IMG/VR virus record: IMGVR_UViG_3300017917_002434
Span: 205,731 to 269,730 of that record
DNA length: 64,000 nucleotides
Strand: one strand, 5' to 3'
Under the pieces are notes generated by a model. The model did not search any database, was not told the origin of the DNA, and was given only the letters and a program-made list of their open reading frames with translations. Made by a program: the position numbers and the translations under genes. Shown here piece by piece: positions 1-64,000 of the stretch (positions are counted from its first letter, which is position 1; each line of letters starts with the position of its first letter).

Positions 1-1167
1 ATAGTTAAAACCTACGAGGCTGTCACCGAATATTGTGGGTTCTCGGCTATCGAAGCAGGGAAAACCATGGGATTATTTCCCTATGGTAAACCTAACGATA
101 AAATTCCTAAGTTGTTCGATTTTACTTCGAAGGTTCCGTTGTCTAATAGGAATCTAATCGTGCCTGCCTATCCATCTTCTTCTATAGTTAACAGTGCTTT
201 GTTTGACTATCTAGATGAAGTACCTGTAGAAGGTGAAGATGTTACTAAATTACAGAGTCGTAGAGACCTAGCCTACGCTTGCCAGACTCAAACACAAGAA
301 CAGGTAGTTCGTTTAATTCGTAAAGCAGTTGAAATAAGCGGAAAGAAGAATGTAGTAATCAGCGGAGGCTACGGATTAAATTGTGTAGCAAATTATCATT
401 ATCTAGAACAGCTAAAAGATGAAGGCATCAAGATTTATGTTGAGCCTATCAGTAATGATGCTGGTACTGCTATGGGTGCTGGAATGATGTTCTGGAGAGC
501 TTTGTCGGATAGCAGAGAAAAACAAAAATTGGATACTCTGTATCTAGGTCCTGAGTATACATATTCTGATAGAGAAATCCAAGAAAAAGTTAATTATGCT
601 GGCGGAGAAGTTGTAGATGCTACTAATAAAGATGTTGTAAAACTACTCCGTGAAAAGAACATTGTGACGATCTTTCAAGGCCGTTCAGAAAATGGTCCAC
701 GTGCTCTAGGAAACCGTTCTGTGCTGTTTGACCCAACATTCGAAGACGGTAAAGATTTTGTCAATACTGTAAAACGTAGAGAGTATTTCCGCCCATTTGC
801 CGGTAGTATTATACACGATCACGTACATGATTGGTTCGATCTCAGAGGCATGGACGAAACCCCCCATATGATGTACGCTGTAAATTGTAAGCCCGGGGTA
901 GCAGAAAAAATTCCTAGTATTATACATGTCGACGGCACATGTAGAATACAGAGTGTAAAACGTGATCAAAATCCTCACTACTACGATCTTATCAAAGAAT
1001 TCTACGATCAAACAGGAATTCCTATCATTTTTAACACCAGCTTTAATCTAGGCGGCGATCCACTAGTTGAAACGCTAGACGATGCTATCGAGACATTGGT
1101 TAAGAGTGATATCGAGTATCTGTTTTTACCTGAATACGGTAAGCTGATCAAGATCGCTAATAGCTAA
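1..1167 (+). CDS. Carbamoyltransferase, NodU/CmcH/TobZ family (5' end outside window)
   Basis: Frame is open from base 1. Motifs GKTMGLFPYG, SGGYGLNCVAN, DAGTAMGA, GPRALGNRS, KRREYFRPFA, HVDGTCRIQ and NTSFN are present. Confidence 0.93.
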   Translation: MVKTYEAVTEYCGFSAIEAGKTMGLFPYGKPNDKIPKLFDFTSKVPLSNRNLIVPAYPSSSIVNSALFDYLDEVPVEGEDVTKLQSRRDLAYACQTQTQEQVVRLIRKAVEISGKKNVVISGGYGLNCVANYHYLEQLKDEGIKIYVEPISNDAGTAMGAGMMFWRALSDSREKQKLDTLYLGPEYTYSDREIQEKVNYAGGEVVDATNKDVVKLLREKNIVTIFQGRSENGPRALGNRSVLFDPTFEDGKDFVNTVKRREYFRPFAGSIIHDHVHDWFDLRGMDETPHMMYAVNCKPGVAEKIPSIIHVDGTCRIQSVKRDQNPHYYDLIKEFYDQTGIPIIFNTSFNLGGDPLVETLDDAIETLVKSDIEYLFLPEYGKLIKIANS

Positions 1168-1168
1168 T

Positions 1169-1193
1169 AAAACCCCCGTTTTAGGGGGTTTTT
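1169..1193 (+). terminator. Rho-independent terminator
   Basis: AAAACCCCC-GTTTTA-GGGGGTTTTT directly after the stop codon. Confidence 0.8.
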
Positions 1194-1239
1194 AGTTTCT
1201 CCAAAAATCAGTTAAATATAAGATACAACGAGCGTAACT

Positions 1240-2814
1240 ATGACTGATTTTACCAAGTACTTTGGCAGTGGTGTAAAAAATACTCTGTTTCTTAAAAACG
1301 GAGTAAACTTCTTTAATAGAGGGCCATGGCGTCAAATCTTTGCCGACACAGAAATTGATCGCTGGTATGTGGGTGATTTTGCCGCAGCACAGTATATTAT
1401 TTCTGTGGAATTCGATTCACAGAAAAAAGAAACAATGTCAATACTGGTGGTTGCTAGACCTGACCAAGCCAGCTATACGATATACGGGCGTGCCTCTATA
1501 GATGATCCATTGATTACTGTTTCGGCTACAGTCAATGACAGTTATCTCAGTCTAAAATTATCTCCAATAATCGACGATTACGAAGGCGTTCGTGCGATCT
1601 ATTTTGCTCAATACTTCGCTACATTGACTGATCTAGAAAGACCCACACCTTTAACTTATCTAGTAGATGAAGGAAATATAGGTGGCGGTGGTGGTGGCGG
1701 TGGACAAATACCCGACGGCGGAGGATCTGGAGGAAGCAATGCTAATCTCTCCGCTATAGATAGAACTTTAACTCCTACTTCAGACGGAACATTTGATGTA
1801 GGTATTGCTTTAAAAAGATTCAGAGATCTCTATCTTAAAAATACAATAAATCTAGACGGTGCTGTAATTTCTAAAAACATAGGCGGTAGCATTGAGTTAC
1901 CAGAAGGAACTACTGTTGGCGGAAATGAGTTAAAATCTTTTGGCACTATTTCTGTAGCAGGCGAAAACGACGTTGACAGTATATCGTTAAATGATAATCT
2001 AACTTTGATAGCCGGCTCTGGCATGACTATCACTACAAATTCGTCAAATAGAAGTATCACACTTTCTAGTTCAGGTGGTGGCGGTGGAGGTGGGGGCGTA
2101 TCGGCTAACGCTTTCGGAGTGATAAGTGTAGCAGGTCAATCAACTATCAGAGCCGACTCCGCCTCGGATACTCTAACTTTTGTAGCAGGTTCAGGAATAT
2201 CTATAACAACCAACGCAACCAGCGATAGAATTACTATTACCAACACAGGCGGATCTAGTGGTGGCGGTGGTGGTGGCGGAACTGCTACAGATATTATAGT
2301 ATCTGAAGTTCTCGATGGCGTATATCCGATGGTGATCGCCGAAGGAACAGATCCTATATCCGGACAAAGTTTATACGCTAGCTCTGGAGTGACTTTAGAA
2401 GTCACGACCAGTACATTAAATGTTACAGCAACAACAGCTAAATGGGCTGACTTAGCAGAAAAATATTTGGCTGATCGTGCCTACGAACCAGGGACTGTAC
2501 TAGAGTTCGGCGGAGACAAAGAAGTCACACTAGCAGAAGATTCTACACGTAGAGTAGCAGGAGTAGTTTCGACCAATCCAGCATTCGTAATGAATGAAAA
2601 CCTCCAAGGTGAAACAGTAGTAAAATTAGCATTACAGGGTCGTGTTCCTTGTAAAGTCAGAGGAAAAATACGCAAGGGAGACATGTTAGTAAGTGGAGGG
2701 GGTGGTTATGCCAGACCATGTAATGACCCAATGCTAGGTACGGTAATAGGAAAAGCTCTAGAAGATTTTGACGAAGTGTCGGGAATCATAGAGGTTGTAG
2801 TTGGCAGATTATAA
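1240..2814 (+). CDS. Tail fibre/spike-like structural protein with C-terminal intramolecular-chaperone-like domain
   Basis: Poly-Gly linkers and two FGxISVAG..xLTxxAGSG repeats. The C-terminal WADLAEKY..YEPGTV..VSTNPAFVMN..GRVPCKV..IGKALE block is typical of phage fibre C-termini. Confidence 0.7.
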   Translation: MTDFTKYFGSGVKNTLFLKNGVNFFNRGPWRQIFADTEIDRWYVGDFAAAQYIISVEFDSQKKETMSILVVARPDQASYTIYGRASIDDPLITVSATVNDSYLSLKLSPIIDDYEGVRAIYFAQYFATLTDLERPTPLTYLVDEGNIGGGGGGGGQIPDGGGSGGSNANLSAIDRTLTPTSDGTFDVGIALKRFRDLYLKNTINLDGAVISKNIGGSIELPEGTTVGGNELKSFGTISVAGENDVDSISLNDNLTLIAGSGMTITTNSSNRSITLSSSGGGGGGGGVSANAFGVISVAGQSTIRADSASDTLTFVAGSGISITTNATSDRITITNTGGSSGGGGGGGTATDIIVSEVLDGVYPMVIAEGTDPISGQSLYASSGVTLEVTTSTLNVTATTAKWADLAEKYLADRAYEPGTVLEFGGDKEVTLAEDSTRRVAGVVSTNPAFVMNENLQGETVVKLALQGRVPCKVRGKIRKGDMLVSGGGGYARPCNDPMLGTVIGKALEDFDEVSGIIEVVVGRL

Positions 2815-2835
2815 CACCAATAAATACTAGGTAAA

Positions 2836-3411
2836 ATGACAGTACAGACAAAACAATTTAGAACTGAATTTGGTTACAGAAGTCCGGGATTCCTCGTAGA
2901 TCAGGAAGGCGATCTAACGGCATTATCTATAACTACCTCAAATGTCAATGCTACTACGATAAGCATAAGTGGTTCGGCAGTGATCGATACTAATCGATTA
3001 ACAGAAACTATAAGAAATAGTAGTTTAGAAACACTAGGAACATTACAAAATTTAACAGTAAACGGTGACGTATTACTGAAAAAGAATAATATAAATCGGC
3101 TGACCCTGATAAATGGCAGATTAGTAATTAACAGTCTAGCCACAGGAGCAATAGATAATGTTGATATAGGTCAAACTACACCTGGTAAAGTAGATACCTA
3201 TCAATTAAATGTGGTAGAAAATAACGGCGTAAATGGTGAATTAGTTGCCGATGGTGCTAACATATCGTTTGATGCTGCTACTATAACCGGTACTGTTACT
3301 TATATAGAAAATATTTCTATCAATGCGGTTCCTACATCAGGTCAACATGCCGCTCGTAAAGATTATGTAGATAATTCAGTCATCGCTTTCGCGGTGGCAT
3401 TTGGAGCCTAA
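2836..3411 (+). CDS. Virion structural protein (fibre-associated)
   Basis: Upstream TAAATA late box (2821-2826). Beta-rich, with a C-terminal HAARKDYVD motif common in phage tail proteins. Confidence 0.55.
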   Translation: MTVQTKQFRTEFGYRSPGFLVDQEGDLTALSITTSNVNATTISISGSAVIDTNRLTETIRNSSLETLGTLQNLTVNGDVLLKKNNINRLTLINGRLVINSLATGAIDNVDIGQTTPGKVDTYQLNVVENNGVNGELVADGANISFDAATITGTVTYIENISINAVPTSGQHAARKDYVDNSVIAFAVAFGA

Positions 3412-3420
3412 GGATAAAAG

Positions 3421-6400
3421 ATGGCAAAGAGAAAAATAGACAATTATACATTTAGACCGGGTATCAGTTACCTGGGAAATCTGTATCCAGATGAATGGCA
3501 GAGCTTTTCTGATAACGTGCCGTTTATCAAAGCAGAACTAACAGCCTATTTAAACTATAGGATAGACATCGACACTGAGGTAAATCTGTATCCAAATGCT
3601 GTCCGTATTTTAGAAAACAATATTAATTTTATCAAAGAAGAAGCGACTGCTTGGATAGCTACACAGGTAGCAGGTAACTTTCCTGGATTTGTAGGTTATA
3701 CTTACGATTCAGCCAAATGTAAAAGAGACATTGGATTTGTTTTAACCGCTTATATCCATGATGTTAGATACGGAGGTAATGAAGACACTAGAACCATAGT
3801 CGGAAAATACTGGATCAACAATGAGCCACAGGTCGATGGGGATCGTCAGGCTGAGGTTAAAACTCACGAGTTTATCAGAGATCTTATAACAGATTACATT
3901 TTGCCTCTAGCTTCGTACACACCATTACAGCTTATCGCAACTAGATACACAACAGGACCAGCAGCCGAGGCCAACGCAGCAGCCCGTATAGATACCCTTT
4001 CAGCAATCACGACCACAGTAATCGCTAATGGCTTATCGTCGATGCCAGCGATATCTTATAAATCTGCTCCATACGAAAATTATACATTTAATTCTGAAAA
4101 ATGTCAGAGAGATCTTGGCTACGTACTAGATGCTTACTTACATGACTTGCGTTATGGCGGAAACGAACAGACTCGACTCACGATACAAAAATACTACGAC
4201 AACGGAGTACTACAAGTCGACGGCAGCGGCCAAGCTGAAGTTGAAGGTCATGAATTTGTAAGAGATCTTATTATTAATAATATCATGCAGAATGAAGCCG
4301 GTACGATATTGTATCCTGAAGCTGTGAGATTATTAACGCTGAACAAGGCCTATTTACAAAATGAAATCTTAGGATGGATCGCTAATGAAGTCACTGAAGC
4401 TACTAAATGCGAAAGAGATATTGGATATCTTATCGATGGAGCACAATATGACATAGTACTAGGCACAAATTACAATGCTTTATTTTTAGGCTTAGCAGAA
4501 TTCAACTCTTTAGATAATGATTTTTTCGTTATCGACACTATACAAAGAACTAAAACAGCCATAGCAGCTCTACCTAATGTTGCTGCGAGTACCGCAGCAG
4601 TGGCTAGAAATAATGCTTTCTTCAATGAAGTAGTTGACATAATCCAGAATGGTAGAGGAAGTGCTAATGAATTAGTGTTAGCCGAACCAAGTAATGCTAC
4701 AGTCAGTAGGATCGCAGCTAAAAATCAACTTGTAGCCAATAAAAATTTCTTAGCCGCAGAAGTTAATGCGTGGGTAGCAGAGCAATATCCTACAGCTGAT
4801 CATGATCCTGTAAAATGTTCTAGAGACGTTAAGTATGCTATCGATGCCTTATGCTACGATATCTTATATGGCGGAAACTCGGCTACTTACGATCAGGCTA
4901 GATTTTTCTTTTACGGTTTCTCTAGCGGAGCTCCAGGCATTGATCCTACTCATAGATTACAAACTGTAGCTGCCTATGTACATCTAAAACAAGTTATCGG
5001 TCAAGTGGTACAGAATCAAACGGTTACTAAGACCACAGGCAATACCTTAACACAGAATCAAACATTTCCAGCAGCCAGTTCGTCGGATGCTATTATCTGT
5101 CAAAATCTAGTACAGATCACAGCAGATGTTGTAGCAGCGACAACACAAACACAGGCAAATACGATTTTATCCGGTATTGTAAGATCAGTTCCTAGCATCA
5201 CATTCGCGACTTCTGCTTTACAGACAGCTTTTAATGCGATAACAACAGCTAAAACATCTGTGATAAATTCTGTTGTTGTTTTCAAAGGATATACCTATGA
5301 TTCTGCCAAGTGTATCAGAGATTCTGGCTTTGTCATAGATGCCCTAATCTATGACTTAGAAAATAACGGTAACGAAGAATCAAGACGAATAGCCCAGAAA
5401 TACTATATAGATGGAGTTTTTCAAGTTGACGGATCCCGTATTCCTGAAATAGCCAGCTATAGATTTTTACAAGAAACGATCAAGAATTATATTTTTCCAA
5501 GAGTAAATGCTCCTGATTATCAGATTGTATATCCTCAGATATTAACAGCACCATCTGCTGAAGTAGGTGCCTACGCAAGAATTACTGAACTAACAGATGT
5601 GTTTATTAATTTTCTAAAAGATGGTCCTAGTAGTTTACCAGCACTGTCTCAGAGAACTGTTCCTTATCAAACAGTAGAACAGCAGGTAGTTGACACTACC
5701 AAAGCCTACGATCCTGATGCTGGCACAGCTATTTTAGCACTTTCAAATGCTCTAGTTAACATCATAGAACAAGGTCTCGGAGCATTGCCTGTTAAAGAAA
5801 GTGCTGGATATGGTTTGATCAAATTTCAGGGTGTTGTAAGATTAGAAGACCTTTTACTAATCACAAATACTACAAAAAATGTAGTTATCTATAATTTCTC
5901 TAGCAATACTGCTGGCGGCGAAATTGTGCCAGAGTTTGACGGCGATGACGATTTCATAGCGTTCAAACAGGTTACAGATCGAGTTATTCATCTACGATTA
6001 AATGTTGATACATCGACTATGGATGAAACTGACGAGCTACAGATATTTGCTGAAGCCCCGGAAATGAAAGTTCGTCCGTACGATTTTGGTACAGATGCTA
6101 TCGAACGTCATAGAGTTGCTTCGCCTCAGTCAATGCTTGACGCTGACTTCGAATATGGTCTACAACCAACTAAGTGGCAGGCTATTGGTATCGCCAGAGG
6201 TTATCCATCAGTGTATGAAGTACCAGGATCAGATTTTGAAGTTGTGTCTATAACAACCGATGCGTCATTTCCTAACAACGGTGTAGGTGCTTCGACTATA
6301 ACTGTAACCACAGCAGCACCGCACGGATTATCAGCTGGTACACCGGTTACAGTGGCTGGTCTTGACACAGCGATCTCTGGTATCAGTAGAGCAGAGGGAG

Positions 6401-9400
6401 CGTTTGTCTTAGTAACTATCCCGACTCCTACTACATTTACATATTTTGCCAAGTCTAGAGTAGGTACTACCTCAGGAACCAGTTTAAAAACTACCTATAC
6501 TCAGATTAGAAAAGGCGGATTTTACACAGGGGCATCCATAGGTTTACCGACTATCAACTTGTTATCTAACGGGACATCGGGAACTTTTGTAACACAATTT
6601 GATACTCCGGCTGCGACATCTCGAATAGCTATCGCCAGCGGTAATATTCCAAGCGTAGGATCACCTATGAATGCCGCAGTAGGTATCGGGTTTGGTTCTC
6701 AGGTCACTGCCGTAGTCGGTGCTGGGGGTGTCGTAGTGACTCCCACTGTGTTAGGGGACTATGCTCCAACACTATTAGGTCTTACTACTCTTACCGTAGC
6801 TAGTACCAGCGGTATAGTGATTGGTTTAGGTGCCAATGATCAGACTGGATCGTCGACGTTCGTTGAATCTATAGTAGGAACTAATGTAACATTTACTAGA
6901 CCTTTTTCCGGTGCTGTGATAGGAAATACCACTACCTATACAGAATTAACCGGAACCAACGAAATATCTATCGGTTCAGCAGCAACATTCAATGTCGTTG
7001 GTAGCTCGGCAGGTTACATTTCTGTAGCCGTTAATTCAGGAGGCAGCGATTATCAAGTAGGAGATGTATTAAGAATAGTAGGAACTGATCTTACAGGAAC
7101 AACGCCAGCTAACGATCTATTGATCAAAGTAGCTACAGTATCCGGTGGTGCTATTTTAACTGCCGACGTTATTTCTGGAACTAGTGTAATGTCGTCACCT
7201 AACGAAACTATTAGCGGCATTAATAATAGTTCTTATACTGCTACTAGTCCAGACAGTACCATAGGTTCTGGAGCTACTTTTGACGTAACTAGAAACGGCA
7301 CAGCTTTTACATCAGTAATCAATGCCGGTGGTACTGGATACGTCAAGGGAACAGAGTTTCTAATCTTAGGAACTGTATTTACAAATAACACTACTCCGGC
7401 TAACGATGTAGAAATCACAGTTACCCAGACCACAGCAACATTTACTGGTCTATTACAAGATGCGACTACACTATCTGGTAGCTCGGCACAATTTAGTATA
7501 ACTAGGATCGGTGCTACCTATACCAGTTTGGTAGTTTCATTCGCTGGTAGCGGTTATGCCCTAGGAGAGATCGTTACGATCTACGGAACCCAACTAGGGG
7601 GCAACAATCCTTCAAACGATCTTCAGATCCAGGTTGACAACGTAGGCGGGGGCGGTGAAATTATCGCAGCGTCGCTGGTCAGCGGACTTGTAGCTAATGA
7701 AGATGCTCCTGGTGTAATTTCTCAGATATCTACCGCAGGTACAGGTGATAATAGAACAACTATTAATAATGTCCCAGTTCTAATAGTTCCAGGATCAGGA
7801 ATTAACTGTGAATTTTCTATAACTAGAACCGCCAGCGGTTATACAAACGTAGTAGTAACAGATGGAGGCACTGCCTACCTACCAGGAAATAGAATTAGGA
7901 TCCTAGGCAGCGACCTTGGGGGAGCAAACACAACTAATGATGCTATTGTTTCAGTGACTTCTGTTGACTCTATCACCGGAGCAATTACCGCAGCTACAGT
8001 AACTGGAACTGGTGTAGCAGGTATCAATTTACAGTTATATTCATCTGTGACTCTCAGCGAATTTACTACAGCTACTATAGCTTCGAGTACCAGCCTAGGC
8101 TTTGGTACCCTAGCGACTTTACAGATAATTTTTCAAGAGCCGCATGGTATACCACCCGGGGGATCATTTATCGTTACTGTGAGTTCAGACAACGGATCTA
8201 ACAATCATGCGTTAGCCAATGGATCTTTCTCTGCTACTCAGATACCTACAAGAAACACTATTACTTTCCAGGCTAGATCTCCGGGCGTTATCACAGGAGC
8301 ACCTATTACCGGAGTCGTATACCCAAGACCGGACAGTTTCTTCACACATAGACCGTTTGACGGCGGTGTACAACTAGGTACTGGCGGTCCACAACACGGT
8401 GTACAGGCTATACGACAGAGTAAAAAATATATTCGTTATCAATCTGGTAAAGGTGTAATGTATACAACGGGTGCTCTGTTTGCTCCAAGTTATGATGTAT
8501 TGTCTATATTGGCAACAGATGTCGAAGTTGGAGCTACCATAGAAATCACCTTAGGTGATAATGATCACGGGTTACAGCGTGGTGCTGTGATTAGACTCAG
8601 CGGAGTCTTAACTGGAGGTTACGATGGCGATTATGAAGTAGATGAAATCGTCAGCGAACGTACATTTAGAATAATCGCTACGAAGCGTGTAGGTTCTAGA
8701 AAACCGTCATTGAGCTTCAGCTGTCAAATTTCTACACTACGTTGGAAGGGTGCGGTAGTACGTGCCGGAGTGTTTGATGATCAAAATGGAATATTCTGGG
8801 AATATGACGGACAGACATTATGGGCCGTTCAGCGTACTTCTACTAAACAATTAGCAGGTACGATCTCAGTTAACGCTGGCTCAAACAGGATCACAGGACT
8901 GAACAGTAGATTTAGAGATCAATTAAAAGCCGGTGACGCTGTTACTATCAGAGGTATGACACACATCGTAACTCACGTCGACAGCCAAACTTCGATGACT
9001 GTTAACCCAGATTATCGCGGCGTCAGCAATGTGTCAAACGCTAAGATGAGTTTAATTTCAGAAGTACGTGTACAACAACGAGATTTCAACAAAGATAGAT
9101 TAGACGGAACAGGTCCTAGCGGATACGATCTAGATATTACCAAGATGCAGATGATCGGAATCCAATATTCATGGTACGGTGCTGGTTTTATTGACTTCAT
9201 GTTGCGAGGATCTGATGGAAATTATGTGTTCGCCCATAGAATGAGAAATTCGAATATCAATACCGAAGCTTATATGAGAACAGGTAACTTGCCTGTGAGA
9301 TATGAAGTTTCAAACTACGGTGCGACCAGCAGATTAGTTGGAGACATTGGAAACACATCTACAGAGTTAACTCTCGAAAGCATAGCAGGATTCCCTACTA

Positions 9401-11502
9401 CGGGAATCGTTTATATCGATAACGAAATGATTTCGTACACTGGAGTTAATACCAGCCAGAACAAACTCACAGGGTGTACTAGATCAGCACAGTTAGATCT
9501 ATTCATTGCTGGTGCTAATAGAAATTTTACCGCAGGGGTAGCTGCTAATCACAGCAACGGTACAGGTGTAATTTTAATGAATAACACTACAACACCTTTG
9601 ATTAGCCACTGGGGTAGTGCGTTCTTGACCGACGGATTGTTTGATTTTGACCGTGGATACATTTTCAACTATGCTTCTACCGGTCTAAGTGTAAGCACTG
9701 TTAAATCAACGGCTTTCCTAATTCGTCTAGCACCTAGTGTGTCAAACGCAGTTGTTGGAGATCTAGGCGATAGAGAGCTCCTAAATAGAGCACAATTACT
9801 ATTGAAAGAAATCGCAGTAACGTCAGACACAGGCTCGGGCGGTATTATTGTTGAGGGAGTATTAAATCCTCAGAATTATCCTTCTAATCCTAGCGACATT
9901 GTTTGGTCAGGTTTGTCCGGTGTTGCGGCCGGTGGTCAGCCTAGCTTCGCTCAGATAGCACCAGGAGGATCTGTAAACTGGTCAGGCGGCGTAGCCCAAC
10001 CAACAGCTACAGCCACAGCATTAAACACAGTTACCGCCAATATCACTGTACCAAATAAAACAGCATTCAATAGACCTGCTGGTACATCATTCGTCTATGT
10101 TACACAGACTAGCTGGAATACATCAGGATCCCAGAGTGGTTTCGCTATAGCAGCTTCAGATACTAAATTCCAGTCTGGTACAACAATTTCATCCGTAGCT
10201 TCGAGTCCTAGTCCAGTAGCCACGACATTAGGAATATTAACTTCTAGTATGTCTACATTCTTTAGAAGTATATCGGGTAATAGTATCAGCGGTAACGGTA
10301 TTACTGCCACATTGAACTTTAACAACCAAGGATACGTACCGTTTCCAGTAAATTCGAGAATAACTGTTAGTGGTTTCAGTGCTTATAATGGAACTTATAT
10401 CGTAACTGGAGCAGGAAATAACTTTGTACAGTTTGCCTCTACGTCGACTAACTTCCAAACAAACGGAACAGTCCAGACTGCTTACGTCGCTGGGCAGACA
10501 ACATTGAACATAACAGAAGCTAGTTGGAATAACATGACTAGCCCTGTAACACAGACAGGATTTGGCGTAACATCTTCATTTCCGGCAGGAACAACTGTCA
10601 CTGGAGTTACATCGATACAAGGAACATCGCCGAACAGATACTATACCGTGACATTCAGTCAGGGTCTTACTTCTGATTTACCGTTATCATCTACGACTAT
10701 CAATACCAGTTTTGGTGGAGCAAGAACAAGCACAAATAACCTATTCTTTACCGCAGCTAGTTGGACAGCATTACCAGTAGATGTTCCGGTTAACGGCACA
10801 CTGACTAATGATCCTACCAAATTTACTGGCGGAACTATTATCAACTCTATCAGCGGCCTACAGACATTTGGCGGTACTGGATACTATTCTGTATCATTTA
10901 GTAACAACTGTATAGGAACATTAGCAGGCGGAACAACTGTCACATTTGATACTATACCTTATTTTACTCTGTTCTTGAGTAGAACTTCGGCACAGGCTGT
11001 TAATGCTAATGCCACTATAACTATGTCATTGGCACAAAACTCTGCTGTCACCAACTTTGTGTATTTTACACAGGCCAGTTGGGAAACTCTAGTTTCGACC
11101 TATTCAGCAGGTGCCGGTACAGAAGTAGCAGATACAAAATTTGCTGCGGGTACTCGTGTTGCTACTGTGAGTACTCTAAGAACGTTTGGTGGTTCTGGAT
11201 ATTATGTAGTAACATTTACCCAGACGTCTAATGCTGTTGTGGCTGGCGGAAACACTATTACATTTAGATTTGGACAACCTCCATATGCGTTACCGGGCGA
11301 ACAGGTATTCTCATTCATCAGTTTACCAGGAAGTTCGGACAGTCTTAACCTAGAGGACCTCAAAGAATTAACCAATACTACCTTGGGTGGTAGAGGTACA
11401 TTCCCTAACGGTCCTGACGTTTTGGCTATCAACATCTTCAAAGTATCTGGAGCAGCAGTTAACGCTAACGTAATTCTACGTTGGTCCGAAGCACAAGCCT
11501 AA
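3421..11502 (+). CDS. Giant (2693 aa) modular virion structural / tail-fibre protein
   Basis: Single long ORF, Thr/Gly/Ser-rich, with three internal repeat families (KCxRDxG.., GxxYxxG..xNDxxIxV, xTxASW..KFxxGT). Confidence 0.75.
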   Translation: MAKRKIDNYTFRPGISYLGNLYPDEWQSFSDNVPFIKAELTAYLNYRIDIDTEVNLYPNAVRILENNINFIKEEATAWIATQVAGNFPGFVGYTYDSAKCKRDIGFVLTAYIHDVRYGGNEDTRTIVGKYWINNEPQVDGDRQAEVKTHEFIRDLITDYILPLASYTPLQLIATRYTTGPAAEANAAARIDTLSAITTTVIANGLSSMPAISYKSAPYENYTFNSEKCQRDLGYVLDAYLHDLRYGGNEQTRLTIQKYYDNGVLQVDGSGQAEVEGHEFVRDLIINNIMQNEAGTILYPEAVRLLTLNKAYLQNEILGWIANEVTEATKCERDIGYLIDGAQYDIVLGTNYNALFLGLAEFNSLDNDFFVIDTIQRTKTAIAALPNVAASTAAVARNNAFFNEVVDIIQNGRGSANELVLAEPSNATVSRIAAKNQLVANKNFLAAEVNAWVAEQYPTADHDPVKCSRDVKYAIDALCYDILYGGNSATYDQARFFFYGFSSGAPGIDPTHRLQTVAAYVHLKQVIGQVVQNQTVTKTTGNTLTQNQTFPAASSSDAIICQNLVQITADVVAATTQTQANTILSGIVRSVPSITFATSALQTAFNAITTAKTSVINSVVVFKGYTYDSAKCIRDSGFVIDALIYDLENNGNEESRRIAQKYYIDGVFQVDGSRIPEIASYRFLQETIKNYIFPRVNAPDYQIVYPQILTAPSAEVGAYARITELTDVFINFLKDGPSSLPALSQRTVPYQTVEQQVVDTTKAYDPDAGTAILALSNALVNIIEQGLGALPVKESAGYGLIKFQGVVRLEDLLLITNTTKNVVIYNFSSNTAGGEIVPEFDGDDDFIAFKQVTDRVIHLRLNVDTSTMDETDELQIFAEAPEMKVRPYDFGTDAIERHRVASPQSMLDADFEYGLQPTKWQAIGIARGYPSVYEVPGSDFEVVSITTDASFPNNGVGASTITVTTAAPHGLSAGTPVTVAGLDTAISGISRAEGAFVLVTIPTPTTFTYFAKSRVGTTSGTSLKTTYTQIRKGGFYTGASIGLPTINLLSNGTSGTFVTQFDTPAATSRIAIASGNIPSVGSPMNAAVGIGFGSQVTAVVGAGGVVVTPTVLGDYAPTLLGLTTLTVASTSGIVIGLGANDQTGSSTFVESIVGTNVTFTRPFSGAVIGNTTTYTELTGTNEISIGSAATFNVVGSSAGYISVAVNSGGSDYQVGDVLRIVGTDLTGTTPANDLLIKVATVSGGAILTADVISGTSVMSSPNETISGINNSSYTATSPDSTIGSGATFDVTRNGTAFTSVINAGGTGYVKGTEFLILGTVFTNNTTPANDVEITVTQTTATFTGLLQDATTLSGSSAQFSITRIGATYTSLVVSFAGSGYALGEIVTIYGTQLGGNNPSNDLQIQVDNVGGGGEIIAASLVSGLVANEDAPGVISQISTAGTGDNRTTINNVPVLIVPGSGINCEFSITRTASGYTNVVVTDGGTAYLPGNRIRILGSDLGGANTTNDAIVSVTSVDSITGAITAATVTGTGVAGINLQLYSSVTLSEFTTATIASSTSLGFGTLATLQIIFQEPHGIPPGGSFIVTVSSDNGSNNHALANGSFSATQIPTRNTITFQARSPGVITGAPITGVVYPRPDSFFTHRPFDGGVQLGTGGPQHGVQAIRQSKKYIRYQSGKGVMYTTGALFAPSYDVLSILATDVEVGATIEITLGDNDHGLQRGAVIRLSGVLTGGYDGDYEVDEIVSERTFRIIATKRVGSRKPSLSFSCQISTLRWKGAVVRAGVFDDQNGIFWEYDGQTLWAVQRTSTKQLAGTISVNAGSNRITGLNSRFRDQLKAGDAVTIRGMTHIVTHVDSQTSMTVNPDYRGVSNVSNAKMSLISEVRVQQRDFNKDRLDGTGPSGYDLDITKMQMIGIQYSWYGAGFIDFMLRGSDGNYVFAHRMRNSNINTEAYMRTGNLPVRYEVSNYGATSRLVGDIGNTSTELTLESIAGFPTTGIVYIDNEMISYTGVNTSQNKLTGCTRSAQLDLFIAGANRNFTAGVAANHSNGTGVILMNNTTTPLISHWGSAFLTDGLFDFDRGYIFNYASTGLSVSTVKSTAFLIRLAPSVSNAVVGDLGDRELLNRAQLLLKEIAVTSDTGSGGIIVEGVLNPQNYPSNPSDIVWSGLSGVAAGGQPSFAQIAPGGSVNWSGGVAQPTATATALNTVTANITVPNKTAFNRPAGTSFVYVTQTSWNTSGSQSGFAIAASDTKFQSGTTISSVASSPSPVATTLGILTSSMSTFFRSISGNSISGNGITATLNFNNQGYVPFPVNSRITVSGFSAYNGTYIVTGAGNNFVQFASTSTNFQTNGTVQTAYVAGQTTLNITEASWNNMTSPVTQTGFGVTSSFPAGTTVTGVTSIQGTSPNRYYTVTFSQGLTSDLPLSSTTINTSFGGARTSTNNLFFTAASWTALPVDVPVNGTLTNDPTKFTGGTIINSISGLQTFGGTGYYSVSFSNNCIGTLAGGTTVTFDTIPYFTLFLSRTSAQAVNANATITMSLAQNSAVTNFVYFTQASWETLVSTYSAGAGTEVADTKFAAGTRVATVSTLRTFGGSGYYVVTFTQTSNAVVAGGNTITFRFGQPPYALPGEQVFSFISLPGSSDSLNLEDLKELTNTTLGGRGTFPNGPDVLAINIFKVSGAAVNANVILRWSEAQA

Positions 11503-11506
11503 AAGG

Positions 11507-11534
11507 TTGACAATCAGACTTTTTGCTGTATAAT
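11507..11534 (+). promoter_or_regulatory. sigma70-type promoter (leaderless) for the heptose operon
   Basis: TTGACA-16 bp-TATAAT, with the ATG 6 nt downstream at 11541. Confidence 0.75.
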
Positions 11535-11540
11535 TACAGC

Positions 11541-11936
11541 ATGAGTCTGATTTTTGTTAACGGTTCTTTTGATATACTTCATCCAGGACACATCGAACTG
11601 CTAAACTATGCCAAAAGTTTAGGATCTCATCTCATGGTTGCCATAGATTCGGACGCTAGAATTACTAGTTTAAAAGGACCGACTCGGCCTATTAACAATC
11701 AACGTTATAGAGCGTTCATGTTAAAAAATCTTAGAGCAGTGGACGAAGTAGTAATTTTTGATTCTGACCAAGAATTAATAAACTTGATCGCTGCCTGTGA
11801 TATAATGGTAAAAGGCAGCGACTATATGGGTAAACCTATCGTAGGCGAAGAAGTCTGCGATGAAATTATATTTTTTGATAGATTATATGACTATTCAACA
11901 ACAAAAATCATTCAAGATATTGTTAATCGGAGATGA
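11541..11936 (+). CDS. rfaE2: HldE C-terminal-like adenylyl/cytidylyltransferase (RfaE domain II)
   Basis: NGSFDILHPGH (HxGH) motif, SLKGPTRPIN and VKGSDY. Start moved to ATG 11541. Confidence 0.9.
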   Translation: MSLIFVNGSFDILHPGHIELLNYAKSLGSHLMVAIDSDARITSLKGPTRPINNQRYRAFMLKNLRAVDEVVIFDSDQELINLIAACDIMVKGSDYMGKPIVGEEVCDEIIFFDRLYDYSTTKIIQDIVNRR

Positions 11937-12636
11937 TTGTTCTGATGTGTATCAATATGGCACAGTTGAAAGGTTAAGTCCCGAAGCACCCGTGCCGGTA
12001 TTTGTTCCTACCCACAAAGAAACACGGCCTGGAATGGCCGGTAATGTATCTAAGAATCTCGAAGCACTAGGGTGTGAAGTAAATTATATTCATGCTAAAA
12101 CATCCACTAAAACGAGACTGATAGATAAACGCAGTAATCAACATATTGCTAGGATAGATAATGACGAAATGTCTGAACCTATATCGTTCGAAACTGAAAT
12201 ACCTAAAATTTACGATGCTATTGTCGTCAGCGACTACAACAAAGGCACAGTCACATATGAACTCATCGAAGAGTTAATTGATACTAAAATTCCTGTGTTT
12301 ATCGACACTAAAAAAATTGATCTAGAAAGATTCCAGGGCAGCTGGGTGAAAATTAACGCTGCTGAGTATAGACTAATTAAAAGTGAATGTACAGGATTGA
12401 TCGTAACACTAGGTGAGGACGGTGCTCGAGTTATTCATCATGATATTCACTACCCAGCACCTAAAGTAGAAATCAGCGATGTCTGTGGTGCCGGAGATAC
12501 ATTTTTGGCTGCTCTAGCTTATAGATATTGCGAAACAAAAGACATCGACGAAGCTGTTAAGTTTGCTATCAAAGCAGCCAGTATCACAGTCCAGCATCTA
12601 GGTAATTACGCACCAACATTAGAGGAAATAAAATGA
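11887..12636 (+). CDS. rfaE1: HldE N-terminal-like heptose-7-phosphate kinase (PfkB family, RfaE domain I)
   Basis: RLSPEAPVPV, GMAGNV, VVSDYNKG and DVCGAGDTFLA (PfkB anion-hole) motifs. Start moved to ATG 11887. Confidence 0.9.
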   Translation: MTIQQQKSFKILLIGDDCSDVYQYGTVERLSPEAPVPVFVPTHKETRPGMAGNVSKNLEALGCEVNYIHAKTSTKTRLIDKRSNQHIARIDNDEMSEPISFETEIPKIYDAIVVSDYNKGTVTYELIEELIDTKIPVFIDTKKIDLERFQGSWVKINAAEYRLIKSECTGLIVTLGEDGARVIHHDIHYPAPKVEISDVCGAGDTFLAALAYRYCETKDIDEAVKFAIKAASITVQHLGNYAPTLEEIK

Positions 12637-13013
12637 CAGAAAGACTTACAGGAAAAGTAGATAAAGGATGGGGCTTTGAAATTATATGGGCTACCAACGA
12701 TCACTATTGCGGAAAAATTTTAGTATTCGAAAAGGCAGGAAATAAGTTTTCTATGCACTTCCATAAAACCAAAGATGAAACTTGGTTTGTTAATTCTGGC
12801 AAATTTAAATTACGTTGGATAGATACTAAAGATGCTAAAATCTATGAACAAGAATTAAATGAAGGCGATACTTGGCATAATCCTCCTTTACAACCTCATC
12901 AATTAGAAGCCATGACAGATGGTGCTATGGTGTTTGAAGTCAGCACAGCAGATTCTATAGAGGATAATTATCGATTAGTACCCGGAGACAGTCAAAAGAA
13001 AGCAGAACAATGA
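12633..13013 (+). CDS. Cupin-fold sugar isomerase-like protein
   Basis: KGWGFEI, SMHFH..KDETW..PH..E cupin metal-binding motifs. ATGA-coupled to the kinase gene. Confidence 0.75.
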   Translation: MTERLTGKVDKGWGFEIIWATNDHYCGKILVFEKAGNKFSMHFHKTKDETWFVNSGKFKLRWIDTKDAKIYEQELNEGDTWHNPPLQPHQLEAMTDGAMVFEVSTADSIEDNYRLVPGDSQKKAEQ

Positions 13014-13498
13014 ACATATATCTAGACATGGACGATGTTGTAGCTGATTGGTTTGGCTACGCTAGAGAGTATCTCAATGAGCCACTGTTCAAAGATGGTG
13101 ACATATTGCCCGAAGCTACTTGGCAAAAATTAAAAAATGATCAGCGTATGTATAGTAAACTTCCTGTTAAAAAGGGAGCATATGATTTAGTCAACTGGTG
13201 TAGAAATTATAGAGATACAAAAAACGCAGGACTTTATTTTCTCAGTGCTATCCCCAAAGGCAATGATATGCCCTGGGCACCTCAAGATAAAGTTTTTTGG
13301 GCACATGAATATTTTCCTGACATCCCTGTATTTTTAGGTCCATATAGTTTTGATAAGTGGGTTAGATGTTCTCCTGGAGATATCCTAATAGATGATCGTA
13401 GATCAAATTGTGAAGATTGGGAACGTGCCGGGGGCCTATCACACATATACCGCTCTTGGCCGGAATGTAAACTTTGGTTAGAGGACATTCTAAAATGA
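13010..13498 (+). CDS. HAD-superfamily phosphatase (5'(3')-deoxyribonucleotidase-like)
   Basis: IYLDMDDVVAD (DxD motif I) and DILIDDR (motif IV). Confidence 0.8.
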   Translation: MNIYLDMDDVVADWFGYAREYLNEPLFKDGDILPEATWQKLKNDQRMYSKLPVKKGAYDLVNWCRNYRDTKNAGLYFLSAIPKGNDMPWAPQDKVFWAHEYFPDIPVFLGPYSFDKWVRCSPGDILIDDRRSNCEDWERAGGLSHIYRSWPECKLWLEDILK

Positions 13499-14385
13499 TC
13501 ATAGTAACTGGTGGTGCCGGCTTCATTGGTTCTAATATTATAAAAGGTCTAAATGATAGATCTATTTCAAATATTATTGTTGTTGATGATATTAATCCCG
13601 ATAAAGAAAAAAATCTAGAAGATTTAAAATTTTCAGATATACTTTCCCCTCAAGATTTCTACGGCATCTGGAATCACTGGCACATCGTTGATGCGGTATT
13701 TCACGAAGGTGCTATATCATCTACCACAGAAAAAGATCAAAATAAGATAGATCAGTATAATCTTCAACCCGGTTATTGGCTAGTAGAGCAGGCTGCTAGA
13801 AACAATTTTTTATTATCTTATGCTAGCTCTGCTTCAGTCTACGGTGACAGCAATACCTTTAAAGAAAAACAGCCACTAAATCCTCAATCGCTTTATGCTA
13901 CTAGTAAAATGCTGTTAGATCAATATGTCTATAGCACATTATTAGATTATCCTGATACTAGAATACAGGGTTGGAGATATTTCAACGTCTATGGAAAAAA
14001 TGAAATTCACAAAAAAGATCAAGCGAGCCCGATAACGAAATTTAGTCAGCAGGCCAAAAATACAGGAAAAATAAAAGTTTTTAAAGGCAGCGAAAATTTT
14101 CAGCGAGATTTTATCTGTGTCAGCGACATAGCCGATATTAAAATAAAATCATTAGACAAGAACTTTAATGGAATTTTTAATCTCGGTACAGGAAAAGCAA
14201 TATCGTTTTTAGAAGTGGCTGAACTGATCAAAGAAAGATATTCGGCGACTATTGAAGAAGTAGAGTTTCCTCAAGAGCTTATCAATCAATACCAAAAATA
14301 TACCTGTTCGGATAATACAGAATTATTGAAGGTGATAGGAAATTATGATTTTACGTCTATTAGATCTTTTCTTTCAACGACATAA
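13495..14385 (+). CDS. hldD: ADP-L-glycero-D-manno-heptose-6-epimerase (extended SDR)
   Basis: IIVTGGAGFIGSN, HEGAISSTTE, YASSASVYG, YxxxK (YATSK), RYFNVYG and RDFI motifs, in a heptose gene context. Start moved to ATG 13495. Confidence 0.85.
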   Translation: MIIVTGGAGFIGSNIIKGLNDRSISNIIVVDDINPDKEKNLEDLKFSDILSPQDFYGIWNHWHIVDAVFHEGAISSTTEKDQNKIDQYNLQPGYWLVEQAARNNFLLSYASSASVYGDSNTFKEKQPLNPQSLYATSKMLLDQYVYSTLLDYPDTRIQGWRYFNVYGKNEIHKKDQASPITKFSQQAKNTGKIKVFKGSENFQRDFICVSDIADIKIKSLDKNFNGIFNLGTGKAISFLEVAELIKERYSATIEEVEFPQELINQYQKYTCSDNTELLKVIGNYDFTSIRSFLSTT

Positions 14386-14617
14386 TTTTCTTTTCTATCT
14401 CTAATCTAATATTTTTTAGTCTAGTTCTTTCTTCAGTCTGTCTCGTAAGATTAGAGATCATGTCGATCGATTCTACAGCAGCATCTAGATTTTTCGCCTG
14501 AGACTTAAATCTCTTATAGAGTTTTTCTAACTCTGTATCTTTAGTTTCTTCGATGAGTTTTTCGTAACGTCGGCAGTCTTCGATAAAATTTTTACTTTTA
14601 GTAATAGATAGTTTCAT
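14360..14617 (-). CDS. Hypothetical coiled-coil protein
   Basis: 85-aa ORF coupled to the upstream gene; K/E-rich and helical. Confidence 0.6.
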   Translation of the reverse strand: MKLSITKSKNFIEDCRRYEKLIEETKDTELEKLYKRFKSQAKNLDAAVESIDMISNLTRQTEERTRLKNIRLEIEKKIMSLKEKI

Positions 14618-15000
14618 AATGAACTTCCCATTAATAATATTGTGTCGATTTTAGTTTTGATTATTTTATTAGTTAATGTAGTTTTTAAACCCGTGTGTAC
14701 ACCTTTAGGCAAAACGTCGATCATTGACCAACAAAAAGTTTGATTATTTGACGGGACAAATTCTTGATCTACTAAGCAGATGTAAGTAGAAAATTCAAAT
14801 CCGCTGTCTTGACTAAGATATAATTCTACCGGAACTAACCTAGCATCTTTACCATAGTATTCGTAGATGATAGCTTGAGCGTCTTCTACTACAGATTTAT
14901 CTCTAACAAAGCTAGGAACTGTCCATTTGAGATCTTCTAGTATCATTAAGATTCTAGAAGTTTTTTTTGATATAAACAGGATTCCGGCATGTTTCTGCAT
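14614..15000 (-). CDS. Nudix-fold protein with degenerate Nudix box
   Basis: AGILFISKKTSRILMIL N-terminal strand pattern; the Nudix box is replaced by WTVPSFVRDKSVVEDAQAIIYEYYG. Start chosen 5 nt after a TATATA late-like box. Confidence 0.5.
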   Translation of the reverse strand: MQKHAGILFISKKTSRILMILEDLKWTVPSFVRDKSVVEDAQAIIYEYYGKDARLVPVELYLSQDSGFEFSTYICLVDQEFVPSNNQTFCWSMIDVLPKGVHTGLKTTLTNKIIKTKIDTILLMGSSL

Positions 15001-15011
15001 GCCTTTATATA

Positions 15012-16442
15012 TCATCCTTCTAAATCAAAGCTCCAATATCCGGCTGTGTATTCGCCTTCGAAAGATTTAAGCCATTGGCCGTCTTCCCATTTATATTGGA
15101 TGCCAGTTTTGAGATTTTTGATATAGTATGGTTGAGAAATTTCAACTGACGGATCAAAGATCACAGTCCAGTCGGTACCGTTCCATTCTACGATAGAATT
15201 AGCGACTGCTACAAAATCTGAATCATCGGAATTTTTCCAAGCATCTGCTCCGTCCGAATTAGCCACCGAACCAATATCTTCTAATATAAGATATTTCATA
15301 CCTACTAATAATCCTGTTGTGGGATCAAATGTTTGAGGATTGATAATAGCATTGATGACTAAATCAGTCTGCGGCTCAGAATCAGAATCAAAGTCTACTA
15401 CTAAAAATTGACTGTCTACTTCGTTGATACTAAATGTGCCTACGAGTTCGTAACCACTAGGTTGTAAAAATCTAATACGACTAATTCCGGGTCTGTATTT
15501 TCCATACTGAGGAATAATTTTATTCCAATCAATCGCCCCAGCGGTTTTCTTAGGTATATCTAGTCCGCTTTCTACTATAGCCTCGTTGACATCTAAGGCA
15601 CTGACATAGTAAGAACCAGTCTCAACACCTGTAACTGTCTTAGAAGACAACAGTAATACTCCGAAATTTCCCGGTGTAGTAATAATAGATGTTGATTTTA
15701 TGTCTTTATTATCAACTGGACTATTAAACGCTAATTCTGCTAGAGGTTTTAACTGCCCATCATCATCAAACATATTCATGATAATGTTCTGTACCACACC
15801 AAGTTTCTTAACCTTAACTGGAGGACTGATATAAATCGGCATCTCAAAATCAAGAGAACAGATGTCTATATCAACTTCTGTGCCTTGAGGTATAGATCGA
15901 GATGTAAAATTTGAAGCGGTTAGTTCGACTACACTTAGGCTGGTCCAATCGATATAATTATCTGTAGTTTGTACCTCTAGACTGGGGTTGAATAATACTA
16001 GTATTTGCTCTAGTAATTGTAATTTTTGATCTGTGTTAGAACTCCAGATGTCTGCCCGCATACTTAATTTAAAAGGTGTAGGCATTAGTCGTTCAACAGT
16101 ATAGCCGCCCCCCTGGGTGTTGTTGTATATTGGCTCGCCGGTCTCGTCATCAAAGGATTCATACGATCTTCCTCGAATACTGACCTTACTAACATAACTA
16201 GCATCGGCTAGTCTATTTCTATCTAATTCTATTCCTGTGATATAACACGCGATCTTTGGAACACTAGGCAGTTTATTTTCTGAATTTTCTCTGATGATCT
16301 GTGCTACTTGCTTGGTAAGATCGCCATAGGCAACAGGGACTTGTTTCAGAGATCCGTCGCCGGCTTGGTACTTAAAACCAATGAAGATTCTCATAAACTG
16401 AGTTACATATCTTCGTATCTGTCCATCATAGAAAAAATCCAT
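15012..16442 (-). CDS. gp15: Tail sheath stabiliser / tail terminator, T4 gp15-like, with C-terminal extension
   Basis: N-terminus FFYDGQIRRY..F..F..QVPVAYGD resembles gp15; adjacent to gp14 and gp13. Confidence 0.8.
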   Translation of the reverse strand: MDFFYDGQIRRYVTQFMRIFIGFKYQAGDGSLKQVPVAYGDLTKQVAQIIRENSENKLPSVPKIACYITGIELDRNRLADASYVSKVSIRGRSYESFDDETGEPIYNNTQGGGYTVERLMPTPFKLSMRADIWSSNTDQKLQLLEQILVLFNPSLEVQTTDNYIDWTSLSVVELTASNFTSRSIPQGTEVDIDICSLDFEMPIYISPPVKVKKLGVVQNIIMNMFDDDGQLKPLAELAFNSPVDNKDIKSTSIITTPGNFGVLLLSSKTVTGVETGSYYVSALDVNEAIVESGLDIPKKTAGAIDWNKIIPQYGKYRPGISRIRFLQPSGYELVGTFSINEVDSQFLVVDFDSDSEPQTDLVINAIINPQTFDPTTGLLVGMKYLILEDIGSVANSDGADAWKNSDDSDFVAVANSIVEWNGTDWTVIFDPSVEISQPYYIKNLKTGIQYKWEDGQWLKSFEGEYTAGYWSFDLEG

Positions 16443-17656
16443 TATTCGTCCGCCTTAGGTCTCAATGCTTTGCTCAAGCTCTGTTTTTCTTTTACTAGCT
16501 TGCCGTCTATCATACGCTCATTGGTATTATTAATGAACGTACCTTTCTGATTTTGTCTTGTTTCTCTACCTTCAAATCTTTCTCCAGATTCGGTATCCGT
16601 AGTTCCGAGATTGCTCATTGTCATTCTTACATTGTCTTCGTACTTGACCCATCTACGTCCATTAAATCTAAATAATCTCTTAGGGAAATAATCTGTTCGT
16701 AGACAGAACTGTCCTTCGACAGGATTTCCAGGAAATGTAATACCACTGGTAAATGGAGCACCGTTAGGAGTAACGCCATCTTCATGATAGTTTTGATAAC
16801 CATCTTTAGTCGGTGTTGCTATGATAACGCTGGCATCAATTCCAGATCCGTCATTACTGGCTTCTATTTCGCCAGCATCGGTAGTAACTAATTTAACATT
16901 GCCTTGTTCATCAAGCGGCACAGTATAATACATAGTAGTGTCATAACCGCTCTTAGGAGAGTCTGATTCTGCTTGATCCAGAACTGCTTCAGTGATACGC
17001 ATTTCTGTTTCATAGGTACTCATGATATCACGCAATGTTGTGTTAGTATCTTCGCCGGTGTCATCGGCTAGACCATCTAAGATTTGTTTAAATTCTTGAC
17101 TGTCAACTAATGGCGTACATTTTGCTCTATAAAGATGAGGATACCATGTAGCTGAAAAACCTTCTGCGGCACGATTAACTTCTTCTATAACATAAAATCT
17201 TTTTAGGGCAAATTTTAAATCATTAAGTGCGTGATAATCTTTGAGGTGAGGCAATTCGATAACATCACCCGCCAGCAATTTTCTACCAAGTTTTTCCACA
17301 GTATCGTTAATATGAAACGTTATGAAAATAGTATCGTTTTGTAAAAATAATCCAAACTGTGTTAGATTAAAATCTAAATCTGTTATATTGTATACACCTC
17401 TTAAAACATAAACATCGGGGTCGTATTTTCTATCTCGATTTTCTAAAAATAACAAATCTTGTATCTGTAGCTCGGGAATTCCGCCAGTATACACGGGTGT
17501 TGTTGGTGTGCTAGCACCGGGCAACGGATCGCCGGGTCCTATATATTTGTGAACCAATACATCAACACCGCCGACTTGAAACATTTCCCAGACGGTTTTG
17601 TCGATAAATTTGTAATCATTGCCCTTTTCTGGGCGATAAAGCGAAAGTCTTGGCAT
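16442..17656 (-). CDS. gp14: Neck protein, T4 gp14-like
   Basis: LLFLENRDRKYD, FGLF and GDVIELP motifs, plus synteny. Start moved to ATG at 17656. Confidence 0.75.
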   Translation of the reverse strand: MPRLSLYRPEKGNDYKFIDKTVWEMFQVGGVDVLVHKYIGPGDPLPGASTPTTPVYTGGIPELQIQDLLFLENRDRKYDPDVYVLRGVYNITDLDFNLTQFGLFLQNDTIFITFHINDTVEKLGRKLLAGDVIELPHLKDYHALNDLKFALKRFYVIEEVNRAAEGFSATWYPHLYRAKCTPLVDSQEFKQILDGLADDTGEDTNTTLRDIMSTYETEMRITEAVLDQAESDSPKSGYDTTMYYTVPLDEQGNVKLVTTDAGEIEASNDGSGIDASVIIATPTKDGYQNYHEDGVTPNGAPFTSGITFPGNPVEGQFCLRTDYFPKRLFRFNGRRWVKYEDNVRMTMSNLGTTDTESGERFEGRETRQNQKGTFINNTNERMIDGKLVKEKQSLSKALRPKADE

Positions 17657-17663
17657 AGTCATA

Positions 17664-17684
17664 TATTTACCGCTACGATAAATA
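17664..17684. promoter_or_regulatory. Back-to-back late promoters (TAAATA) for gp14 and gp13
   Basis: TATTTA at 17664-17669 (minus-strand TAAATA) and TAAATA at 17679-17684. Confidence 0.65.
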
Positions 17685-17689
17685 CTAGC

Positions 17690-18454
17690 ATGAGCCAACT
17701 TGACCAAGAAAAACAGAAAGTATTCGACTACTGCCGTTTGATGCTGGGCGACGGTATGATCGACGTAGAATTAGACCCACAACACTACGAAACAGCGTTA
17801 CAGCGTAGTCTAGGAGTTTTTCGCCAACGTGGTGATAATTCTGTAGAAGAAAGTTTCGCATTTTTGACTTTACAAGAAAATCAAAATGTTTATACACTAC
17901 CAGACGAAATTCAAGTAGTTAGGGAAATATATCGTCGAAGTATTGGATCTAGATCGGGTGGTGGAAACGGCGGTACAGTGTTTGAACCGTTTAACTTGGC
18001 CTATACAAACACTTATCTGTTAAGCTCGACTAATATGGGCGGATTACTAACCTATGAATTATTCGCAGGATATCAGGAACGTGTGGGTAAGATGTTTGGT
18101 AGCTTCATTCAATTTACTTGGCATGCTCAAAGTCGTAAATTAACTATACATCAGCGACCTAGAACAAACGAAGAAATTATGCTTTGGTGTTATAATACAC
18201 GACCGGATGTTGCTATTTTAGTCGATACTTACGCCGGTCAGTGGATCAAAGATTATACATTAGCCAACTGTAAAATAATGCTCGGCCAAGCTCGTGAAAA
18301 ATTTGCCAGTATTGCTGGTCCTCAGGGCGGCACAGCACTCAACGGTGCTAGCATGAAAGCAGAAGGTCAAGCAGACATCGATAGGCTTACAGCAGAATTG
18401 GTTAATTATGTTCCAGGACACGCTAACGCCAGTTATACATTTGTTGTGGGATAA
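17690..18454 (+). CDS. gp13: Neck protein, T4 gp13-like
   Basis: WIKDYTLANCKIMLG..REKF..IAGPQGGTALNG C-terminal signature. Start moved to ATG 17690. Confidence 0.85.
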   Translation: MSQLDQEKQKVFDYCRLMLGDGMIDVELDPQHYETALQRSLGVFRQRGDNSVEESFAFLTLQENQNVYTLPDEIQVVREIYRRSIGSRSGGGNGGTVFEPFNLAYTNTYLLSSTNMGGLLTYELFAGYQERVGKMFGSFIQFTWHAQSRKLTIHQRPRTNEEIMLWCYNTRPDVAILVDTYAGQWIKDYTLANCKIMLGQAREKFASIAGPQGGTALNGASMKAEGQADIDRLTAELVNYVPGHANASYTFVVG

Positions 18455-18456
18455 TT

Positions 18457-18798
18457 ATGCGAGCTAGCGAATTTATATTTGAGAGTGACGAAGAATTCTA
18501 TACCGAAACTGCTAAAATGGTTTGGGGAGTAGGAAAGAAAACTGCTCGGGGCGGTAAAGCTAAATTAAAATTTCGCTGCTCAACAGGTCCGAGAAAAAGT
18601 CGGCAAGTAAGTCATCCTAGTAAATGCGGTCAGCCTATGGATGTAGCAAAAGCTCAAAAAATGAAAACCACCCGTGCCCGTACAAAAACACAGGCGGCTC
18701 GTAGAACAGACCGTACCAAGTCGATCAATACTGCTAGTGTATTAGCTAATAAGCTAAACAATCCCGGTAAGCCAAAAACACCAAAACCTTATTATTAA
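18457..18798 (+). CDS. Small basic protein with capsid-targeting-like N-terminus
   Basis: Starts MRASEFIFE; K/R-rich. Confidence 0.6.
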   Translation: MRASEFIFESDEEFYTETAKMVWGVGKKTARGGKAKLKFRCSTGPRKSRQVSHPSKCGQPMDVAKAQKMKTTRARTKTQAARRTDRTKSINTASVLANKLNNPGKPKTPKPYY

Positions 18799-18801
18799 CG
18801 T

Positions 18802-18830
18802 TTGACAATTTAAATATTCTATTGTATAAT
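18802..18830 (+). promoter_or_regulatory. Consensus sigma70 promoter for dNMP kinase
   Basis: TTGACA-17 bp-TATAAT, followed by a GGAGG RBS and ATG 18850. Confidence 0.85.
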
Positions 18831-18849
18831 AACCTTAATGGAGGATATT

Positions 18850-19509
18850 ATGATCATAGGTATTTGCGGTTTTATTGGCAGCGGCAAAGACACCGTCGCT
18901 GACTATCTTGTAAACTTTCACGAATTTCGCAGAGAGAGTTTTGCCAACACCCTTAAAGATGCTGTAGCAGCCGTATTTGGTTGGGATCGTACTATGCTAG
19001 AAGGCCGTACCAAGGAAGCCCGAGAATGGCGAGAGCAAGTCGACCCTTGGTGGGCAGAACGTCTCGATATGCCTACGCTTACCCCGCGATGGATTCTACA
19101 ATACTGGGGTACGGAAGTCTGCCGTAAAAATTTCCATGATGACATCTGGATCGCTTCATTAGAAAATAAACTCCGCAACTCTAAGGACAATGTCGTGATT
19201 TCAGATTGCCGATTTCCTAACGAGATACAGAGTATTCGTAATGCCGGAGGCATTGTAGTTCGTGTGATCCGCGGTGATGAGCCTGAGTGGTATAACGATG
19301 CTGTAGCAGTTAATCGAGGACCTAAACACCTACGCTGGGCACTGAGTAAAGAAAGATTGAATCAATTTAAAATCCATGCGTCCGAAACAGCATGGGTAGG
19401 TACTAAATTTGATGCTGTATTGGATAATAATGGAAGTATCAGTGACTTGTTTGAAAAGATTGAAGAACTGGTTAAAAATCAGCGACAAGATCTCCCTGTT
19501 TCCATTTAA
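18850..19509 (+). CDS. gp1: Deoxynucleoside monophosphate kinase (T4 gp1-like)
   Basis: P-loop GFIGSGKDT, FANTLKD, LQYWGTE and ISDCRFPNE motifs. Confidence 0.92.
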   Translation: MIIGICGFIGSGKDTVADYLVNFHEFRRESFANTLKDAVAAVFGWDRTMLEGRTKEAREWREQVDPWWAERLDMPTLTPRWILQYWGTEVCRKNFHDDIWIASLENKLRNSKDNVVISDCRFPNEIQSIRNAGGIVVRVIRGDEPEWYNDAVAVNRGPKHLRWALSKERLNQFKIHASETAWVGTKFDAVLDNNGSISDLFEKIEELVKNQRQDLPVSI

Positions 19510-19807
19510 TACCCTCTTTAGCTAATACACGCTGACAGTTAGCACACACTGTTTTAAGATTAGCTACTTTACAGTTATTAAGATCTTCATCAACATGATA
19601 TACTGCGAATACCTCGGGATGCAGTGATTTAAAACCGCATCGATCGCAAGAAGTTTTCTTTCTATAACCTGCCCTATACCATCTAGGTATTCCGTGATAT
19701 TTTCCGTGCTTTAAGCATATCTCACAGAGAGATCTGTAATATATCTTTTTTCCTTTTCGATAGTTTATAGCAGCCGGTCTTTGTCCGCATTTACATAGGG
19801 GTCTCAT
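19472..19807 (-). CDS. HNH endonuclease with N-terminal Zn ribbon
   Basis: CKC..CEIC, CDRC..HVDEDLNNC..NL..VCANC. TAAATA sits 5 nt upstream of the ATG at 19807. Confidence 0.8.
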   Translation of the reverse strand: MRPLCKCGQRPAAINYRKGKKIYYRSLCEICLKHGKYHGIPRWYRAGYRKKTSCDRCGFKSLHPEVFAVYHVDEDLNNCKVANLKTVCANCQRVLAKEGIKWKQGDLVADF

Positions 19808-19923
19808 ATATCTATTTAAGAAAATTGGACCTTTTCTGCCCCTTTTCCTATGGTTTAAACGCTGTGTTTTTTGGTTAGCCGAATAAATATTATACAAGAT
19901 TCAAACCATCAGGAGATAACGGA

Positions 19924-22900
19924 ATGGCACTTAATTCACCAGGTGTAGAGGTTACAGTAATCGATGAGAGTTTTTATACCCCAGCTGAAAGCAGCACAAC
20001 TCCATTGATCGTAATTGCTACCACAGAAAATAAAGCAAATGCTAGCGGAACAGGTACCGCACAGGGTACACTAGCGACTAACGCAGGTAAAGTTTACAGG
20101 GTTTCAAGTCAGAGAGAACTCGTTGATTTCTTTGGCGTACCATCATTTAAGAGAACTATTTCGGGTTCTCCGCTACACGGCGACGAAAGAAACGAATACG
20201 GTTTACAAGCAGCCTACAGTTTCTTAGGTGCTGCTAATTCTGCTTATGTAGTTAGAGCAGCAGTAAATCTCGACGACCTAACTGCGAAATCAGAAATTCC
20301 TGGTTCTGAAGCAACTAGCGGTCAATGGTGGTTAGACACTCAAAGTACTAACTGGGGTATTTTTGAGTGGGACTCTGCTCCTGCTAATTTATCAGGACAG
20401 AAATTCAATAACAAAGTGCCCGTTGTTATCACAGCAGAAGATACAGAAAGTCTCAGCGGTAATGAACCAGCTACTGGTGTAGGCCGTGTAGGAGATTACG
20501 CTATAGTAACAGCGTCTGATGTTATTAGAATCTATTACAAAGGCAAAGATTATACAACAGTAGGTGAACCAGTTTCTTGGGAACTGTTAGGTACTAAAGA
20601 ATGGCGTAAATTTTGGCCAGCATTTACAGCAGAAATCGACGGCCACTCAGCTAAAGTAAGTTCGTCTACATTCATTATCAATGGTGTACAGATCAACGTG
20701 CCAGCCTACACAACTGTTAGCGGAATGGTAACATTGATCAATAACGCATTAGTTCAAGGTGTTAGAGCAGCTAATGTAAATGGTTTTGTAACCCTATATA
20801 TTACTGATACTACAGACGACATGGTAGGTGATTCCACAGGTAGTAACGCTCTTGTGTTACAAGATGGTTCGGCCACTGTATTGAGTTTGTTTGGTGTTGC
20901 TGCTGGAACATATTACGGACCAGAATTAACTATGGCTCCGCACACTCAAGTTCCTCAGTGGAAATCAAACGCTGCTATTTCAAGACCAAGCGGTTCTATC
21001 TGGGTTAAAACAACTGATCCTAACCTAGGAGCACGTTGGAGAGTAAAACGCTGGAACAGCAGTTCTAAATCATGGTTAGAAGTAGCTGCTCCATTAGCTG
21101 CTAATGCCCAAGGTGCTATTTTCGGTGTTAACAAAACAGGTGGTGGTGCCGGTATTGACAAAGACACAGTTTATGTTCAGTACAATTACACCGAAGATAC
21201 AGGTTACGATAATACTCCACAAACAGCAAGTTTTAAAATTTTTGTAAGAAAGAATAAAGGAGTAACTTCAGCAACATCTGACGTTATCGGAGCAGGAACA
21301 TTTAGCGGCTCTTACACATTTAGTATGAGAGAAAGCCTAGTTAATAGTGCTAGTCTATCAAGTCCTATTTCAATATCATTTACAGCAGCAGGAACTGGTG
21401 CTGACGCAAATACACTCCGTACAGCAATCAACAATGCTGGATTCGTTAATGTCGAAGCTACTGTATTAGACGGTAAAATTACTATTACACACAAACTAGG
21501 CGGAGAGATTAGAATTGTAGACGGTAACGATTTATTCACCGATGCCGGTTTTGTTGAATTTGATGTAACAGACTCTACAGGAACTCCGAACTTTTACGGT
21601 TCTCCGAGTGTCAGCAGCGATTTTGACTATGTAATCAGTAACTATATGCCAATGTCTGGAACATCTACAGGATATGTAGCATCACCAGATGCTCCATTGA
21701 ATGATCCAGCTGACGGTCAAAGATGGTTTAACAGTCTGATCGATCAAGCCGACATTATGATCCATAATGGTTCAGCATGGGTTGGTTACAGATACAGTGG
21801 TTCTGGTGGTATCGCTACTACAGCATCACCAGTATACGCCAACGGTACAGATCCTCTAGGTCCTATTGTTAACAGCACTAGACCTTTGCTACAAAGCGAT
21901 GGAACTGCTCTAGTAACTGGCGACCTATGGATTGATTCTAGTGATTTAGAAAACTATCCAGTCATTTACAGATACCAAGACGGTTTAACTGATCAAGTAG
22001 CTAATAACTGGGTGCTGATCGATAAGAGTGATAGCACATCAGAAGATGGTATTGTGTTTGCTGATGCTCGTTGGGATCTAAACGGAGAGTCTAAAGATCC
22101 TGCGACGATCGTAGAATTGCTATCTAGTGATTTTGTTGATTACGATGCTCCAGATCCGGACTTATATCCAAGAGGCATCCTACTATTCAATACTCGCAGA
22201 AGCGGTTTCAATATCAAGAGATATGTAAGAAATCATGTTGATACATCAGCAGATAATCTACGCTACGGTGACGAATCGATGATAGATTACGAACCAGCAC
22301 GTTGGGTTTCTGATTCTGGTTCAGCGTTTGGAAGAAAAGCACAACGACAAGTTGTTGTTACTGCGTTGAAAGGATTGTTAAATTCTAATACTGAAATCCG
22401 TGAGGACGAAGTACGTAATTTCAATCTAATATCTACTCCTGGATATCCAGAAGTTCTACAAGAAATGATTGCGTTGAACATAGACAGAGGCACTACAGCA
22501 TTTGTTGTCGCAGACGCACCATTTAGATTATTACCAGACACTAATTCATTGAATAACTGGGGTAAAAATCTTGCTAATGCTGCCGATAATGGCGATGTAG
22601 GATTAAGAAGCTCAGACCCTTATGCTGGCATATTCTATCCAGCAGGGTTAACCAGCGATAACAACGGAAACACTATCATGGTTCCACCAAGTCATATGAT
22701 GCTTAGAACTATAGCATTAAATGATCAAGTGTCATATCCATGGTTCGCTCCAGCTGGAATTAGAAGAGGTGGTATTAATAATGCTACGGCGGTCGGTTAC
22801 TTAGAAAGCAAAACCGGAACATTTAAACCAGTATCATTGACCGAAGGGCAGCGTGATACAATGGCTAACATTAAGGTTAATCCTTTAACATTCTTTAATG

Positions 22901-23283
22901 GTGTTGGACTTGTAAATTACGGTCAGAAAACTCTAGCTTCGGGTTCATCGGCTTTAGATAGAATTAATGTATCACGTTTAGTAATCTACCTACGTAGTCA
23001 GTTGAGTAAACTTGCTAAACCTTATGTTTTCGAGCCAAATGATAAGTTAACTAGAGATGAGATTAGACAAGCCGTTGAAAGCCTGTTGTTAGAGCTTGTA
23101 GGTCTACGTGCTATCTATGATTACGCTGTTGTATGTGATGAAACAAACAATACTCCAGCAAGAATCGATCGCAACGAACTATATGTAGACATCGCAATAG
23201 AACCAGTAAAAGCTATTGAATTTATCTACATCCCGTTGAGATTGAAAAATACAGGGGAGATAGCGGCATCGAGAGCAGCATAA
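19924..23283 (+). CDS. gp18: Contractile tail sheath protein (gp18-like, 1119 aa)
   Basis: SPGVEVTVIDES N-terminus; C-terminal WFAPAGIRRG, RINVSRL, FEPND and IDRNELYVDIAIEPVKAIEFIYI. Confidence 0.95.
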   Translation: MALNSPGVEVTVIDESFYTPAESSTTPLIVIATTENKANASGTGTAQGTLATNAGKVYRVSSQRELVDFFGVPSFKRTISGSPLHGDERNEYGLQAAYSFLGAANSAYVVRAAVNLDDLTAKSEIPGSEATSGQWWLDTQSTNWGIFEWDSAPANLSGQKFNNKVPVVITAEDTESLSGNEPATGVGRVGDYAIVTASDVIRIYYKGKDYTTVGEPVSWELLGTKEWRKFWPAFTAEIDGHSAKVSSSTFIINGVQINVPAYTTVSGMVTLINNALVQGVRAANVNGFVTLYITDTTDDMVGDSTGSNALVLQDGSATVLSLFGVAAGTYYGPELTMAPHTQVPQWKSNAAISRPSGSIWVKTTDPNLGARWRVKRWNSSSKSWLEVAAPLAANAQGAIFGVNKTGGGAGIDKDTVYVQYNYTEDTGYDNTPQTASFKIFVRKNKGVTSATSDVIGAGTFSGSYTFSMRESLVNSASLSSPISISFTAAGTGADANTLRTAINNAGFVNVEATVLDGKITITHKLGGEIRIVDGNDLFTDAGFVEFDVTDSTGTPNFYGSPSVSSDFDYVISNYMPMSGTSTGYVASPDAPLNDPADGQRWFNSLIDQADIMIHNGSAWVGYRYSGSGGIATTASPVYANGTDPLGPIVNSTRPLLQSDGTALVTGDLWIDSSDLENYPVIYRYQDGLTDQVANNWVLIDKSDSTSEDGIVFADARWDLNGESKDPATIVELLSSDFVDYDAPDPDLYPRGILLFNTRRSGFNIKRYVRNHVDTSADNLRYGDESMIDYEPARWVSDSGSAFGRKAQRQVVVTALKGLLNSNTEIREDEVRNFNLISTPGYPEVLQEMIALNIDRGTTAFVVADAPFRLLPDTNSLNNWGKNLANAADNGDVGLRSSDPYAGIFYPAGLTSDNNGNTIMVPPSHMMLRTIALNDQVSYPWFAPAGIRRGGINNATAVGYLESKTGTFKPVSLTEGQRDTMANIKVNPLTFFNGVGLVNYGQKTLASGSSALDRINVSRLVIYLRSQLSKLAKPYVFEPNDKLTRDEIRQAVESLLLELVGLRAIYDYAVVCDETNNTPARIDRNELYVDIAIEPVKAIEFIYIPLRLKNTGEIAASRAA

Positions 23284-23286
23284 TTT

Positions 23287-23308
23287 GATGGGGGAGAAAT
23301 CCCCTATC
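23287..23308 (+). other. GNRA-capped stem-loop between sheath and tube genes
   Basis: GATGGGGGA-GAAA-TCCCCTATC with no U-tract; a possible mRNA stabiliser or weak terminator. Confidence 0.5.
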
Positions 23309-23344
23309 AACAAATGATAAATAACAATACCGGAGCATAAGAAT

Positions 23345-23974
23345 ATGGCAATTTCAACACTATCAAAATTAACAGTACCTTTAGCAACAGACGCTTCGTC
23401 TAGTGCTCAGGGTTTGTTAATGCCCAAGCTAAAGTATAGATTTAGGGTAGTCTTACAAGGCTTCGGGGCAAACGGAACAGTAGCAACCGAATTAACAAAA
23501 CAAGTAAACGATATTACTCGCCCTAAAGTAAACTTTGAAGAAATAGAACTTCCAGTTTACAACTCAAGAGTGTATCTAGCAGGTAGACATAACTGGGAAC
23601 CAGTAACATTAAATGTAAGAGATGATGCTACAGGGTCTATACAACGTCTTTGCGGCGAGCAAATCCAGAAACAATTTGACTTTTTTGAACAGTCAGGAGC
23701 AGCGTCAGCCCAAGATTATAAGTTTGTTACTTTAATCGAAGTATTAGATGGCGGTAACGGAGCCCAAACACCAAACGTTCTAGAAACTTTTGAATTGTAT
23801 GGTTGTTTTGTACAGAACATCGACTACGGCGATTTAAATTACACATCAAACGAACCAGCAATGATCGCATTGTCTATTCGTTATGATAACGCAATCCAGT
23901 ACAAAGGCGGCGGCGTTGACGGTATCGGTAGAAATATTGGTGCTAGAACAGTCGGTACTTTGGCGACAGGTTAA
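23345..23974 (+). CDS. gp19: Tail tube protein (gp19-like)
   Basis: Follows the sheath gene. KYRFRV, YLAGRHNWEPVTL..RDD and LYGCF..DYGDLNY motifs. Confidence 0.9.
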   Translation: MAISTLSKLTVPLATDASSSAQGLLMPKLKYRFRVVLQGFGANGTVATELTKQVNDITRPKVNFEEIELPVYNSRVYLAGRHNWEPVTLNVRDDATGSIQRLCGEQIQKQFDFFEQSGAASAQDYKFVTLIEVLDGGNGAQTPNVLETFELYGCFVQNIDYGDLNYTSNEPAMIALSIRYDNAIQYKGGGVDGIGRNIGARTVGTLATG

Positions 23975-23992
23975 TAGCCGAAAAAATAAATC

Positions 23993-24018
23993 AAGCCCGG
24001 AATTCCCGGGCTTTTTTT
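23993..24018 (+). terminator. Rho-independent terminator
   Basis: AAGCCCGG-AATTC-CCGGGCTT followed by a T-run. Confidence 0.85.
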
Positions 24019-24034
24019 ATCACTAAATAATATT

Positions 24035-25159
24035 ATGTCAGACAAATTCACTAGATTTTTAAAGGGAGTAGGTCAAGGTATTACCAATCCTAAAGGTAAC
24101 CTAGGCGATGCTCGTCACGCGGCTCGATTGTATATAGACAATCAGTATACAAGAGCACCGAGAACAAAATTTTTATATCATGTACAATTTAATATAAATC
24201 GTCCAGCAGTTCTCTCTGCGAATTTTTTAAAGCTTCATCAAAAAACGATTGATATGATGGTTAAACAGGCAGACTTGCCTAAGATAACATTAGAACACGA
24301 AATAAAAAATCAATATAATAGAAAAAAAGTTATCTACAAAGATATAAAATATGAAGGTCTTAATATTGTATTTCACGATGACAACCTCGGTGTGATTAAC
24401 GCTCTCTGGGCACAATACCTATCGTGGTATTCCAATGAAAGATTATTGCCTCCCACATTCTGGACTCAGACAAATGGCCCCTACTCTCCCTTAGATGGGA
24501 CTCAATCCGGAGACGAAAGAATTGCGATAACCGGAGCAGCGGCCGGAGCAGATGATCCTCAATCCGGAACTGTTCGATACGGACTAGATGTGCCAAAAAA
24601 GGCGTTCGTAAGACCGTTTTTTGATTCGATAACCATCTATACATTGAGCAGGAAAAAATTTAATTCTTATACATTGATTAATCCGCATATAACTAGTTGG
24701 AATCATGGAAACGTAGATCAAGCTTCTAATAACGGAACCATCGAAGCAACTATGAACATAGTCTATGAAACTGTGCTATACGGCACCGGCAGCATCGTTA
24801 AAGGAACCTCGGCTACAGCGGCATTACCGAGACAGTTTACTGATCTGTATTACGATAAAACACCTAGCCCATTGACTATACAGGGCGGACAGCTCACTAG
24901 TCTTTTTGGCCCGGGCGGTTTGCTTAACGCAGGATCGAGTATCATCGAGGATGCTCCATTAATATACGGAGTAGGTAATGTTCAAGGGGATATTACAGGC
25001 TCGTCTGGTCTTGAACAGGCCATTAAAGCAATTAATCTTTACAAGAGTTTAGCATCATTACGGCCCGAAAATCTCATAGCTGAAGCCACTAATATTATTT
25101 TAACTCCGGGTGCTGTCGGTAATGCTGTAAGCGGAATCCCCGGAGTCCGCTTCAAATAA
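24035..25159 (+). CDS. Tail-tube-fold baseplate/tube initiator (gp48/gp54-like)
   Basis: DLPK..QYNRKK..Y..I.FHDD..INPHITSW tube-like motifs; late promoter; synteny. Confidence 0.65.
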   Translation: MSDKFTRFLKGVGQGITNPKGNLGDARHAARLYIDNQYTRAPRTKFLYHVQFNINRPAVLSANFLKLHQKTIDMMVKQADLPKITLEHEIKNQYNRKKVIYKDIKYEGLNIVFHDDNLGVINALWAQYLSWYSNERLLPPTFWTQTNGPYSPLDGTQSGDERIAITGAAAGADDPQSGTVRYGLDVPKKAFVRPFFDSITIYTLSRKKFNSYTLINPHITSWNHGNVDQASNNGTIEATMNIVYETVLYGTGSIVKGTSATAALPRQFTDLYYDKTPSPLTIQGGQLTSLFGPGGLLNAGSSIIEDAPLIYGVGNVQGDITGSSGLEQAIKAINLYKSLASLRPENLIAEATNIILTPGAVGNAVSGIPGVRFK

Positions 25160-25174
25160 ATTTAAAATCAACAT

Positions 25175-25552
25175 ATGGATAAAGTTTTAACAAATCTACC
25201 GCAAAGCGAATCGATCGATAGTGCTAATCGTACTAAGACGTATCTTAATAACTTTGGTAACAACGGAGAAGAATACCTTAGTGCCGAAGTAGATGCTACT
25301 ATAGGATTCTTAACTAATAAGGGATTTGGTATCGAAGCTGCTTCAGTTACAGCGATCGTTCTTCTACAACAGGCTAAAAGGGACGGCTTTCCTGTTTTTA
25401 AATTACTAGAAACATTACAATCATTAAATCAACTAGAACTCTCAGGTCTAGTGGCAGAAATATTAAATCTTAATCGTAGCCAAACTTCTAGATTAGGATT
25501 TCGAACAGCTATATCTGCTAATCAAATCAAACTTAGAAATATCAGAGCATAA
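25175..25552 (+). CDS. Hypothetical protein
   Basis: ORF coupled (TAATG) to gp4. Confidence 0.65.
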   Translation: MDKVLTNLPQSESIDSANRTKTYLNNFGNNGEEYLSAEVDATIGFLTNKGFGIEAASVTAIVLLQQAKRDGFPVFKLLETLQSLNQLELSGLVAEILNLNRSQTSRLGFRTAISANQIKLRNIRA

Positions 25553-25992
25553 TGGTACGGTTCGCCCAGGGAAAATTCGAGATGAAGAATCCCGACAAAT
25601 ACATCGGGAAAAAAACACCACTGGCACGTAGTTCATGGGAGTTTGTTTTCATGCGTATGTTAGACGAACACCCGGGAGTTGAGAAATGGGCGAGCGAAAG
25701 TATACAGATTCCTTATAGAGATCCACTAACAGGCAAATATACAATATATGTGCCTGATTTTTTTATCGTGTACAACGATAAGGGTGGAAAAAAACATGCC
25801 GAGGTCGTTGAAGTAAAACCGAGCAATCATATGTTCTTAGAAAAAGTAGGAAAAAGTAGATACAATCAAGAGCAGTATGTAAAAAACATGGCTAAGTGGG
25901 AAGCGGCAAACGCTTGGTGTAAACAACAGGGTATAAAGTTTAGAGTAGTCAACGAAGACGATATTTTCCACAAAGGCTCAAAACGCAGATAA
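25552..25992 (+). CDS. gp4: Head completion nuclease (T4 gp4-like, TnsA-N fold)
   Basis: RSSWE..FM..LD..WASE.I.IPY..YVPDF..EVKP PD-(D/E)xK motif. Confidence 0.85.
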   Translation: MVRFAQGKFEMKNPDKYIGKKTPLARSSWEFVFMRMLDEHPGVEKWASESIQIPYRDPLTGKYTIYVPDFFIVYNDKGGKKHAEVVEVKPSNHMFLEKVGKSRYNQEQYVKNMAKWEAANAWCKQQGIKFRVVNEDDIFHKGSKRR

Positions 25993-25999
25993 GTATAGT

Positions 26000-26482
26000 A
26001 TGACGAAAAAACTTGAAGAACTATTCAATTTAGAGGATACTAGGAACGTAGAAGTTAAGGTTCCTGTAATCGAAGAATCTAAGGATGAAGTACGGGATCT
26101 AGAACGTAGTTATAGGGAAGTCGATGCTATAGCTGGACAATTACCGGCTATCGCAGATCTAGAAAATCTCGGAGAAAACGAACTTGATGCGTTAGCAAAA
26201 AAAGCCGAAGAAGCCTATGATGATCTCATGGATTTAGGCATGAATGTAGAAGTACGATACAGCGGAAGAATTTTTGAAGTAGCAGGAACTATGCTTAAAA
26301 ATGCCATAGATGCTAAATCTGCTAAAATTGACAAAAAGCTCAAAGCTATAGATGCTAAATTGAAAAAATTAAAAATTGACAAAGATGCTGGCGACGAGGA
26401 TCCTAATAGTATGCTTAACGGGCAGGCCTTTGTCATAACCGATCGCAACGAGTTATTGAAAAAACTCCAAGGAAAGGAATAA
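26000..26482 (+). CDS. Probable terminase small subunit (gp16-like)
   Basis: Helical, FEVAGTMLKNAIDA core and a C-terminal FVITDRNELLKKL strand-helix; lies upstream of the large terminase. Confidence 0.5.
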   Translation: MTKKLEELFNLEDTRNVEVKVPVIEESKDEVRDLERSYREVDAIAGQLPAIADLENLGENELDALAKKAEEAYDDLMDLGMNVEVRYSGRIFEVAGTMLKNAIDAKSAKIDKKLKAIDAKLKKLKIDKDAGDEDPNSMLNGQAFVITDRNELLKKLQGKE

Positions 26483-26490
26483 ATACTGAT

Positions 26491-27054
26491 ATGAAAACAC
26501 TAAAAGATTACCTAGCTGAGAGTAAAAAAACCTACGGATTTCGCATCAAAGTAGCAGGTCCCTTGCCAGAAGGCTTTGAAGATAGAGCCAAAGCAAAAAT
26601 GGGCAAATACGGCTGCGGCAAATTTGAAAAGGTTGCTACTACTCCTATCCAAAAAACTGCTCTAGAGTTCCTAGACCTATCAAACATTGAAGTTACTGTT
26701 TTTGAGTGTGAGTGTTCATACCCAGTAACACCACAGCAGGTACAGGTAGATATCCATGAGTCTACTGGTATTTCTAATACTCATCTAAGAGTTAGAAATG
26801 TTAATGATCCATTTGAACAAGCAGAACCCCTAGGCGATCCTAGTGGAAAAGCATTGTTAAATGACAGCGAATTAAAAGATGCTGAAAAAATCAAACACAA
26901 AGAAAATTTTGGAAATGAATTTACAGCATCGTTCTTGAAAGATATTGCTAAAGTCAGCAAAGAAAGAACAAAAGAATCAAATCAGGGCGAATATAAGATG
27001 CCCAAAACACCTAAACAAGATAAAGCAGGCATGAAAAGTGCCTTGGGGAGTTAA
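26491..27054 (+). CDS. Putative head internal protein
   Basis: Starts MKTLKDYLAE (capsid-targeting-like); TAAATA late box 5 nt upstream. Confidence 0.55.
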   Translation: MKTLKDYLAESKKTYGFRIKVAGPLPEGFEDRAKAKMGKYGCGKFEKVATTPIQKTALEFLDLSNIEVTVFECECSYPVTPQQVQVDIHESTGISNTHLRVRNVNDPFEQAEPLGDPSGKALLNDSELKDAEKIKHKENFGNEFTASFLKDIAKVSKERTKESNQGEYKMPKTPKQDKAGMKSALGS

Positions 27055-27055
27055 T

Positions 27056-27598
27056 ATGGATTTTAAAGCTATACTAGAAAAGATGGCCGAACTAGATGCT
27101 AGTAAGGTATCAGAGGAGTGTGGCATGCCCATGACATCCTCAGCACCAAACACAGCACCACCGTCGATGAGTATTAATCTTAATGCTCAGGGACTAGATA
27201 ATATTCAATCGTTAATGCAATTGATTAACAAAGTCAATCCTAGCATGTCAACACCGATGGGAGGAAACAGTTCCGAGCCCACATTGCCGATGGTCAAACC
27301 TGAGCCTTCGATGGCATCTTTAAGAGACAAACTCTTACCTAAAGAGCCGCCAAAATTAGCAGATAACGACATCGATCCAATGGATAACATGGATCGCGAA
27401 GAGGAATCATTTGCTAACGCACCAGACGGAGCATCAGAGCCCGAAATCAAACCTATGAGTGCTGCGGTACCAAATGGGGACGACTTACATCGTAAGAAAC
27501 GACAATTCCCTGCTACACAGCCCGGTGATAATCCAATGGCTGTAGAAAATATCAAAGCACAACTAGAAGCTCTGTTAGCAGAAATTAAATCTAAATAA
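27056..27598 (+). CDS. Putative head internal/scaffold-like low-complexity protein
   Basis: Starts MDFKAILE; Pro/Met/Asp-rich, likely disordered core. Start moved to ATG 27056. Confidence 0.55.
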   Translation: MDFKAILEKMAELDASKVSEECGMPMTSSAPNTAPPSMSINLNAQGLDNIQSLMQLINKVNPSMSTPMGGNSSEPTLPMVKPEPSMASLRDKLLPKEPPKLADNDIDPMDNMDREEESFANAPDGASEPEIKPMSAAVPNGDDLHRKKRQFPATQPGDNPMAVENIKAQLEALLAEIKSK

Positions 27599-27613
27599 TT
27601 TCGCAGTTAAACC

Positions 27614-27641
27614 AAATAGGCTCTTCGGAGCCTATTTTTTT
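27614..27641 (+). terminator. Rho-independent terminator (UUCG loop)
   Basis: AAATAGGCTC-TTCG-GAGCCTATTT followed by TTTT. Confidence 0.9.
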
Positions 27642-27655
27642 CATTAAATAGTTGT

Positions 27656-29242
27656 ATGGCAAAGTCATTAGATGGTAATCTCATCAAGAAAGCACATGCC
27701 CAGACCAAATATACTTTAGAAGAAGTAAAGCATCTGGAAGCATGTATGGATCCTGTAACAGGACCTTTGTATTTCTGTAGGAATTTTTTAAAGATCCAAC
27801 ATCCTGTTCGTGGAAGTATTCCATTTGAACCTTACGAATATCAAGAAAGATTAATACAGGCCTATCACGAAAACAAGCAGTGTATTGCTATGTTACCTCG
27901 TCAGATGGGTAAGACAACCTGTGCCACAGGTTATCTATTATGGTATACAATGTTTGTACCAGAAGCACAGGTTCTGATCGCTGCTCACAAATATGAGGGT
28001 GCTCAGGATATTATGAATCGTTATCGCTATGGTTATGAAAATCTGCCTGACTTTATACGTGCTGGTGTTTATAGTTATAATAGGAATACAATCGAGTATG
28101 ATAATGGTGCTCGTATCCAAGCAACCACAACCACTGAAAACACCGGTCGTGGTAAATCGCTATCCTTAATTTACTGTGACGAGTTTGCGTTCGTACAGCC
28201 GCCAGAGAAAGCCAAGGAGTTCTGGACTGCCTTATCACCGACATTGTCTACAGGCGGTAAGTGTATTATTACATCAACACCAAACTCAGACGAAGATCAG
28301 TTTGCTCTTATCTGGACAGAAGCTAACAAAAAGTTTGACGAGTTTGGCAACGAACAAAAACTAGGTACCAACGGATTCTACAGTTATTTCGCACACTGGG
28401 CAGAGCATCCAGATCGTGATGAAGAGTGGGCTAAGGTAGAACGTGCCAAGATCGGTGAAGAGCGTTTCCGCCGTGAGTTTGACTGCGAGTTCTTGATCTT
28501 TGACGAAACATTAATCAACGCAGTAAAACTAGCCGAACTCAAAGGTAGCGAACCTGTAATGACTATGGGTCAGACACGTTGGTATAAAGAAATAAATCCG
28601 CAGGCCACATATCTCATAGCACTAGATCCTAGCTTGGGCACAGGCGGCGACTATGCTGCCATAGAAGTTTTTGAGATGCCTGCTATGGAGCAGGTAGCAG
28701 AATGGCGACACAATCTAACACCTATACAAAGTCAAGTAAAACATATGAGAGAAATATTAAAATATATTTCTGAACGATCGATGGAATTAGGTGGACAGCC
28801 CCAGATTTATTATTCTGTAGAAAATAATTCGTTAGGCGAAGCAGCATTGATCGTCATTAATGATATAGGCGAAGAGAATTTTCCTGGACTATTTTTAAGT
28901 GAACCTATACGCAAAGGACATGTGCGTAAGTTCCGCAAAGGATTTAACACAACACACAGGACTAAAGTAACTGCCTGTAGTCAACTTAAAAATATGCTAG
29001 AAACCTATAAGATGAAAATACATAGTAAGCCTCTGATTTCTGAGCTAAAAACATTCGTAGCACACGGTGTGGGTTTTGGTGCTAAAACAGGAGAACACGA
29101 CGATCTAGTTTCGTCCACTCTGTTAATCATACGTATGGCTGGTATCTTAGCAGATTGGGATCCGCACATATATGAAAAAATGACAGAACGACTGTCTGAA
29201 GAACAGTTACCCATGCCCATTTATGTAAGTTCTATATATTAA
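27656..29242 (+). CDS. gp17: Terminase large subunit (T4 gp17-like)
   Basis: Q motif YEYQ, Walker A PRQMGKT, Walker B IYCDEFAF, TSTPN, and RNase H-like LDPSLG..D and HDDLV. Confidence 0.96.
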   Translation: MAKSLDGNLIKKAHAQTKYTLEEVKHLEACMDPVTGPLYFCRNFLKIQHPVRGSIPFEPYEYQERLIQAYHENKQCIAMLPRQMGKTTCATGYLLWYTMFVPEAQVLIAAHKYEGAQDIMNRYRYGYENLPDFIRAGVYSYNRNTIEYDNGARIQATTTTENTGRGKSLSLIYCDEFAFVQPPEKAKEFWTALSPTLSTGGKCIITSTPNSDEDQFALIWTEANKKFDEFGNEQKLGTNGFYSYFAHWAEHPDRDEEWAKVERAKIGEERFRREFDCEFLIFDETLINAVKLAELKGSEPVMTMGQTRWYKEINPQATYLIALDPSLGTGGDYAAIEVFEMPAMEQVAEWRHNLTPIQSQVKHMREILKYISERSMELGGQPQIYYSVENNSLGEAALIVINDIGEENFPGLFLSEPIRKGHVRKFRKGFNTTHRTKVTACSQLKNMLETYKMKIHSKPLISELKTFVAHGVGFGAKTGEHDDLVSSTLLIIRMAGILADWDPHIYEKMTERLSEEQLPMPIYVSSIY

Positions 29243-29255
29243 GATAAATATAAAC

Positions 29256-30998
29256 ATGGAAGATAATATCAAAAGTGTAAGCACTGACCTTTTTTACAAG
29301 ATTAGAAGCCGATTTTCAGGCCTAAAATTAGGATCTGAATTAGGCGAAATTACCATCAACCCAGAAGAAGCTGTATTCTTTGATTTTGATTACATGGAAG
29401 GACAAAATCCTGTCGGACATGTAAGCATCAGTCTAGCTGAGCCTGGAAACATGAAAGTCTACTATAGTACAGGTATTACTGAAAATATGGATGCTGTACA
29501 GAAAGATACATGGTATGATTTTTTAAGAGGACTTAGAGAATTTGCCAAAAGACGATTAATGAGTTTTGATACACGAGATATTACTAAGGATAATTTAGAT
29601 CAAAGAGACTTTAGTTTCTTGAGTCAATACGCAAATAATACACCTGTCGGAGAGGGAGTTATGAAAGAAGGAATGTACGGTACTGCTAAAACCAGTTACC
29701 AAAAATTAGAAAACACAAGATTGATCATCAAACACGATCAACAGGTAGATGAAACTAGCCCGGGTGCTCGAACCAGACACATCAATGCTATGTTCATAGA
29801 AAACGGCCAAGGTGAGCGATTTAAATATCCGTTCATTCATTTAGCAGGTGCTCGTGCTATGCAGAGGCATGTACAGGAAGGCGGTTTGCCCTACGACGAT
29901 ATTGGCAAACACATCATTGGTATCAGTGAAAAAATCGCACATCTAAAGAATTTTGGAAATTACGTAGTACGAAATGATCTCATGAACTCCGAAACTAATG
30001 AGATCGTCGGTCGTGCTCATGAAACACTAGATAGTCTAAGAGAAACAATTAAAAAATTAGCCAAGAAAAGTCATTATGAACAATTTAAGGCACAGTTCCA
30101 GGCAGAACAGGTAACAGAGGTACCAGAAGAGTTCATCGAAGATCTAACTAATAAATTTACAGTAAAGAATTTCAAAGAAGATATCAAGGCCGCATTCCCT
30201 ATCATTTATAGCCTAATGCAGACCAAAGAAGATATACATTATGACGACATAGTCGCGATGACTCAACCAACTAACGAAGAAGTAGAACTCGACCTCGAAA
30301 GCGTAGAAGAATTTGATGATCCATTTTCAAAATTTGAAGATTGGGCTATGAACTTAGGCGAAGATAATGCTATCACTAGTCAAGACGAAGAAGAAAAAGC
30401 AGCAGCAGTAGAAAAATTACAGGCTCTGGTAGGCGAACATTTTCCCGCAGGTGTTGATGGTCAAAACGCCATCAGCAGCTTAAAAGGCATAATCGACGAT
30501 CCCGAACTAGCACGTGAAATCAAAGATGCTGCTAAAGAAGACGCAGACACTTGCGTTCGACCTTTAGTATATCAATGGCTAGAAAATAATGCTCCAGACG
30601 TAGTGGACGAATTAGATTTTGGTGACATGGATATGCCAGACGAACCTCAATATGATGACGAAGGCGGAGACACAGATGATTCTTACGCTCTAGCATCGGC
30701 AGGTCACGGATCTGATGAGGACTATGGAGACTTTGGCAACGAATACGAAGGAATCGATCCCCAAGAACAAAAAATAAATGTGCAAGAAGTTGCTGAATTT
30801 ATGTTTACAGGCTATGATCCAATCAAAAAAACATTTCCTAAAGGCCCAGAAGGTATGATCACTATGGTAGGCAAAAAATTTGGACCAAAGGCCGAATCCG
30901 CAGCACGTGAATTAGTGATGCGTATGGCACCTAACCAAAATACACAAGTACCACAGGTAAATGAATTATCAAGAATCAAAGAATTATCTGGACTATAA
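29256..30998 (+). CDS. Large acidic late protein of unknown function
   Basis: 580-aa ORF with late promoter and an acidic C-terminal half ending ELSRIKELSGL. Confidence 0.7.
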   Translation: MEDNIKSVSTDLFYKIRSRFSGLKLGSELGEITINPEEAVFFDFDYMEGQNPVGHVSISLAEPGNMKVYYSTGITENMDAVQKDTWYDFLRGLREFAKRRLMSFDTRDITKDNLDQRDFSFLSQYANNTPVGEGVMKEGMYGTAKTSYQKLENTRLIIKHDQQVDETSPGARTRHINAMFIENGQGERFKYPFIHLAGARAMQRHVQEGGLPYDDIGKHIIGISEKIAHLKNFGNYVVRNDLMNSETNEIVGRAHETLDSLRETIKKLAKKSHYEQFKAQFQAEQVTEVPEEFIEDLTNKFTVKNFKEDIKAAFPIIYSLMQTKEDIHYDDIVAMTQPTNEEVELDLESVEEFDDPFSKFEDWAMNLGEDNAITSQDEEEKAAAVEKLQALVGEHFPAGVDGQNAISSLKGIIDDPELAREIKDAAKEDADTCVRPLVYQWLENNAPDVVDELDFGDMDMPDEPQYDDEGGDTDDSYALASAGHGSDEDYGDFGNEYEGIDPQEQKINVQEVAEFMFTGYDPIKKTFPKGPEGMITMVGKKFGPKAESAARELVMRMAPNQNTQVPQVNELSRIKELSGL

Positions 30999-31017
30999 TA
31001 ACTTATAACTCGAGATT

Positions 31018-31039
31018 GGGCACTTAGGTGCCCTTTCTC
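31018..31039 (+). terminator. Probable terminator
   Basis: GGGCAC-TTAG-GTGCCC followed by TTTCTC. Confidence 0.6.
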
Positions 31040-31143
31040 TTGATCAATATTACCATTTCACGTTTACCAACCATCGGTTGTCGGCGTTAATATATACAGT
31101 TGTCGACGAATCTCGACAACAAAAATAAAATGGAGATTTTCAT

Positions 31144-31326
31144 ATGAAATCAGTAGTAACTTTATTCGCTACACTCTTCGCAGTTTCTGCTTTTGCCCAA
31201 GCACCTGCAGCTCCTGCTAAGAAAGAAGAAGCAAAGCCTGCTGCCGCAGCACCTGCTAAGAAAGAAGAAGCAAAGCCAGCAGCACCAGCTAAGAAAGAAG
31301 AAAAGAAAGACGCAGCCAAGAAGTAA
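31144..31326 (+). CDS. Small secreted Ala/Lys/Pro/Glu-rich repeat protein
   Basis: GGAG RBS, signal peptide ending AFA|Q, and three PAKKEE repeats. Confidence 0.8.
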   Translation: MKSVVTLFATLFAVSAFAQAPAAPAKKEEAKPAAAAPAKKEEAKPAAPAKKEEKKDAAKK

Positions 31327-31336
31327 TTGGTCCGAA

Positions 31337-31366
31337 GAAAGGGTTCTGTAATAGAACCTTTTCTTT
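31337..31366 (+). terminator. Rho-independent terminator
   Basis: AAAGGGTTCT-GTAAT-AGAACCTTTT followed by CTTTT. Confidence 0.7.
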
Positions 31367-31392
31367 TGGCGAAAAAAAATATTGTAAACATC

Positions 31393-31421
31393 TTGTTTTT
31401 TATAAATAAATCACGCATAAT
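31393..31421 (+). promoter_or_regulatory. Nested sigma70-like and late promoters for gp32
   Basis: TTGTTT-17 bp-CATAAT with a perfect TATAAATA (31401-31408) inside the spacer. Confidence 0.6.
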
Positions 31422-31474
31422 AACAATATGCGTAAGGCATACATTTTAAGGCATATTAAAGGAGGCAATTTAAA

Positions 31475-32443
31475 ATGGCAACATTAGCAGAAATCCGTGC
31501 GAAACTTCAAGAAGCACAAGCAGGCCAAGGCGGCAAATCAAGCGGCGGCGACAACGCAATCTATCCACACTGGAACATGGCAGAAGGTAAAGAAGCAACT
31601 ATTCGTTTCTTGCCCGACGGTGATTCTAACAACACTTTCTTCTGGATTGAACGAGCAATGATTAAATTGCCGTTTGCTGGAATCAAAGGTGACACATCAA
31701 GTAAACCTGTACAAGTACAAGTTCCTTGTATGGAAATGTGGAATGAAACCTGTCCTATCCTAAGCGAAGTGCGTGGTTGGTTCAAAGATAAATCACTAGA
31801 AGACATGGGTCGTAAGTATTGGAAGAAGCGTTCTTACATCTTCCAAGGCTTCGTTGTTAAGAATCCTATCGCAGAAGATACAACTCCAGAAAACCCAATT
31901 CGCCGATTTATCATCGGTCCTCAAATCTATCAAATCATTAAGAGTGCGTTGATGGATCCTGAGCTAAATGAACTACCAACTGATTTCAACCACGGTGTTG
32001 ATTTCCGTATTGCTAAAACTAGCAAAGGTGGTTATGCTGACTACAGCACATCAAAGTGGAGCCGTGTTGAACGTGCCCTTAGCGATGAAGAACGTGCGGC
32101 AGTCGAAGCACAAGGTCTGTTTAACTTAAAAGACTTCTTACCAAAGAAACCCACAGAAGTAGAACTCAAAGTCATTAAAGAGATGTTTGAAGCATCTGTC
32201 GACGGAGAAGCCTACGATATGGAACGTTGGGGTCAGTACTTCAAACCAGCAGGACTCGGTCAAGCAACAGGTGATCCAGTAGCACGTCGTTCAGACGATG
32301 TACCGGCAGGTGAAGACGATGAGCCGGCAGTAGCCGCTCCGGCCCCTAAGGCAGAGGCAGCACCAGCAACAGCAGCCGCAGGTGCTAACAACAGTAGAGC
32401 ACAAGACATCCTAGCGATGATCCGCTCACGTCAAGGCCAATAA
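31475..32443 (+). CDS. gp32: ssDNA-binding protein (T4 gp32-like)
   Basis: IRFLP, CPI, YWKKRSY and ADYSTSKW motifs with an acidic/low-complexity C-tail; lies upstream of uvsX. Confidence 0.88.
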   Translation: MATLAEIRAKLQEAQAGQGGKSSGGDNAIYPHWNMAEGKEATIRFLPDGDSNNTFFWIERAMIKLPFAGIKGDTSSKPVQVQVPCMEMWNETCPILSEVRGWFKDKSLEDMGRKYWKKRSYIFQGFVVKNPIAEDTTPENPIRRFIIGPQIYQIIKSALMDPELNELPTDFNHGVDFRIAKTSKGGYADYSTSKWSRVERALSDEERAAVEAQGLFNLKDFLPKKPTEVELKVIKEMFEASVDGEAYDMERWGQYFKPAGLGQATGDPVARRSDDVPAGEDDEPAVAAPAPKAEAAPATAAAGANNSRAQDILAMIRSRQGQ

Positions 32444-32450
32444 AGCGACA

Positions 32451-32470
32451 GGAGGGGGTAATTCCCCTCC
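32451..32470 (+). other. Intergenic stem-loop
   Basis: GGAGGGG-GTAATT-CCCCTCC between gp32 and uvsX. Confidence 0.5.
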
Positions 32471-32498
32471 ATTCCATTTCTGTGAGGATTGAATAATA

Positions 32499-33578
32499 AT
32501 GACAAAAGCATTTGATATTAGTAAATTTAGAAAAAGCCTCACCAAGAGTATTGAAGGTCTTGGTATAGGTTTTAATGACCCAACTGACTGGGTCTCAACA
32601 GGCAATTATGCCTTGAATTATTTGATCAGTGGAGATTTCAAAAAAGGAGTTCCACTAGGAAAAGTGACTGTGTTCGCAGGCGAATCAGGAGCGGGCAAAT
32701 CTTATATCTGTTCCGGTAATATGATCAAACATGCTCAAGAACAAGGCATCTACGTAGTATTAGTAGATAGCGAAAACGCACTAGATCAAGCATGGTTAGA
32801 AGCACTAGGTGTAGATACATCAGAAGAAAAACTTCTTAAACTCAATATGGCAATGATTGATGATGTTGCTAAGACTATTGTTGAGTTTATGAAAGAATAC
32901 AAAGCTATGCCGGAAGAAACCCGTCCTAAAGTTTTGTTTGTACTTGACTCCCTAGGCATGTTGCTTACTCCTACAGACGTTAACCAGTTTGAAGCAGGCG
33001 ATTTGAAAGGTGACATGGGTCGTAAACCCAAGGCATTGACGGCACTTGTTCGTAATTGTGTAAACATGTTTGGTAGTTATAATGTTGGCCTAGTAGCAAC
33101 TAATCACACATACGCTTCACAAGATATGTTTGATCCGGATGATAAGATCTCAGGCGGACAGGGCTTTATCTACGCATCGTCAATCGTTGTTGCTATGAAA
33201 AAACTCAAGCTCAAAGAAGACGAAGATGGCAACAAGATTTCAGAAGTCAAAGGTATTCGTGCTGCTTGTAAGATCATGAAAACTCGCTACGCTAAACCTT
33301 TTGAATCAGTACAAGTTAAAATTCCTTATGAAACAGGTATGAATCCATATAGTGGACTGGTCGACCTGTTCGAAGGAAAGTCTTTGTTAAAGAAAGACGG
33401 CAATAGGTTGAGTTTTGTAACCGTCGACGGCGAGATTCTGAAATTCTATCGCAAAGAGTGGGAACGTAACGAAGGTGGGTGTTTAGATAAAATTATGGAA
33501 GAAGTTTCTAAAGGTACGGTAAAATTAGATTCTGAGATAACTAATAATGTTGAACCCCAACCGGAGACTGTAGAATGA
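32499..33578 (+). CDS. uvsX: RecA-like recombinase UvsX
   Basis: Walker A GESGAGKS, LDSLG, NHTY and SGGQGFIYASS motifs. Confidence 0.93.
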   Translation: MTKAFDISKFRKSLTKSIEGLGIGFNDPTDWVSTGNYALNYLISGDFKKGVPLGKVTVFAGESGAGKSYICSGNMIKHAQEQGIYVVLVDSENALDQAWLEALGVDTSEEKLLKLNMAMIDDVAKTIVEFMKEYKAMPEETRPKVLFVLDSLGMLLTPTDVNQFEAGDLKGDMGRKPKALTALVRNCVNMFGSYNVGLVATNHTYASQDMFDPDDKISGGQGFIYASSIVVAMKKLKLKEDEDGNKISEVKGIRAACKIMKTRYAKPFESVQVKIPYETGMNPYSGLVDLFEGKSLLKKDGNRLSFVTVDGEILKFYRKEWERNEGGCLDKIMEEVSKGTVKLDSEITNNVEPQPETVE

Positions 33579-33820
33579 AAGAAGATATGATTGCCGATCT
33601 TTGGCACGTGATGAGCGAGCACATCCCAGAGAAACAGAAAAAGGATGTAGCATTTGATTTTGTAAATGTCCTCCTGGACTACGGCATCAAGGAATCAGTG
33701 TTAAGCAGCATGCAAGGCATTGATCCTCATCTAGATGAAGCCATTGAATATTCCTTAGATTCTGAAGACGAAGCAGAATACGAGGAGTATGACAACGATT
33801 ATAATGAGGACGATGAGTGA
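33575..33820 (+). CDS. Small acidic hypothetical protein
   Basis: ATGA-coupled ORF between uvsX and uvsY. Confidence 0.7.
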   Translation: MKEDMIADLWHVMSEHIPEKQKKDVAFDFVNVLLDYGIKESVLSSMQGIDPHLDEAIEYSLDSEDEAEYEEYDNDYNEDDE

Positions 33821-34272
33821 GTTGGTACGACAAAGTCAGTAAAGATATTTCTTATATTCCAGATGCGGCACAATTCTATGAAAACGAATTACAGGCTGCT
33901 AAACTAGAATGTAAGATTTTTGGAAATATTGAAAAAGTATCAGCATCAATGCCGGGTATAGTCGAGAATCGTTTTAATCAACTACAAGAGATTGAAGCGA
34001 TTCTCGAGTACCTTAATATCGAACTGAGACGTTTAAAAAGCCAACATTTTCGTAAGTATCTAGAAAATTATCAGCGTAGCCTAAGTTCAAGAGACTGCGA
34101 AAAGTTTGTTGATGGTGAAGCAGATGTTGTTGATTTTGAAAAGATCATCAACGAGTTTGCCTTACTTAGAAACAAATGGTTAGGTGTTATCAAAGCACTG
34201 GATCAGAAACAGTGGCAATTGACTAACATCGTTAAATTACGTGTAGCAGGCATGGAAGACGCCTCTCTTTAA
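33817..34272 (+). CDS. uvsY: Recombination mediator UvsY-like
   Basis: YLENY..LSSRD.EK.VDGE and ALDQKQWQL.NIVKLR pattern of UvsY-family proteins; lies next to uvsX. Confidence 0.75.
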   Translation: MSWYDKVSKDISYIPDAAQFYENELQAAKLECKIFGNIEKVSASMPGIVENRFNQLQEIEAILEYLNIELRRLKSQHFRKYLENYQRSLSSRDCEKFVDGEADVVDFEKIINEFALLRNKWLGVIKALDQKQWQLTNIVKLRVAGMEDASL

Positions 34273-34904
34273 TAAGACACCATTCCCCATTTATTTTTCT
34301 TAGCACCGGCGTAATGGTCAGCGTAAGCACCAAAGGTCTTTTTTACCGGATTCCATTCTCTGGTATCTAATCCCACATATCGCAGATTGTGATCATTAAA
34401 TAATTTGTTCAATAGGCCTTGTCCTTGAAAATCATATTCATGTTCTAAATATTTGCCTACTGATTTTTTAGTCTTTTCTATGACATACTTTGGCAAATAC
34501 ATAAATCCAGCGTTGAAATAATATTCTCTAGGTACTCCGAGTATCGCTGCTAACCCTTCTACAGATTTTCCAGGATCGGTAACAGCGTAAAATTGATCTC
34601 CACACATTTCGAAAAGATTAGGGGCATTGTCTTTAATAATATAATCAGAATCGAAATAGATGATCTGATCATAATTTTCAAAATCGTAGAACTTTAATTT
34701 CTGATAGTCTATGTGTTTACCTGCGGCAGGTTTATAGTCGTTAGGATCAGTGACCATATAGTAATCAGCACCACAGCGATTAGCATATCTTCTAGCGTTA
34801 CGTTCACTGATAGCATACATTTCTTGATGAAATGAATATGTTGTTAGCCTATCTGTCTGTACGTAATTGGGAATATTGATCTGAAATATAATTCTTTTAG
34901 GCAT
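34269..34904 (-). CDS. GT-A glycosyltransferase (GT8-like)
   Basis: KLKF..YDQIIYFDSD, YFNAG and QGLLN motifs. Confidence 0.75.
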   Translation of the reverse strand: MPKRIIFQINIPNYVQTDRLTTYSFHQEMYAISERNARRYANRCGADYYMVTDPNDYKPAAGKHIDYQKLKFYDFENYDQIIYFDSDYIIKDNAPNLFEMCGDQFYAVTDPGKSVEGLAAILGVPREYYFNAGFMYLPKYVIEKTKKSVGKYLEHEYDFQGQGLLNKLFNDHNLRYVGLDTREWNPVKKTFGAYADHYAGAKKNKWGMVSY

Positions 34905-34964
34905 CTTAAATCCGTTTTAAAACGTTATTTAGTTAGATAAATACTCAGTTAATTAGAGGTTAGA

Positions 34965-35612
34965 ATGAAGAGTCTAAGAGATAAAATTTCAGATCCGCGA
35001 TATGATAACGAATTTAGTCAAGTGTTGTTATCTGCCGAGCACCATTTTTATAATTTACATAAAGCTCATAACGGAAATTGGCATATGGGGTGGGGAGCAT
35101 ATCTATTCGATGGACGTACCTACGAATACTGTATAGATATGTACGACAAACAAAAGTTATTATATGAAGTAGCAAAAAATAACAAGTCAGTCCTTGAGAT
35201 AGGAACGTATGTCGGTCATTCATTATTATTAATGCTTCTTGCTAATCCAAAATTAAGAGCTACTTGTATTGATATCTCAGATGAGTTCGCTGGTCCGTCT
35301 GTCGAATATTTAAGAAAATCTTTTCCTGAAGCAGATATTGAATTCATTCATAAATCTAGTTTAGACGCTCTTCCTCTGATAGACAAAAAATACGATATGT
35401 TCCATATCGATGGCACACATAAAAATAAAATTATTACCATAGAGTTTCATCAGTGTATAGAAAAAAGAAGTTCAAATATTGTTGATGTTGTTTTTGACGA
35501 TATATATTCTTGTCAAAAATTATTAGATCAAATCAAAGAAAATATGAATGTATTGGAATCGTCAATTCCCGGATGTACATTTTCAAACGGATATTTTAAG
35601 TTAAAGGTATAA
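34965..35612 (+). CDS. Class I SAM-dependent methyltransferase
   Basis: VLEIGTYVGHS and DMFHIDGTH motifs. Confidence 0.85.
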   Translation: MKSLRDKISDPRYDNEFSQVLLSAEHHFYNLHKAHNGNWHMGWGAYLFDGRTYEYCIDMYDKQKLLYEVAKNNKSVLEIGTYVGHSLLLMLLANPKLRATCIDISDEFAGPSVEYLRKSFPEADIEFIHKSSLDALPLIDKKYDMFHIDGTHKNKIITIEFHQCIEKRSSNIVDVVFDDIYSCQKLLDQIKENMNVLESSIPGCTFSNGYFKLKV

Positions 35613-35615
35613 AGT

Positions 35616-36515
35616 ATGAAATCTTTAGTTACAGGCGGAGCTGGATTCATTGGCTCACACATAGTCGATAGATTAATTCAATTAGGACACGAAGTAGTCG
35701 TAATTGACAACGAAACATCGCAGGTTCATGATAATTTTTATTATAACGATAAGGCACAGTATCATAAGCTCGATATCGTAGATTACGAGAATACAAGAAA
35801 ATTATACGAAGATGTAGATTATGTTTTTCATTGTGCGGCAGAATCTCGTATACAACCTACAATTTTAAATCCACTAGGTGCCATTAAAACCAATACACTA
35901 GGAACAGGAACTGTGCTACAGTGTGCTAGAGAAGCCGGCGTGAAGAAAGTTATGTACAGTTCTACATCATCTGGATACGGATTAAAAAATGAACCTCCAT
36001 TAAGAGAAGACATGCCAGATGATTGTCTTAATCCTTATTCTGTATCAAAAGTGTCTGGCGAAAAACTTTGTTCGATGTATACTCGATTATTTGGTGTTAA
36101 AACAGTGATTTTTAGATACTTTAATGTCTACGGACCGAGAGAGCCCTTGAGAGGTCCTTATGCTCCTGTTGTTGGTCTTTTTATTAGACAGCATCGAGCA
36201 GGAGAAGCATTGACTATCGTTCCTGATGGAACACAGCGTAGGGACTTTACACATGTAGATGATGTTGTAGAAGCTAATATACTAGCCATGTCTAAAGACG
36301 ACCACGATCATTACGGCGAAGTTTTTAATGTAGGTACAGGAACGAATCATTCTGTATTAGAACTAGCGGCTATGATATCAGAAAATACAAAAATGATCGA
36401 ACCTAGGCTAGGCGAAGCATATATCACTTTAGCAGACAATTCAAAATTGCGAAATGTGTTTGGATGGAAACCTACAAAAGATTTAGAAAGTTATGTCAAA
36501 GAACTGAAAAAATGA
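35616..36515 (+). CDS. NAD-dependent nucleotide-sugar epimerase/dehydratase
   Basis: TGGAGFIGSH, YSSTSS, YxxxK (YSVSK), RYFNVYG and RDFTHV motifs. Confidence 0.93.
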   Translation: MKSLVTGGAGFIGSHIVDRLIQLGHEVVVIDNETSQVHDNFYYNDKAQYHKLDIVDYENTRKLYEDVDYVFHCAAESRIQPTILNPLGAIKTNTLGTGTVLQCAREAGVKKVMYSSTSSGYGLKNEPPLREDMPDDCLNPYSVSKVSGEKLCSMYTRLFGVKTVIFRYFNVYGPREPLRGPYAPVVGLFIRQHRAGEALTIVPDGTQRRDFTHVDDVVEANILAMSKDDHDHYGEVFNVGTGTNHSVLELAAMISENTKMIEPRLGEAYITLADNSKLRNVFGWKPTKDLESYVKELKK

Positions 36516-37093
36516 AGAAAAACAAATATGTGATCGACGAAGCAGCACCACATTTAGGCGGAAATTTGCTCTTCGGTGATGCTAATACATGGGCACCATT
36601 GGCCTGGGAATATATTTTAGAAAATTTTGATATAAAGTCCATGACAGATCTTGGATCAGGATTAGGACACGCTGCTAAATGGTTTACAGACAAATCTATT
36701 GTTGTAACAGCAGTCGATGGGCTGTCTTACAATGTAGACAATGCCATATTACCAACAGTGCTTCATGATTTAACTGTTGGTCCATATACTAACGCAGTTG
36801 ATCTAGTTTACTGTGTAGAAGTAGTAGAACACATAGAAGAAAAATATTTAGATAATCTGTTAACTTCATTAACTCAAGGTTCGTATCTTTTTATGACACA
36901 TGCTGTGCCCGGTCAAGATGGATATCACCATGTTAATTGTAGAGACAGTGATTATTGGATCAATCACTTGCTAGACAGAAATTTTATATTACTAGATGAA
37001 GCTTCGGAAAAAATTAGATCTCTAGCAGCAGAAAATAATGCTATACATATTTCAAGAAACGGAATGATTTTTAAAAAATTATTGTCTGTGTAA
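36512..37093 (+). CDS. Class I SAM-dependent methyltransferase
   Basis: DLGSGLG, CVEVVEHI and GQDGYHHVN motifs. Start moved to ATG 36512. Confidence 0.85.
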   Translation: MKKNKYVIDEAAPHLGGNLLFGDANTWAPLAWEYILENFDIKSMTDLGSGLGHAAKWFTDKSIVVTAVDGLSYNVDNAILPTVLHDLTVGPYTNAVDLVYCVEVVEHIEEKYLDNLLTSLTQGSYLFMTHAVPGQDGYHHVNCRDSDYWINHLLDRNFILLDEASEKIRSLAAENNAIHISRNGMIFKKLLSV

Positions 37094-37849
37094 TTTATTA
37101 ATTTCTTTTACAGACTCTAGTAATCTCTGAGGCGTACCTATATCGAGTCCGTGTTCTACGATAGCAGCGACGTCTTTAGGAAAACAAGCACCGCCATAAC
37201 CAAACTGTCCGTCGGGGCCCGGGACATCCCAATGACTATTTCCTAGTCTAGTATCATTTTTAGCTATCTCTTTTATTTCTTTCCAGTCTACTCCTACGGC
37301 CTTAGCTAGATGAAACAGATCGTTCATAAACGTAACCTTAGTTGCCATAAAAGCATTAGCCATATATTTGAAAAGACTGGCCGAGGCAATGTCTGTGATA
37401 TGATAGTGTTTGGCCTGTATCGTGCTAGATGAAATTATTTGTTTTGCTCTCTCGCAAAATCGAGGATTGCCACCTATCAACACCCATGTTGATGTTTCGT
37501 AATCTTCGGTAGCATTAGCCGCTGTAAGAAATTCGGGAGCATGTACTAGGTTTGGATATTGATCTTGTAATCTTAGATATACCCCTGGAGGAACTGTGCT
37601 TTTACATATAATAACACCGTCGTATCCTTCTAATTCTTTTAACACAGATTTTACATACGAATCATCACAATGCCCATCTTCCAACATTGGCGTTGGTACG
37701 CAGATGTATACAGCATCGCAACTTTTAATATCTTTTATAGTTGCTGATTGATCTCCCAATTTAGGATCTCTAGCAATAAAATGTTGATATCTGTGAGTAT
37801 GGGCCACAGCTGAACCTACATACCCTAATCCAAAAATTCCTATTTTCAT
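37079..37849 (-). CDS. ugd: UDP-glucose/GDP-mannose 6-dehydrogenase, short form
   Basis: GLGYVG, KSTVPPG, PEFL and catalytic GYGGACFPKD motifs; ends without the usual C-terminal domain. Start moved to 37849. Confidence 0.85.
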   Translation of the reverse strand: MKIGIFGLGYVGSAVAHTHRYQHFIARDPKLGDQSATIKDIKSCDAVYICVPTPMLEDGHCDDSYVKSVLKELEGYDGVIICKSTVPPGVYLRLQDQYPNLVHAPEFLTAANATEDYETSTWVLIGGNPRFCERAKQIISSSTIQAKHYHITDIASASLFKYMANAFMATKVTFMNDLFHLAKAVGVDWKEIKEIAKNDTRLGNSHWDVPGPDGQFGYGGACFPKDVAAIVEHGLDIGTPQRLLESVKEINKLHRQ

Positions 37850-37906
37850 CAAGTCCTCTCTAACCACAGTTTATTTAGTGGGTATATTATTCAAATAAAT
37901 AGAAAC

Positions 37907-38674
37907 ATGAAAATTGTTTTAGTTACTGGTGGGTTTGATCCGATTCATTCCGGACACATAAGTTATTTTAAGTCGGCACGTACCTTAGGCGATATGCTCA
38001 TAGTCGGATTAAATTCTGATGATTGGTTAGAGCGTAAAAAAGGTCGTGCGTTTATGCCGTGGAATGAAAGATTGTGTATTATCAATAATCTTTCAATGGT
38101 AGACGAAGTTTACACATTCGATGACGAAGATGGTTCTGCTAAACATTTTATTCAGCAGGTCCGAGCTCATTACCCTGATGCTGAATTGATATTTGCCAAC
38201 GGCGGCGATCGCACAGCAAAAAATATTCCCGAAATGGATGTTCAAGATTCTAATCTACGTTTCGAATTCGGTGTCGGCGGAGAAGATAAAAAGAACTCTA
38301 GCAGCTGGATCTTACAAGAGTGGAAGGCTCCAAAAACAGAAAGACCCTGGGGATATTATAGGGTATTACACGAAGTTACTGGATGTAAAGTAAAAGAGCT
38401 AACAGTGAATCCTGGACAGAGTCTAAGTCTACAAAGACATAAAGATAGAACAGAAATATGGTTAGTAGCCAAAGGTCAATGTATGGTAGAACATTATGGT
38501 CATGCTATACAATCTGATGCGTATCTTGTTCAAACCCCCTTACATACTCACAGCGAATATCATGTCAGTAGAACTGCCTGGCATAGATTGTTTAATCCAT
38601 ATAACGAACCTTGTCAGATAGTTGAAATTCAATACGGCGATCGCTGTGTTGAGGAGGACATAGAAAGAAAATGA
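37907..38674 (+). CDS. Cytidylyltransferase-like domain fused to a mannose-6-phosphate-isomerase-type cupin
   Basis: N-terminal GGFDPIHSGH (HxGH) and FANGGDR; C-terminal RPWG.Y, SLQRH..R.E.W and EIQYG..EEDIER. Confidence 0.85.
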   Translation: MKIVLVTGGFDPIHSGHISYFKSARTLGDMLIVGLNSDDWLERKKGRAFMPWNERLCIINNLSMVDEVYTFDDEDGSAKHFIQQVRAHYPDAELIFANGGDRTAKNIPEMDVQDSNLRFEFGVGGEDKKNSSSWILQEWKAPKTERPWGYYRVLHEVTGCKVKELTVNPGQSLSLQRHKDRTEIWLVAKGQCMVEHYGHAIQSDAYLVQTPLHTHSEYHVSRTAWHRLFNPYNEPCQIVEIQYGDRCVEEDIERK

Positions 38675-39366
38675 AAGATATAATACCTATCTTTGTAGGT
38701 TACGATCCTAGAGAAGCGATCGCATATCATACCTGTGTAAACAGTATTATTAGAAATTCCAGCCGCCCTGTAAGCATTATTCCCGTGGCACTTAATCTGT
38801 TCAAAGACTATACTGAAACACATACCGATGGCAGCAATCACTTTATCTATACCAGATTTCTTGTGCCATATCTGATGAGCTGGACTGGTCATGCTATATT
38901 CATTGACGGTGATATGATCGTTAGAGGAGACATAGCAGAGCTTTGGGACCTACGTGAAATGGGCAAGGATGTTCAAGTTGTAAAGCACGATTACAAAACA
39001 AAAATGCCTGTAAAATATTTAGGAGCAAAAAATGAAGACTATCCTAGAAAAAATTGGTCTAGTGTTATTCTGTGGAATTGTAATAGTTTTCCTAACCGGA
39101 AACTTACTCCCGAGTTCGTCCAGCGAGCCACAGGTGCCGAGCTCCACCGCTTCTCGTGGCTAGAAGAAGACCGCATCGGAGAATTACCTAAGGAGTGGAA
39201 CTGGCTAGACGTAGAATACGATTACAACCCCGACGCTAAATTAGTTCACTATACTTTAGGCACACCGTGTTTCCATGAATTTGCCACACAGGGAAATTTT
39301 GCTAATGAATGGCATAGAGAGCGAGTATTAACTGAACACTGCCAACAACATGATATTCTTAAGTAA
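38671..39366 (+). CDS. GT-A glycosyltransferase (GT8-like)
   Basis: FIYTRFLVP, IFIDGD, KNWSSV, LPKEWN and HYTLG motifs. Confidence 0.85.
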   Translation: MKDIIPIFVGYDPREAIAYHTCVNSIIRNSSRPVSIIPVALNLFKDYTETHTDGSNHFIYTRFLVPYLMSWTGHAIFIDGDMIVRGDIAELWDLREMGKDVQVVKHDYKTKMPVKYLGAKNEDYPRKNWSSVILWNCNSFPNRKLTPEFVQRATGAELHRFSWLEEDRIGELPKEWNWLDVEYDYNPDAKLVHYTLGTPCFHEFATQGNFANEWHRERVLTEHCQQHDILK

Positions 39367-40135
39367 GAACGGTCAAGACGAATACATCAATCAATTCTGT
39401 AGAGCATCTAAAGGAACTCTAGTTAACACAGACAATTTTGATTATAATAGTAGTAACGAACCTATCGTATTGAGAGGTATTCTCAAAGACAAGATAATGA
39501 AAAACTGTTGGAGGGATCAACGTGATTTTTATTACGTAGATACTGGTTATTTTGGAAATGAGAAAACTAAATCTAATCCTAATGGTTGGAAACTATGGCA
39601 TAGGATAGTCAAAAATAATCTACAACACGGAGAAATTATTCCTAGACCAGCAGATAGATTTCTTCGATTTAATAAAAAATTTCAACCGTGGAAAAAGACC
39701 GGAACTAAAATTCTCATAGCTGCTCCTGATGAAAAACCTTGTAAATTCTACGGTATCGATAAAGAGCAGTGGGTTAACGAAACCGTTAACACAATCAAAC
39801 AATTTACAGATCGGCCTGTGGTAGTAAGAGAACGAGCTAAATTAAGAATTGATAGGATTAGCACCGACACTTTAGAGCAGGCATTGAATAATGATGTATT
39901 TGCATTAGTTACATTTAACAGTGTCGCTGCTGTTGAGAGTATTTTTCACGGTATACCAGTTTTTACACTAGCACCGTGTAATGCTGCTAGTCCAGTAAGT
40001 TTACAGGACCTCAGCCATATAGAAAAACCGTATTACCCGGACAGCGATAAATTATTTGCGTGGGGCTGTCATCTGGCCTACGGACAATTTAGTTTTACCG
40101 AAATGAGAGACGGATCAGTTTGGAACATTATATGA
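39350..40135 (+). CDS. Capsule-synthesis (KpsS/KpsC-like) glycosyltransferase
   Basis: YVDTGYF, RPVVVR and VTFNSVAAVESIFHGIPVF motifs. Confidence 0.6.
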   Translation: MIFLSKNGQDEYINQFCRASKGTLVNTDNFDYNSSNEPIVLRGILKDKIMKNCWRDQRDFYYVDTGYFGNEKTKSNPNGWKLWHRIVKNNLQHGEIIPRPADRFLRFNKKFQPWKKTGTKILIAAPDEKPCKFYGIDKEQWVNETVNTIKQFTDRPVVVRERAKLRIDRISTDTLEQALNNDVFALVTFNSVAAVESIFHGIPVFTLAPCNAASPVSLQDLSHIEKPYYPDSDKLFAWGCHLAYGQFSFTEMRDGSVWNII

Positions 40136-40803
40136 ATCTACACTTTATAACAAGCATATCAAAAGATTATTGGTTTAATACAGCTAAAAAATGTATTAGT
40201 ACATGGGACTTACCAGGAAAAGTTACAATATTTGTTGAACAACGAGAAGGCGATATGAGTTGGACTTCTGAATTACCGTTTCCTTTTCAATTAGTTTATG
40301 CCCCCGATCTTAAAGTAGATAGATTTACAACAACTAGCAAAATTGCTAAATTTTGGGGTAAATCATGTGCCCAGATACAGGCTGTTAGAGAACGCGGAAC
40401 CGATGAAAGAGTTATATGGATCGACGCCGACGTGGAACAAATAGCTCCGGTAACAGCAGATCTTTTTAATTTTGAATTTGTAGAACCTCTAGCCATGTTA
40501 AACAGCGGCGATCATGAAGATTGTTGGGAAACCGGTGTTGTTATCTTTAATCAACAGTTCGATAAACTGAATTTAATCATGAAACGATACGAAAGTGCTT
40601 GGAATAACGAAGAGATTTTATGTAGTCTGTGGAAACCATATGATGCTCAGGTGTTGGGGTACATTGCCGAGGATCGCGGATATAAAAATCTCTGTAAACA
40701 GCCTTGCTCAAATGCCGATGCCTTAAAAAACAGTCATCTCGCAGATTATTTTACTCACTGGATCAATAAAGAAAACAAAGCAAAACTAAATGAACAAGAT
40801 TAA
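40132..40803 (+). CDS. GT-A-like glycosyltransferase
   Basis: VIWIDAD DxD motif and ETGVVIFN. Start moved to ATG 40132. Confidence 0.6.
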   Translation: MNLHFITSISKDYWFNTAKKCISTWDLPGKVTIFVEQREGDMSWTSELPFPFQLVYAPDLKVDRFTTTSKIAKFWGKSCAQIQAVRERGTDERVIWIDADVEQIAPVTADLFNFEFVEPLAMLNSGDHEDCWETGVVIFNQQFDKLNLIMKRYESAWNNEEILCSLWKPYDAQVLGYIAEDRGYKNLCKQPCSNADALKNSHLADYFTHWINKENKAKLNEQD

Positions 40804-41719
40804 GGTTGTTGGTTATCTTTCAGGAATTCCGCCAGGCGTTAAAAATCAACACAAACGCGATATCATCTTACGATTTATAGAAGGCGTTCAGAAATCTGGT
40901 GACGACGGAGTTCTAAACAACAATAGAACAATCATTCCGGCCGACATTGCTTTTATCCAAGGTTGGGTACACGAAGGTAGCGGCGATTCTCCTCATCTGA
41001 TGGTTAGAAAACAAGTAGTCCAACATCAAAAAATTTCAAGAAAACACACGTTAGTAGTAGACAGTAATTTGTTTAATTATGTTGACGGAAATCAAAATAA
41101 ATCTTATCTAAGATATAGTTTCGACGGAGTTTTTCCCACTACCGCAAATTATTTTTGGGACAACGTCGATCCTTCTAGGTGGATACAGATCAGCAGAGAT
41201 CAAAATATATCTCTTAAAGACTGGAGAACCAAAGGCAATCATATTTTAATCTGTACCCAGAGACCAGGCGGTTGGAGCATGAAAGGATTAGATGTTAATC
41301 AATGGTTAAACATGACTATAGGTGAGCTAAAGAAATACACAGACCGACCTATCGTTGTTAGATCACATCCAGGTGCTAAGGGATCTAAGGAAAGTGTGTC
41401 AGTAAACAATCGTCAAGGATTGTATACTGTTAGCAATAATCAGTTTATACGAGATGATTTTAAAAATGCCCATGCTGTAATAACTTACAACAGTTCTCCA
41501 GGGGTAGCTGCGGCTATTGAAGGAATACCGGTATTTGTTACCGATCCTAATCCTCGAATTAGTCAAGCCTACGAAGTAAGCAATCATAGATTAGAGTTAA
41601 TAGAATCACCTAACACACCAGATCGACAAGCATGGGTTGAGAAACTATCTATGAGTCACTGGAATTTAGAAGAAGCTAGATCAGGTCAGGCCTGGAATCA
41701 CATCAAGCAGTACATTTAG
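40790..41719 (+). CDS. Capsule-synthesis (KpsS/KpsC-like) glycosyltransferase
   Basis: RPIVVRSHP and VITYNSSPGVAAAIEGIPVF motifs; paralogous to 39350..40135. Confidence 0.6.
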   Translation: MNKIKVVGYLSGIPPGVKNQHKRDIILRFIEGVQKSGDDGVLNNNRTIIPADIAFIQGWVHEGSGDSPHLMVRKQVVQHQKISRKHTLVVDSNLFNYVDGNQNKSYLRYSFDGVFPTTANYFWDNVDPSRWIQISRDQNISLKDWRTKGNHILICTQRPGGWSMKGLDVNQWLNMTIGELKKYTDRPIVVRSHPGAKGSKESVSVNNRQGLYTVSNNQFIRDDFKNAHAVITYNSSPGVAAAIEGIPVFVTDPNPRISQAYEVSNHRLELIESPNTPDRQAWVEKLSMSHWNLEEARSGQAWNHIKQYI

Positions 41720-42254
41720 ATAGCCAATAAACAGCTACCTTACTTTTACTGCTTTTTCTATATGATGTTTTTATAAAAGTACCCCAGGTGTCTAATACTT
41801 CTTGATGAGACCAATCATCTTTAACGTGAACTTCGAAGGGATTTCCTTCGACAGCATCTTGAGGATAGTGAACTACCGGAATACTGATTATAACTGTCTT
41901 ACTGATGTTGAGCAGATGGTCAACAACCTCTAGAGCTTCGTCTTTAGTCATATGCTCTAACACATCTCCAGCTATAGCAACGTCAATATTTCGAAAAGAT
42001 TTCCAATCAATTTTTCTAACATCTTCATTTATTACTTTAGAATACTTTGATCTAAGATTAAATTTTTCTATATATGGTTTCCATGCTTCGATAGCGATCC
42101 ATTCGACATTTTTAGCTATGCCGGCATCAGTAATCAATCGATAATACGTACCACTGCCGGCTCCGATATCTAGTATCCGACTGATATTGTTTTGATTTTC
42201 TTTAAACCAAAACAGAATCTGATCTTTGCCTGCCGAGTTGCTACTTCCGCTCAT
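41703..42254 (-). CDS. Class I SAM-dependent methyltransferase
   Basis: ILDIGAGSG and GDVLEH motifs. Confidence 0.85.
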   Translation of the reverse strand: MSGSSNSAGKDQILFWFKENQNNISRILDIGAGSGTYYRLITDAGIAKNVEWIAIEAWKPYIEKFNLRSKYSKVINEDVRKIDWKSFRNIDVAIAGDVLEHMTKDEALEVVDHLLNISKTVIISIPVVHYPQDAVEGNPFEVHVKDDWSHQEVLDTWGTFIKTSYRKSSKSKVAVYWLSKCTA

Positions 42255-42939
42255 CTTTGTTCCATATATGTGTTCGTATCAATGAAGATTTGCCGCCTGT
42301 AGGGTCTCTATCCTCAGCTTTTCCCATCATGTAACTATGTATTTGTATTTTTATCAAATGTTGATTAATAGCATTATCAGCCGGCATATATGTATGCTTA
42401 TATTCATCGATTAAAATTTTAGCAGCATGAGGTTTTATAAGATATCCAGCATTACCGGGCATCGATGATTGGTAGTATGGGGCTGCTTCGGGCTCGCCCT
42501 GGGGATCTAACAAATATTGCCAATATTTTCTCATCTTTTTTTCGTGACTAGAAGCCACAGATAGTACATCATCCCACTCAACCGGAATAAATCTTCGAAT
42601 TATTCTTGCGTCGTCCTCCCATACAAATATAGGTTCGTTTATTTCATGACATTTTTGCCATAATCTGTAATGACTGGAAAAACAACCTATTTCTCCGGGA
42701 GTATTGTGCTCAGGTCTATCTCGATACTCATCAGAAAATATAGTCGATGGACCGTATTTCATGCCCCAGGGGTGATATTTCTTGCCTTCTTTAATAAATC
42801 TTTCTTTAGTTTCGTCACCGTAGGACCCTTCGAACAATTCAACCGGCATATTAAAATTTTCCAGCTGGGATTTTAGTGTAAGTGCTGAATCTAAACTACT
42901 TTTTATTTTAGAAAGATGGATAATGTAAGATTTATACAT
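42241..42939 (-). CDS. Glycosyltransferase family 25-like
   Basis: YIIHL, GEIGCFSSHY.LW, WEDD and GY.I.P.AA motifs. Confidence 0.85.
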   Translation of the reverse strand: MYKSYIIHLSKIKSSLDSALTLKSQLENFNMPVELFEGSYGDETKERFIKEGKKYHPWGMKYGPSTIFSDEYRDRPEHNTPGEIGCFSSHYRLWQKCHEINEPIFVWEDDARIIRRFIPVEWDDVLSVASSHEKKMRKYWQYLLDPQGEPEAAPYYQSSMPGNAGYLIKPHAAKILIDEYKHTYMPADNAINQHLIKIQIHSYMMGKAEDRDPTGGKSSLIRTHIWNKDERK

Positions 42940-43612
42940 TGGAAAACTTCTCTAAATTTTTAGTAAGACTAAATTTTCTAAGATTTTTCATGTTAAAAAA
43001 TTTATGTAATCTTACGACAGGCACATTTGTGATTTTTATGTCAATTATCGCAGTACCTATATGTTTATCTGTAGGTAGTGCTCCACGTTCGTGAGCAAAA
43101 TTTATTAATTTTTTAGCACCAACAGGTTTTATCAAATATCCATATGCTCCTCTGAGGTATCCGCCTGCTTTATCGAAATCGTTTGGAACTACATCTTGGC
43201 ATTTTATAGGAATAGTCAAACTTTTTTCAACTTTTTCATTGTAATCTTCGCTAAACTGATCATAAGGATCTAAATTTAGTACCTCTGTGAAATGTTGTTC
43301 AATATCCTCTGGTAATTTTCTTATAAAAATTCCGTCGTGTTCTAAAATCAAAAATGTTTCCTCTTGTTCTGAGCATTTTTTCCATAATTCATAGTGGCTT
43401 AGGAAGCATCCCTTAACCCCGGGCAACTTTTCTATCTTATCTTGTAGAAAATTTTTGATACCGTACTGATCAAATTTATATTGATCCTTTATGCCATCGC
43501 TGCCTATCCAGCCTCTGAGGTCTATACCGAACTTTTCTGCCTCTGCTACTGCTTCCTGAGCAAATTTTACGCTCATCTCAATCTGATTTTGAAAAATTAC
43601 AAAGCACTTCAT
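42932..43612 (-). CDS. Glycosyltransferase family 25-like
   Basis: GCFLSHY.LW, ILEHD and GYLI.P.GA motifs. Confidence 0.85.
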   Translation of the reverse strand: MKCFVIFQNQIEMSVKFAQEAVAEAEKFGIDLRGWIGSDGIKDQYKFDQYGIKNFLQDKIEKLPGVKGCFLSHYELWKKCSEQEETFLILEHDGIFIRKLPEDIEQHFTEVLNLDPYDQFSEDYNEKVEKSLTIPIKCQDVVPNDFDKAGGYLRGAYGYLIKPVGAKKLINFAHERGALPTDKHIGTAIIDIKITNVPVVRLHKFFNMKNLRKFSLTKNLEKFSNV

Positions 43613-44424
43613 TGCCAGTATGACTCTTTCCTCACCACTCTGAGATCTTTTTTCAAACTTTTACCTTTGTCCTTACGCTCACCTTTGAGATGATCTAGAT
43701 ATGCTCCCCATTCACAATTAATCAGCGGGTGTCCTTCACCTCTTATTAGTCCTTTGCTCCAATTTAACTGTTTCAAAAATGGAAATCTTTTACGGACTTC
43801 GTCGAATACATAACTGTCGTGCCACTCTTCTAATAAAAATATACCTGTCTCGGCACGATCGTACATGCGTTTAAATTCTCTGATAAAATTTTTGGTCATT
43901 TCTGAACGTAGATTTAGAGAATATAAACCACATTCGGAAAATTTGTTGTCTCTACCTAAATAGCAAAGGTCCATGTCCATAGGAATTAGATCTCTGATTT
44001 TGTCCATCGTGATAGGACTGTGACAAACCATGTCGGCATCCATCCATATTAATACATCAGCATCGCAATTTTCGGCACAATGAAAAATACTGTAAACTTT
44101 ATGAGCAAATCTTACCGCATCCCACTTGAAAGGCTTGTGGCTGTCTTTTCTGTGGGCTAATCTTGGTATACCTGATATGTCTCCGTTGGCATGAGGAACA
44201 CCTTTCCATTTGTCTTTGAATGATTTTAAATCAGGAACACCAGTGTCTAAGTCTGTTAGAGTTATCCTTGAATGATCAGGAATCATGGGATTAACTTTTT
44301 CCGGATAGAGATGTAATTTAACTTCACTAGGCCAATTTTTCATATAGGTTTCGATCATCCTACGACCGTATGATCGGTACCCTGCTTCGTGAAACGTAGT
44401 AACTACAGCAAATTTTCTACTCAT
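43609..44424 (-). CDS. GT-A-like glycosyltransferase
   Basis: RFAHKV, LIWMDAD, SECG, WHDSYVFD and YLDHLKG motifs. Confidence 0.7.
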   Translation of the reverse strand: MSRKFAVVTTFHEAGYRSYGRRMIETYMKNWPSEVKLHLYPEKVNPMIPDHSRITLTDLDTGVPDLKSFKDKWKGVPHANGDISGIPRLAHRKDSHKPFKWDAVRFAHKVYSIFHCAENCDADVLIWMDADMVCHSPITMDKIRDLIPMDMDLCYLGRDNKFSECGLYSLNLRSEMTKNFIREFKRMYDRAETGIFLLEEWHDSYVFDEVRKRFPFLKQLNWSKGLIRGEGHPLINCEWGAYLDHLKGERKDKGKSLKKDLRVVRKESYWQ

Positions 44425-44461
44425 ATGAGCCTCCGAAACATATTTATTGGTAACAAAAGGC

Positions 44462-44490
44462 TTGATTTTTTATCATGAATCTGTTATTAT
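44462..44490 (+). promoter_or_regulatory. sigma70-type promoter (leaderless)
   Basis: TTGATT-17 bp-TATTAT with TGn extension; ATG 6 nt downstream. Confidence 0.6.
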
Positions 44491-44496
44491 TATAAA

Positions 44497-45696
44497 ATGT
44501 CATATAACACCTATATCGAAGACATTTTTATCGAAGTTGCCGAAAAAATATTAGAAGGCGATATCGCTACTCCGCATCTAGATTGGGGGCCTGTGAGTAG
44601 TTTTTATAGCACTATCACTACCGGTAAGTTATTGACTAGGAAACAGGCAGATTATCTTATACGACTGTTAAACAAATATCAAACTGCCTACCAAACGCTG
44701 ACTGGTAACGATATTTCTCCGTTCCTCATCTCGCCTGTATGGAAGAATCCCTTTAGGACATTAGATAATTCTAAAAGCATATCAGTAGTCAAAGAAGCTT
44801 CGGGGATACACTACCTTTATCTCAAGTTTCCTTATGTCCTCAAAGAGGTTTTTGTGGAAGAATTTACCCACAAAAATGAAAAGTTTCCTGCGATATGGGA
44901 CGACGAATTACGTGTTCAAAAAATCAAAGTCAACGACGTTAACTTGGTCAGATTACATGATTTTGTAAAAAATAATGGTTTTGATATTTCTGAAGATTTT
45001 TTAAATCTCGTGGCGGAAGTAGAAGAAATATGGGACCACGAAGATCAATTTTCGCCTGAGGCTGAAGTAGTGAATGGTTCAGTGGAAATTAAAAATTATA
45101 CCGAGTCGGCAAAAAATTATTTTGAGCAAAACAGATGTCACGACGTCATTAAAGATTTATTTCTAGCTCGCAGCATGGGTTATAAACTGACAAAATTTGA
45201 CCAAAAAAATCGTCTCGATAGACTGTTTTCGTGTCAAGAAACAAATTTCTGGATGAGAGGATTAGCTGAGTGTTTTTCTTTTATTAAGACCATAGACGTC
45301 TATCCTATAGTATTATTTTTGGACAGAGCCAGCAATTTAATAGAAGATGTGAACACTTATATTTCTGCGTTTAAAGACGCAGGTTTTGACGAAAAATCCA
45401 TAAGAATTTGTTTTCGATTTAGTAATGAAGAAGAAGGCGGAAAAAAGTTTAATCAATGGATAAAAAATAATGGCCTAGGCGGATCTGTAAGTACAGGCAA
45501 AATTTTTATCTGTCAACATAAACCTCCGAAATGGATGACCTCACCTGATTTTTCACCGAAAATCCTGATAAGTAATAGTCTCTATCCTGCGACTAGCAAA
45601 CAAACATCATCATTCATCAGACATCATCATACGGTCTTTTATGTTGGCAATGTCAAACCTTCAATGAACAAGGAAAATAAAATTGTCGAGCTGTAA
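44497..45696 (+). CDS. Hypothetical protein upstream of UvsW
   Basis: 399-aa ORF overlapping the uvsW start; no motif recognised. Confidence 0.7.
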   Translation: MSYNTYIEDIFIEVAEKILEGDIATPHLDWGPVSSFYSTITTGKLLTRKQADYLIRLLNKYQTAYQTLTGNDISPFLISPVWKNPFRTLDNSKSISVVKEASGIHYLYLKFPYVLKEVFVEEFTHKNEKFPAIWDDELRVQKIKVNDVNLVRLHDFVKNNGFDISEDFLNLVAEVEEIWDHEDQFSPEAEVVNGSVEIKNYTESAKNYFEQNRCHDVIKDLFLARSMGYKLTKFDQKNRLDRLFSCQETNFWMRGLAECFSFIKTIDVYPIVLFLDRASNLIEDVNTYISAFKDAGFDEKSIRICFRFSNEEEGGKKFNQWIKNNGLGGSVSTGKIFICQHKPPKWMTSPDFSPKILISNSLYPATSKQTSSFIRHHHTVFYVGNVKPSMNKENKIVEL

Positions 45697-47140
45697 ATTA
45701 ATTATTCGAGATGAAGTAAATGTAAAATTTGAGGGGCTTTCTCTCGAAACTCGACGCAAACTTGCCAATAAATTTAAGGTCGATGTTCCGTGGGCAAGAT
45801 ATCAACCATCCTATAGATTAGGAAGATGGGACGGTACCGTTGCCTTCTTCAGCATCGGCGGAACTGGCTACATGTGCCATCTAGAAGAGATACTAGAAAT
45901 TGTCACAAATGACGGTTATGACATAGAAGTAGAAGATCAACGACATCCAGTTCAGTTAGAGTTCAAAAAAGTATCAGAAACATATTGGGCCGATCAAGGC
46001 AAGACATGGCCCGAAGGTCACCCCGAGGCAGGCAAACCGATTTTACTAAGAGATTATCAATTTGATGCTATCAATAAATTCTTAGAAAATCCTCAATGTT
46101 TACAAGAAATTGCCACTGGTGCTGGCAAGACAATTACCACTGCTACACTCAGCCATTGTTGTGAAAAATACGGTAGAACAGTTATCGTAGTACCTAATAA
46201 ATCATTAGTAGAACAGACAGAAGAAGATTTTCGAAACGTGGGATTAGACGTTGGCGTCTATTACGGAGATCGAAAAGAATTAGGAAAAACCCATACTATC
46301 TGTACTTGGCAAAGTCTTAATGTGTTAGATAAAAAGAGCAAAGATGATCCCGATTCTATGACTTTAGGAGATTTTTTAAGTGGAGTTGTGGCATTCATCG
46401 TTGATGAGGTACATCAGGCCAAAGCCGAAGTGCTGAAAAACATTCTAACTAGAGACTTAGCATCATGTCCTATACGTTGGGGTCTCACAGGCACAATACC
46501 AAAAGAAAAATTTGAGTTCCAAAGTATTCTTGCCAGTATTGGTCCAGTTATTAACAAGATCTCTGCTCACGAATTACAACAGAAAAATGTTCTAGCACAA
46601 TGCCATGTAGAAGTTCTACAGACTATCGAAATCAAAGAATTTAGAAGTTATGCTGAGGAATTAAAATATCTAGTCACAGACTCTAGCAGAATAGATTGGC
46701 TAGCAGAACGCATCAAAAGTATCTCTAATTCAGGTAACACTTTGGTATTAATTGATCGAATAGAAACTGGTAAGATGTTACAGGAAAGAATGAAAGATAT
46801 TGATTTTATCAGCGGATCAGTAAAAACCAAAGACAGGAAAGAGAGCTATGACGAAATTAAAACTAGTGACAACAAGATTATTGTGGCGACTTATGGTGTG
46901 GCCGCTGTGGGTATTAATATCCCTCGCATTTTTAATCTGGTTCTTGTGGAGCCCGGAAAGAGCTTTGTCCGAGTTATACAATCAATTGGGCGAGGTATTA
47001 GAAAAGCAGAAGACAAAGACTTCGTCCAGATCTGGGACATAACAGGTGGAACAAAATATGCCAAGAGGCATTTGACAGAACGGAAGAAATTTTATAAGGA
47101 TGCTCACTATCCTTTCAATATTAATAAGGTAACAATATGA
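45683..47140 (+). CDS. uvsW: SF2 DNA helicase UvsW-like
   Basis: LRDYQ, ATGAGKT, VDEVH, GLTGT and QSIGRGIR motifs. Confidence 0.92.
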   Translation: MSSCKLIIRDEVNVKFEGLSLETRRKLANKFKVDVPWARYQPSYRLGRWDGTVAFFSIGGTGYMCHLEEILEIVTNDGYDIEVEDQRHPVQLEFKKVSETYWADQGKTWPEGHPEAGKPILLRDYQFDAINKFLENPQCLQEIATGAGKTITTATLSHCCEKYGRTVIVVPNKSLVEQTEEDFRNVGLDVGVYYGDRKELGKTHTICTWQSLNVLDKKSKDDPDSMTLGDFLSGVVAFIVDEVHQAKAEVLKNILTRDLASCPIRWGLTGTIPKEKFEFQSILASIGPVINKISAHELQQKNVLAQCHVEVLQTIEIKEFRSYAEELKYLVTDSSRIDWLAERIKSISNSGNTLVLIDRIETGKMLQERMKDIDFISGSVKTKDRKESYDEIKTSDNKIIVATYGVAAVGINIPRIFNLVLVEPGKSFVRVIQSIGRGIRKAEDKDFVQIWDITGGTKYAKRHLTERKKFYKDAHYPFNINKVTI

Positions 47141-47643
47141 GAATTTTAACATTAAAAAATCAAGCATTTGATTTGAACGAATTGCCAGAGGAAGTTGAAG
47201 AAGATACTAGATTTTCTGTATTAGATAATTCTAATACCAGCGATCCGGATTTCTTTTTCGTTCCTCTTATATTTTTAGAATCTTTTAATGCTCCAGCAAT
47301 AGTAATGAACATAGGCGGTCATGAGATACAGATGCCTTTGGATTGGAGTATGGTTGTCGGAGATAAAGAATGTGGCATGGATCCAGAAGTATTGCCGTTA
47401 ACCAGTATCAACGAAAGAGGATTTGAAGCATTCAGTCTTAATCCGATCAGCGGCTTTAGACCAGAATATCTTCCGATTGAAATCGTCAATATCTATCAGG
47501 ATGTTAAGTGGTATTTTCCTAAGATGAAAAATAATCAATTACTAACAGTGCCAGTGAGAGATGGAGAAGCACCTCCGTGTGTGTTCTTTGTTAAAGAGAT
47601 TTCGAGACAGAGCGAAGTCTTACAATTAGACAAATTATTTTAA
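47137..47643 (+). CDS. Conserved-looking hypothetical protein, possible inactive Hint-fold
   Basis: ATGA-coupled to uvsW; the beta-strand pattern resembles Hint domains but lacks catalytic residues. Confidence 0.45.
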   Translation: MRILTLKNQAFDLNELPEEVEEDTRFSVLDNSNTSDPDFFFVPLIFLESFNAPAIVMNIGGHEIQMPLDWSMVVGDKECGMDPEVLPLTSINERGFEAFSLNPISGFRPEYLPIEIVNIYQDVKWYFPKMKNNQLLTVPVRDGEAPPCVFFVKEISRQSEVLQLDKLF

Positions 47644-47888
47644 TGCCAATACCTTTTATGGATAGAGATTGGCAAGAAGAAAGCTTCTGGAGTCATTGTA
47701 TTGGAAAACAATTAAAAATCTCTCTGTGGCCTAGAAAATGTTATTACAGCAATAAATCGCTGTGGTTTAGAACATCTTATAAAGTAGTTGCTATGTGGAC
47801 CGGTCCTGGTGAACCAGTTTTTGAAAGTAGATGGATCGATGCCAATGAATATTTGATTAAAGCTATTAAAGGAGAAACTCGTGGGTAG
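47643..47888 (+). CDS. Hypothetical Trp-rich protein
   Basis: TAATG-coupled ORF of 81 aa. Confidence 0.6.
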   Translation: MPIPFMDRDWQEESFWSHCIGKQLKISLWPRKCYYSNKSLWFRTSYKVVAMWTGPGEPVFESRWIDANEYLIKAIKGETRG

Positions 47889-48177
47889 TCTTACACCGGG
47901 AGCGACTTATATCTATGAAAGAGATGGTAATACAGTTTATGCCAGAGAGATGGGTAAAACAGATCGCACTGTAATTGGTTATTCGTATGAAGGGGAAGCT
48001 AAGTTGAAAGACGTACAGAGAGAGGATACATTTCTAGGCCAACCTATGAGTGAAATTATGTTAATGGCTGCGATTCTAGAAGAATCTAAGACTAATTCGG
48101 CCTTGCGAGAAGAGGTAGAACGTGTTAAAATATTATATCATTTAGGCAAAAAAGATGGCGGACAAACTCGAACTTAA
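47881..48177 (+). CDS. Hypothetical protein
   Basis: GTG start with GGAG RBS; TYIYER.G.TVYARE motif. Confidence 0.65.
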   Translation: MGSLTPGATYIYERDGNTVYAREMGKTDRTVIGYSYEGEAKLKDVQREDTFLGQPMSEIMLMAAILEESKTNSALREEVERVKILYHLGKKDGGQTRT

Positions 48178-48628
48178 AACAGTACTAGCAGCGATAGATC
48201 TTGGTTCTAAAGAATCGTGGGATGAATTTTCAGATGAAGAAAAGAAATCTGTGGGATTCTTTTTACTCAATCGATATGTTAGCAATGTTAAAACTAACAA
48301 CCAAGATCTAGCAGAGCACTATTTGATTTTAGTAAATGAATTTGTAAACAAAAATTTCTATCTTATATCAAAACATCCTAAGTTGATGTGGCAATTGATG
48401 TGTGCGTGTAGTCACGATTCTAAAAAAATTCACTTCCACGAATGGATGGCATTGAAAAGGAAAAAAGACGATGGCGGCAAGAAAAGTCAGTTTCTACAAA
48501 CGATTTATCCTAATTCTAAAATTGATGACATACAGGTCTTGGCAGGTATGATGGATATCAAACAACTAAAACAGTTGGCCAGAGATCACGGGTATACGGA
48601 CAAGCAGATAAATGACCTTAAGCTATAA
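48155..48628 (+). CDS. Probable clamp-loader small subunit (T4 gp62-like)
   Basis: FFLLNRYVS..VNEFVNKN..HPKL.W pattern in a replication cluster. Confidence 0.5.
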   Translation: MADKLELKTVLAAIDLGSKESWDEFSDEEKKSVGFFLLNRYVSNVKTNNQDLAEHYLILVNEFVNKNFYLISKHPKLMWQLMCACSHDSKKIHFHEWMALKRKKDDGGKKSQFLQTIYPNSKIDDIQVLAGMMDIKQLKQLARDHGYTDKQINDLKL

Positions 48629-49295
48629 GTGCGGATATTGCGGTAAAGAGTTTACTAAAGAAAAAACTCTAACAGTACATGTCTGCGAGAAAAAAAGACG
48701 TCATCTAAGCAGGAATGAAAAACATGTTCAGGCTGCTCTTATCGCATATCAAAAATTTTATCAGATAGCACAGCGAGCCACAAAACAAAAAACTTTTGAA
48801 GAATTTGTTGACAGTCCCTATTATAACGCCTTTATAAAATTTGGTAGTTTTTTATCAAATGCTAATCCTATATATCCAGAGCAATATATCGAATGGGTGA
48901 TAAAAAGTGGAGTAAAATTAGATCATTGGTGTCGTGACGAATTGTATGATCAGTATCTTGTAGACTTAGTCAAAGGTGAGCCGGCAGACGGTGCCATACA
49001 ACGTACCATGAATACCATGCTGTCTTGGGCTGAGGAAAATAATGCCGAATGGGAACATTATTTTTTGTATGCGAACTTAAACAGAATAACGCAACATATT
49101 AGAGATGGGTTGATTAGTCCTTGGATTGTTTTAAACTGTAATAGTGGTCGAAAGATGTTAACGAAGTTAAATACCGAGCAGATCGAAATAATATCAACAG
49201 TACTAGATCCGGACCATTGGAATCGAAGATTTAAAAGCACACCCGGTGATCTTGAGCTAGTGAAAGAAATCATTAAAGAGGCTAAGATACCATAA
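48612..49295 (+). CDS. C2H2 zinc-finger-containing protein
   Basis: N-terminal CGYCGKEF..EKTL..HVC motif. Confidence 0.7.
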   Translation: MTLSYKCGYCGKEFTKEKTLTVHVCEKKRRHLSRNEKHVQAALIAYQKFYQIAQRATKQKTFEEFVDSPYYNAFIKFGSFLSNANPIYPEQYIEWVIKSGVKLDHWCRDELYDQYLVDLVKGEPADGAIQRTMNTMLSWAEENNAEWEHYFLYANLNRITQHIRDGLISPWIVLNCNSGRKMLTKLNTEQIEIISTVLDPDHWNRRFKSTPGDLELVKEIIKEAKIP

Positions 49296-49507
49296 TGAAA
49301 AAAGAAGAAATTACAGAAGATTTAGCCGAGAACGAAGAATACATTTCTCGAGACGATATTGACATTGAAGTTCGAGTGGACGAAGAAAATAACAGAGTTA
49401 TGGTATTATTTTCAGGTTTCAACGATGATGAAGATACACAAGAATACGCAGAATTTTTAGCATCAACATTACCTTTACTTCTATTTGAAAGCACGAGATT
49501 ACAGTAA
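49295..49507 (+). CDS. Small acidic hypothetical protein
   Basis: TAATG-coupled on both sides. Confidence 0.65.
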   Translation: MKKEEITEDLAENEEYISRDDIDIEVRVDEENNRVMVLFSGFNDDEDTQEYAEFLASTLPLLLFESTRLQ

Positions 49508-50085
49508 TGCCAGATATTGATATTGACTTTGAAGATCGTACGAAAGCACTAGCAGTACTCAAGCACATCAAAGCCAGTCGCTTAGATCGAGGAGAATTAG
49601 TTCCTCATAATACCGGTGTTTATCTTCACTCCGTTCCAATAGATGCGGGTAAGAATATATGCTCGATAGATCACGAAACCGCAGAAGAAAAAAATTATTT
49701 TAAGATAGATTTTTTGAATGTCAGTGTTTATAAAGATGTTAGAGATGAAGCACATCTTATTCAACTTATGGAGACAGAGCCACTATGGGATCTACTGGAA
49801 CAGGACGAATTCACGGATTTACTATTCCACGTAAATGGGTACGGGAACTTATTGAGACAGATGAAACCTCATTCTATAGAAGAATTGGCAATGTTGCTCG
49901 CTTTAATCCGCCCAGCGAAGAGACACCTCGTTGGGAAGAGCTGGACGGAGATTGGGACGACGATCTGGGAGAAACCGGAGAACGGTGAGTACTATTTTAA
50001 GAAAAGCCACGCTATAGCTTATGCTACAGCTATTGTGGTACAGATGAATCTAATCTGCGAAAAAGTCAGCTACGAGTTTAGTTGA
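49507..50085 (+). CDS. Miniature family-C (DnaE/Pol III alpha-like) polymerase core, 192 aa
   Basis: Ordered motifs PDIDIDF, HNTGVY, FKIDFLNV, LALIRP and FKKSHAIAY match the DnaE palm/finger motifs PDxDxDF, HAxGV, KxDFLGL, ALxRPG and FNKSHxxAY. Confidence 0.8.
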   Translation: MPDIDIDFEDRTKALAVLKHIKASRLDRGELVPHNTGVYLHSVPIDAGKNICSIDHETAEEKNYFKIDFLNVSVYKDVRDEAHLIQLMETEPLWDLLEQDEFTDLLFHVNGYGNLLRQMKPHSIEELAMLLALIRPAKRHLVGKSWTEIGTTIWEKPENGEYYFKKSHAIAYATAIVVQMNLICEKVSYEFS

Positions 50086-50460
50086 TTATTTTGAAGGCTT
50101 TCTAACCAGCGTTATAGATTTTCTTTTAACACGCTTGGTCATAATATCATTAAGACTAGTAACAGGTCCGAACATTACCTTTACATCTTTGGTACTGAAA
50201 TTTCTAATAATATATCTAAACTCTATCATTTCCTTTGATAAGAATATATTAATAGGAATCTGCCTATTTGATTCCCACCACCATATTTCGCCTAGTTCTA
50301 AAAACCTAGTTTTCTCTTTTTCGGAACGTAAAGAACTGTAATCGTAGATGCTGGTGATAGCGGCGTCTTGATTTATTATTATTCCTACATATTCTTGGTC
50401 CACATACGTTATTACGCTTATGAACGGAAAGTTTTCTTGTAAATGTTGACTAATTCTCAT
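50086..50460 (-). CDS. Hypothetical protein
   Basis: 124-aa ORF abutting the mini-DnaE tail-to-tail; WWWESNR motif. Confidence 0.7.
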   Translation of the reverse strand: MRISQHLQENFPFISVITYVDQEYVGIIINQDAAITSIYDYSSLRSEKEKTRFLELGEIWWWESNRQIPINIFLSKEMIEFRYIIRNFSTKDVKVMFGPVTSLNDIMTKRVKRKSITLVRKPSK

Positions 50461-50491
50461 CGATAAATACTAAATTATAGGGCCACTGAAT

Positions 50492-50953
50492 ATGCAGCTC
50501 AATCCGTGTTATTTATATTCGAATCGAATGGACATATATACTAATCTTGGCTCTTGGACAAAGGAGAGGTTTAGAAAAGTGTATCAACGAACAATGAAAA
50601 TCTATAAGGGCGTGGATAATCGTCTAGACTTCCAAGTCCGCAATAACGACAATAAGCCTAAGGATATCACCGATCTAACCAGTGTTACTTTTAATATAGT
50701 AGCAGTAGATACAAAAGGTATCCAATTACAAAAAGCAGTTACTATCGAAACGCCAGCACAGGGTAAAATGTTTGTACTCCTAACTGAAGAAGAAATCCAG
50801 GATTTAGAACGTGGGTACTATCATTTCAGCATGTTTTATATTGATAGTGATGGTAATAGGTTCCCATTATACGGAGACAGCCAGTATGATGCTTTGGGAC
50901 AATTACACGTAATCGATGGTGCTTTTGATATTGACAGCACGACTGTAATCTAG
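50492..50953 (+). CDS. Ig-like/BppU-like structural protein
   Basis: Late box TAAATA at 50464; beta-sandwich-like pattern (LDFQVRN..KDIT..GKMFVLLT..GYYHFS). Confidence 0.45.
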   Translation: MQLNPCYLYSNRMDIYTNLGSWTKERFRKVYQRTMKIYKGVDNRLDFQVRNNDNKPKDITDLTSVTFNIVAVDTKGIQLQKAVTIETPAQGKMFVLLTEEEIQDLERGYYHFSMFYIDSDGNRFPLYGDSQYDALGQLHVIDGAFDIDSTTVI

Positions 50954-50959
50954 TATAAT
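50931..50959 (+). promoter_or_regulatory. Consensus sigma70 promoter (leaderless) for primase
   Basis: TTGACA-17 bp-TATAAT; ATG 6 nt downstream at 50966. Confidence 0.85.
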
Positions 50960-50965
50960 TAGTCT

Positions 50966-51973
50966 ATGGCTCTGGTCGTAGACATCTTTCAAAAACATCT
51001 TCCTTATAAAAAGAAGCAAACTCCCAGCGGATGGATCAGTTTTGATGCTCCGTGTTGTCATCATCGGGGTGAAGGCACTGATACTAGACAGCGGGGTGGA
51101 GTGAAATTTTCTGACGGTTTAGTATTCAATTGTTTTAATTGTGGATATACTGCCAGTTGGAAACCGGGTAGACAGATCAGTCAAAAATTACGACAGTTAA
51201 TGATTTGGTTGGGTGCTCCTGACGATGATATCAACATGATGGTGTTTGAAGCACTGAAAACAGAAAGCGGTGCTGAAGATACTACCAAAGATCGAGAATT
51301 AATTGATTTCGTTAATAAAGATCTTCCAGACGGTGCTTTACCCATATCAGAGTGGATTGATCAAGAAATAGGTCACGATCTCGAAATACAGTTAGCTGAG
51401 GTGGTAAGTTATCTAGTAGATCGAGGTTGCGATCCATTAGATGATAGATTTTATTGGACTCCTATTGATATCAAAGATAGAGTTATCATACCCTTTACCT
51501 ATGGTGGCAGAATCGTCGGTTGGACTGCTAGAAAAGTTAAAGAAGGCAAACCAAAATATCTGTCAGACCAACATCCTAACTTTGTTTTTAATCTAGATTC
51601 AATCAAACAAGATCAACGATATCTTTTCGTAGTCGAAGGTCCTTTTGATGCTATGGCTGTCAACGGCGTAGCACTACTACACAACGAAATATCAGAAAAT
51701 CAAGCAAGGCTGATAAACAAGATGGGCAAAGAAGTTATAGTAATTCCAGATCAAGACAAAGCAGGTAGTAAACTTATAGAACATGCCTTGAAGTGGGATT
51801 GGGCTGTGGCATTTCCTACATGGCATGATGATGTTAAAGATTGTTCAGATGCTGTAAGGAGGTATGGTAGTTTGTTTGTAGCTGTAGATGCCATCTCAAC
51901 TGCTCAGCAAGGTGCGATTCGGATAAATTTATATAAGAACAAATTTGATAAAAAGGTACAGGAAAATGTTTAG
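50966..51973 (+). CDS. gp61: DNA primase (T4 gp61-like; Zn finger + TOPRIM)
   Basis: CC..CFNC Zn finger; TOPRIM VEGPFDA and PDQD motifs. Confidence 0.88.
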   Translation: MALVVDIFQKHLPYKKKQTPSGWISFDAPCCHHRGEGTDTRQRGGVKFSDGLVFNCFNCGYTASWKPGRQISQKLRQLMIWLGAPDDDINMMVFEALKTESGAEDTTKDRELIDFVNKDLPDGALPISEWIDQEIGHDLEIQLAEVVSYLVDRGCDPLDDRFYWTPIDIKDRVIIPFTYGGRIVGWTARKVKEGKPKYLSDQHPNFVFNLDSIKQDQRYLFVVEGPFDAMAVNGVALLHNEISENQARLINKMGKEVIVIPDQDKAGSKLIEHALKWDWAVAFPTWHDDVKDCSDAVRRYGSLFVAVDAISTAQQGAIRINLYKNKFDKKVQENV

Positions 51974-52058
51974 ATTATATAGAAAATTTAGAGATTGGTT
52001 GCTCTATCGAAAACGTATCAAAGAGCTTCGTAAAAGAGATCCATTTATCTACAAATGA
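51966..52058 (+). CDS. 30-aa basic micropeptide (MFRLYRKFRDWLLYRKRIKELRKRDPFIYK)
   Basis: Hand-translated and missed by the ORF track; overlaps the primase stop and is ATGA-coupled to the next gene. Confidence 0.7.
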   Translation: MFRLYRKFRDWLLYRKRIKELRKRDPFIYK

Positions 52059-52981
52059 TTACCTGGGGAATCAATGCCTTAAATCACGATATCAGCATCG
52101 CGGTCTTTGAAGGCAAACATTTAAAAAAATTTGAAACGGTTAAAGGTAAAGATACCGACCACGATATTATCAAAAGGTCTCTAAATGCCTCTAGCGGTCA
52201 TGGGCCTAGTGTTATCGCATGGTATGAACGACCATGGATAAAGAAGACACGTCAGTTATATGCCGGTCAATATAACGCAGCCTTTGACATGAGCGTAGTA
52301 CCTCGATTATGGCTGAAACGCAATAACTTAGGATATGCCAAAGTAAAATACTTTCCACACCACAAGAGTCACGCCGCAGCTGGTTTTCTAACTAGTCCGT
52401 TTGATAAAGCCACTGTGGTTGTATTAGATGCTATGGGAGAGTGGGAATCTGCTACAATCTGGTATGGGCACGGAACTGAGCTAAAAAAGATATGGAGTAG
52501 AAGTTACCCAAACAGTCTAGGTATATTTTATTCTGCCTTTACTCAACTAATAGGTTATAAACCTGTATCCGAAGAATACTTGTTACAGCAAGACAGCGAA
52601 AAAGGTGATCCAAAAAAATACTACGAGTTAGTTAAAAATTATTTTAATGGCGTTGTTAGTCTTCGATATAATTTACACTGTGGCGTATTAGATTGGCCTT
52701 GGCCTATAGTGACTAATCAAGATAAATGGGATATAGCTGCCGCTGTCCAATGTGTATTCGAAGAACAAGCAGACATGGTGATGTTGATCGCTAGGAGATT
52801 ATCAGAAAGTAGAAATCTCGTTTATATGGGCGGCTGTGCTATGAACAGCAAATACAATAGATATCTCAGCACACAATGGGATAATGTTTGGTCATTACCT
52901 AATACTGGTGATCCTAGCAGTGCTATAGGTGCTGCTCTTTTACATCTCGATACCAGGATAACATTACCCAAAGATCTATGA
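52055..52981 (+). CDS. Carbamoyltransferase N-terminal (Kae1-like) domain only
   Basis: NHD.S, HHKSHAAAGF, VLDAMGE, SLGIFYS, GGCAMN and GDPSSAIGAA motifs; stops before the C-terminal domain. Confidence 0.85.
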   Translation: MITWGINALNHDISIAVFEGKHLKKFETVKGKDTDHDIIKRSLNASSGHGPSVIAWYERPWIKKTRQLYAGQYNAAFDMSVVPRLWLKRNNLGYAKVKYFPHHKSHAAAGFLTSPFDKATVVVLDAMGEWESATIWYGHGTELKKIWSRSYPNSLGIFYSAFTQLIGYKPVSEEYLLQQDSEKGDPKKYYELVKNYFNGVVSLRYNLHCGVLDWPWPIVTNQDKWDIAAAVQCVFEEQADMVMLIARRLSESRNLVYMGGCAMNSKYNRYLSTQWDNVWSLPNTGDPSSAIGAALLHLDTRITLPKDL

Positions 52982-54144
52982 CAAAATGTGTAAATGCTTA
53001 TATGAATCTCAGCGTTCATCCAAATGGTGTAGTAAAGCCATGTTGTATGAGCAGAAAGATTTTCGTAACAGATGATAAAAAACAATCACTGGAATCAGCT
53101 AAGATCAAAGATTTTTGGCAGAGCAAGGATCGACAATCTTTTATACAGAGATTAGAGCAAGGCGAACAGTTATCAGAATGTTCTAGTTGCTGGGCCGAAG
53201 AACGAGCAGGAAAAAAATCTAAACGGTTGCGTGACAACGAGCTGTGGGGCGAAAATAATTTCGATGCCAGCAGCCAACCAGTGGTGCTAGATATCAGCAT
53301 GGACAATCTATGTAATCTACGCTGTCGCATCTGTGGGCCTGAAAATTCCAGTCAATGGCAAGCTGAAGAATCTAAAAGACTAGGCGATAAAATGCCTAAG
53401 ATGTTTAAAGTAAAAGACCAATGGCAAGAATTAATAGATTTCAGCAAATCAGTACAGCACATTGATTTCAGCGGTGGAGAACCATTCTATATCGACAACC
53501 ATTGGAAATTATTAAAGCATTTGGTAGAAAATGGTCGTAGCCGCAGTATAAGTCTACACTACAACACCAATGGAACAATATTTCCTAAAGAAAACATAGA
53601 GTTATTAAATCAGTTTAAATCTGTAGATATACAGATCAGTACAGACGGTATTGATAAAAAATTTGAATATCTACGACATCCTGCTGTATGGGATGAACAT
53701 GTGTCTAATATAGAAGAATTTAAAAAGCAAAACTGGAAGATAGGTGTGTGTTTTAGTCTCAGCGTGTTCAATGTCAACGATGTATTTGAAACCTATGAAT
53801 TCTATAGATCCAAAGGACTTAGTTTTTATCTCAACATAGTACACGGCGATCACAGTGTACAGATAATGCCTAGAGACCTAAGAAATCAGATTATTAGAAA
53901 ATTAGAATCCTGCCATAGCAGAGTAGATCAGAAAGATTGGGATGAAAATAAATCGGTGATCGTAGGCTATCTAAACAGTCCCTTTGACCTTAGTTGGAAA
54001 TGGCAGACATTTTGGCAGGCTACTTATAATCGCGATCAATTGCGGCAGCAGAATTATACTGAAGTGTTTCCTGAGACTTGGAAGATGGTAGAGCCTTGGC
54101 TTGCTAGTACTAGAATAAGAGTGTATAATATTAATAATGTATAA
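52978..54144 (+). CDS. Radical SAM protein with N-terminal SPASM/twitch-like domain
   Basis: CNLRCRIC (CxxxCxxC), GGEPF and NTNGT motifs; N-terminal C..PCC..CSSC. Confidence 0.9.
   Translation: MTKCVNAYMNLSVHPNGVVKPCCMSRKIFVTDDKKQSLESAKIKDFWQSKDRQSFIQRLEQGEQLSECSSCWAEERAGKKSKRLRDNELWGENNFDASSQPVVLDISMDNLCNLRCRICGPENSSQWQAEESKRLGDKMPKMFKVKDQWQELIDFSKSVQHIDFSGGEPFYIDNHWKLLKHLVENGRSRSISLHYNTNGTIFPKENIELLNQFKSVDIQISTDGIDKKFEYLRHPAVWDEHVSNIEEFKKQNWKIGVCFSLSVFNVNDVFETYEFYRSKGLSFYLNIVHGDHSVQIMPRDLRNQIIRKLESCHSRVDQKDWDENKSVIVGYLNSPFDLSWKWQTFWQATYNRDQLRQQNYTEVFPETWKMVEPWLASTRIRVYNINNV
54101..54129 (+). promoter_or_regulatory. sigma70-type promoter (leaderless)
   Basis: TTGCTA-17 bp-TATAAT; ATG 7 nt downstream at 54137. 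Confidence 0.7.
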
Positions 54145-54829
54145 GTGGAATGATATTGTTGTTGTAGGTGACAGTTTCTGTGCGGCACGAAGTGTGCCTA
54201 ATCACTGGCCCTATAGATTAGCCAATCTAATCACTGGCGAAGATCCCGGCCCTAAGCGACCTGTGAGAGGACACGGATGGGGTGGTGCCAGTTGGTGGGC
54301 AGTCAAAAAACAGTTGCCTTTTTATCTCAAAGCAGGACCTAAGATTCTAGTAGTGTGCCATACAGAGCCTATGAGATTACCCAACGATAGAAACAAACCC
54401 ATAGGATTAGCCACAGCCGAAGCAGATAATCCTGACACCGTAGAGAACACCGATTTCGCTCTGTACGAAGCTGCTAGACAATATTATAGAAATCTGTTCT
54501 GCGAAGACTTTCATCTATGGTCACAGGAGCAATGGTTTAAAGAACTAGACGATCTAGTTGATAGTACTGCTAGCCTTGAACAGGTTTATCACCTACACTG
54601 TTTCCGCGGTAAATGGAACCGGTATCCGTTCAGACGCGGTGTGAGATTTTTAGATAATCTGTTTCACTACGCTGAACCTAGTGACAAAGATTATCAGGGC
54701 AATGAAAATCATAATCATTTTGATTCTGCCAATAATCATAGGTTGGCTCAACAACTAGCAGAGCTGATTAAAAATTATCCCGGGGACGGGCATGTGGTAA
54801 GTAAATTTACTCTCAAAGAAAAACGATGA
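54137..54829 (+). CDS. SGNH/GDSL-like hydrolase or acyltransferase
   Basis: VVGDSF nucleophile motif and a C-terminal NHF. Confidence 0.6.
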   Translation: MYKWNDIVVVGDSFCAARSVPNHWPYRLANLITGEDPGPKRPVRGHGWGGASWWAVKKQLPFYLKAGPKILVVCHTEPMRLPNDRNKPIGLATAEADNPDTVENTDFALYEAARQYYRNLFCEDFHLWSQEQWFKELDDLVDSTASLEQVYHLHCFRGKWNRYPFRRGVRFLDNLFHYAEPSDKDYQGNENHNHFDSANNHRLAQQLAELIKNYPGDGHVVSKFTLKEKR

Positions 54830-56250
54830 CTAAGAATTACGATTACGACGTACAGAAATTATATCTAGAAATGATGTTGGCAGATGCTGAAACATTCGTT
54901 CGCTGCCAAGGTATTTTCGACAGTACTCTGTTTGATAGAAAACTACAAGAAGCCGCAGAATTCGTACACAAATACGCAGAGCAGTATACAGTATTGCCAG
55001 AGTTTGAGATGGTCAATGCCAGTTGTGGCACAGATCTAAAAGACCCCGGAGAGCTCAAAGATGGACACTTAGATTGGCTCATGGATGAATTTGAACAGTT
55101 TACTCGTCATAAGAGTCTAGAACGTGCTATCATTGAATCGGCTGATCTATTAGAAAAACATGACTATGGTCAGGTAGAAGCTAAGATCAAAGAAGCTGTA
55201 CAGATTGGTCTGGCTCGAGACATGGGCACAGATTATTTCGCTGATCCTAGAGCACGTCTGATGGGACTCAAAGACAAGAATGGGCAGGTCAGTACAGGTT
55301 GGTCCAGCATGGATCGTAAACTGTTTGGCGGCATGAATCGTGGAGAACTGAATATCTTCGCAGGCGGATCTGGTGCTGGTAAAAGTCTGTTCTTAGCCAA
55401 CCTTGGAGTGAACTGGGCGTTGAATGGTATGAACGTGATATACCTAACACTGGAACTTTCAGAAGCATTGGTCAGTATGCGTATCGATTCTATGCTCACA
55501 GGTGTGCCCACTAAAGAGATCTTTAGAAACATCGATGACATCGAGATGAAGGTCAAACTCGTGGGCAAGAAAGCAGGACTATTCCAAGTCAAATACATGC
55601 CATCAGGTAAGACTGTCAACGACATACGTGCTTATATCAAAGAATATGAGATCAAAGTTGGACGTCGTGTAGATGTGTTGTTAGTGGATTATATGGATCT
55701 ATTGATGCCTATCTCTAAGAAGATTTCGCCAGCGGACCTGTTTATCAAAGACAAATTCGTATCAGAAGAACTGCGTAATCTAGCCATGGAGAAACAGTGT
55801 GTGTTCGTTACAGCGGCACAGTTGAATCGTGGGGCTGTTGAAGAAGTAGAATTTGATCACAGCCACATTTCAGGTGGTTTGTCAAAGATCCAGACAGCAG
55901 ACAACGTGTTTGGTATCTTTACCAGCCGTGCTATGCGTGAGCGTGGTCGCTATCAATTACAGCTGATGAAGACTCGTAGTTCAAGCGGTGTAGGACAAAA
56001 GATAGATCTAGAGTACAATATCGAGACACTGAGAATCACTGATCTACCAGAGGATCAGCAGGAACAGGAAAGCCAGATGCGTAGCAGCCAGATCATCAAT
56101 CAGATCAAATCACGCACCAGCACAGTGGTAGACGAAGATGGCGTCATAGATCCCAATCGCGGCAGCAGTCTAACACCCGCACCCAAGGCCATAGTAGAAA
56201 GCACCAAACTCAAACAGTTTATCAATAACCTAACACAAGATGAAGAGTAA
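54826..56250 (+). CDS. gp41: Replicative DnaB-like helicase (T4 gp41-like)
   Basis: Walker A GGSGAGKS, TLELSE, VDYMDL, AAQLNR and QLMKTR motifs. Confidence 0.93.
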   Translation: MTKNYDYDVQKLYLEMMLADAETFVRCQGIFDSTLFDRKLQEAAEFVHKYAEQYTVLPEFEMVNASCGTDLKDPGELKDGHLDWLMDEFEQFTRHKSLERAIIESADLLEKHDYGQVEAKIKEAVQIGLARDMGTDYFADPRARLMGLKDKNGQVSTGWSSMDRKLFGGMNRGELNIFAGGSGAGKSLFLANLGVNWALNGMNVIYLTLELSEALVSMRIDSMLTGVPTKEIFRNIDDIEMKVKLVGKKAGLFQVKYMPSGKTVNDIRAYIKEYEIKVGRRVDVLLVDYMDLLMPISKKISPADLFIKDKFVSEELRNLAMEKQCVFVTAAQLNRGAVEEVEFDHSHISGGLSKIQTADNVFGIFTSRAMRERGRYQLQLMKTRSSSGVGQKIDLEYNIETLRITDLPEDQQEQESQMRSSQIINQIKSRTSTVVDEDGVIDPNRGSSLTPAPKAIVESTKLKQFINNLTQDEE

Positions 56251-56476
56251 AGCAGTAGAGCTATTGAAGTGGTTACCTCAAGAAGAAGAAAACATCGAAA
56301 TTGACTGGCCCAAAGTACACAAGACCATAGGTTTGGATCAGACCCAGTGGTTGCTCAAACAGTCACGATACGACTGCCAGATCATACTGGAACGCAGAGA
56401 CGTTTACTGTCGTTTGATCGCTGAATTTTACAACGAACATACATTATTAAATTATCAGCTAAAGTGGGCTAAATAA
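56240..56476 (+). CDS. Hypothetical protein
   Basis: 78-aa ORF overlapping the helicase stop. Confidence 0.6.
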   Translation: MKSKAVELLKWLPQEEENIEIDWPKVHKTIGLDQTQWLLKQSRYDCQIILERRDVYCRLIAEFYNEHTLLNYQLKWAK

Positions 56477-56479
56477 TGG

Positions 56480-56824
56480 ATGCGTGCAAAAGAATTTATC
56501 ACTGAACGTACTTTCCCCCAGCGTAAAAGCTCGGTGATGAGTACCACATTCCATTTTCCTACCATGCCCTCTGCTAACCCCTATGCTGCCTATAGATTTG
56601 GCATGGCCATGGCAGATCACACTCTGACCTACCCGGAAGGCCCTGTGAGCAATCATGCTGTGATAGTAGCATATACTCCTGAAGAGGAAGAGATCATCAA
56701 AGGTGCTACTCGCCAGACTGGGCACAAGGGCAAATTAGCCGCAGATCGTGGCAGTCATGAGCCCCAGGATACCTATACGCAGAGCCCTGTAGCCCAAAGA
56801 AAAAAGAACAAGTACGGAGTCTAG
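56480..56824 (+). CDS. Small protein with capsid-targeting-like N-terminus
   Basis: Starts MRAKEFITE; TAAATA 4 nt upstream. Confidence 0.7.
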   Translation: MRAKEFITERTFPQRKSSVMSTTFHFPTMPSANPYAAYRFGMAMADHTLTYPEGPVSNHAVIVAYTPEEEEIIKGATRQTGHKGKLAADRGSHEPQDTYTQSPVAQRKKNKYGV

Positions 56825-57523
56825 ATGCTGCTGAGAGAACTGTTAGAGCGTGTGTCAGTTACTGTTAATCGAGAGTTAAATCCTCGACTGTGGCGTGACG
56901 GTGAGTTAGATCCCGAAGTAAAACAGCATCTACTAAAGATCGCTGATCATTTTGAGCGTTTCGTGGGCATAGATCTGCCTGTCAAAGACATCACTGTGAC
57001 AGGATCTAACGCTAACTATACCTGGACCAGCCATTCCGATCTAGACCTACATCTCATAGTTCCCGGCACTCCCACAGACGAAGATCGCGAGCTGTATTCT
57101 GCTAAAAAGAGCCTATGGTCAGAACAGCACAACATCATGATACGGGGACATGAAGTAGAGTGCTATGTCCAGGGCGAAGACGAACCGCATCACTCTACGG
57201 GTGTCTACAGTCTCACCACAGACACATGGGTGATCCAACCCGAAAAAGTAGAACCCACCATAGACGACAATGCCGTAGATGCCAAGTATCAGGATCTTAC
57301 CAGATTGATACAGCTGGCTCTAGACAACTCCAGATTAGATCAGCTGAATCGTGTCAAAGATCGTGTGACCAAGATGCGTAAAGCGGGCCTAGAACGTGCG
57401 GGCGAATGGTCAACAGAAAATCTCGTATTCAAAGAACTACGCAGATCGGGGTTGATAGATCAACTTGCTGAGCGTATCCGTGAACTGGAAGATTCAGAAC
57501 TGAGTCTAGAAAATCGCAAATAA
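56825..57523 (+). CDS. Pol-beta-superfamily nucleotidyltransferase
   Basis: TGSNANY..SDLDLH (GS..DxD) plus a downstream VECYVQ third carboxylate; helical C-terminal domain. Confidence 0.85.
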   Translation: MLLRELLERVSVTVNRELNPRLWRDGELDPEVKQHLLKIADHFERFVGIDLPVKDITVTGSNANYTWTSHSDLDLHLIVPGTPTDEDRELYSAKKSLWSEQHNIMIRGHEVECYVQGEDEPHHSTGVYSLTTDTWVIQPEKVEPTIDDNAVDAKYQDLTRLIQLALDNSRLDQLNRVKDRVTKMRKAGLERAGEWSTENLVFKELRRSGLIDQLAERIRELEDSELSLENRK

Positions 57524-57568
57524 TAGTAGCAGATTATAAATACCTGTATATAACAGGGGAACAGCAAC

Positions 57569-58003
57569 ATGCTACACATCATCAGAGACCTAGGGGACGA
57601 TCTCACAAGATTGATCAAGGACGACCCTGTGAGACCTGAAATTCCCCTAGAACAGAGAATCAACAGCAATTCAGAGATATTCGTGCTGAAATCAGAAGAC
57701 GACACACCCTTGGCCGTGACCTGTGTGAAATTCCTGGAATCAGTGCCCACAGAAGTAGAAGATCTTACCAATACCGCAGTAAACACTACCACAGCAGTGT
57801 TCTACACCATATGGTCATATGCCGCAGGTGCGGGCCGCAGACTCATAGAAGAAGCACAGGCCGAGATCAAGAAAACACATCCAGAAGTCAAAACCTATGT
57901 GACACTGAGTCCAAAGACCGAAATGGCCGAACGCTTCCACCTTAAAAACGGTGCGGAAAAATGGCGAGTCAACGAACGATCAGTGAACTATCTGTATAGA
58001 TGA
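57569..58003 (+). CDS. GNAT-fold acetyltransferase-like protein
   Basis: YTIWSYAAGAGRRLI (acetyl-CoA loop) and ERFHLKNG (FYxxxG-like). Confidence 0.65.
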   Translation: MLHIIRDLGDDLTRLIKDDPVRPEIPLEQRINSNSEIFVLKSEDDTPLAVTCVKFLESVPTEVEDLTNTAVNTTTAVFYTIWSYAAGAGRRLIEEAQAEIKKTHPEVKTYVTLSPKTEMAERFHLKNGAEKWRVNERSVNYLYR

Positions 58004-58290
58004 ATCTGTTCACAGCTACCAGAGATTTCTGGGTAAGATCTTATCAAAGTGATCGCAGGGCATTTTGGTATGAAACCATATCTGCGATCTGTCTGTTCAC
58101 TTCTACCACCATGCTGGCCATAACAGCACACAGTCCAGAAATGTGGATAATCTATCCCATAAACTTCGTGGGTGCCGTATTCTCTACACTATCCTTCCTA
58201 CGCAGAGGTGCGGGCTGGCCCTTGGTAATGACCATATACTTCATGCACATACATGTGTTTGGATTTGGTCGCAGCTTGGGTTGGTGGTAA
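58000..58290 (+). CDS. Small three-helix membrane protein
   Basis: Three hydrophobic segments in 96 aa; ATGA-coupled. Confidence 0.7.
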   Translation: MNLFTATRDFWVRSYQSDRRAFWYETISAICLFTSTTMLAITAHSPEMWIIYPINFVGAVFSTLSFLRRGAGWPLVMTIYFMHIHVFGFGRSLGWW

Positions 58291-58445
58291 TAGGCGGAGC
58301 CTCCGCGATTTTTAGAGCTGCGAAGCAGCAGCGGTAGCTAGCGGTTGCAAGCAATTTTTCCTTGGCTGAAATCTACGCATATTATTCATGCTCGCCGACC
58401 CAGTCGCTCACAGTGCCCTACCTTGCCCGAATGATAACTATTAGT

Positions 58446-58559
58446 ATGATCGACGCAATAAAATTCAGTCTAGTAGTCACAGCTTGGACAGTATATCAAC
58501 TACTAAAACCCACAGCAATTATATTGGGAATAGCTGTAGTCTTTGCTCTGGTTTTATAG
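58446..58559 (+). CDS. 37-aa hydrophobic membrane peptide
   Basis: MIDAIKFSLVVTAWTVYQLLKPTAIILGIAVVFALVL; TAACTA late-like box 5 nt upstream. Confidence 0.5.
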   Translation: MIDAIKFSLVVTAWTVYQLLKPTAIILGIAVVFALVL

Positions 58560-58947
58560 CAGAGTTTAAGAACTTCTGTAGTGAATAAAACCAGTTGCCC
58601 AGCTGTGTGAATCTGGGATCTGCGACCATGTCACCCAGTGCATAGTATGTGCTTATGCCCAGAGTAGCATAGTAGTCCATGCTCAGTCCTCTACGCTGTC
58701 CGTACTCTGGTAATAGTGATGTAAAGAACAAGCAGGTATCAGCAAAGTCTTTGAACGCTGCGGAATTGACTTCTTGATATAACAATAAGTAGCGTTCAGC
58801 AAATGAAGGATCGGGGATTAGATCTACACGGCGTAAGCGACTGTCTAGCAATTGACTCAAATACCAATACAGTGACTCGGGACATTCAAAGCCCGTTTCA
58901 GAACTATGATCAACTAACAGCTTAAAGAACTGTGCTTGTGTAGTCAT
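58519..58947 (-). CDS. Hypothetical late protein
   Basis: TAAATA 5 nt upstream of the ATG at 58947 (start moved). Confidence 0.7.
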   Translation of the reverse strand: MTTQAQFFKLLVDHSSETGFECPESLYWYLSQLLDSRLRRVDLIPDPSFAERYLLLYQEVNSAAFKDFADTCLFFTSLLPEYGQRRGLSMDYYATLGISTYYALGDMVADPRFTQLGNWFYSLQKFLNSAIKPEQRLQLFPI

Positions 58948-58978
58948 GCAATTATTTACAAAATTCTTAAATAACTGT

Positions 58979-59206
58979 ATGCACATAGAGTTCAATTTGC
59001 CCACGGGTGCTGGTGGTCAGAGTGCCCTATATTTCAACACTGTGCTAGACCAACACTTGCTAGAGTGGAGTCTACAGTATCACATTGACTACCGTAAAAC
59101 ACTGACCTACTACAAAGCATGGATTTGGTTGCCCGAGGAACAGGATTACACACTGTTTGCTCTAACGTGGCAGTGGGCTAGCCCGAAATGGGTCCTACAG
59201 GCGTAA
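58979..59206 (+). CDS. Hypothetical late protein
   Basis: TAAATA 5 nt upstream of ATG 58979 (start moved). Confidence 0.65.
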   Translation: MHIEFNLPTGAGGQSALYFNTVLDQHLLEWSLQYHIDYRKTLTYYKAWIWLPEEQDYTLFALTWQWASPKWVLQA

Positions 59207-59346
59207 AAAACTGCGTGCAAATTTTTTAGGGTGAAGTACTTACAGATTCATGGTGGTGATTCTTAACCCCATACCAAGCTATAATACGTTAGTACACACT
59301 AACACTAACGCCCCCCACCCCATGGTGACCCCACCACCGACCACCA

Positions 59347-59568
59347 CTACCTCAGGCTGTCAATGAGTTCTTTCACGTCCTCAGTGACCTCTTCATACTG
59401 GTCGAAGACCGCAGCGATCATCAGCTGATGTACGGTCTCGGCATCCTTCTTAGTGTCTCCGGGTAGGCTACGCTTGAGCTGCTCTACAGCAGCTTGGCTA
59501 TCGCAGTTCCACAGCAGCTCTGCTAGTGCATGCTGCCGCTTAGTTAGCCCGTGTAGTTGTATAGTCAT
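59347..59568 (-). CDS. Early-region hypothetical protein
   Basis: 73-aa ORF at the end of the leftward array. Confidence 0.7.
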   Translation of the reverse strand: MTIQLHGLTKRQHALAELLWNCDSQAAVEQLKRSLPGDTKKDAETVHQLMIAAVFDQYEEVTEDVKELIDSLR

Positions 59569-59578
59569 AAGGGAGCCT

Positions 59579-59701
59579 TTAAGCTATTAGGGTCCAGTAT
59601 AGGGTGAGCACTAGAGCATATATGATCAGTGCGGGCCGTAGCTGCTGCCATGTGTCCCGGAGGATGAACTCTAGGTATTCTTGATCTTGTTGCTTAGTCA
59701 T
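59579..59701 (-). CDS. 40-aa membrane peptide
   Basis: Hand-translated MTKQQDQEYLEFILRDTWQQLRPALIIYALVLTLYWTLIA; overlaps the previous stop. Confidence 0.55.
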   Translation of the reverse strand: MTKQQDQEYLEFILRDTWQQLRPALIIYALVLTLYWTLIA

Positions 59702-59879
59702 AGTATTCTCCATTGCGGATGCCCAGTGTGCCTGCCCACATGATCAGCAAGCCTACTGCTGAGACTGCCACAGAAGTCAACAGCTCACTGTCTGTGATTG
59801 AGTTCTCTACTCCACCTACTCCAAACATGGTCAGGACTAATCCCAGCATGACCAACAACATTCCAGTGTTTGTTTTCAT
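59694..59879 (-). CDS. Small two-helix membrane protein
   Basis: GGAGCGAACG RBS; two hydrophobic segments. Confidence 0.75.
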   Translation of the reverse strand: MKTNTGMLLVMLGLVLTMFGVGGVENSITDSELLTSVAVSAVGLLIMWAGTLGIRNGEYYD

Positions 59880-59931
59880 CGTTCGCTCCTTTGTTTAAGT
59901 GTTTATAGTATATGATCTCTGTGCCAAACTG

Positions 59932-60162
59932 TCAACCAAAATGCCGGATTAACCCGCCAGTGCACAGGGCTATTGCCACAGCGTTGATCAGCATCTGCGG
60001 GTAGTTCTTTACCCTCACAGTCCAAGTAAAGTAGGCTACAGCCCCTAGCAGTCCGAATGTGATGTTCCAGGGTGCGAACTCTGGGAAGAAGTTCATCACT
60101 GTGTACATTAGGAGCACGAACACTGTGCCCACCCATTGTATTATGTCATTCGCAGTCTTCAT
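59932..60162 (-). CDS. Small three-helix membrane protein
   Basis: Hydrophobic 76-aa ORF with a leaderless sigma70 promoter. Confidence 0.75.
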   Translation of the reverse strand: MKTANDIIQWVGTVFVLLMYTVMNFFPEFAPWNITFGLLGAVAYFTWTVRVKNYPQMLINAVAIALCTGGLIRHFG

Positions 60163-60202
60163 GTTCGTATTGTACGATCTCTAGCCCAAACTGTCAACCA
60201 AA

Positions 60203-60568
60203 TTAAATCCCATACTTCTTTAGCAGTTCTGTACTTTTAATGGCTTGTTGTTCAGCTGATTGTCTTTGTTTGATCATATAAGCTTCATCTAACTGTACGA
60301 TTTCAGCCTCAGTGTACACAACAATCTTACCTGAAATCAAATCGCCTCTCATAGTAGGGAGAGGGCATTCGAGATTGATATACTTGTTGTCTTTACGATA
60401 TAGAAGCAGTCCTGCTCGATGTACCCTTTCTAATCCGGTTAAATTATTCTGTATGTTGATACATTCTTTAATTCCTTGATTAGTTCCGGCAAATACTGTA
60501 ACTGTTTCTGCCTGTACAGTTACCGCAGTTGCTGCGAGGATTATGGTTGCGATTAGTTGCTTCATCAT
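60203..60568 (-). CDS. Secreted/periplasmic hypothetical protein
   Basis: Signal peptide MMKQLIATIILAATAVTVQA; GGAG RBS. Confidence 0.75.
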   Translation of the reverse strand: MMKQLIATIILAATAVTVQAETVTVFAGTNQGIKECINIQNNLTGLERVHRAGLLLYRKDNKYINLECPLPTMRGDLISGKIVVYTEAEIVQLDEAYMIKQRQSAEQQAIKSTELLKKYGI

Positions 60569-60575
60569 CCTCTCC

Positions 60576-60920
60576 TTAATCCAAACGTGAGCCTGAGTAG
60601 GCCTCTACGCCCAGCTCTTCTTTGATCACAGTAGCGTAGGCAGTGGCCCCATGCTCAGCTGCGTCGATGCTCTGTCCTGGCCACCACTTGTTCCACAGCT
60701 GAAGTGTTCCTGAATAGCTCTTGCGGAAGCCCACTTCTGCCAGTGCTTTACCCATCTTTGAGTTTGAGCGGACACCGTAGACGTCGACCCAGGCGAAGCC
60801 ACAGGCACCCCCGTCTCTGCCCGCCATGTGTCGGTCTGCGAATGCACGTGCGGCCTTCTGTGCTGCGTCCATGGCTTTGACGTGGGCCATCTGGACTCGG
60901 ATCGTTTCGAAGTTGCTCAT
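60576..60920 (-). CDS. Early hypothetical protein
   Basis: Own promoter and GGAGCGA RBS; GACGFAWV motif. Confidence 0.8.
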   Translation of the reverse strand: MSNFETIRVQMAHVKAMDAAQKAARAFADRHMAGRDGGACGFAWVDVYGVRSNSKMGKALAEVGFRKSYSGTLQLWNKWWPGQSIDAAEHGATAYATVIKEELGVEAYSGSRLD

Positions 60921-60994
60921 ATTATCGCTCCTGTTTGTTTAACTTAGCCTATAGTATAGCAAATTGGCTTGGAGTTGTCAACCAAAAAGACCCT

Positions 60995-61216
60995 TTAGCA
61001 GTCAGGGTCAAAGTCGTGCCATTCCTGTGCTTCGTCGGGCTGGCCGTCCCACTCAATGTCCCGGTCGCACTCGTCCAGGATCTCGCGAACTTCGTCCATG
61101 CTGATCTGCAGCTCGGAAGCGATGTACTCCACGGTGCTGTCTTCGAAGCCGAAGTCGTCACCCAGTTGCTGGGCCATCTCTTGTACAGTTATTGCTAGAT
61201 CTTTAATAGCACCCAT
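60995..61216 (-). CDS. Early acidic hypothetical protein
   Basis: Own promoter and RBS; C-terminal QPDEAQEWHDFDPDC. Confidence 0.8.
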   Translation of the reverse strand: MGAIKDLAITVQEMAQQLGDDFGFEDSTVEYIASELQISMDEVREILDECDRDIEWDGQPDEAQEWHDFDPDC

Positions 61217-61276
61217 CGTTCGCTCCTTATTAAGTGTTCTACAGTTTCAACAGTATAGCAAATTGGGCGGAACTTG

Positions 61277-61639
61277 TCAACCGTTTTTCAGCAGTTCCGC
61301 ACCATCTTCTTTGTGTACTATAACCCTACAGGGCTTAAGGGTTTCGTTCAGCCTAGCGATCAGGCTCTGGCTGTCAGATCCCTGTCCCAGGAAGGTATCA
61401 TCGTCCTTGCGATAGGCGTAGATCTGTCCCTGATGCTGTTCCAGCTTGATTTCTACGATCTCTGGACCATCTCGTCCTGGTTCTAGGGCCAGTTCTTTGT
61501 CTCTGAGGATACGACGTAGATCCTGCTGGCTCACACCTAGATCTTTGAGGATCTCGCGGAAGGTCAGATGATTCCAGGCGTTGGTCACCGTCTTGCCAAT
61601 CCAGATCCCCACCAGCAGGGCTAGGATGATCTCTATCAT
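61277..61639 (-). CDS. Early protein with N-terminal membrane anchor
   Basis: Own promoter and GGAG RBS; hydrophobic N-terminus. Confidence 0.75.
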   Translation of the reverse strand: MIEIILALLVGIWIGKTVTNAWNHLTFREILKDLGVSQQDLRRILRDKELALEPGRDGPEIVEIKLEQHQGQIYAYRKDDDTFLGQGSDSQSLIARLNETLKPCRVIVHKEDGAELLKNG

Positions 61640-61689
61640 GATCTCTCCTTAACTATATGTGCAAATTATATAGCCAAACGGCACTGCTG

Positions 61690-61869
61690 TCAACCGCCCG
61701 TGTAGTATTTTCTGTACTCTACCCCGCCCACAGTGTGGTAAAACACACCGTCTGCCTTCATGTAGTAGCCCTTAGCGTAAAAGCGTCCCACCTGTGCTGC
61801 TATGCTGCGTCGCTGGCTGGGATGCTGGTTTTCTCGTGCTAGCTTGCGGGCTTGTGCTAGTGTAAGCAT
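61690..61869 (-). CDS. 59-aa basic early protein
   Basis: Hand-translated (MLTLAQARKLAREN...EYRKYYTGG); own promoter and GGAG RBS; missed by the ORF track. Confidence 0.7.
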   Translation of the reverse strand: MLTLAQARKLARENQHPSQRRSIAAQVGRFYAKGYYMKADGVFYHTVGGVEYRKYYTGG

Positions 61870-61965
61870 ACGTGCTCCTTTGTTACAGTTTCTATAGTAT
61901 AAGGCCGCAGTGCCAATCTGTCAACCAATTTGTCAAAGACCCTACTCTGTGTAGGGTCGTTGCTG

Positions 61966-62280
61966 TTAGCAGATAGCCTGCTCAACCATTTTAGCACTTT
62001 GCTTACTACGTCCCCCAACATGCCATTCAGTAATATTTTCTTTATCTAATCCCTGCGAGCCTAGATAATTGCGTCCATCTTTGTAATTATAGATAGTACA
62101 AACTACACCATTAATACAAACGTCCCAAGCACAGTCGCTTTTATAATCATCAATGCTGCCCTCAGGCTCGCCAAATACACGAACTAGCGTAGCATAATCA
62201 GCATTTACATAACCCTGTAAGCTAGTGCCGTCGATTTGCTTCCAGTCAGTTACTTTAGTGATTTTAAGTTTACGCATATC
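61966..62280 (-). CDS. Early hypothetical protein
   Basis: GTSLQGYV..Y..LV.VFGEP..W motif; start moved to the ATG after the GGAG RBS. Confidence 0.75.
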   Translation of the reverse strand, partial: DMRKLKITKVTDWKQIDGTSLQGYVNADYATLVRVFGEPEGSIDDYKSDCAWDVCINGVVCTIYNYKDGRNYLGSQGLDKENITEWHVGGRSKQSAKMVEQAIC

Positions 62281-62373
62281 AGCTCCTTTACAACAATGCA
62301 CGTAGTATAGCGTCTCTGCTCAATCTGTCAACCAATTTGTCAAAAGACCCTACTGTGTGTAGGGCCTTTGTGC

Positions 62374-62562
62374 TTATGCATCTAGCGTATACACTTCTAT
62401 GTCTGTGTAAACGTCGTCTGCGTCGCCGCCTTCAGTTTCCCAGCCTGCTATAAGTTTAGCACGTGCAGCTTCTGCTTTGTCTCTGCTAGTGTAAACGCCT
62501 GTGTTATACATAGCGTTCTCATCATCACCCCATCCCAGCACTTGTAGTACGTATACCTGCAT
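62374..62562 (-). CDS. Early hypothetical protein
   Basis: Own promoter and GGAGCGAAC RBS. Confidence 0.75.
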   Translation of the reverse strand: MQVYVLQVLGWGDDENAMYNTGVYTSRDKAEAARAKLIAGWETEGGDADDVYTDIEVYTLDA

Positions 62563-62655
62563 TGTTCGCTCCTGCTTTGTTAATATGTGTATATTATAGC
62601 ACAGTTGTCCAATTTGTCAACAACCCTGATAGCTGTAGGGTCTTTTCTTGACAAT

Positions 62656-62688
62656 AAAAAAACCCACTGTACAATGTGTACAGTGGGT
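62656..62688 (-). terminator. Rho-independent terminator
   Basis: 12-bp perfect stem ACCCACTGTACA/TGTACAGTGGGT followed by a T-run on the minus strand. Confidence 0.85.
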
Positions 62689-62721
62689 GTAAGGGTTACT
62701 GCTGCCGGGAGCGAGTCGGGC

Positions 62722-63024
62722 TTAGGCAGTAACAGTCGCAGCCACGGGAGCTGCTGTCTTCACCGTCTTCCCGACGGGATTCTTCTTGGACAAGTCCTTG
62801 ATAGCTGCTTCTACAGCGGGCTTGCCCTTACCGAAACCGATCTCAACCAAATGAGCGGCGATTTCAGCCTTGGTCATCTCACGTGGAAGATCGACGAGAT
62901 CTACATCAGTGTGACCGTTCTTTGCCAGGATCTTGACACGCATCGCATCGTTCGCGAAACGGATCTTGGTCTTACCATCAAGTGTCGAAACACCAGCTAC
63001 GCTAAAACGCTTATCAGTTGCCAT
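62722..63024 (-). CDS. Early hypothetical protein
   Basis: Own promoter, GAGG RBS and terminator. Confidence 0.8.
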   Translation of the reverse strand: MATDKRFSVAGVSTLDGKTKIRFANDAMRVKILAKNGHTDVDLVDLPREMTKAEIAAHLVEIGFGKGKPAVEAAIKDLSKKNPVGKTVKTAAPVAATVTA

Positions 63025-63119
63025 TTTAAATACCTCTTTCTCTGTGTGTAAATGATCCTATTGGACCGGGTTCTGCCTATTTGGCATTATCTATATAATA
63101 ACACCTAGTTGTCAAACTG

Positions 63120-63314
63120 TCAACCATTCGTTTCTCCAATATCGGCTCGGAGAATTTGGATGGTCACAGCTTCCTTCTCATCTAGAGCATTGACGAATTC
63201 ATCGTCCATGACTAGATCTTTCATGCTGAGATCCAGCATTTCTTCTACTCTGTCTAGATCGGGATTCCCCGACCCAGCACAGACTACATTGAAAACGAAT
63301 CGGTATTCACGCAT
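63120..63314 (-). CDS. Early hypothetical protein
   Basis: GGAGG RBS; start moved to MREYRFVF, overlapping the previous stop. Confidence 0.65.
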   Translation of the reverse strand: MREYRFVFNVVCAGSGNPDLDRVEEMLDLSMKDLVMDDEFVNALDEKEAVTIQILRADIGETNG

Positions 63315-63915
63315 TTCGAGCCTCCGCACCTTCTCTGATCCAAGTTGTGAGCTCTTCTTCTTGTTCGGACAGATACTCACGGATAGATTCGGAGATACCA
63401 AACGCTTCATCCAATTCCGGATAGTTGTTTTCAATATCATCGGCACTCAGCCCTTCAAGCGGAACTTCTTCACAGAAGCCATCTTGATAGGAACCAGCAA
63501 AGCACATGCCACTCTCATAGAACAGAGCGTTGACTCGGAAGCCCAGTTGCTCTAACTTCTCGTAGGCATTAACTGGAGGACTCCACGCTGAATCAAAGGA
63601 TGTGTGTAGCATCCGACCATCAGGATGGATATCACTTTGTCCATCACCGCCCACATCCCACTTGGTTCCCCACTCAGCCACGCAGTAGTCATACCAGTTA
63701 GCATAACCATACTTCTCTACATTACGCTTCTGCTGTGCCTCATGGGCCTGACGCTGATCCTCACCCAAGAAACCTGATACAGTGTCCTTGAGTTCTTGCG
63801 GAACAGGAATGAACTCTTGTAGGAACTCTCCACGATCTAGAGCCTCTTTGGCTCGGGTGATCATAGCAGGGTCATCGTGTTCAAGTGTTAGATTGTTATT
63901 ACACCAATTAGGCAT
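63307..63915 (-). CDS. DUF1281/YubB ferredoxin-like-domain protein
   Basis: MPNWCNN start, WYD..WGTKWD, F.SAWSPP and YESG..FAG motifs. Confidence 0.75.
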   Translation of the reverse strand: MPNWCNNNLTLEHDDPAMITRAKEALDRGEFLQEFIPVPQELKDTVSGFLGEDQRQAHEAQQKRNVEKYGYANWYDYCVAEWGTKWDVGGDGQSDIHPDGRMLHTSFDSAWSPPVNAYEKLEQLGFRVNALFYESGMCFAGSYQDGFCEEVPLEGLSADDIENNYPELDEAFGISESIREYLSEQEEELTTWIREGAEARNA

Positions 63916-63924
63916 GTTCGCTCC

Positions 63925-63999
63925 TTATTGAAAAAATCCGTTTACAAATACCATTACAGCGAAGACCAAAATGCCGACTTGGATAGAAAACAACAGCAC
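63925..63999 (-). CDS. C-terminal fragment of a membrane protein (5' end outside window)
   Basis: Reads VLLFSIQVGILVFAVMVFVNGFFQ-stop. Confidence 0.5.
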   Translation of the reverse strand: MLLFSIQVGILVFAVMVFVNGFFQ

Positions 64000-64000
64000 A

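Follow-up and report, generated by a model that had tools for sequence, protein, structure and literature searches.

The locus at 56470-57523 of the window, that is, of the 64,000-nt stretch of DNA analysed here, holds two abutting genes behind a TAAATA box, the second of which encodes a predicted nucleotidyltransferase (NTase) of the Pol-beta superfamily, and it raises the question of whether either product is carried inside the head of the phage and delivered to the host cell by injection, and whether the two products act as partners. The initial annotation had proposed a virion-packaged NTase together with a co-packaged small protein as its chaperone or inhibitor. A reading of the sequence and its ORFs finds the box, the two abutting genes and the motifs where that annotation had placed them (Table 1). 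In the explanation preferred here, to which we give about an even chance, the locus is a late two-gene unit of a T4-related jumbo phage and encodes two independent head-cargo proteins.

Table 1. Features of the locus and a second leader-bearing gene, in window coordinates.
Feature	Position	Strand	Remark
Upstream 78-aa gene	56240..56476	+	ORF; follows a DnaB-type helicase gene
TAAATA late-promoter-like box	56470..56475	+	4 nt separate it from the ATG at 56480
Leader MRAKEFITE of gene 1	56480..56506	+	putative capsid-targeting/cleavage signal ending I-T-E
Gene 1, 114-aa basic protein	56480..56824	+	pI 9.4; candidate internal-protein-like cargo
GGAG, Shine-Dalgarno of the NTase gene	56816..56819	+	within the last codons of gene 1; read from the sequence
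NTase N-terminal octapeptide MLLRELLE	56825..56848	+	candidate second type of targeting/cleavage leader
Gene 2, 232-aa Pol-beta superfamily NTase	56825..57523	+	Pfam and PHROG matches
Perfect TATAAATA box	57535..57542	+	26 nt ahead of the next gene
144-aa protein like the malonyl-CoA decarboxylase C-terminal domain	57569..58003	+	Pfam PF05292, 2.8e-9
Second leader-bearing gene, MRASEFIFE	18457..18798	+	113 aa, pI 10.6

The window forms the end of one viral contig, which is 269,730 bp long and has a G+C content of 38.8%, and the sequencing runs that bear it come from pond, river, aquaculture and other freshwater metagenomes. The genome encodes a contractile tail sheath, a tail tube and a large terminase, a portal protein, a major head protein of T4 type, a gp32-like single-stranded DNA-binding protein and a UvsX recombinase, as well as a DnaB-type helicase whose nearest relative is that of Pseudomonas phage PA5oct (54% identity). 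Moreover, it encodes a T4 gp21-type prohead protease (Peptidase_S77, 81.6 bits, G000:168650-169084) and a gp55-like late sigma factor (G000:153265-153549; E = 4.5e-11 against the S-CREM2 protein). This set of tail, head, replication, protease and sigma factor genes points to a T4-related jumbo myovirus of a freshwater host, with a genome of about 270 kb.

The initial annotation had called the TAAATA box a late promoter, and the distribution of the hexamer supports this. In particular, TAAATA is depleted across the genome (91 and 53 copies by strand, versus about 240 expected per strand), while it is the top-enriched hexamer of upstream intergenic regions, 26 of 78 of which contain it against an expectation of 1.3. 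It precedes the genes for the tail sheath, the tail tube, a tube-like protein, virion proteins and the large terminase, and it is because of these genes and the gp55 homologue that the motif is termed late; TAAATA thus behaves as the putative late-promoter motif of this phage. The working motif was [AG]ATAAATA / CTAAATA; the strict T4 consensus TATAAATA, with only 11 copies, was dropped as the promoter motif of the genome. Distances from box to start codon fall into two classes that peak at 5 and 21 nt. In the class near 21 nt a Shine-Dalgarno sequence stands between box and start codon, and the close class (4-6 nt), to which the box at 56470 belongs, is found at 14 of 300 called gene starts versus 11 of 8383 non-start ATGs (0.13%). 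In T4, the late-promoter box occupies positions -13 to -6; if the same geometry holds here, the close-class boxes would produce leaderless or nearly leaderless mRNAs.

The box is embedded in coding sequence. The final codons of the 78-aa gene (W-A-K-stop) contain TAAATA, so that the box overlaps the TAA stop at 56474-56476, and the junction GGGCTAAATAATGGATG is kept together with the 78-aa gene in the relatives L004, L007, L010, L097, L115 and L134, with one base altered in L087 and L122. In L010, an NTase 66% identical to that of the window lies directly behind the same junction with no small gene between them, and the box therefore plausibly drives whichever genes follow it. Metatranscriptome contigs cover the locus too sparsely to reveal a transcript start, with a few short fragments over gene 1 (56577-56780) and the downstream gene; one RNA fragment of a relative starts upstream of the box, which makes read-through transcription possible.

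The product of gene 1 begins with MRAKEFITE, which the initial annotation had likened to a capsid-targeting sequence. The genome encodes three proteins that start with MRA[KS]EFI, namely the product of gene 1, a 113-aa protein with MRASEFIFE and a 492-aa protein with MRAKEFIVKK (G000:83700-85178), which lacks the glutamate at position 9; the three use differing codons and have no similarity past residue 9. Further, a search of IMG/VR with a back-translated pattern for MRAKEFI, which left the ninth residue free, found at least 120 loci, and nearly all of the 129 matches listed lie at true ORF starts. Among the matches listed, 110 of 120 have glutamate at position 9. After removal of their first ten residues, the 111 unique proteins listed fall into at least 26 BLAST clusters, the largest of which has 75 members and includes the product of gene 1; the leader proteins span 65 to 583 aa, and at several IMG/VR loci two or three leader genes stand in tandem. 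The recurrence of the leader on unrelated proteins is far beyond chance, and the likeness drawn by the initial annotation gains by it. The leader string did not occur in the literature searched.

The T4 capsid-targeting sequence MKTYQEFIAE is common to the internal proteins; the prohead protease cleaves it a single time, and it suffices to bring any fused foreign protein into the T4 head (PMC8442874). The internal proteins of T-even phages are recognised via this signal, and the three of T4 each inhibit a specific GmrSD restriction enzyme (PMC12373910). Both T4's leader and MRAKEFIxE have the core EFIxE, the leader of gene 1 ends in I-T-E at residues 7-9, which fits the (L/I)xE site that prohead proteases of T4 type cut, and such a protease is encoded in the genome. 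These likenesses support the view that gene 1 bears a modular leader at its N-terminus of the kind that targets T4 proteins to the capsid, and MRAKEFIxE is best read as a new variant of the T4 sequence. The parallel with T4 IPI-III extends to a short N-terminal leader common to otherwise unrelated small basic proteins, to variable loci and tandem arrays, and to the late-promoter expression expected here. In contrast to IPI-III, the leader sequence differs, the mature parts have no detectable homology, and the proteins reach 583 aa and belong to uncultured freshwater jumbo phages.

Alternatively, MRAKEFIxE might have nothing to do with the capsid; it could help leaderless mRNAs to initiate translation or to remain stable, or direct proteins to another compartment. 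This reading draws on the close boxes, since TAAATA lies 4-6 nt ahead of gene 1 and of 14 other leader genes listed from IMG/VR, whose mRNAs would be leaderless. However, these amount to only 15 of the 118 leader genes listed, 42 of which have a Shine-Dalgarno-like sequence instead, and the leader codons vary freely at synonymous positions (for example, the third codon is GCA in 73, GCT in 21, GCC in 20 and GCG in 4 of the matches listed). The conserved object is therefore the peptide, and an explanation at the level of RNA was rejected on the codon variation. Moreover, the leader has none of the hydrophobic character of a signal peptide, whereas its conserved E9 creates a protease site and its EFIxE core is that of the T4 capsid-targeting sequence (PMC8442874). 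We consider a role outside the capsid improbable.

Behind the leader, the 114-aa protein belongs to a family with 450 homologues among the scored candidates, and all 120 that were listed are 114 aa long. Its alignment is conserved at both termini and variable in the middle, and relatives at 26-43% identity occur in dozens of viral loci. The AF2 model (pLDDT 81) is mostly extended with two helices; a Foldseek search with it returned no PDB or other structural match, Pfam gave no match to HEPN or any other family, and NCBIfam gave none at E up to 0.1 for either this protein or the NTase. Protein searches of isolated phages with two members of the family found no homologue, and a DNA search found no match; the family is therefore absent from the cultured phages in the collection searched. 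In L115 and L122, the same slot is filled by family members that are only 34-37% identical. The slot behaves, as far as its occupants reveal, as a hypervariable cassette site, which is unlike a two-component system.

The initial annotation's chaperone or inhibitor would make the 114-aa protein a dedicated partner, perhaps an antitoxin, co-packaged with the NTase. The layout of the genes lends this some appeal: the TAG stop of gene 1 (56822-56824) directly abuts the NTase ATG, which has a GGAG 5 nt upstream, so that the two are probably translationally coupled; the pair is kept in clade relatives whose NTases are 59-90% identical; and in S-CREM2 and S-CRM01, too, the NTase comes after a small charged protein. 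Against it, only 6 of the 120 leader-family loci among the matches listed hold an NTase, the NTase of L010 follows the same junction with no small gene, and the slot members of L115 and L122 have diverged as described. Further, a gene with no relation to gene 1 lies upstream of the NTase in cyanophages, in Maribacter phages and in Caulobacter phage Cr30, and the small protein is not HEPN-like. A complex prediction for the NTase and the 114-aa protein scored 0.00 with an uncertain fold of the partner, and has no bearing either way. The partner role is thus not supported, and we regard it as very improbable. On the same grounds, namely the 6 of 120 listed loci, NTases that stand without the small gene and the lack of a HEPN match, the pair was not assigned to the HEPN-MNT, toxin-antitoxin or enzyme-inhibitor systems.

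The second gene encodes what is predicted to be a competent enzyme. The complete Pol-beta active site that the initial annotation had described consists of G60-S61 (57002-57007), D72-x-D74 (57038-57046) and E112 (57158-57160), and none of these residues changes in alignments with 7, 26 and 30 relatives, the most distant of them at about 31% identity, which supports a catalytically intact NTase. The protein scores 22.8 bits against Pfam NTP_transf_2, where the cut-off is 21, and matches phrog_36119 at 3e-48; it has the hG[GS] and [DE]x[DE] motifs, the third carboxylate and the alpha/beta fold of the Pol-beta superfamily, and its profile score exceeds the curated threshold. According to the AF2 model (pLDDT 91), the Pol-beta core is followed by a C-terminal domain of four helices in a bundle, and residues 1-8 are disordered, with pLDDT below 50. 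The same core, in which GS and DxD are joined by a third carboxylate, is found in AAD(9), AadA, ANT(4'), MNT antitoxins and CD-NTases, of which the aminoglycoside enzymes and CD-NTases also have two domains and align with the NTase in Foldseek over about 220-290 columns.

The fold does not reveal the substrate. The Foldseek comparison placed aminoglycoside adenylyltransferases and CdnE cyclases first, at a TM score of about 0.27, and its top matches include CD-NTases and RNA-tailing enzymes; the relatives in the AlphaFold DB are all unnamed; and neither the RlaP nor the CCA-adding families match the NTase (Pfam at E up to 1, NCBIfam at E up to 0.1). Of the roles named by the initial annotation, tRNA repair and cyclic-nucleotide synthesis gained no positive support. 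A PDB sequence search gave no match, and a wide VIA-align search gave mainly uninformative helical-bundle matches to the C-terminal domain. There is no RNA ligase among the neighbour genes of the NTase, and with neither a profile match nor a ligase neighbour it was not assigned to the RlaP or CCA-adding RNA-repair enzymes. The family is uncharacterised. An exhaustive profile-free search with E up to 0.001 gave 3838 cluster representatives, and the family is spread over cyanophages, flavobacterial and Caulobacter phages, and a group of very large uncultured and Prevotella-labelled phages that may be Lak-type megaphages.

Three independent lines of evidence bear on the packaging of the NTase, namely the proteomics of a homologue, domain architecture and the N-terminal peptide. 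First, ORF156 of S-CREM2 is 35.6% identical to the NTase, and it was detected in CsCl-purified virions with 6 unique peptides, as were ORF155 upstream of it with 5 unique peptides and the adjacent cytidylyltransferase ORF154 with 3 peptides, among 52 virion proteins (PMC10665884). The detections of ORF154-156 rest on low peptide counts. The parallel with S-CREM2 ORF156, a member of phrog_36119, is that a homologue follows a small charged protein and both are found in virions; it differs in that ORF156 is annotated as hypothetical, ORF155 belongs to a different protein family from gene 1, and S-CREM2 is a 175-kb cyanophage.

Second, among the best 150 of the 3838 representatives, 103 are 500 aa or longer, the largest having 2288 aa, and in most of these 103 the NTase stands at the extreme N-terminus. 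An alignment of 32 of these giants has a conserved HExxH motif after the NTase, and 20 of the 32 contain Amidoligase_2; GH19, SLT, LysM, NUDIX, GNAT and ART-PolyVal domains also occur in the set. Fusions of the NTase with a cytidylyltransferase-like domain occur as well, which mirrors the adjacency of ORF154-156 in S-CREM2. Polyvalent proteins, which join several effector domains in one chain and usually have a zincin-like metallopeptidase as hub, are predicted to be packaged and injected (PMC5512222), and by their domain composition the giant relatives match the architecture of such proteins. The NTase of the window is itself a single 232-aa domain and was not classed as a polyvalent protein, whereas its relatives were; judged by this architecture, it is a solo version of a polyvalent-protein domain. 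The NTase reported among polyvalent proteins by Iyer et al. (2017) is a minimal one from Firmicute conjugative elements and is reported to be absent from the phage-type proteins (PMC5512222), whereas the relatives found here are N-terminal domains of proteins of 500-2288 aa; the present family is therefore an addition to the known polyvalent-protein domains.

Third, the pattern M-x-[IL]-x-E-L stands at the N-terminus of 85 of the 120 close relatives, 88 of the 150 distant representatives and only 4 of the 17 solo representatives (<300 aa). Within the genome, 7 of 300 proteins have it, a mild enrichment over the roughly estimated 2 or so expected from amino-acid frequencies. The octapeptide MLLRELLE has glutamate at position 8, not 9; the genome's homologue of the virion cytidylyltransferase starts with MRINELFED, and S-CREM2 ORF154 with MKNFSSFLTE, which resembles the T4 leader. 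T4 Alt (MELITELFDE) is comparable as an enzyme with an N-terminal [LI]-x-E-L peptide that transfers a nucleotide-derived group, and the NTase would similarly act at the moment of infection; it differs in fold and chemistry, Alt being a packaged and injected ADP-ribosyltransferase and the window protein a Pol-beta NTase. As packaging evidence, the N-terminal peptide is suggestive only, the pattern being rare among solo relatives and mildly enriched in this genome; the capsid-targeting likeness claimed for MLLRELLE by the initial annotation is modest within this genome, but the peptide is conserved across the NTase family. We judge it somewhat short of even that MRAKEFIxE acts as a portable signal which sends proteins to the head in a large clade of uncultured freshwater T4-related phages, with M-x-[IL]-x-E-L perhaps a second.

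Under a competing explanation, which we consider unlikely but not negligible, the NTase would be an unpackaged cytoplasmic enzyme of the late or middle phase, and only the small protein, if either, would be head cargo; possible roles are nucleic-acid end modification, tRNA repair, and the making or consuming of a nucleotide signal. The Pol-beta NTases discussed for jumbo phages are mostly RNA-repair enzymes (PMC7824862), and, as noted, CD-NTases and RNA-tailing enzymes are among the structural matches; the gene also adjoins replication genes, such as that of the helicase, and the S-CREM2 peptides are few, the authors themselves cautioning that abundant non-structural proteins may co-purify (PMC10665884). 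However, all three adjacent S-CREM2 genes are represented in virions (PMC10665884), the RNA-repair families fail to match even at permissive Pfam thresholds with no RNA ligase nearby, and the family occurs mainly at the N-terminus of polyvalent proteins, as one module alongside lytic, metallopeptidase-motif and ADP-ribosyltransferase domains. Moreover, a cytoplasmic enzyme leaves the conserved, disordered N-terminal peptide without explanation.

The preferred reading thus keeps two cargo proteins. Overall, the leader pattern together with the evidence on the NTase family makes packaging of both proteins plausible, and the packaging idea of the initial annotation is partly supported, more so for the small protein, with its leader and the encoded protease, than for the NTase, with its S-CREM2 homologue, polyvalent relatives and N-terminus. 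The evidence that the NTase family travels in virions is indirect, coming from the S-CREM2 homologue and the polyvalent proteins. For this phage, we infer the timing of transcription, packaging, cleavage, injection and the NTase substrate.

By analogy to T4, the leader of gene 1 would attach the protein to the scaffolding core, and the gp21-type prohead protease would remove it by cutting after (L/I)xE. The mature protein would remain inside the head and pass into the host along with the DNA, where it would most likely bind or inhibit a host defence, with differing family members exchanged at the hypervariable slot. The NTase, from a family whose natural setting would be virion delivery, would be packaged via its own short conserved N-terminal peptide and, once injected, would attach a nucleoside monophosphate to some host target; a protein is the most likely one, with a small molecule or the end of a nucleic acid less likely. 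Our favoured activity is the nucleotidylylation of a host protein as infection begins, by analogy with protein-modifying polyvalent domains and MNT-type enzymes.

Injected phage proteins are the first weapons against host immunity, and outside the T-even phages they are hard to recognise. If the two peptides are indeed head-targeting signals, the leaders would allow the injected proteome of a freshwater T4-related clade to be read from sequence, and that proteome would include a hypervariable family of anti-defence candidates of about 125 aa and a new NTase family that also heads giant polyvalent proteins. With a leader that is readable in the sequence and heads dozens of unrelated proteins, candidate injected effectors could be catalogued straight from metagenomes. 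Further, the NTase family is abundant, and finding its substrate would establish a new way of taking over the host or of countering its defences.

Downstream of the pair, the gene for the 144-aa protein has its own late box, and the synteny is kept in L004-L006. We take the malonyl-CoA decarboxylase C-terminal domain, which this protein resembles, to have an acetyltransferase (GNAT)-like fold; GNAT domains, as listed above, are also found in giant relatives of the NTase.

The leader MRAKEFIxE of the 114-aa small-family protein, a putative head-targeting signal, forms the N-terminus of proteins in 26 unrelated clusters, with lengths from 65 to 583 aa, on more than 120 viral contigs among the IMG/VR matches listed (loci L015-L134). 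Within these matches, leader-bearing genes also occur in tandem arrays (L036, L046, L047, L058, L069, L076 and L077). The leader was found in no isolated phage and in no paper.

The second gene of a successive trio outside the window encodes a cytidylyltransferase-like protein with 32% identity to ORF154, a virion protein of cyanophage S-CREM2, and the trio is possibly a cluster of head-packaged proteins. Cytidylyltransferase-like (HIGH superfamily) matches number four in the genome, a count unusual for a single phage, and three of them lie above the Pfam cut-off. Moreover, the N-terminus of a 187-aa protein is close to the T4 leader MKTYQEFIAE, and the ATG of its gene lies 5 nt after TAAATA.

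Such close spacing recurs genome-wide: 14 genes lack a Shine-Dalgarno sequence and have a TAAATA box just 4-6 nt upstream of the start codon. In another class, TAAATA and the start codon are about 21 nt apart and a Shine-Dalgarno sequence lies between them. The short spacing and the missing Shine-Dalgarno sequence suggest that the close-spaced genes give a class of leaderless late mRNAs.

Features of the window and of the whole contig (G000:C1)
Feature	Coordinates	Remark
Three successive genes (locus L013)	G000:C1:82680-85178	Outside window; starts MRLFELFG, MRINELFED, MRAKEFIVKK
187-aa protein	window 26491-27054	Start MKTLKDYLAE; matches virion structural PHROG
Perfect TATAAATA, then 144-aa protein gene	window 57535-58003	Matches malonyl-CoA decarboxylase C-terminal domain
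2693-aa open reading frame	window 3421-11502	Within structural region
Cytidylyltransferase-like matches	G000:C1 71231, 83065, 217286 (window 11556), 243652 (window 37922)	
Close-spaced TAAATA genes, examples	window 24035, 26491, 27656, 29256, 37907, 56480	27656, large terminase

The C-terminus of the small family is conserved as ..SPVA.PK.N.YG[VI] (window 56792-56824; alignment A8), and the last codons of the gene hold a GGAG serving the downstream gene; an S-x-E is conserved about 20 residues before the C-terminal end.

In giant proteins of 1000-2288 aa (P0268, P0262, P0254 and 29 others; alignment A7), the nucleotidyltransferase is N-terminal and followed by a conserved HExxH motif; further domains across the set are Amidoligase_2, GH19, SLT, LysM, NUDIX, GNAT or ADP-ribosyltransferase. 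Phage polyvalent proteins of this kind are absent from the survey of Iyer et al. (2017; PMC5512222).

Downstream of the window's nucleotidyltransferase gene, a metatranscriptome fragment exactly covers positions 57562-57704. Beside the 144-aa neighbour encoded there, it may be observed that GNAT acetyltransferase domains are also present in the nucleotidyltransferase's giant relatives.
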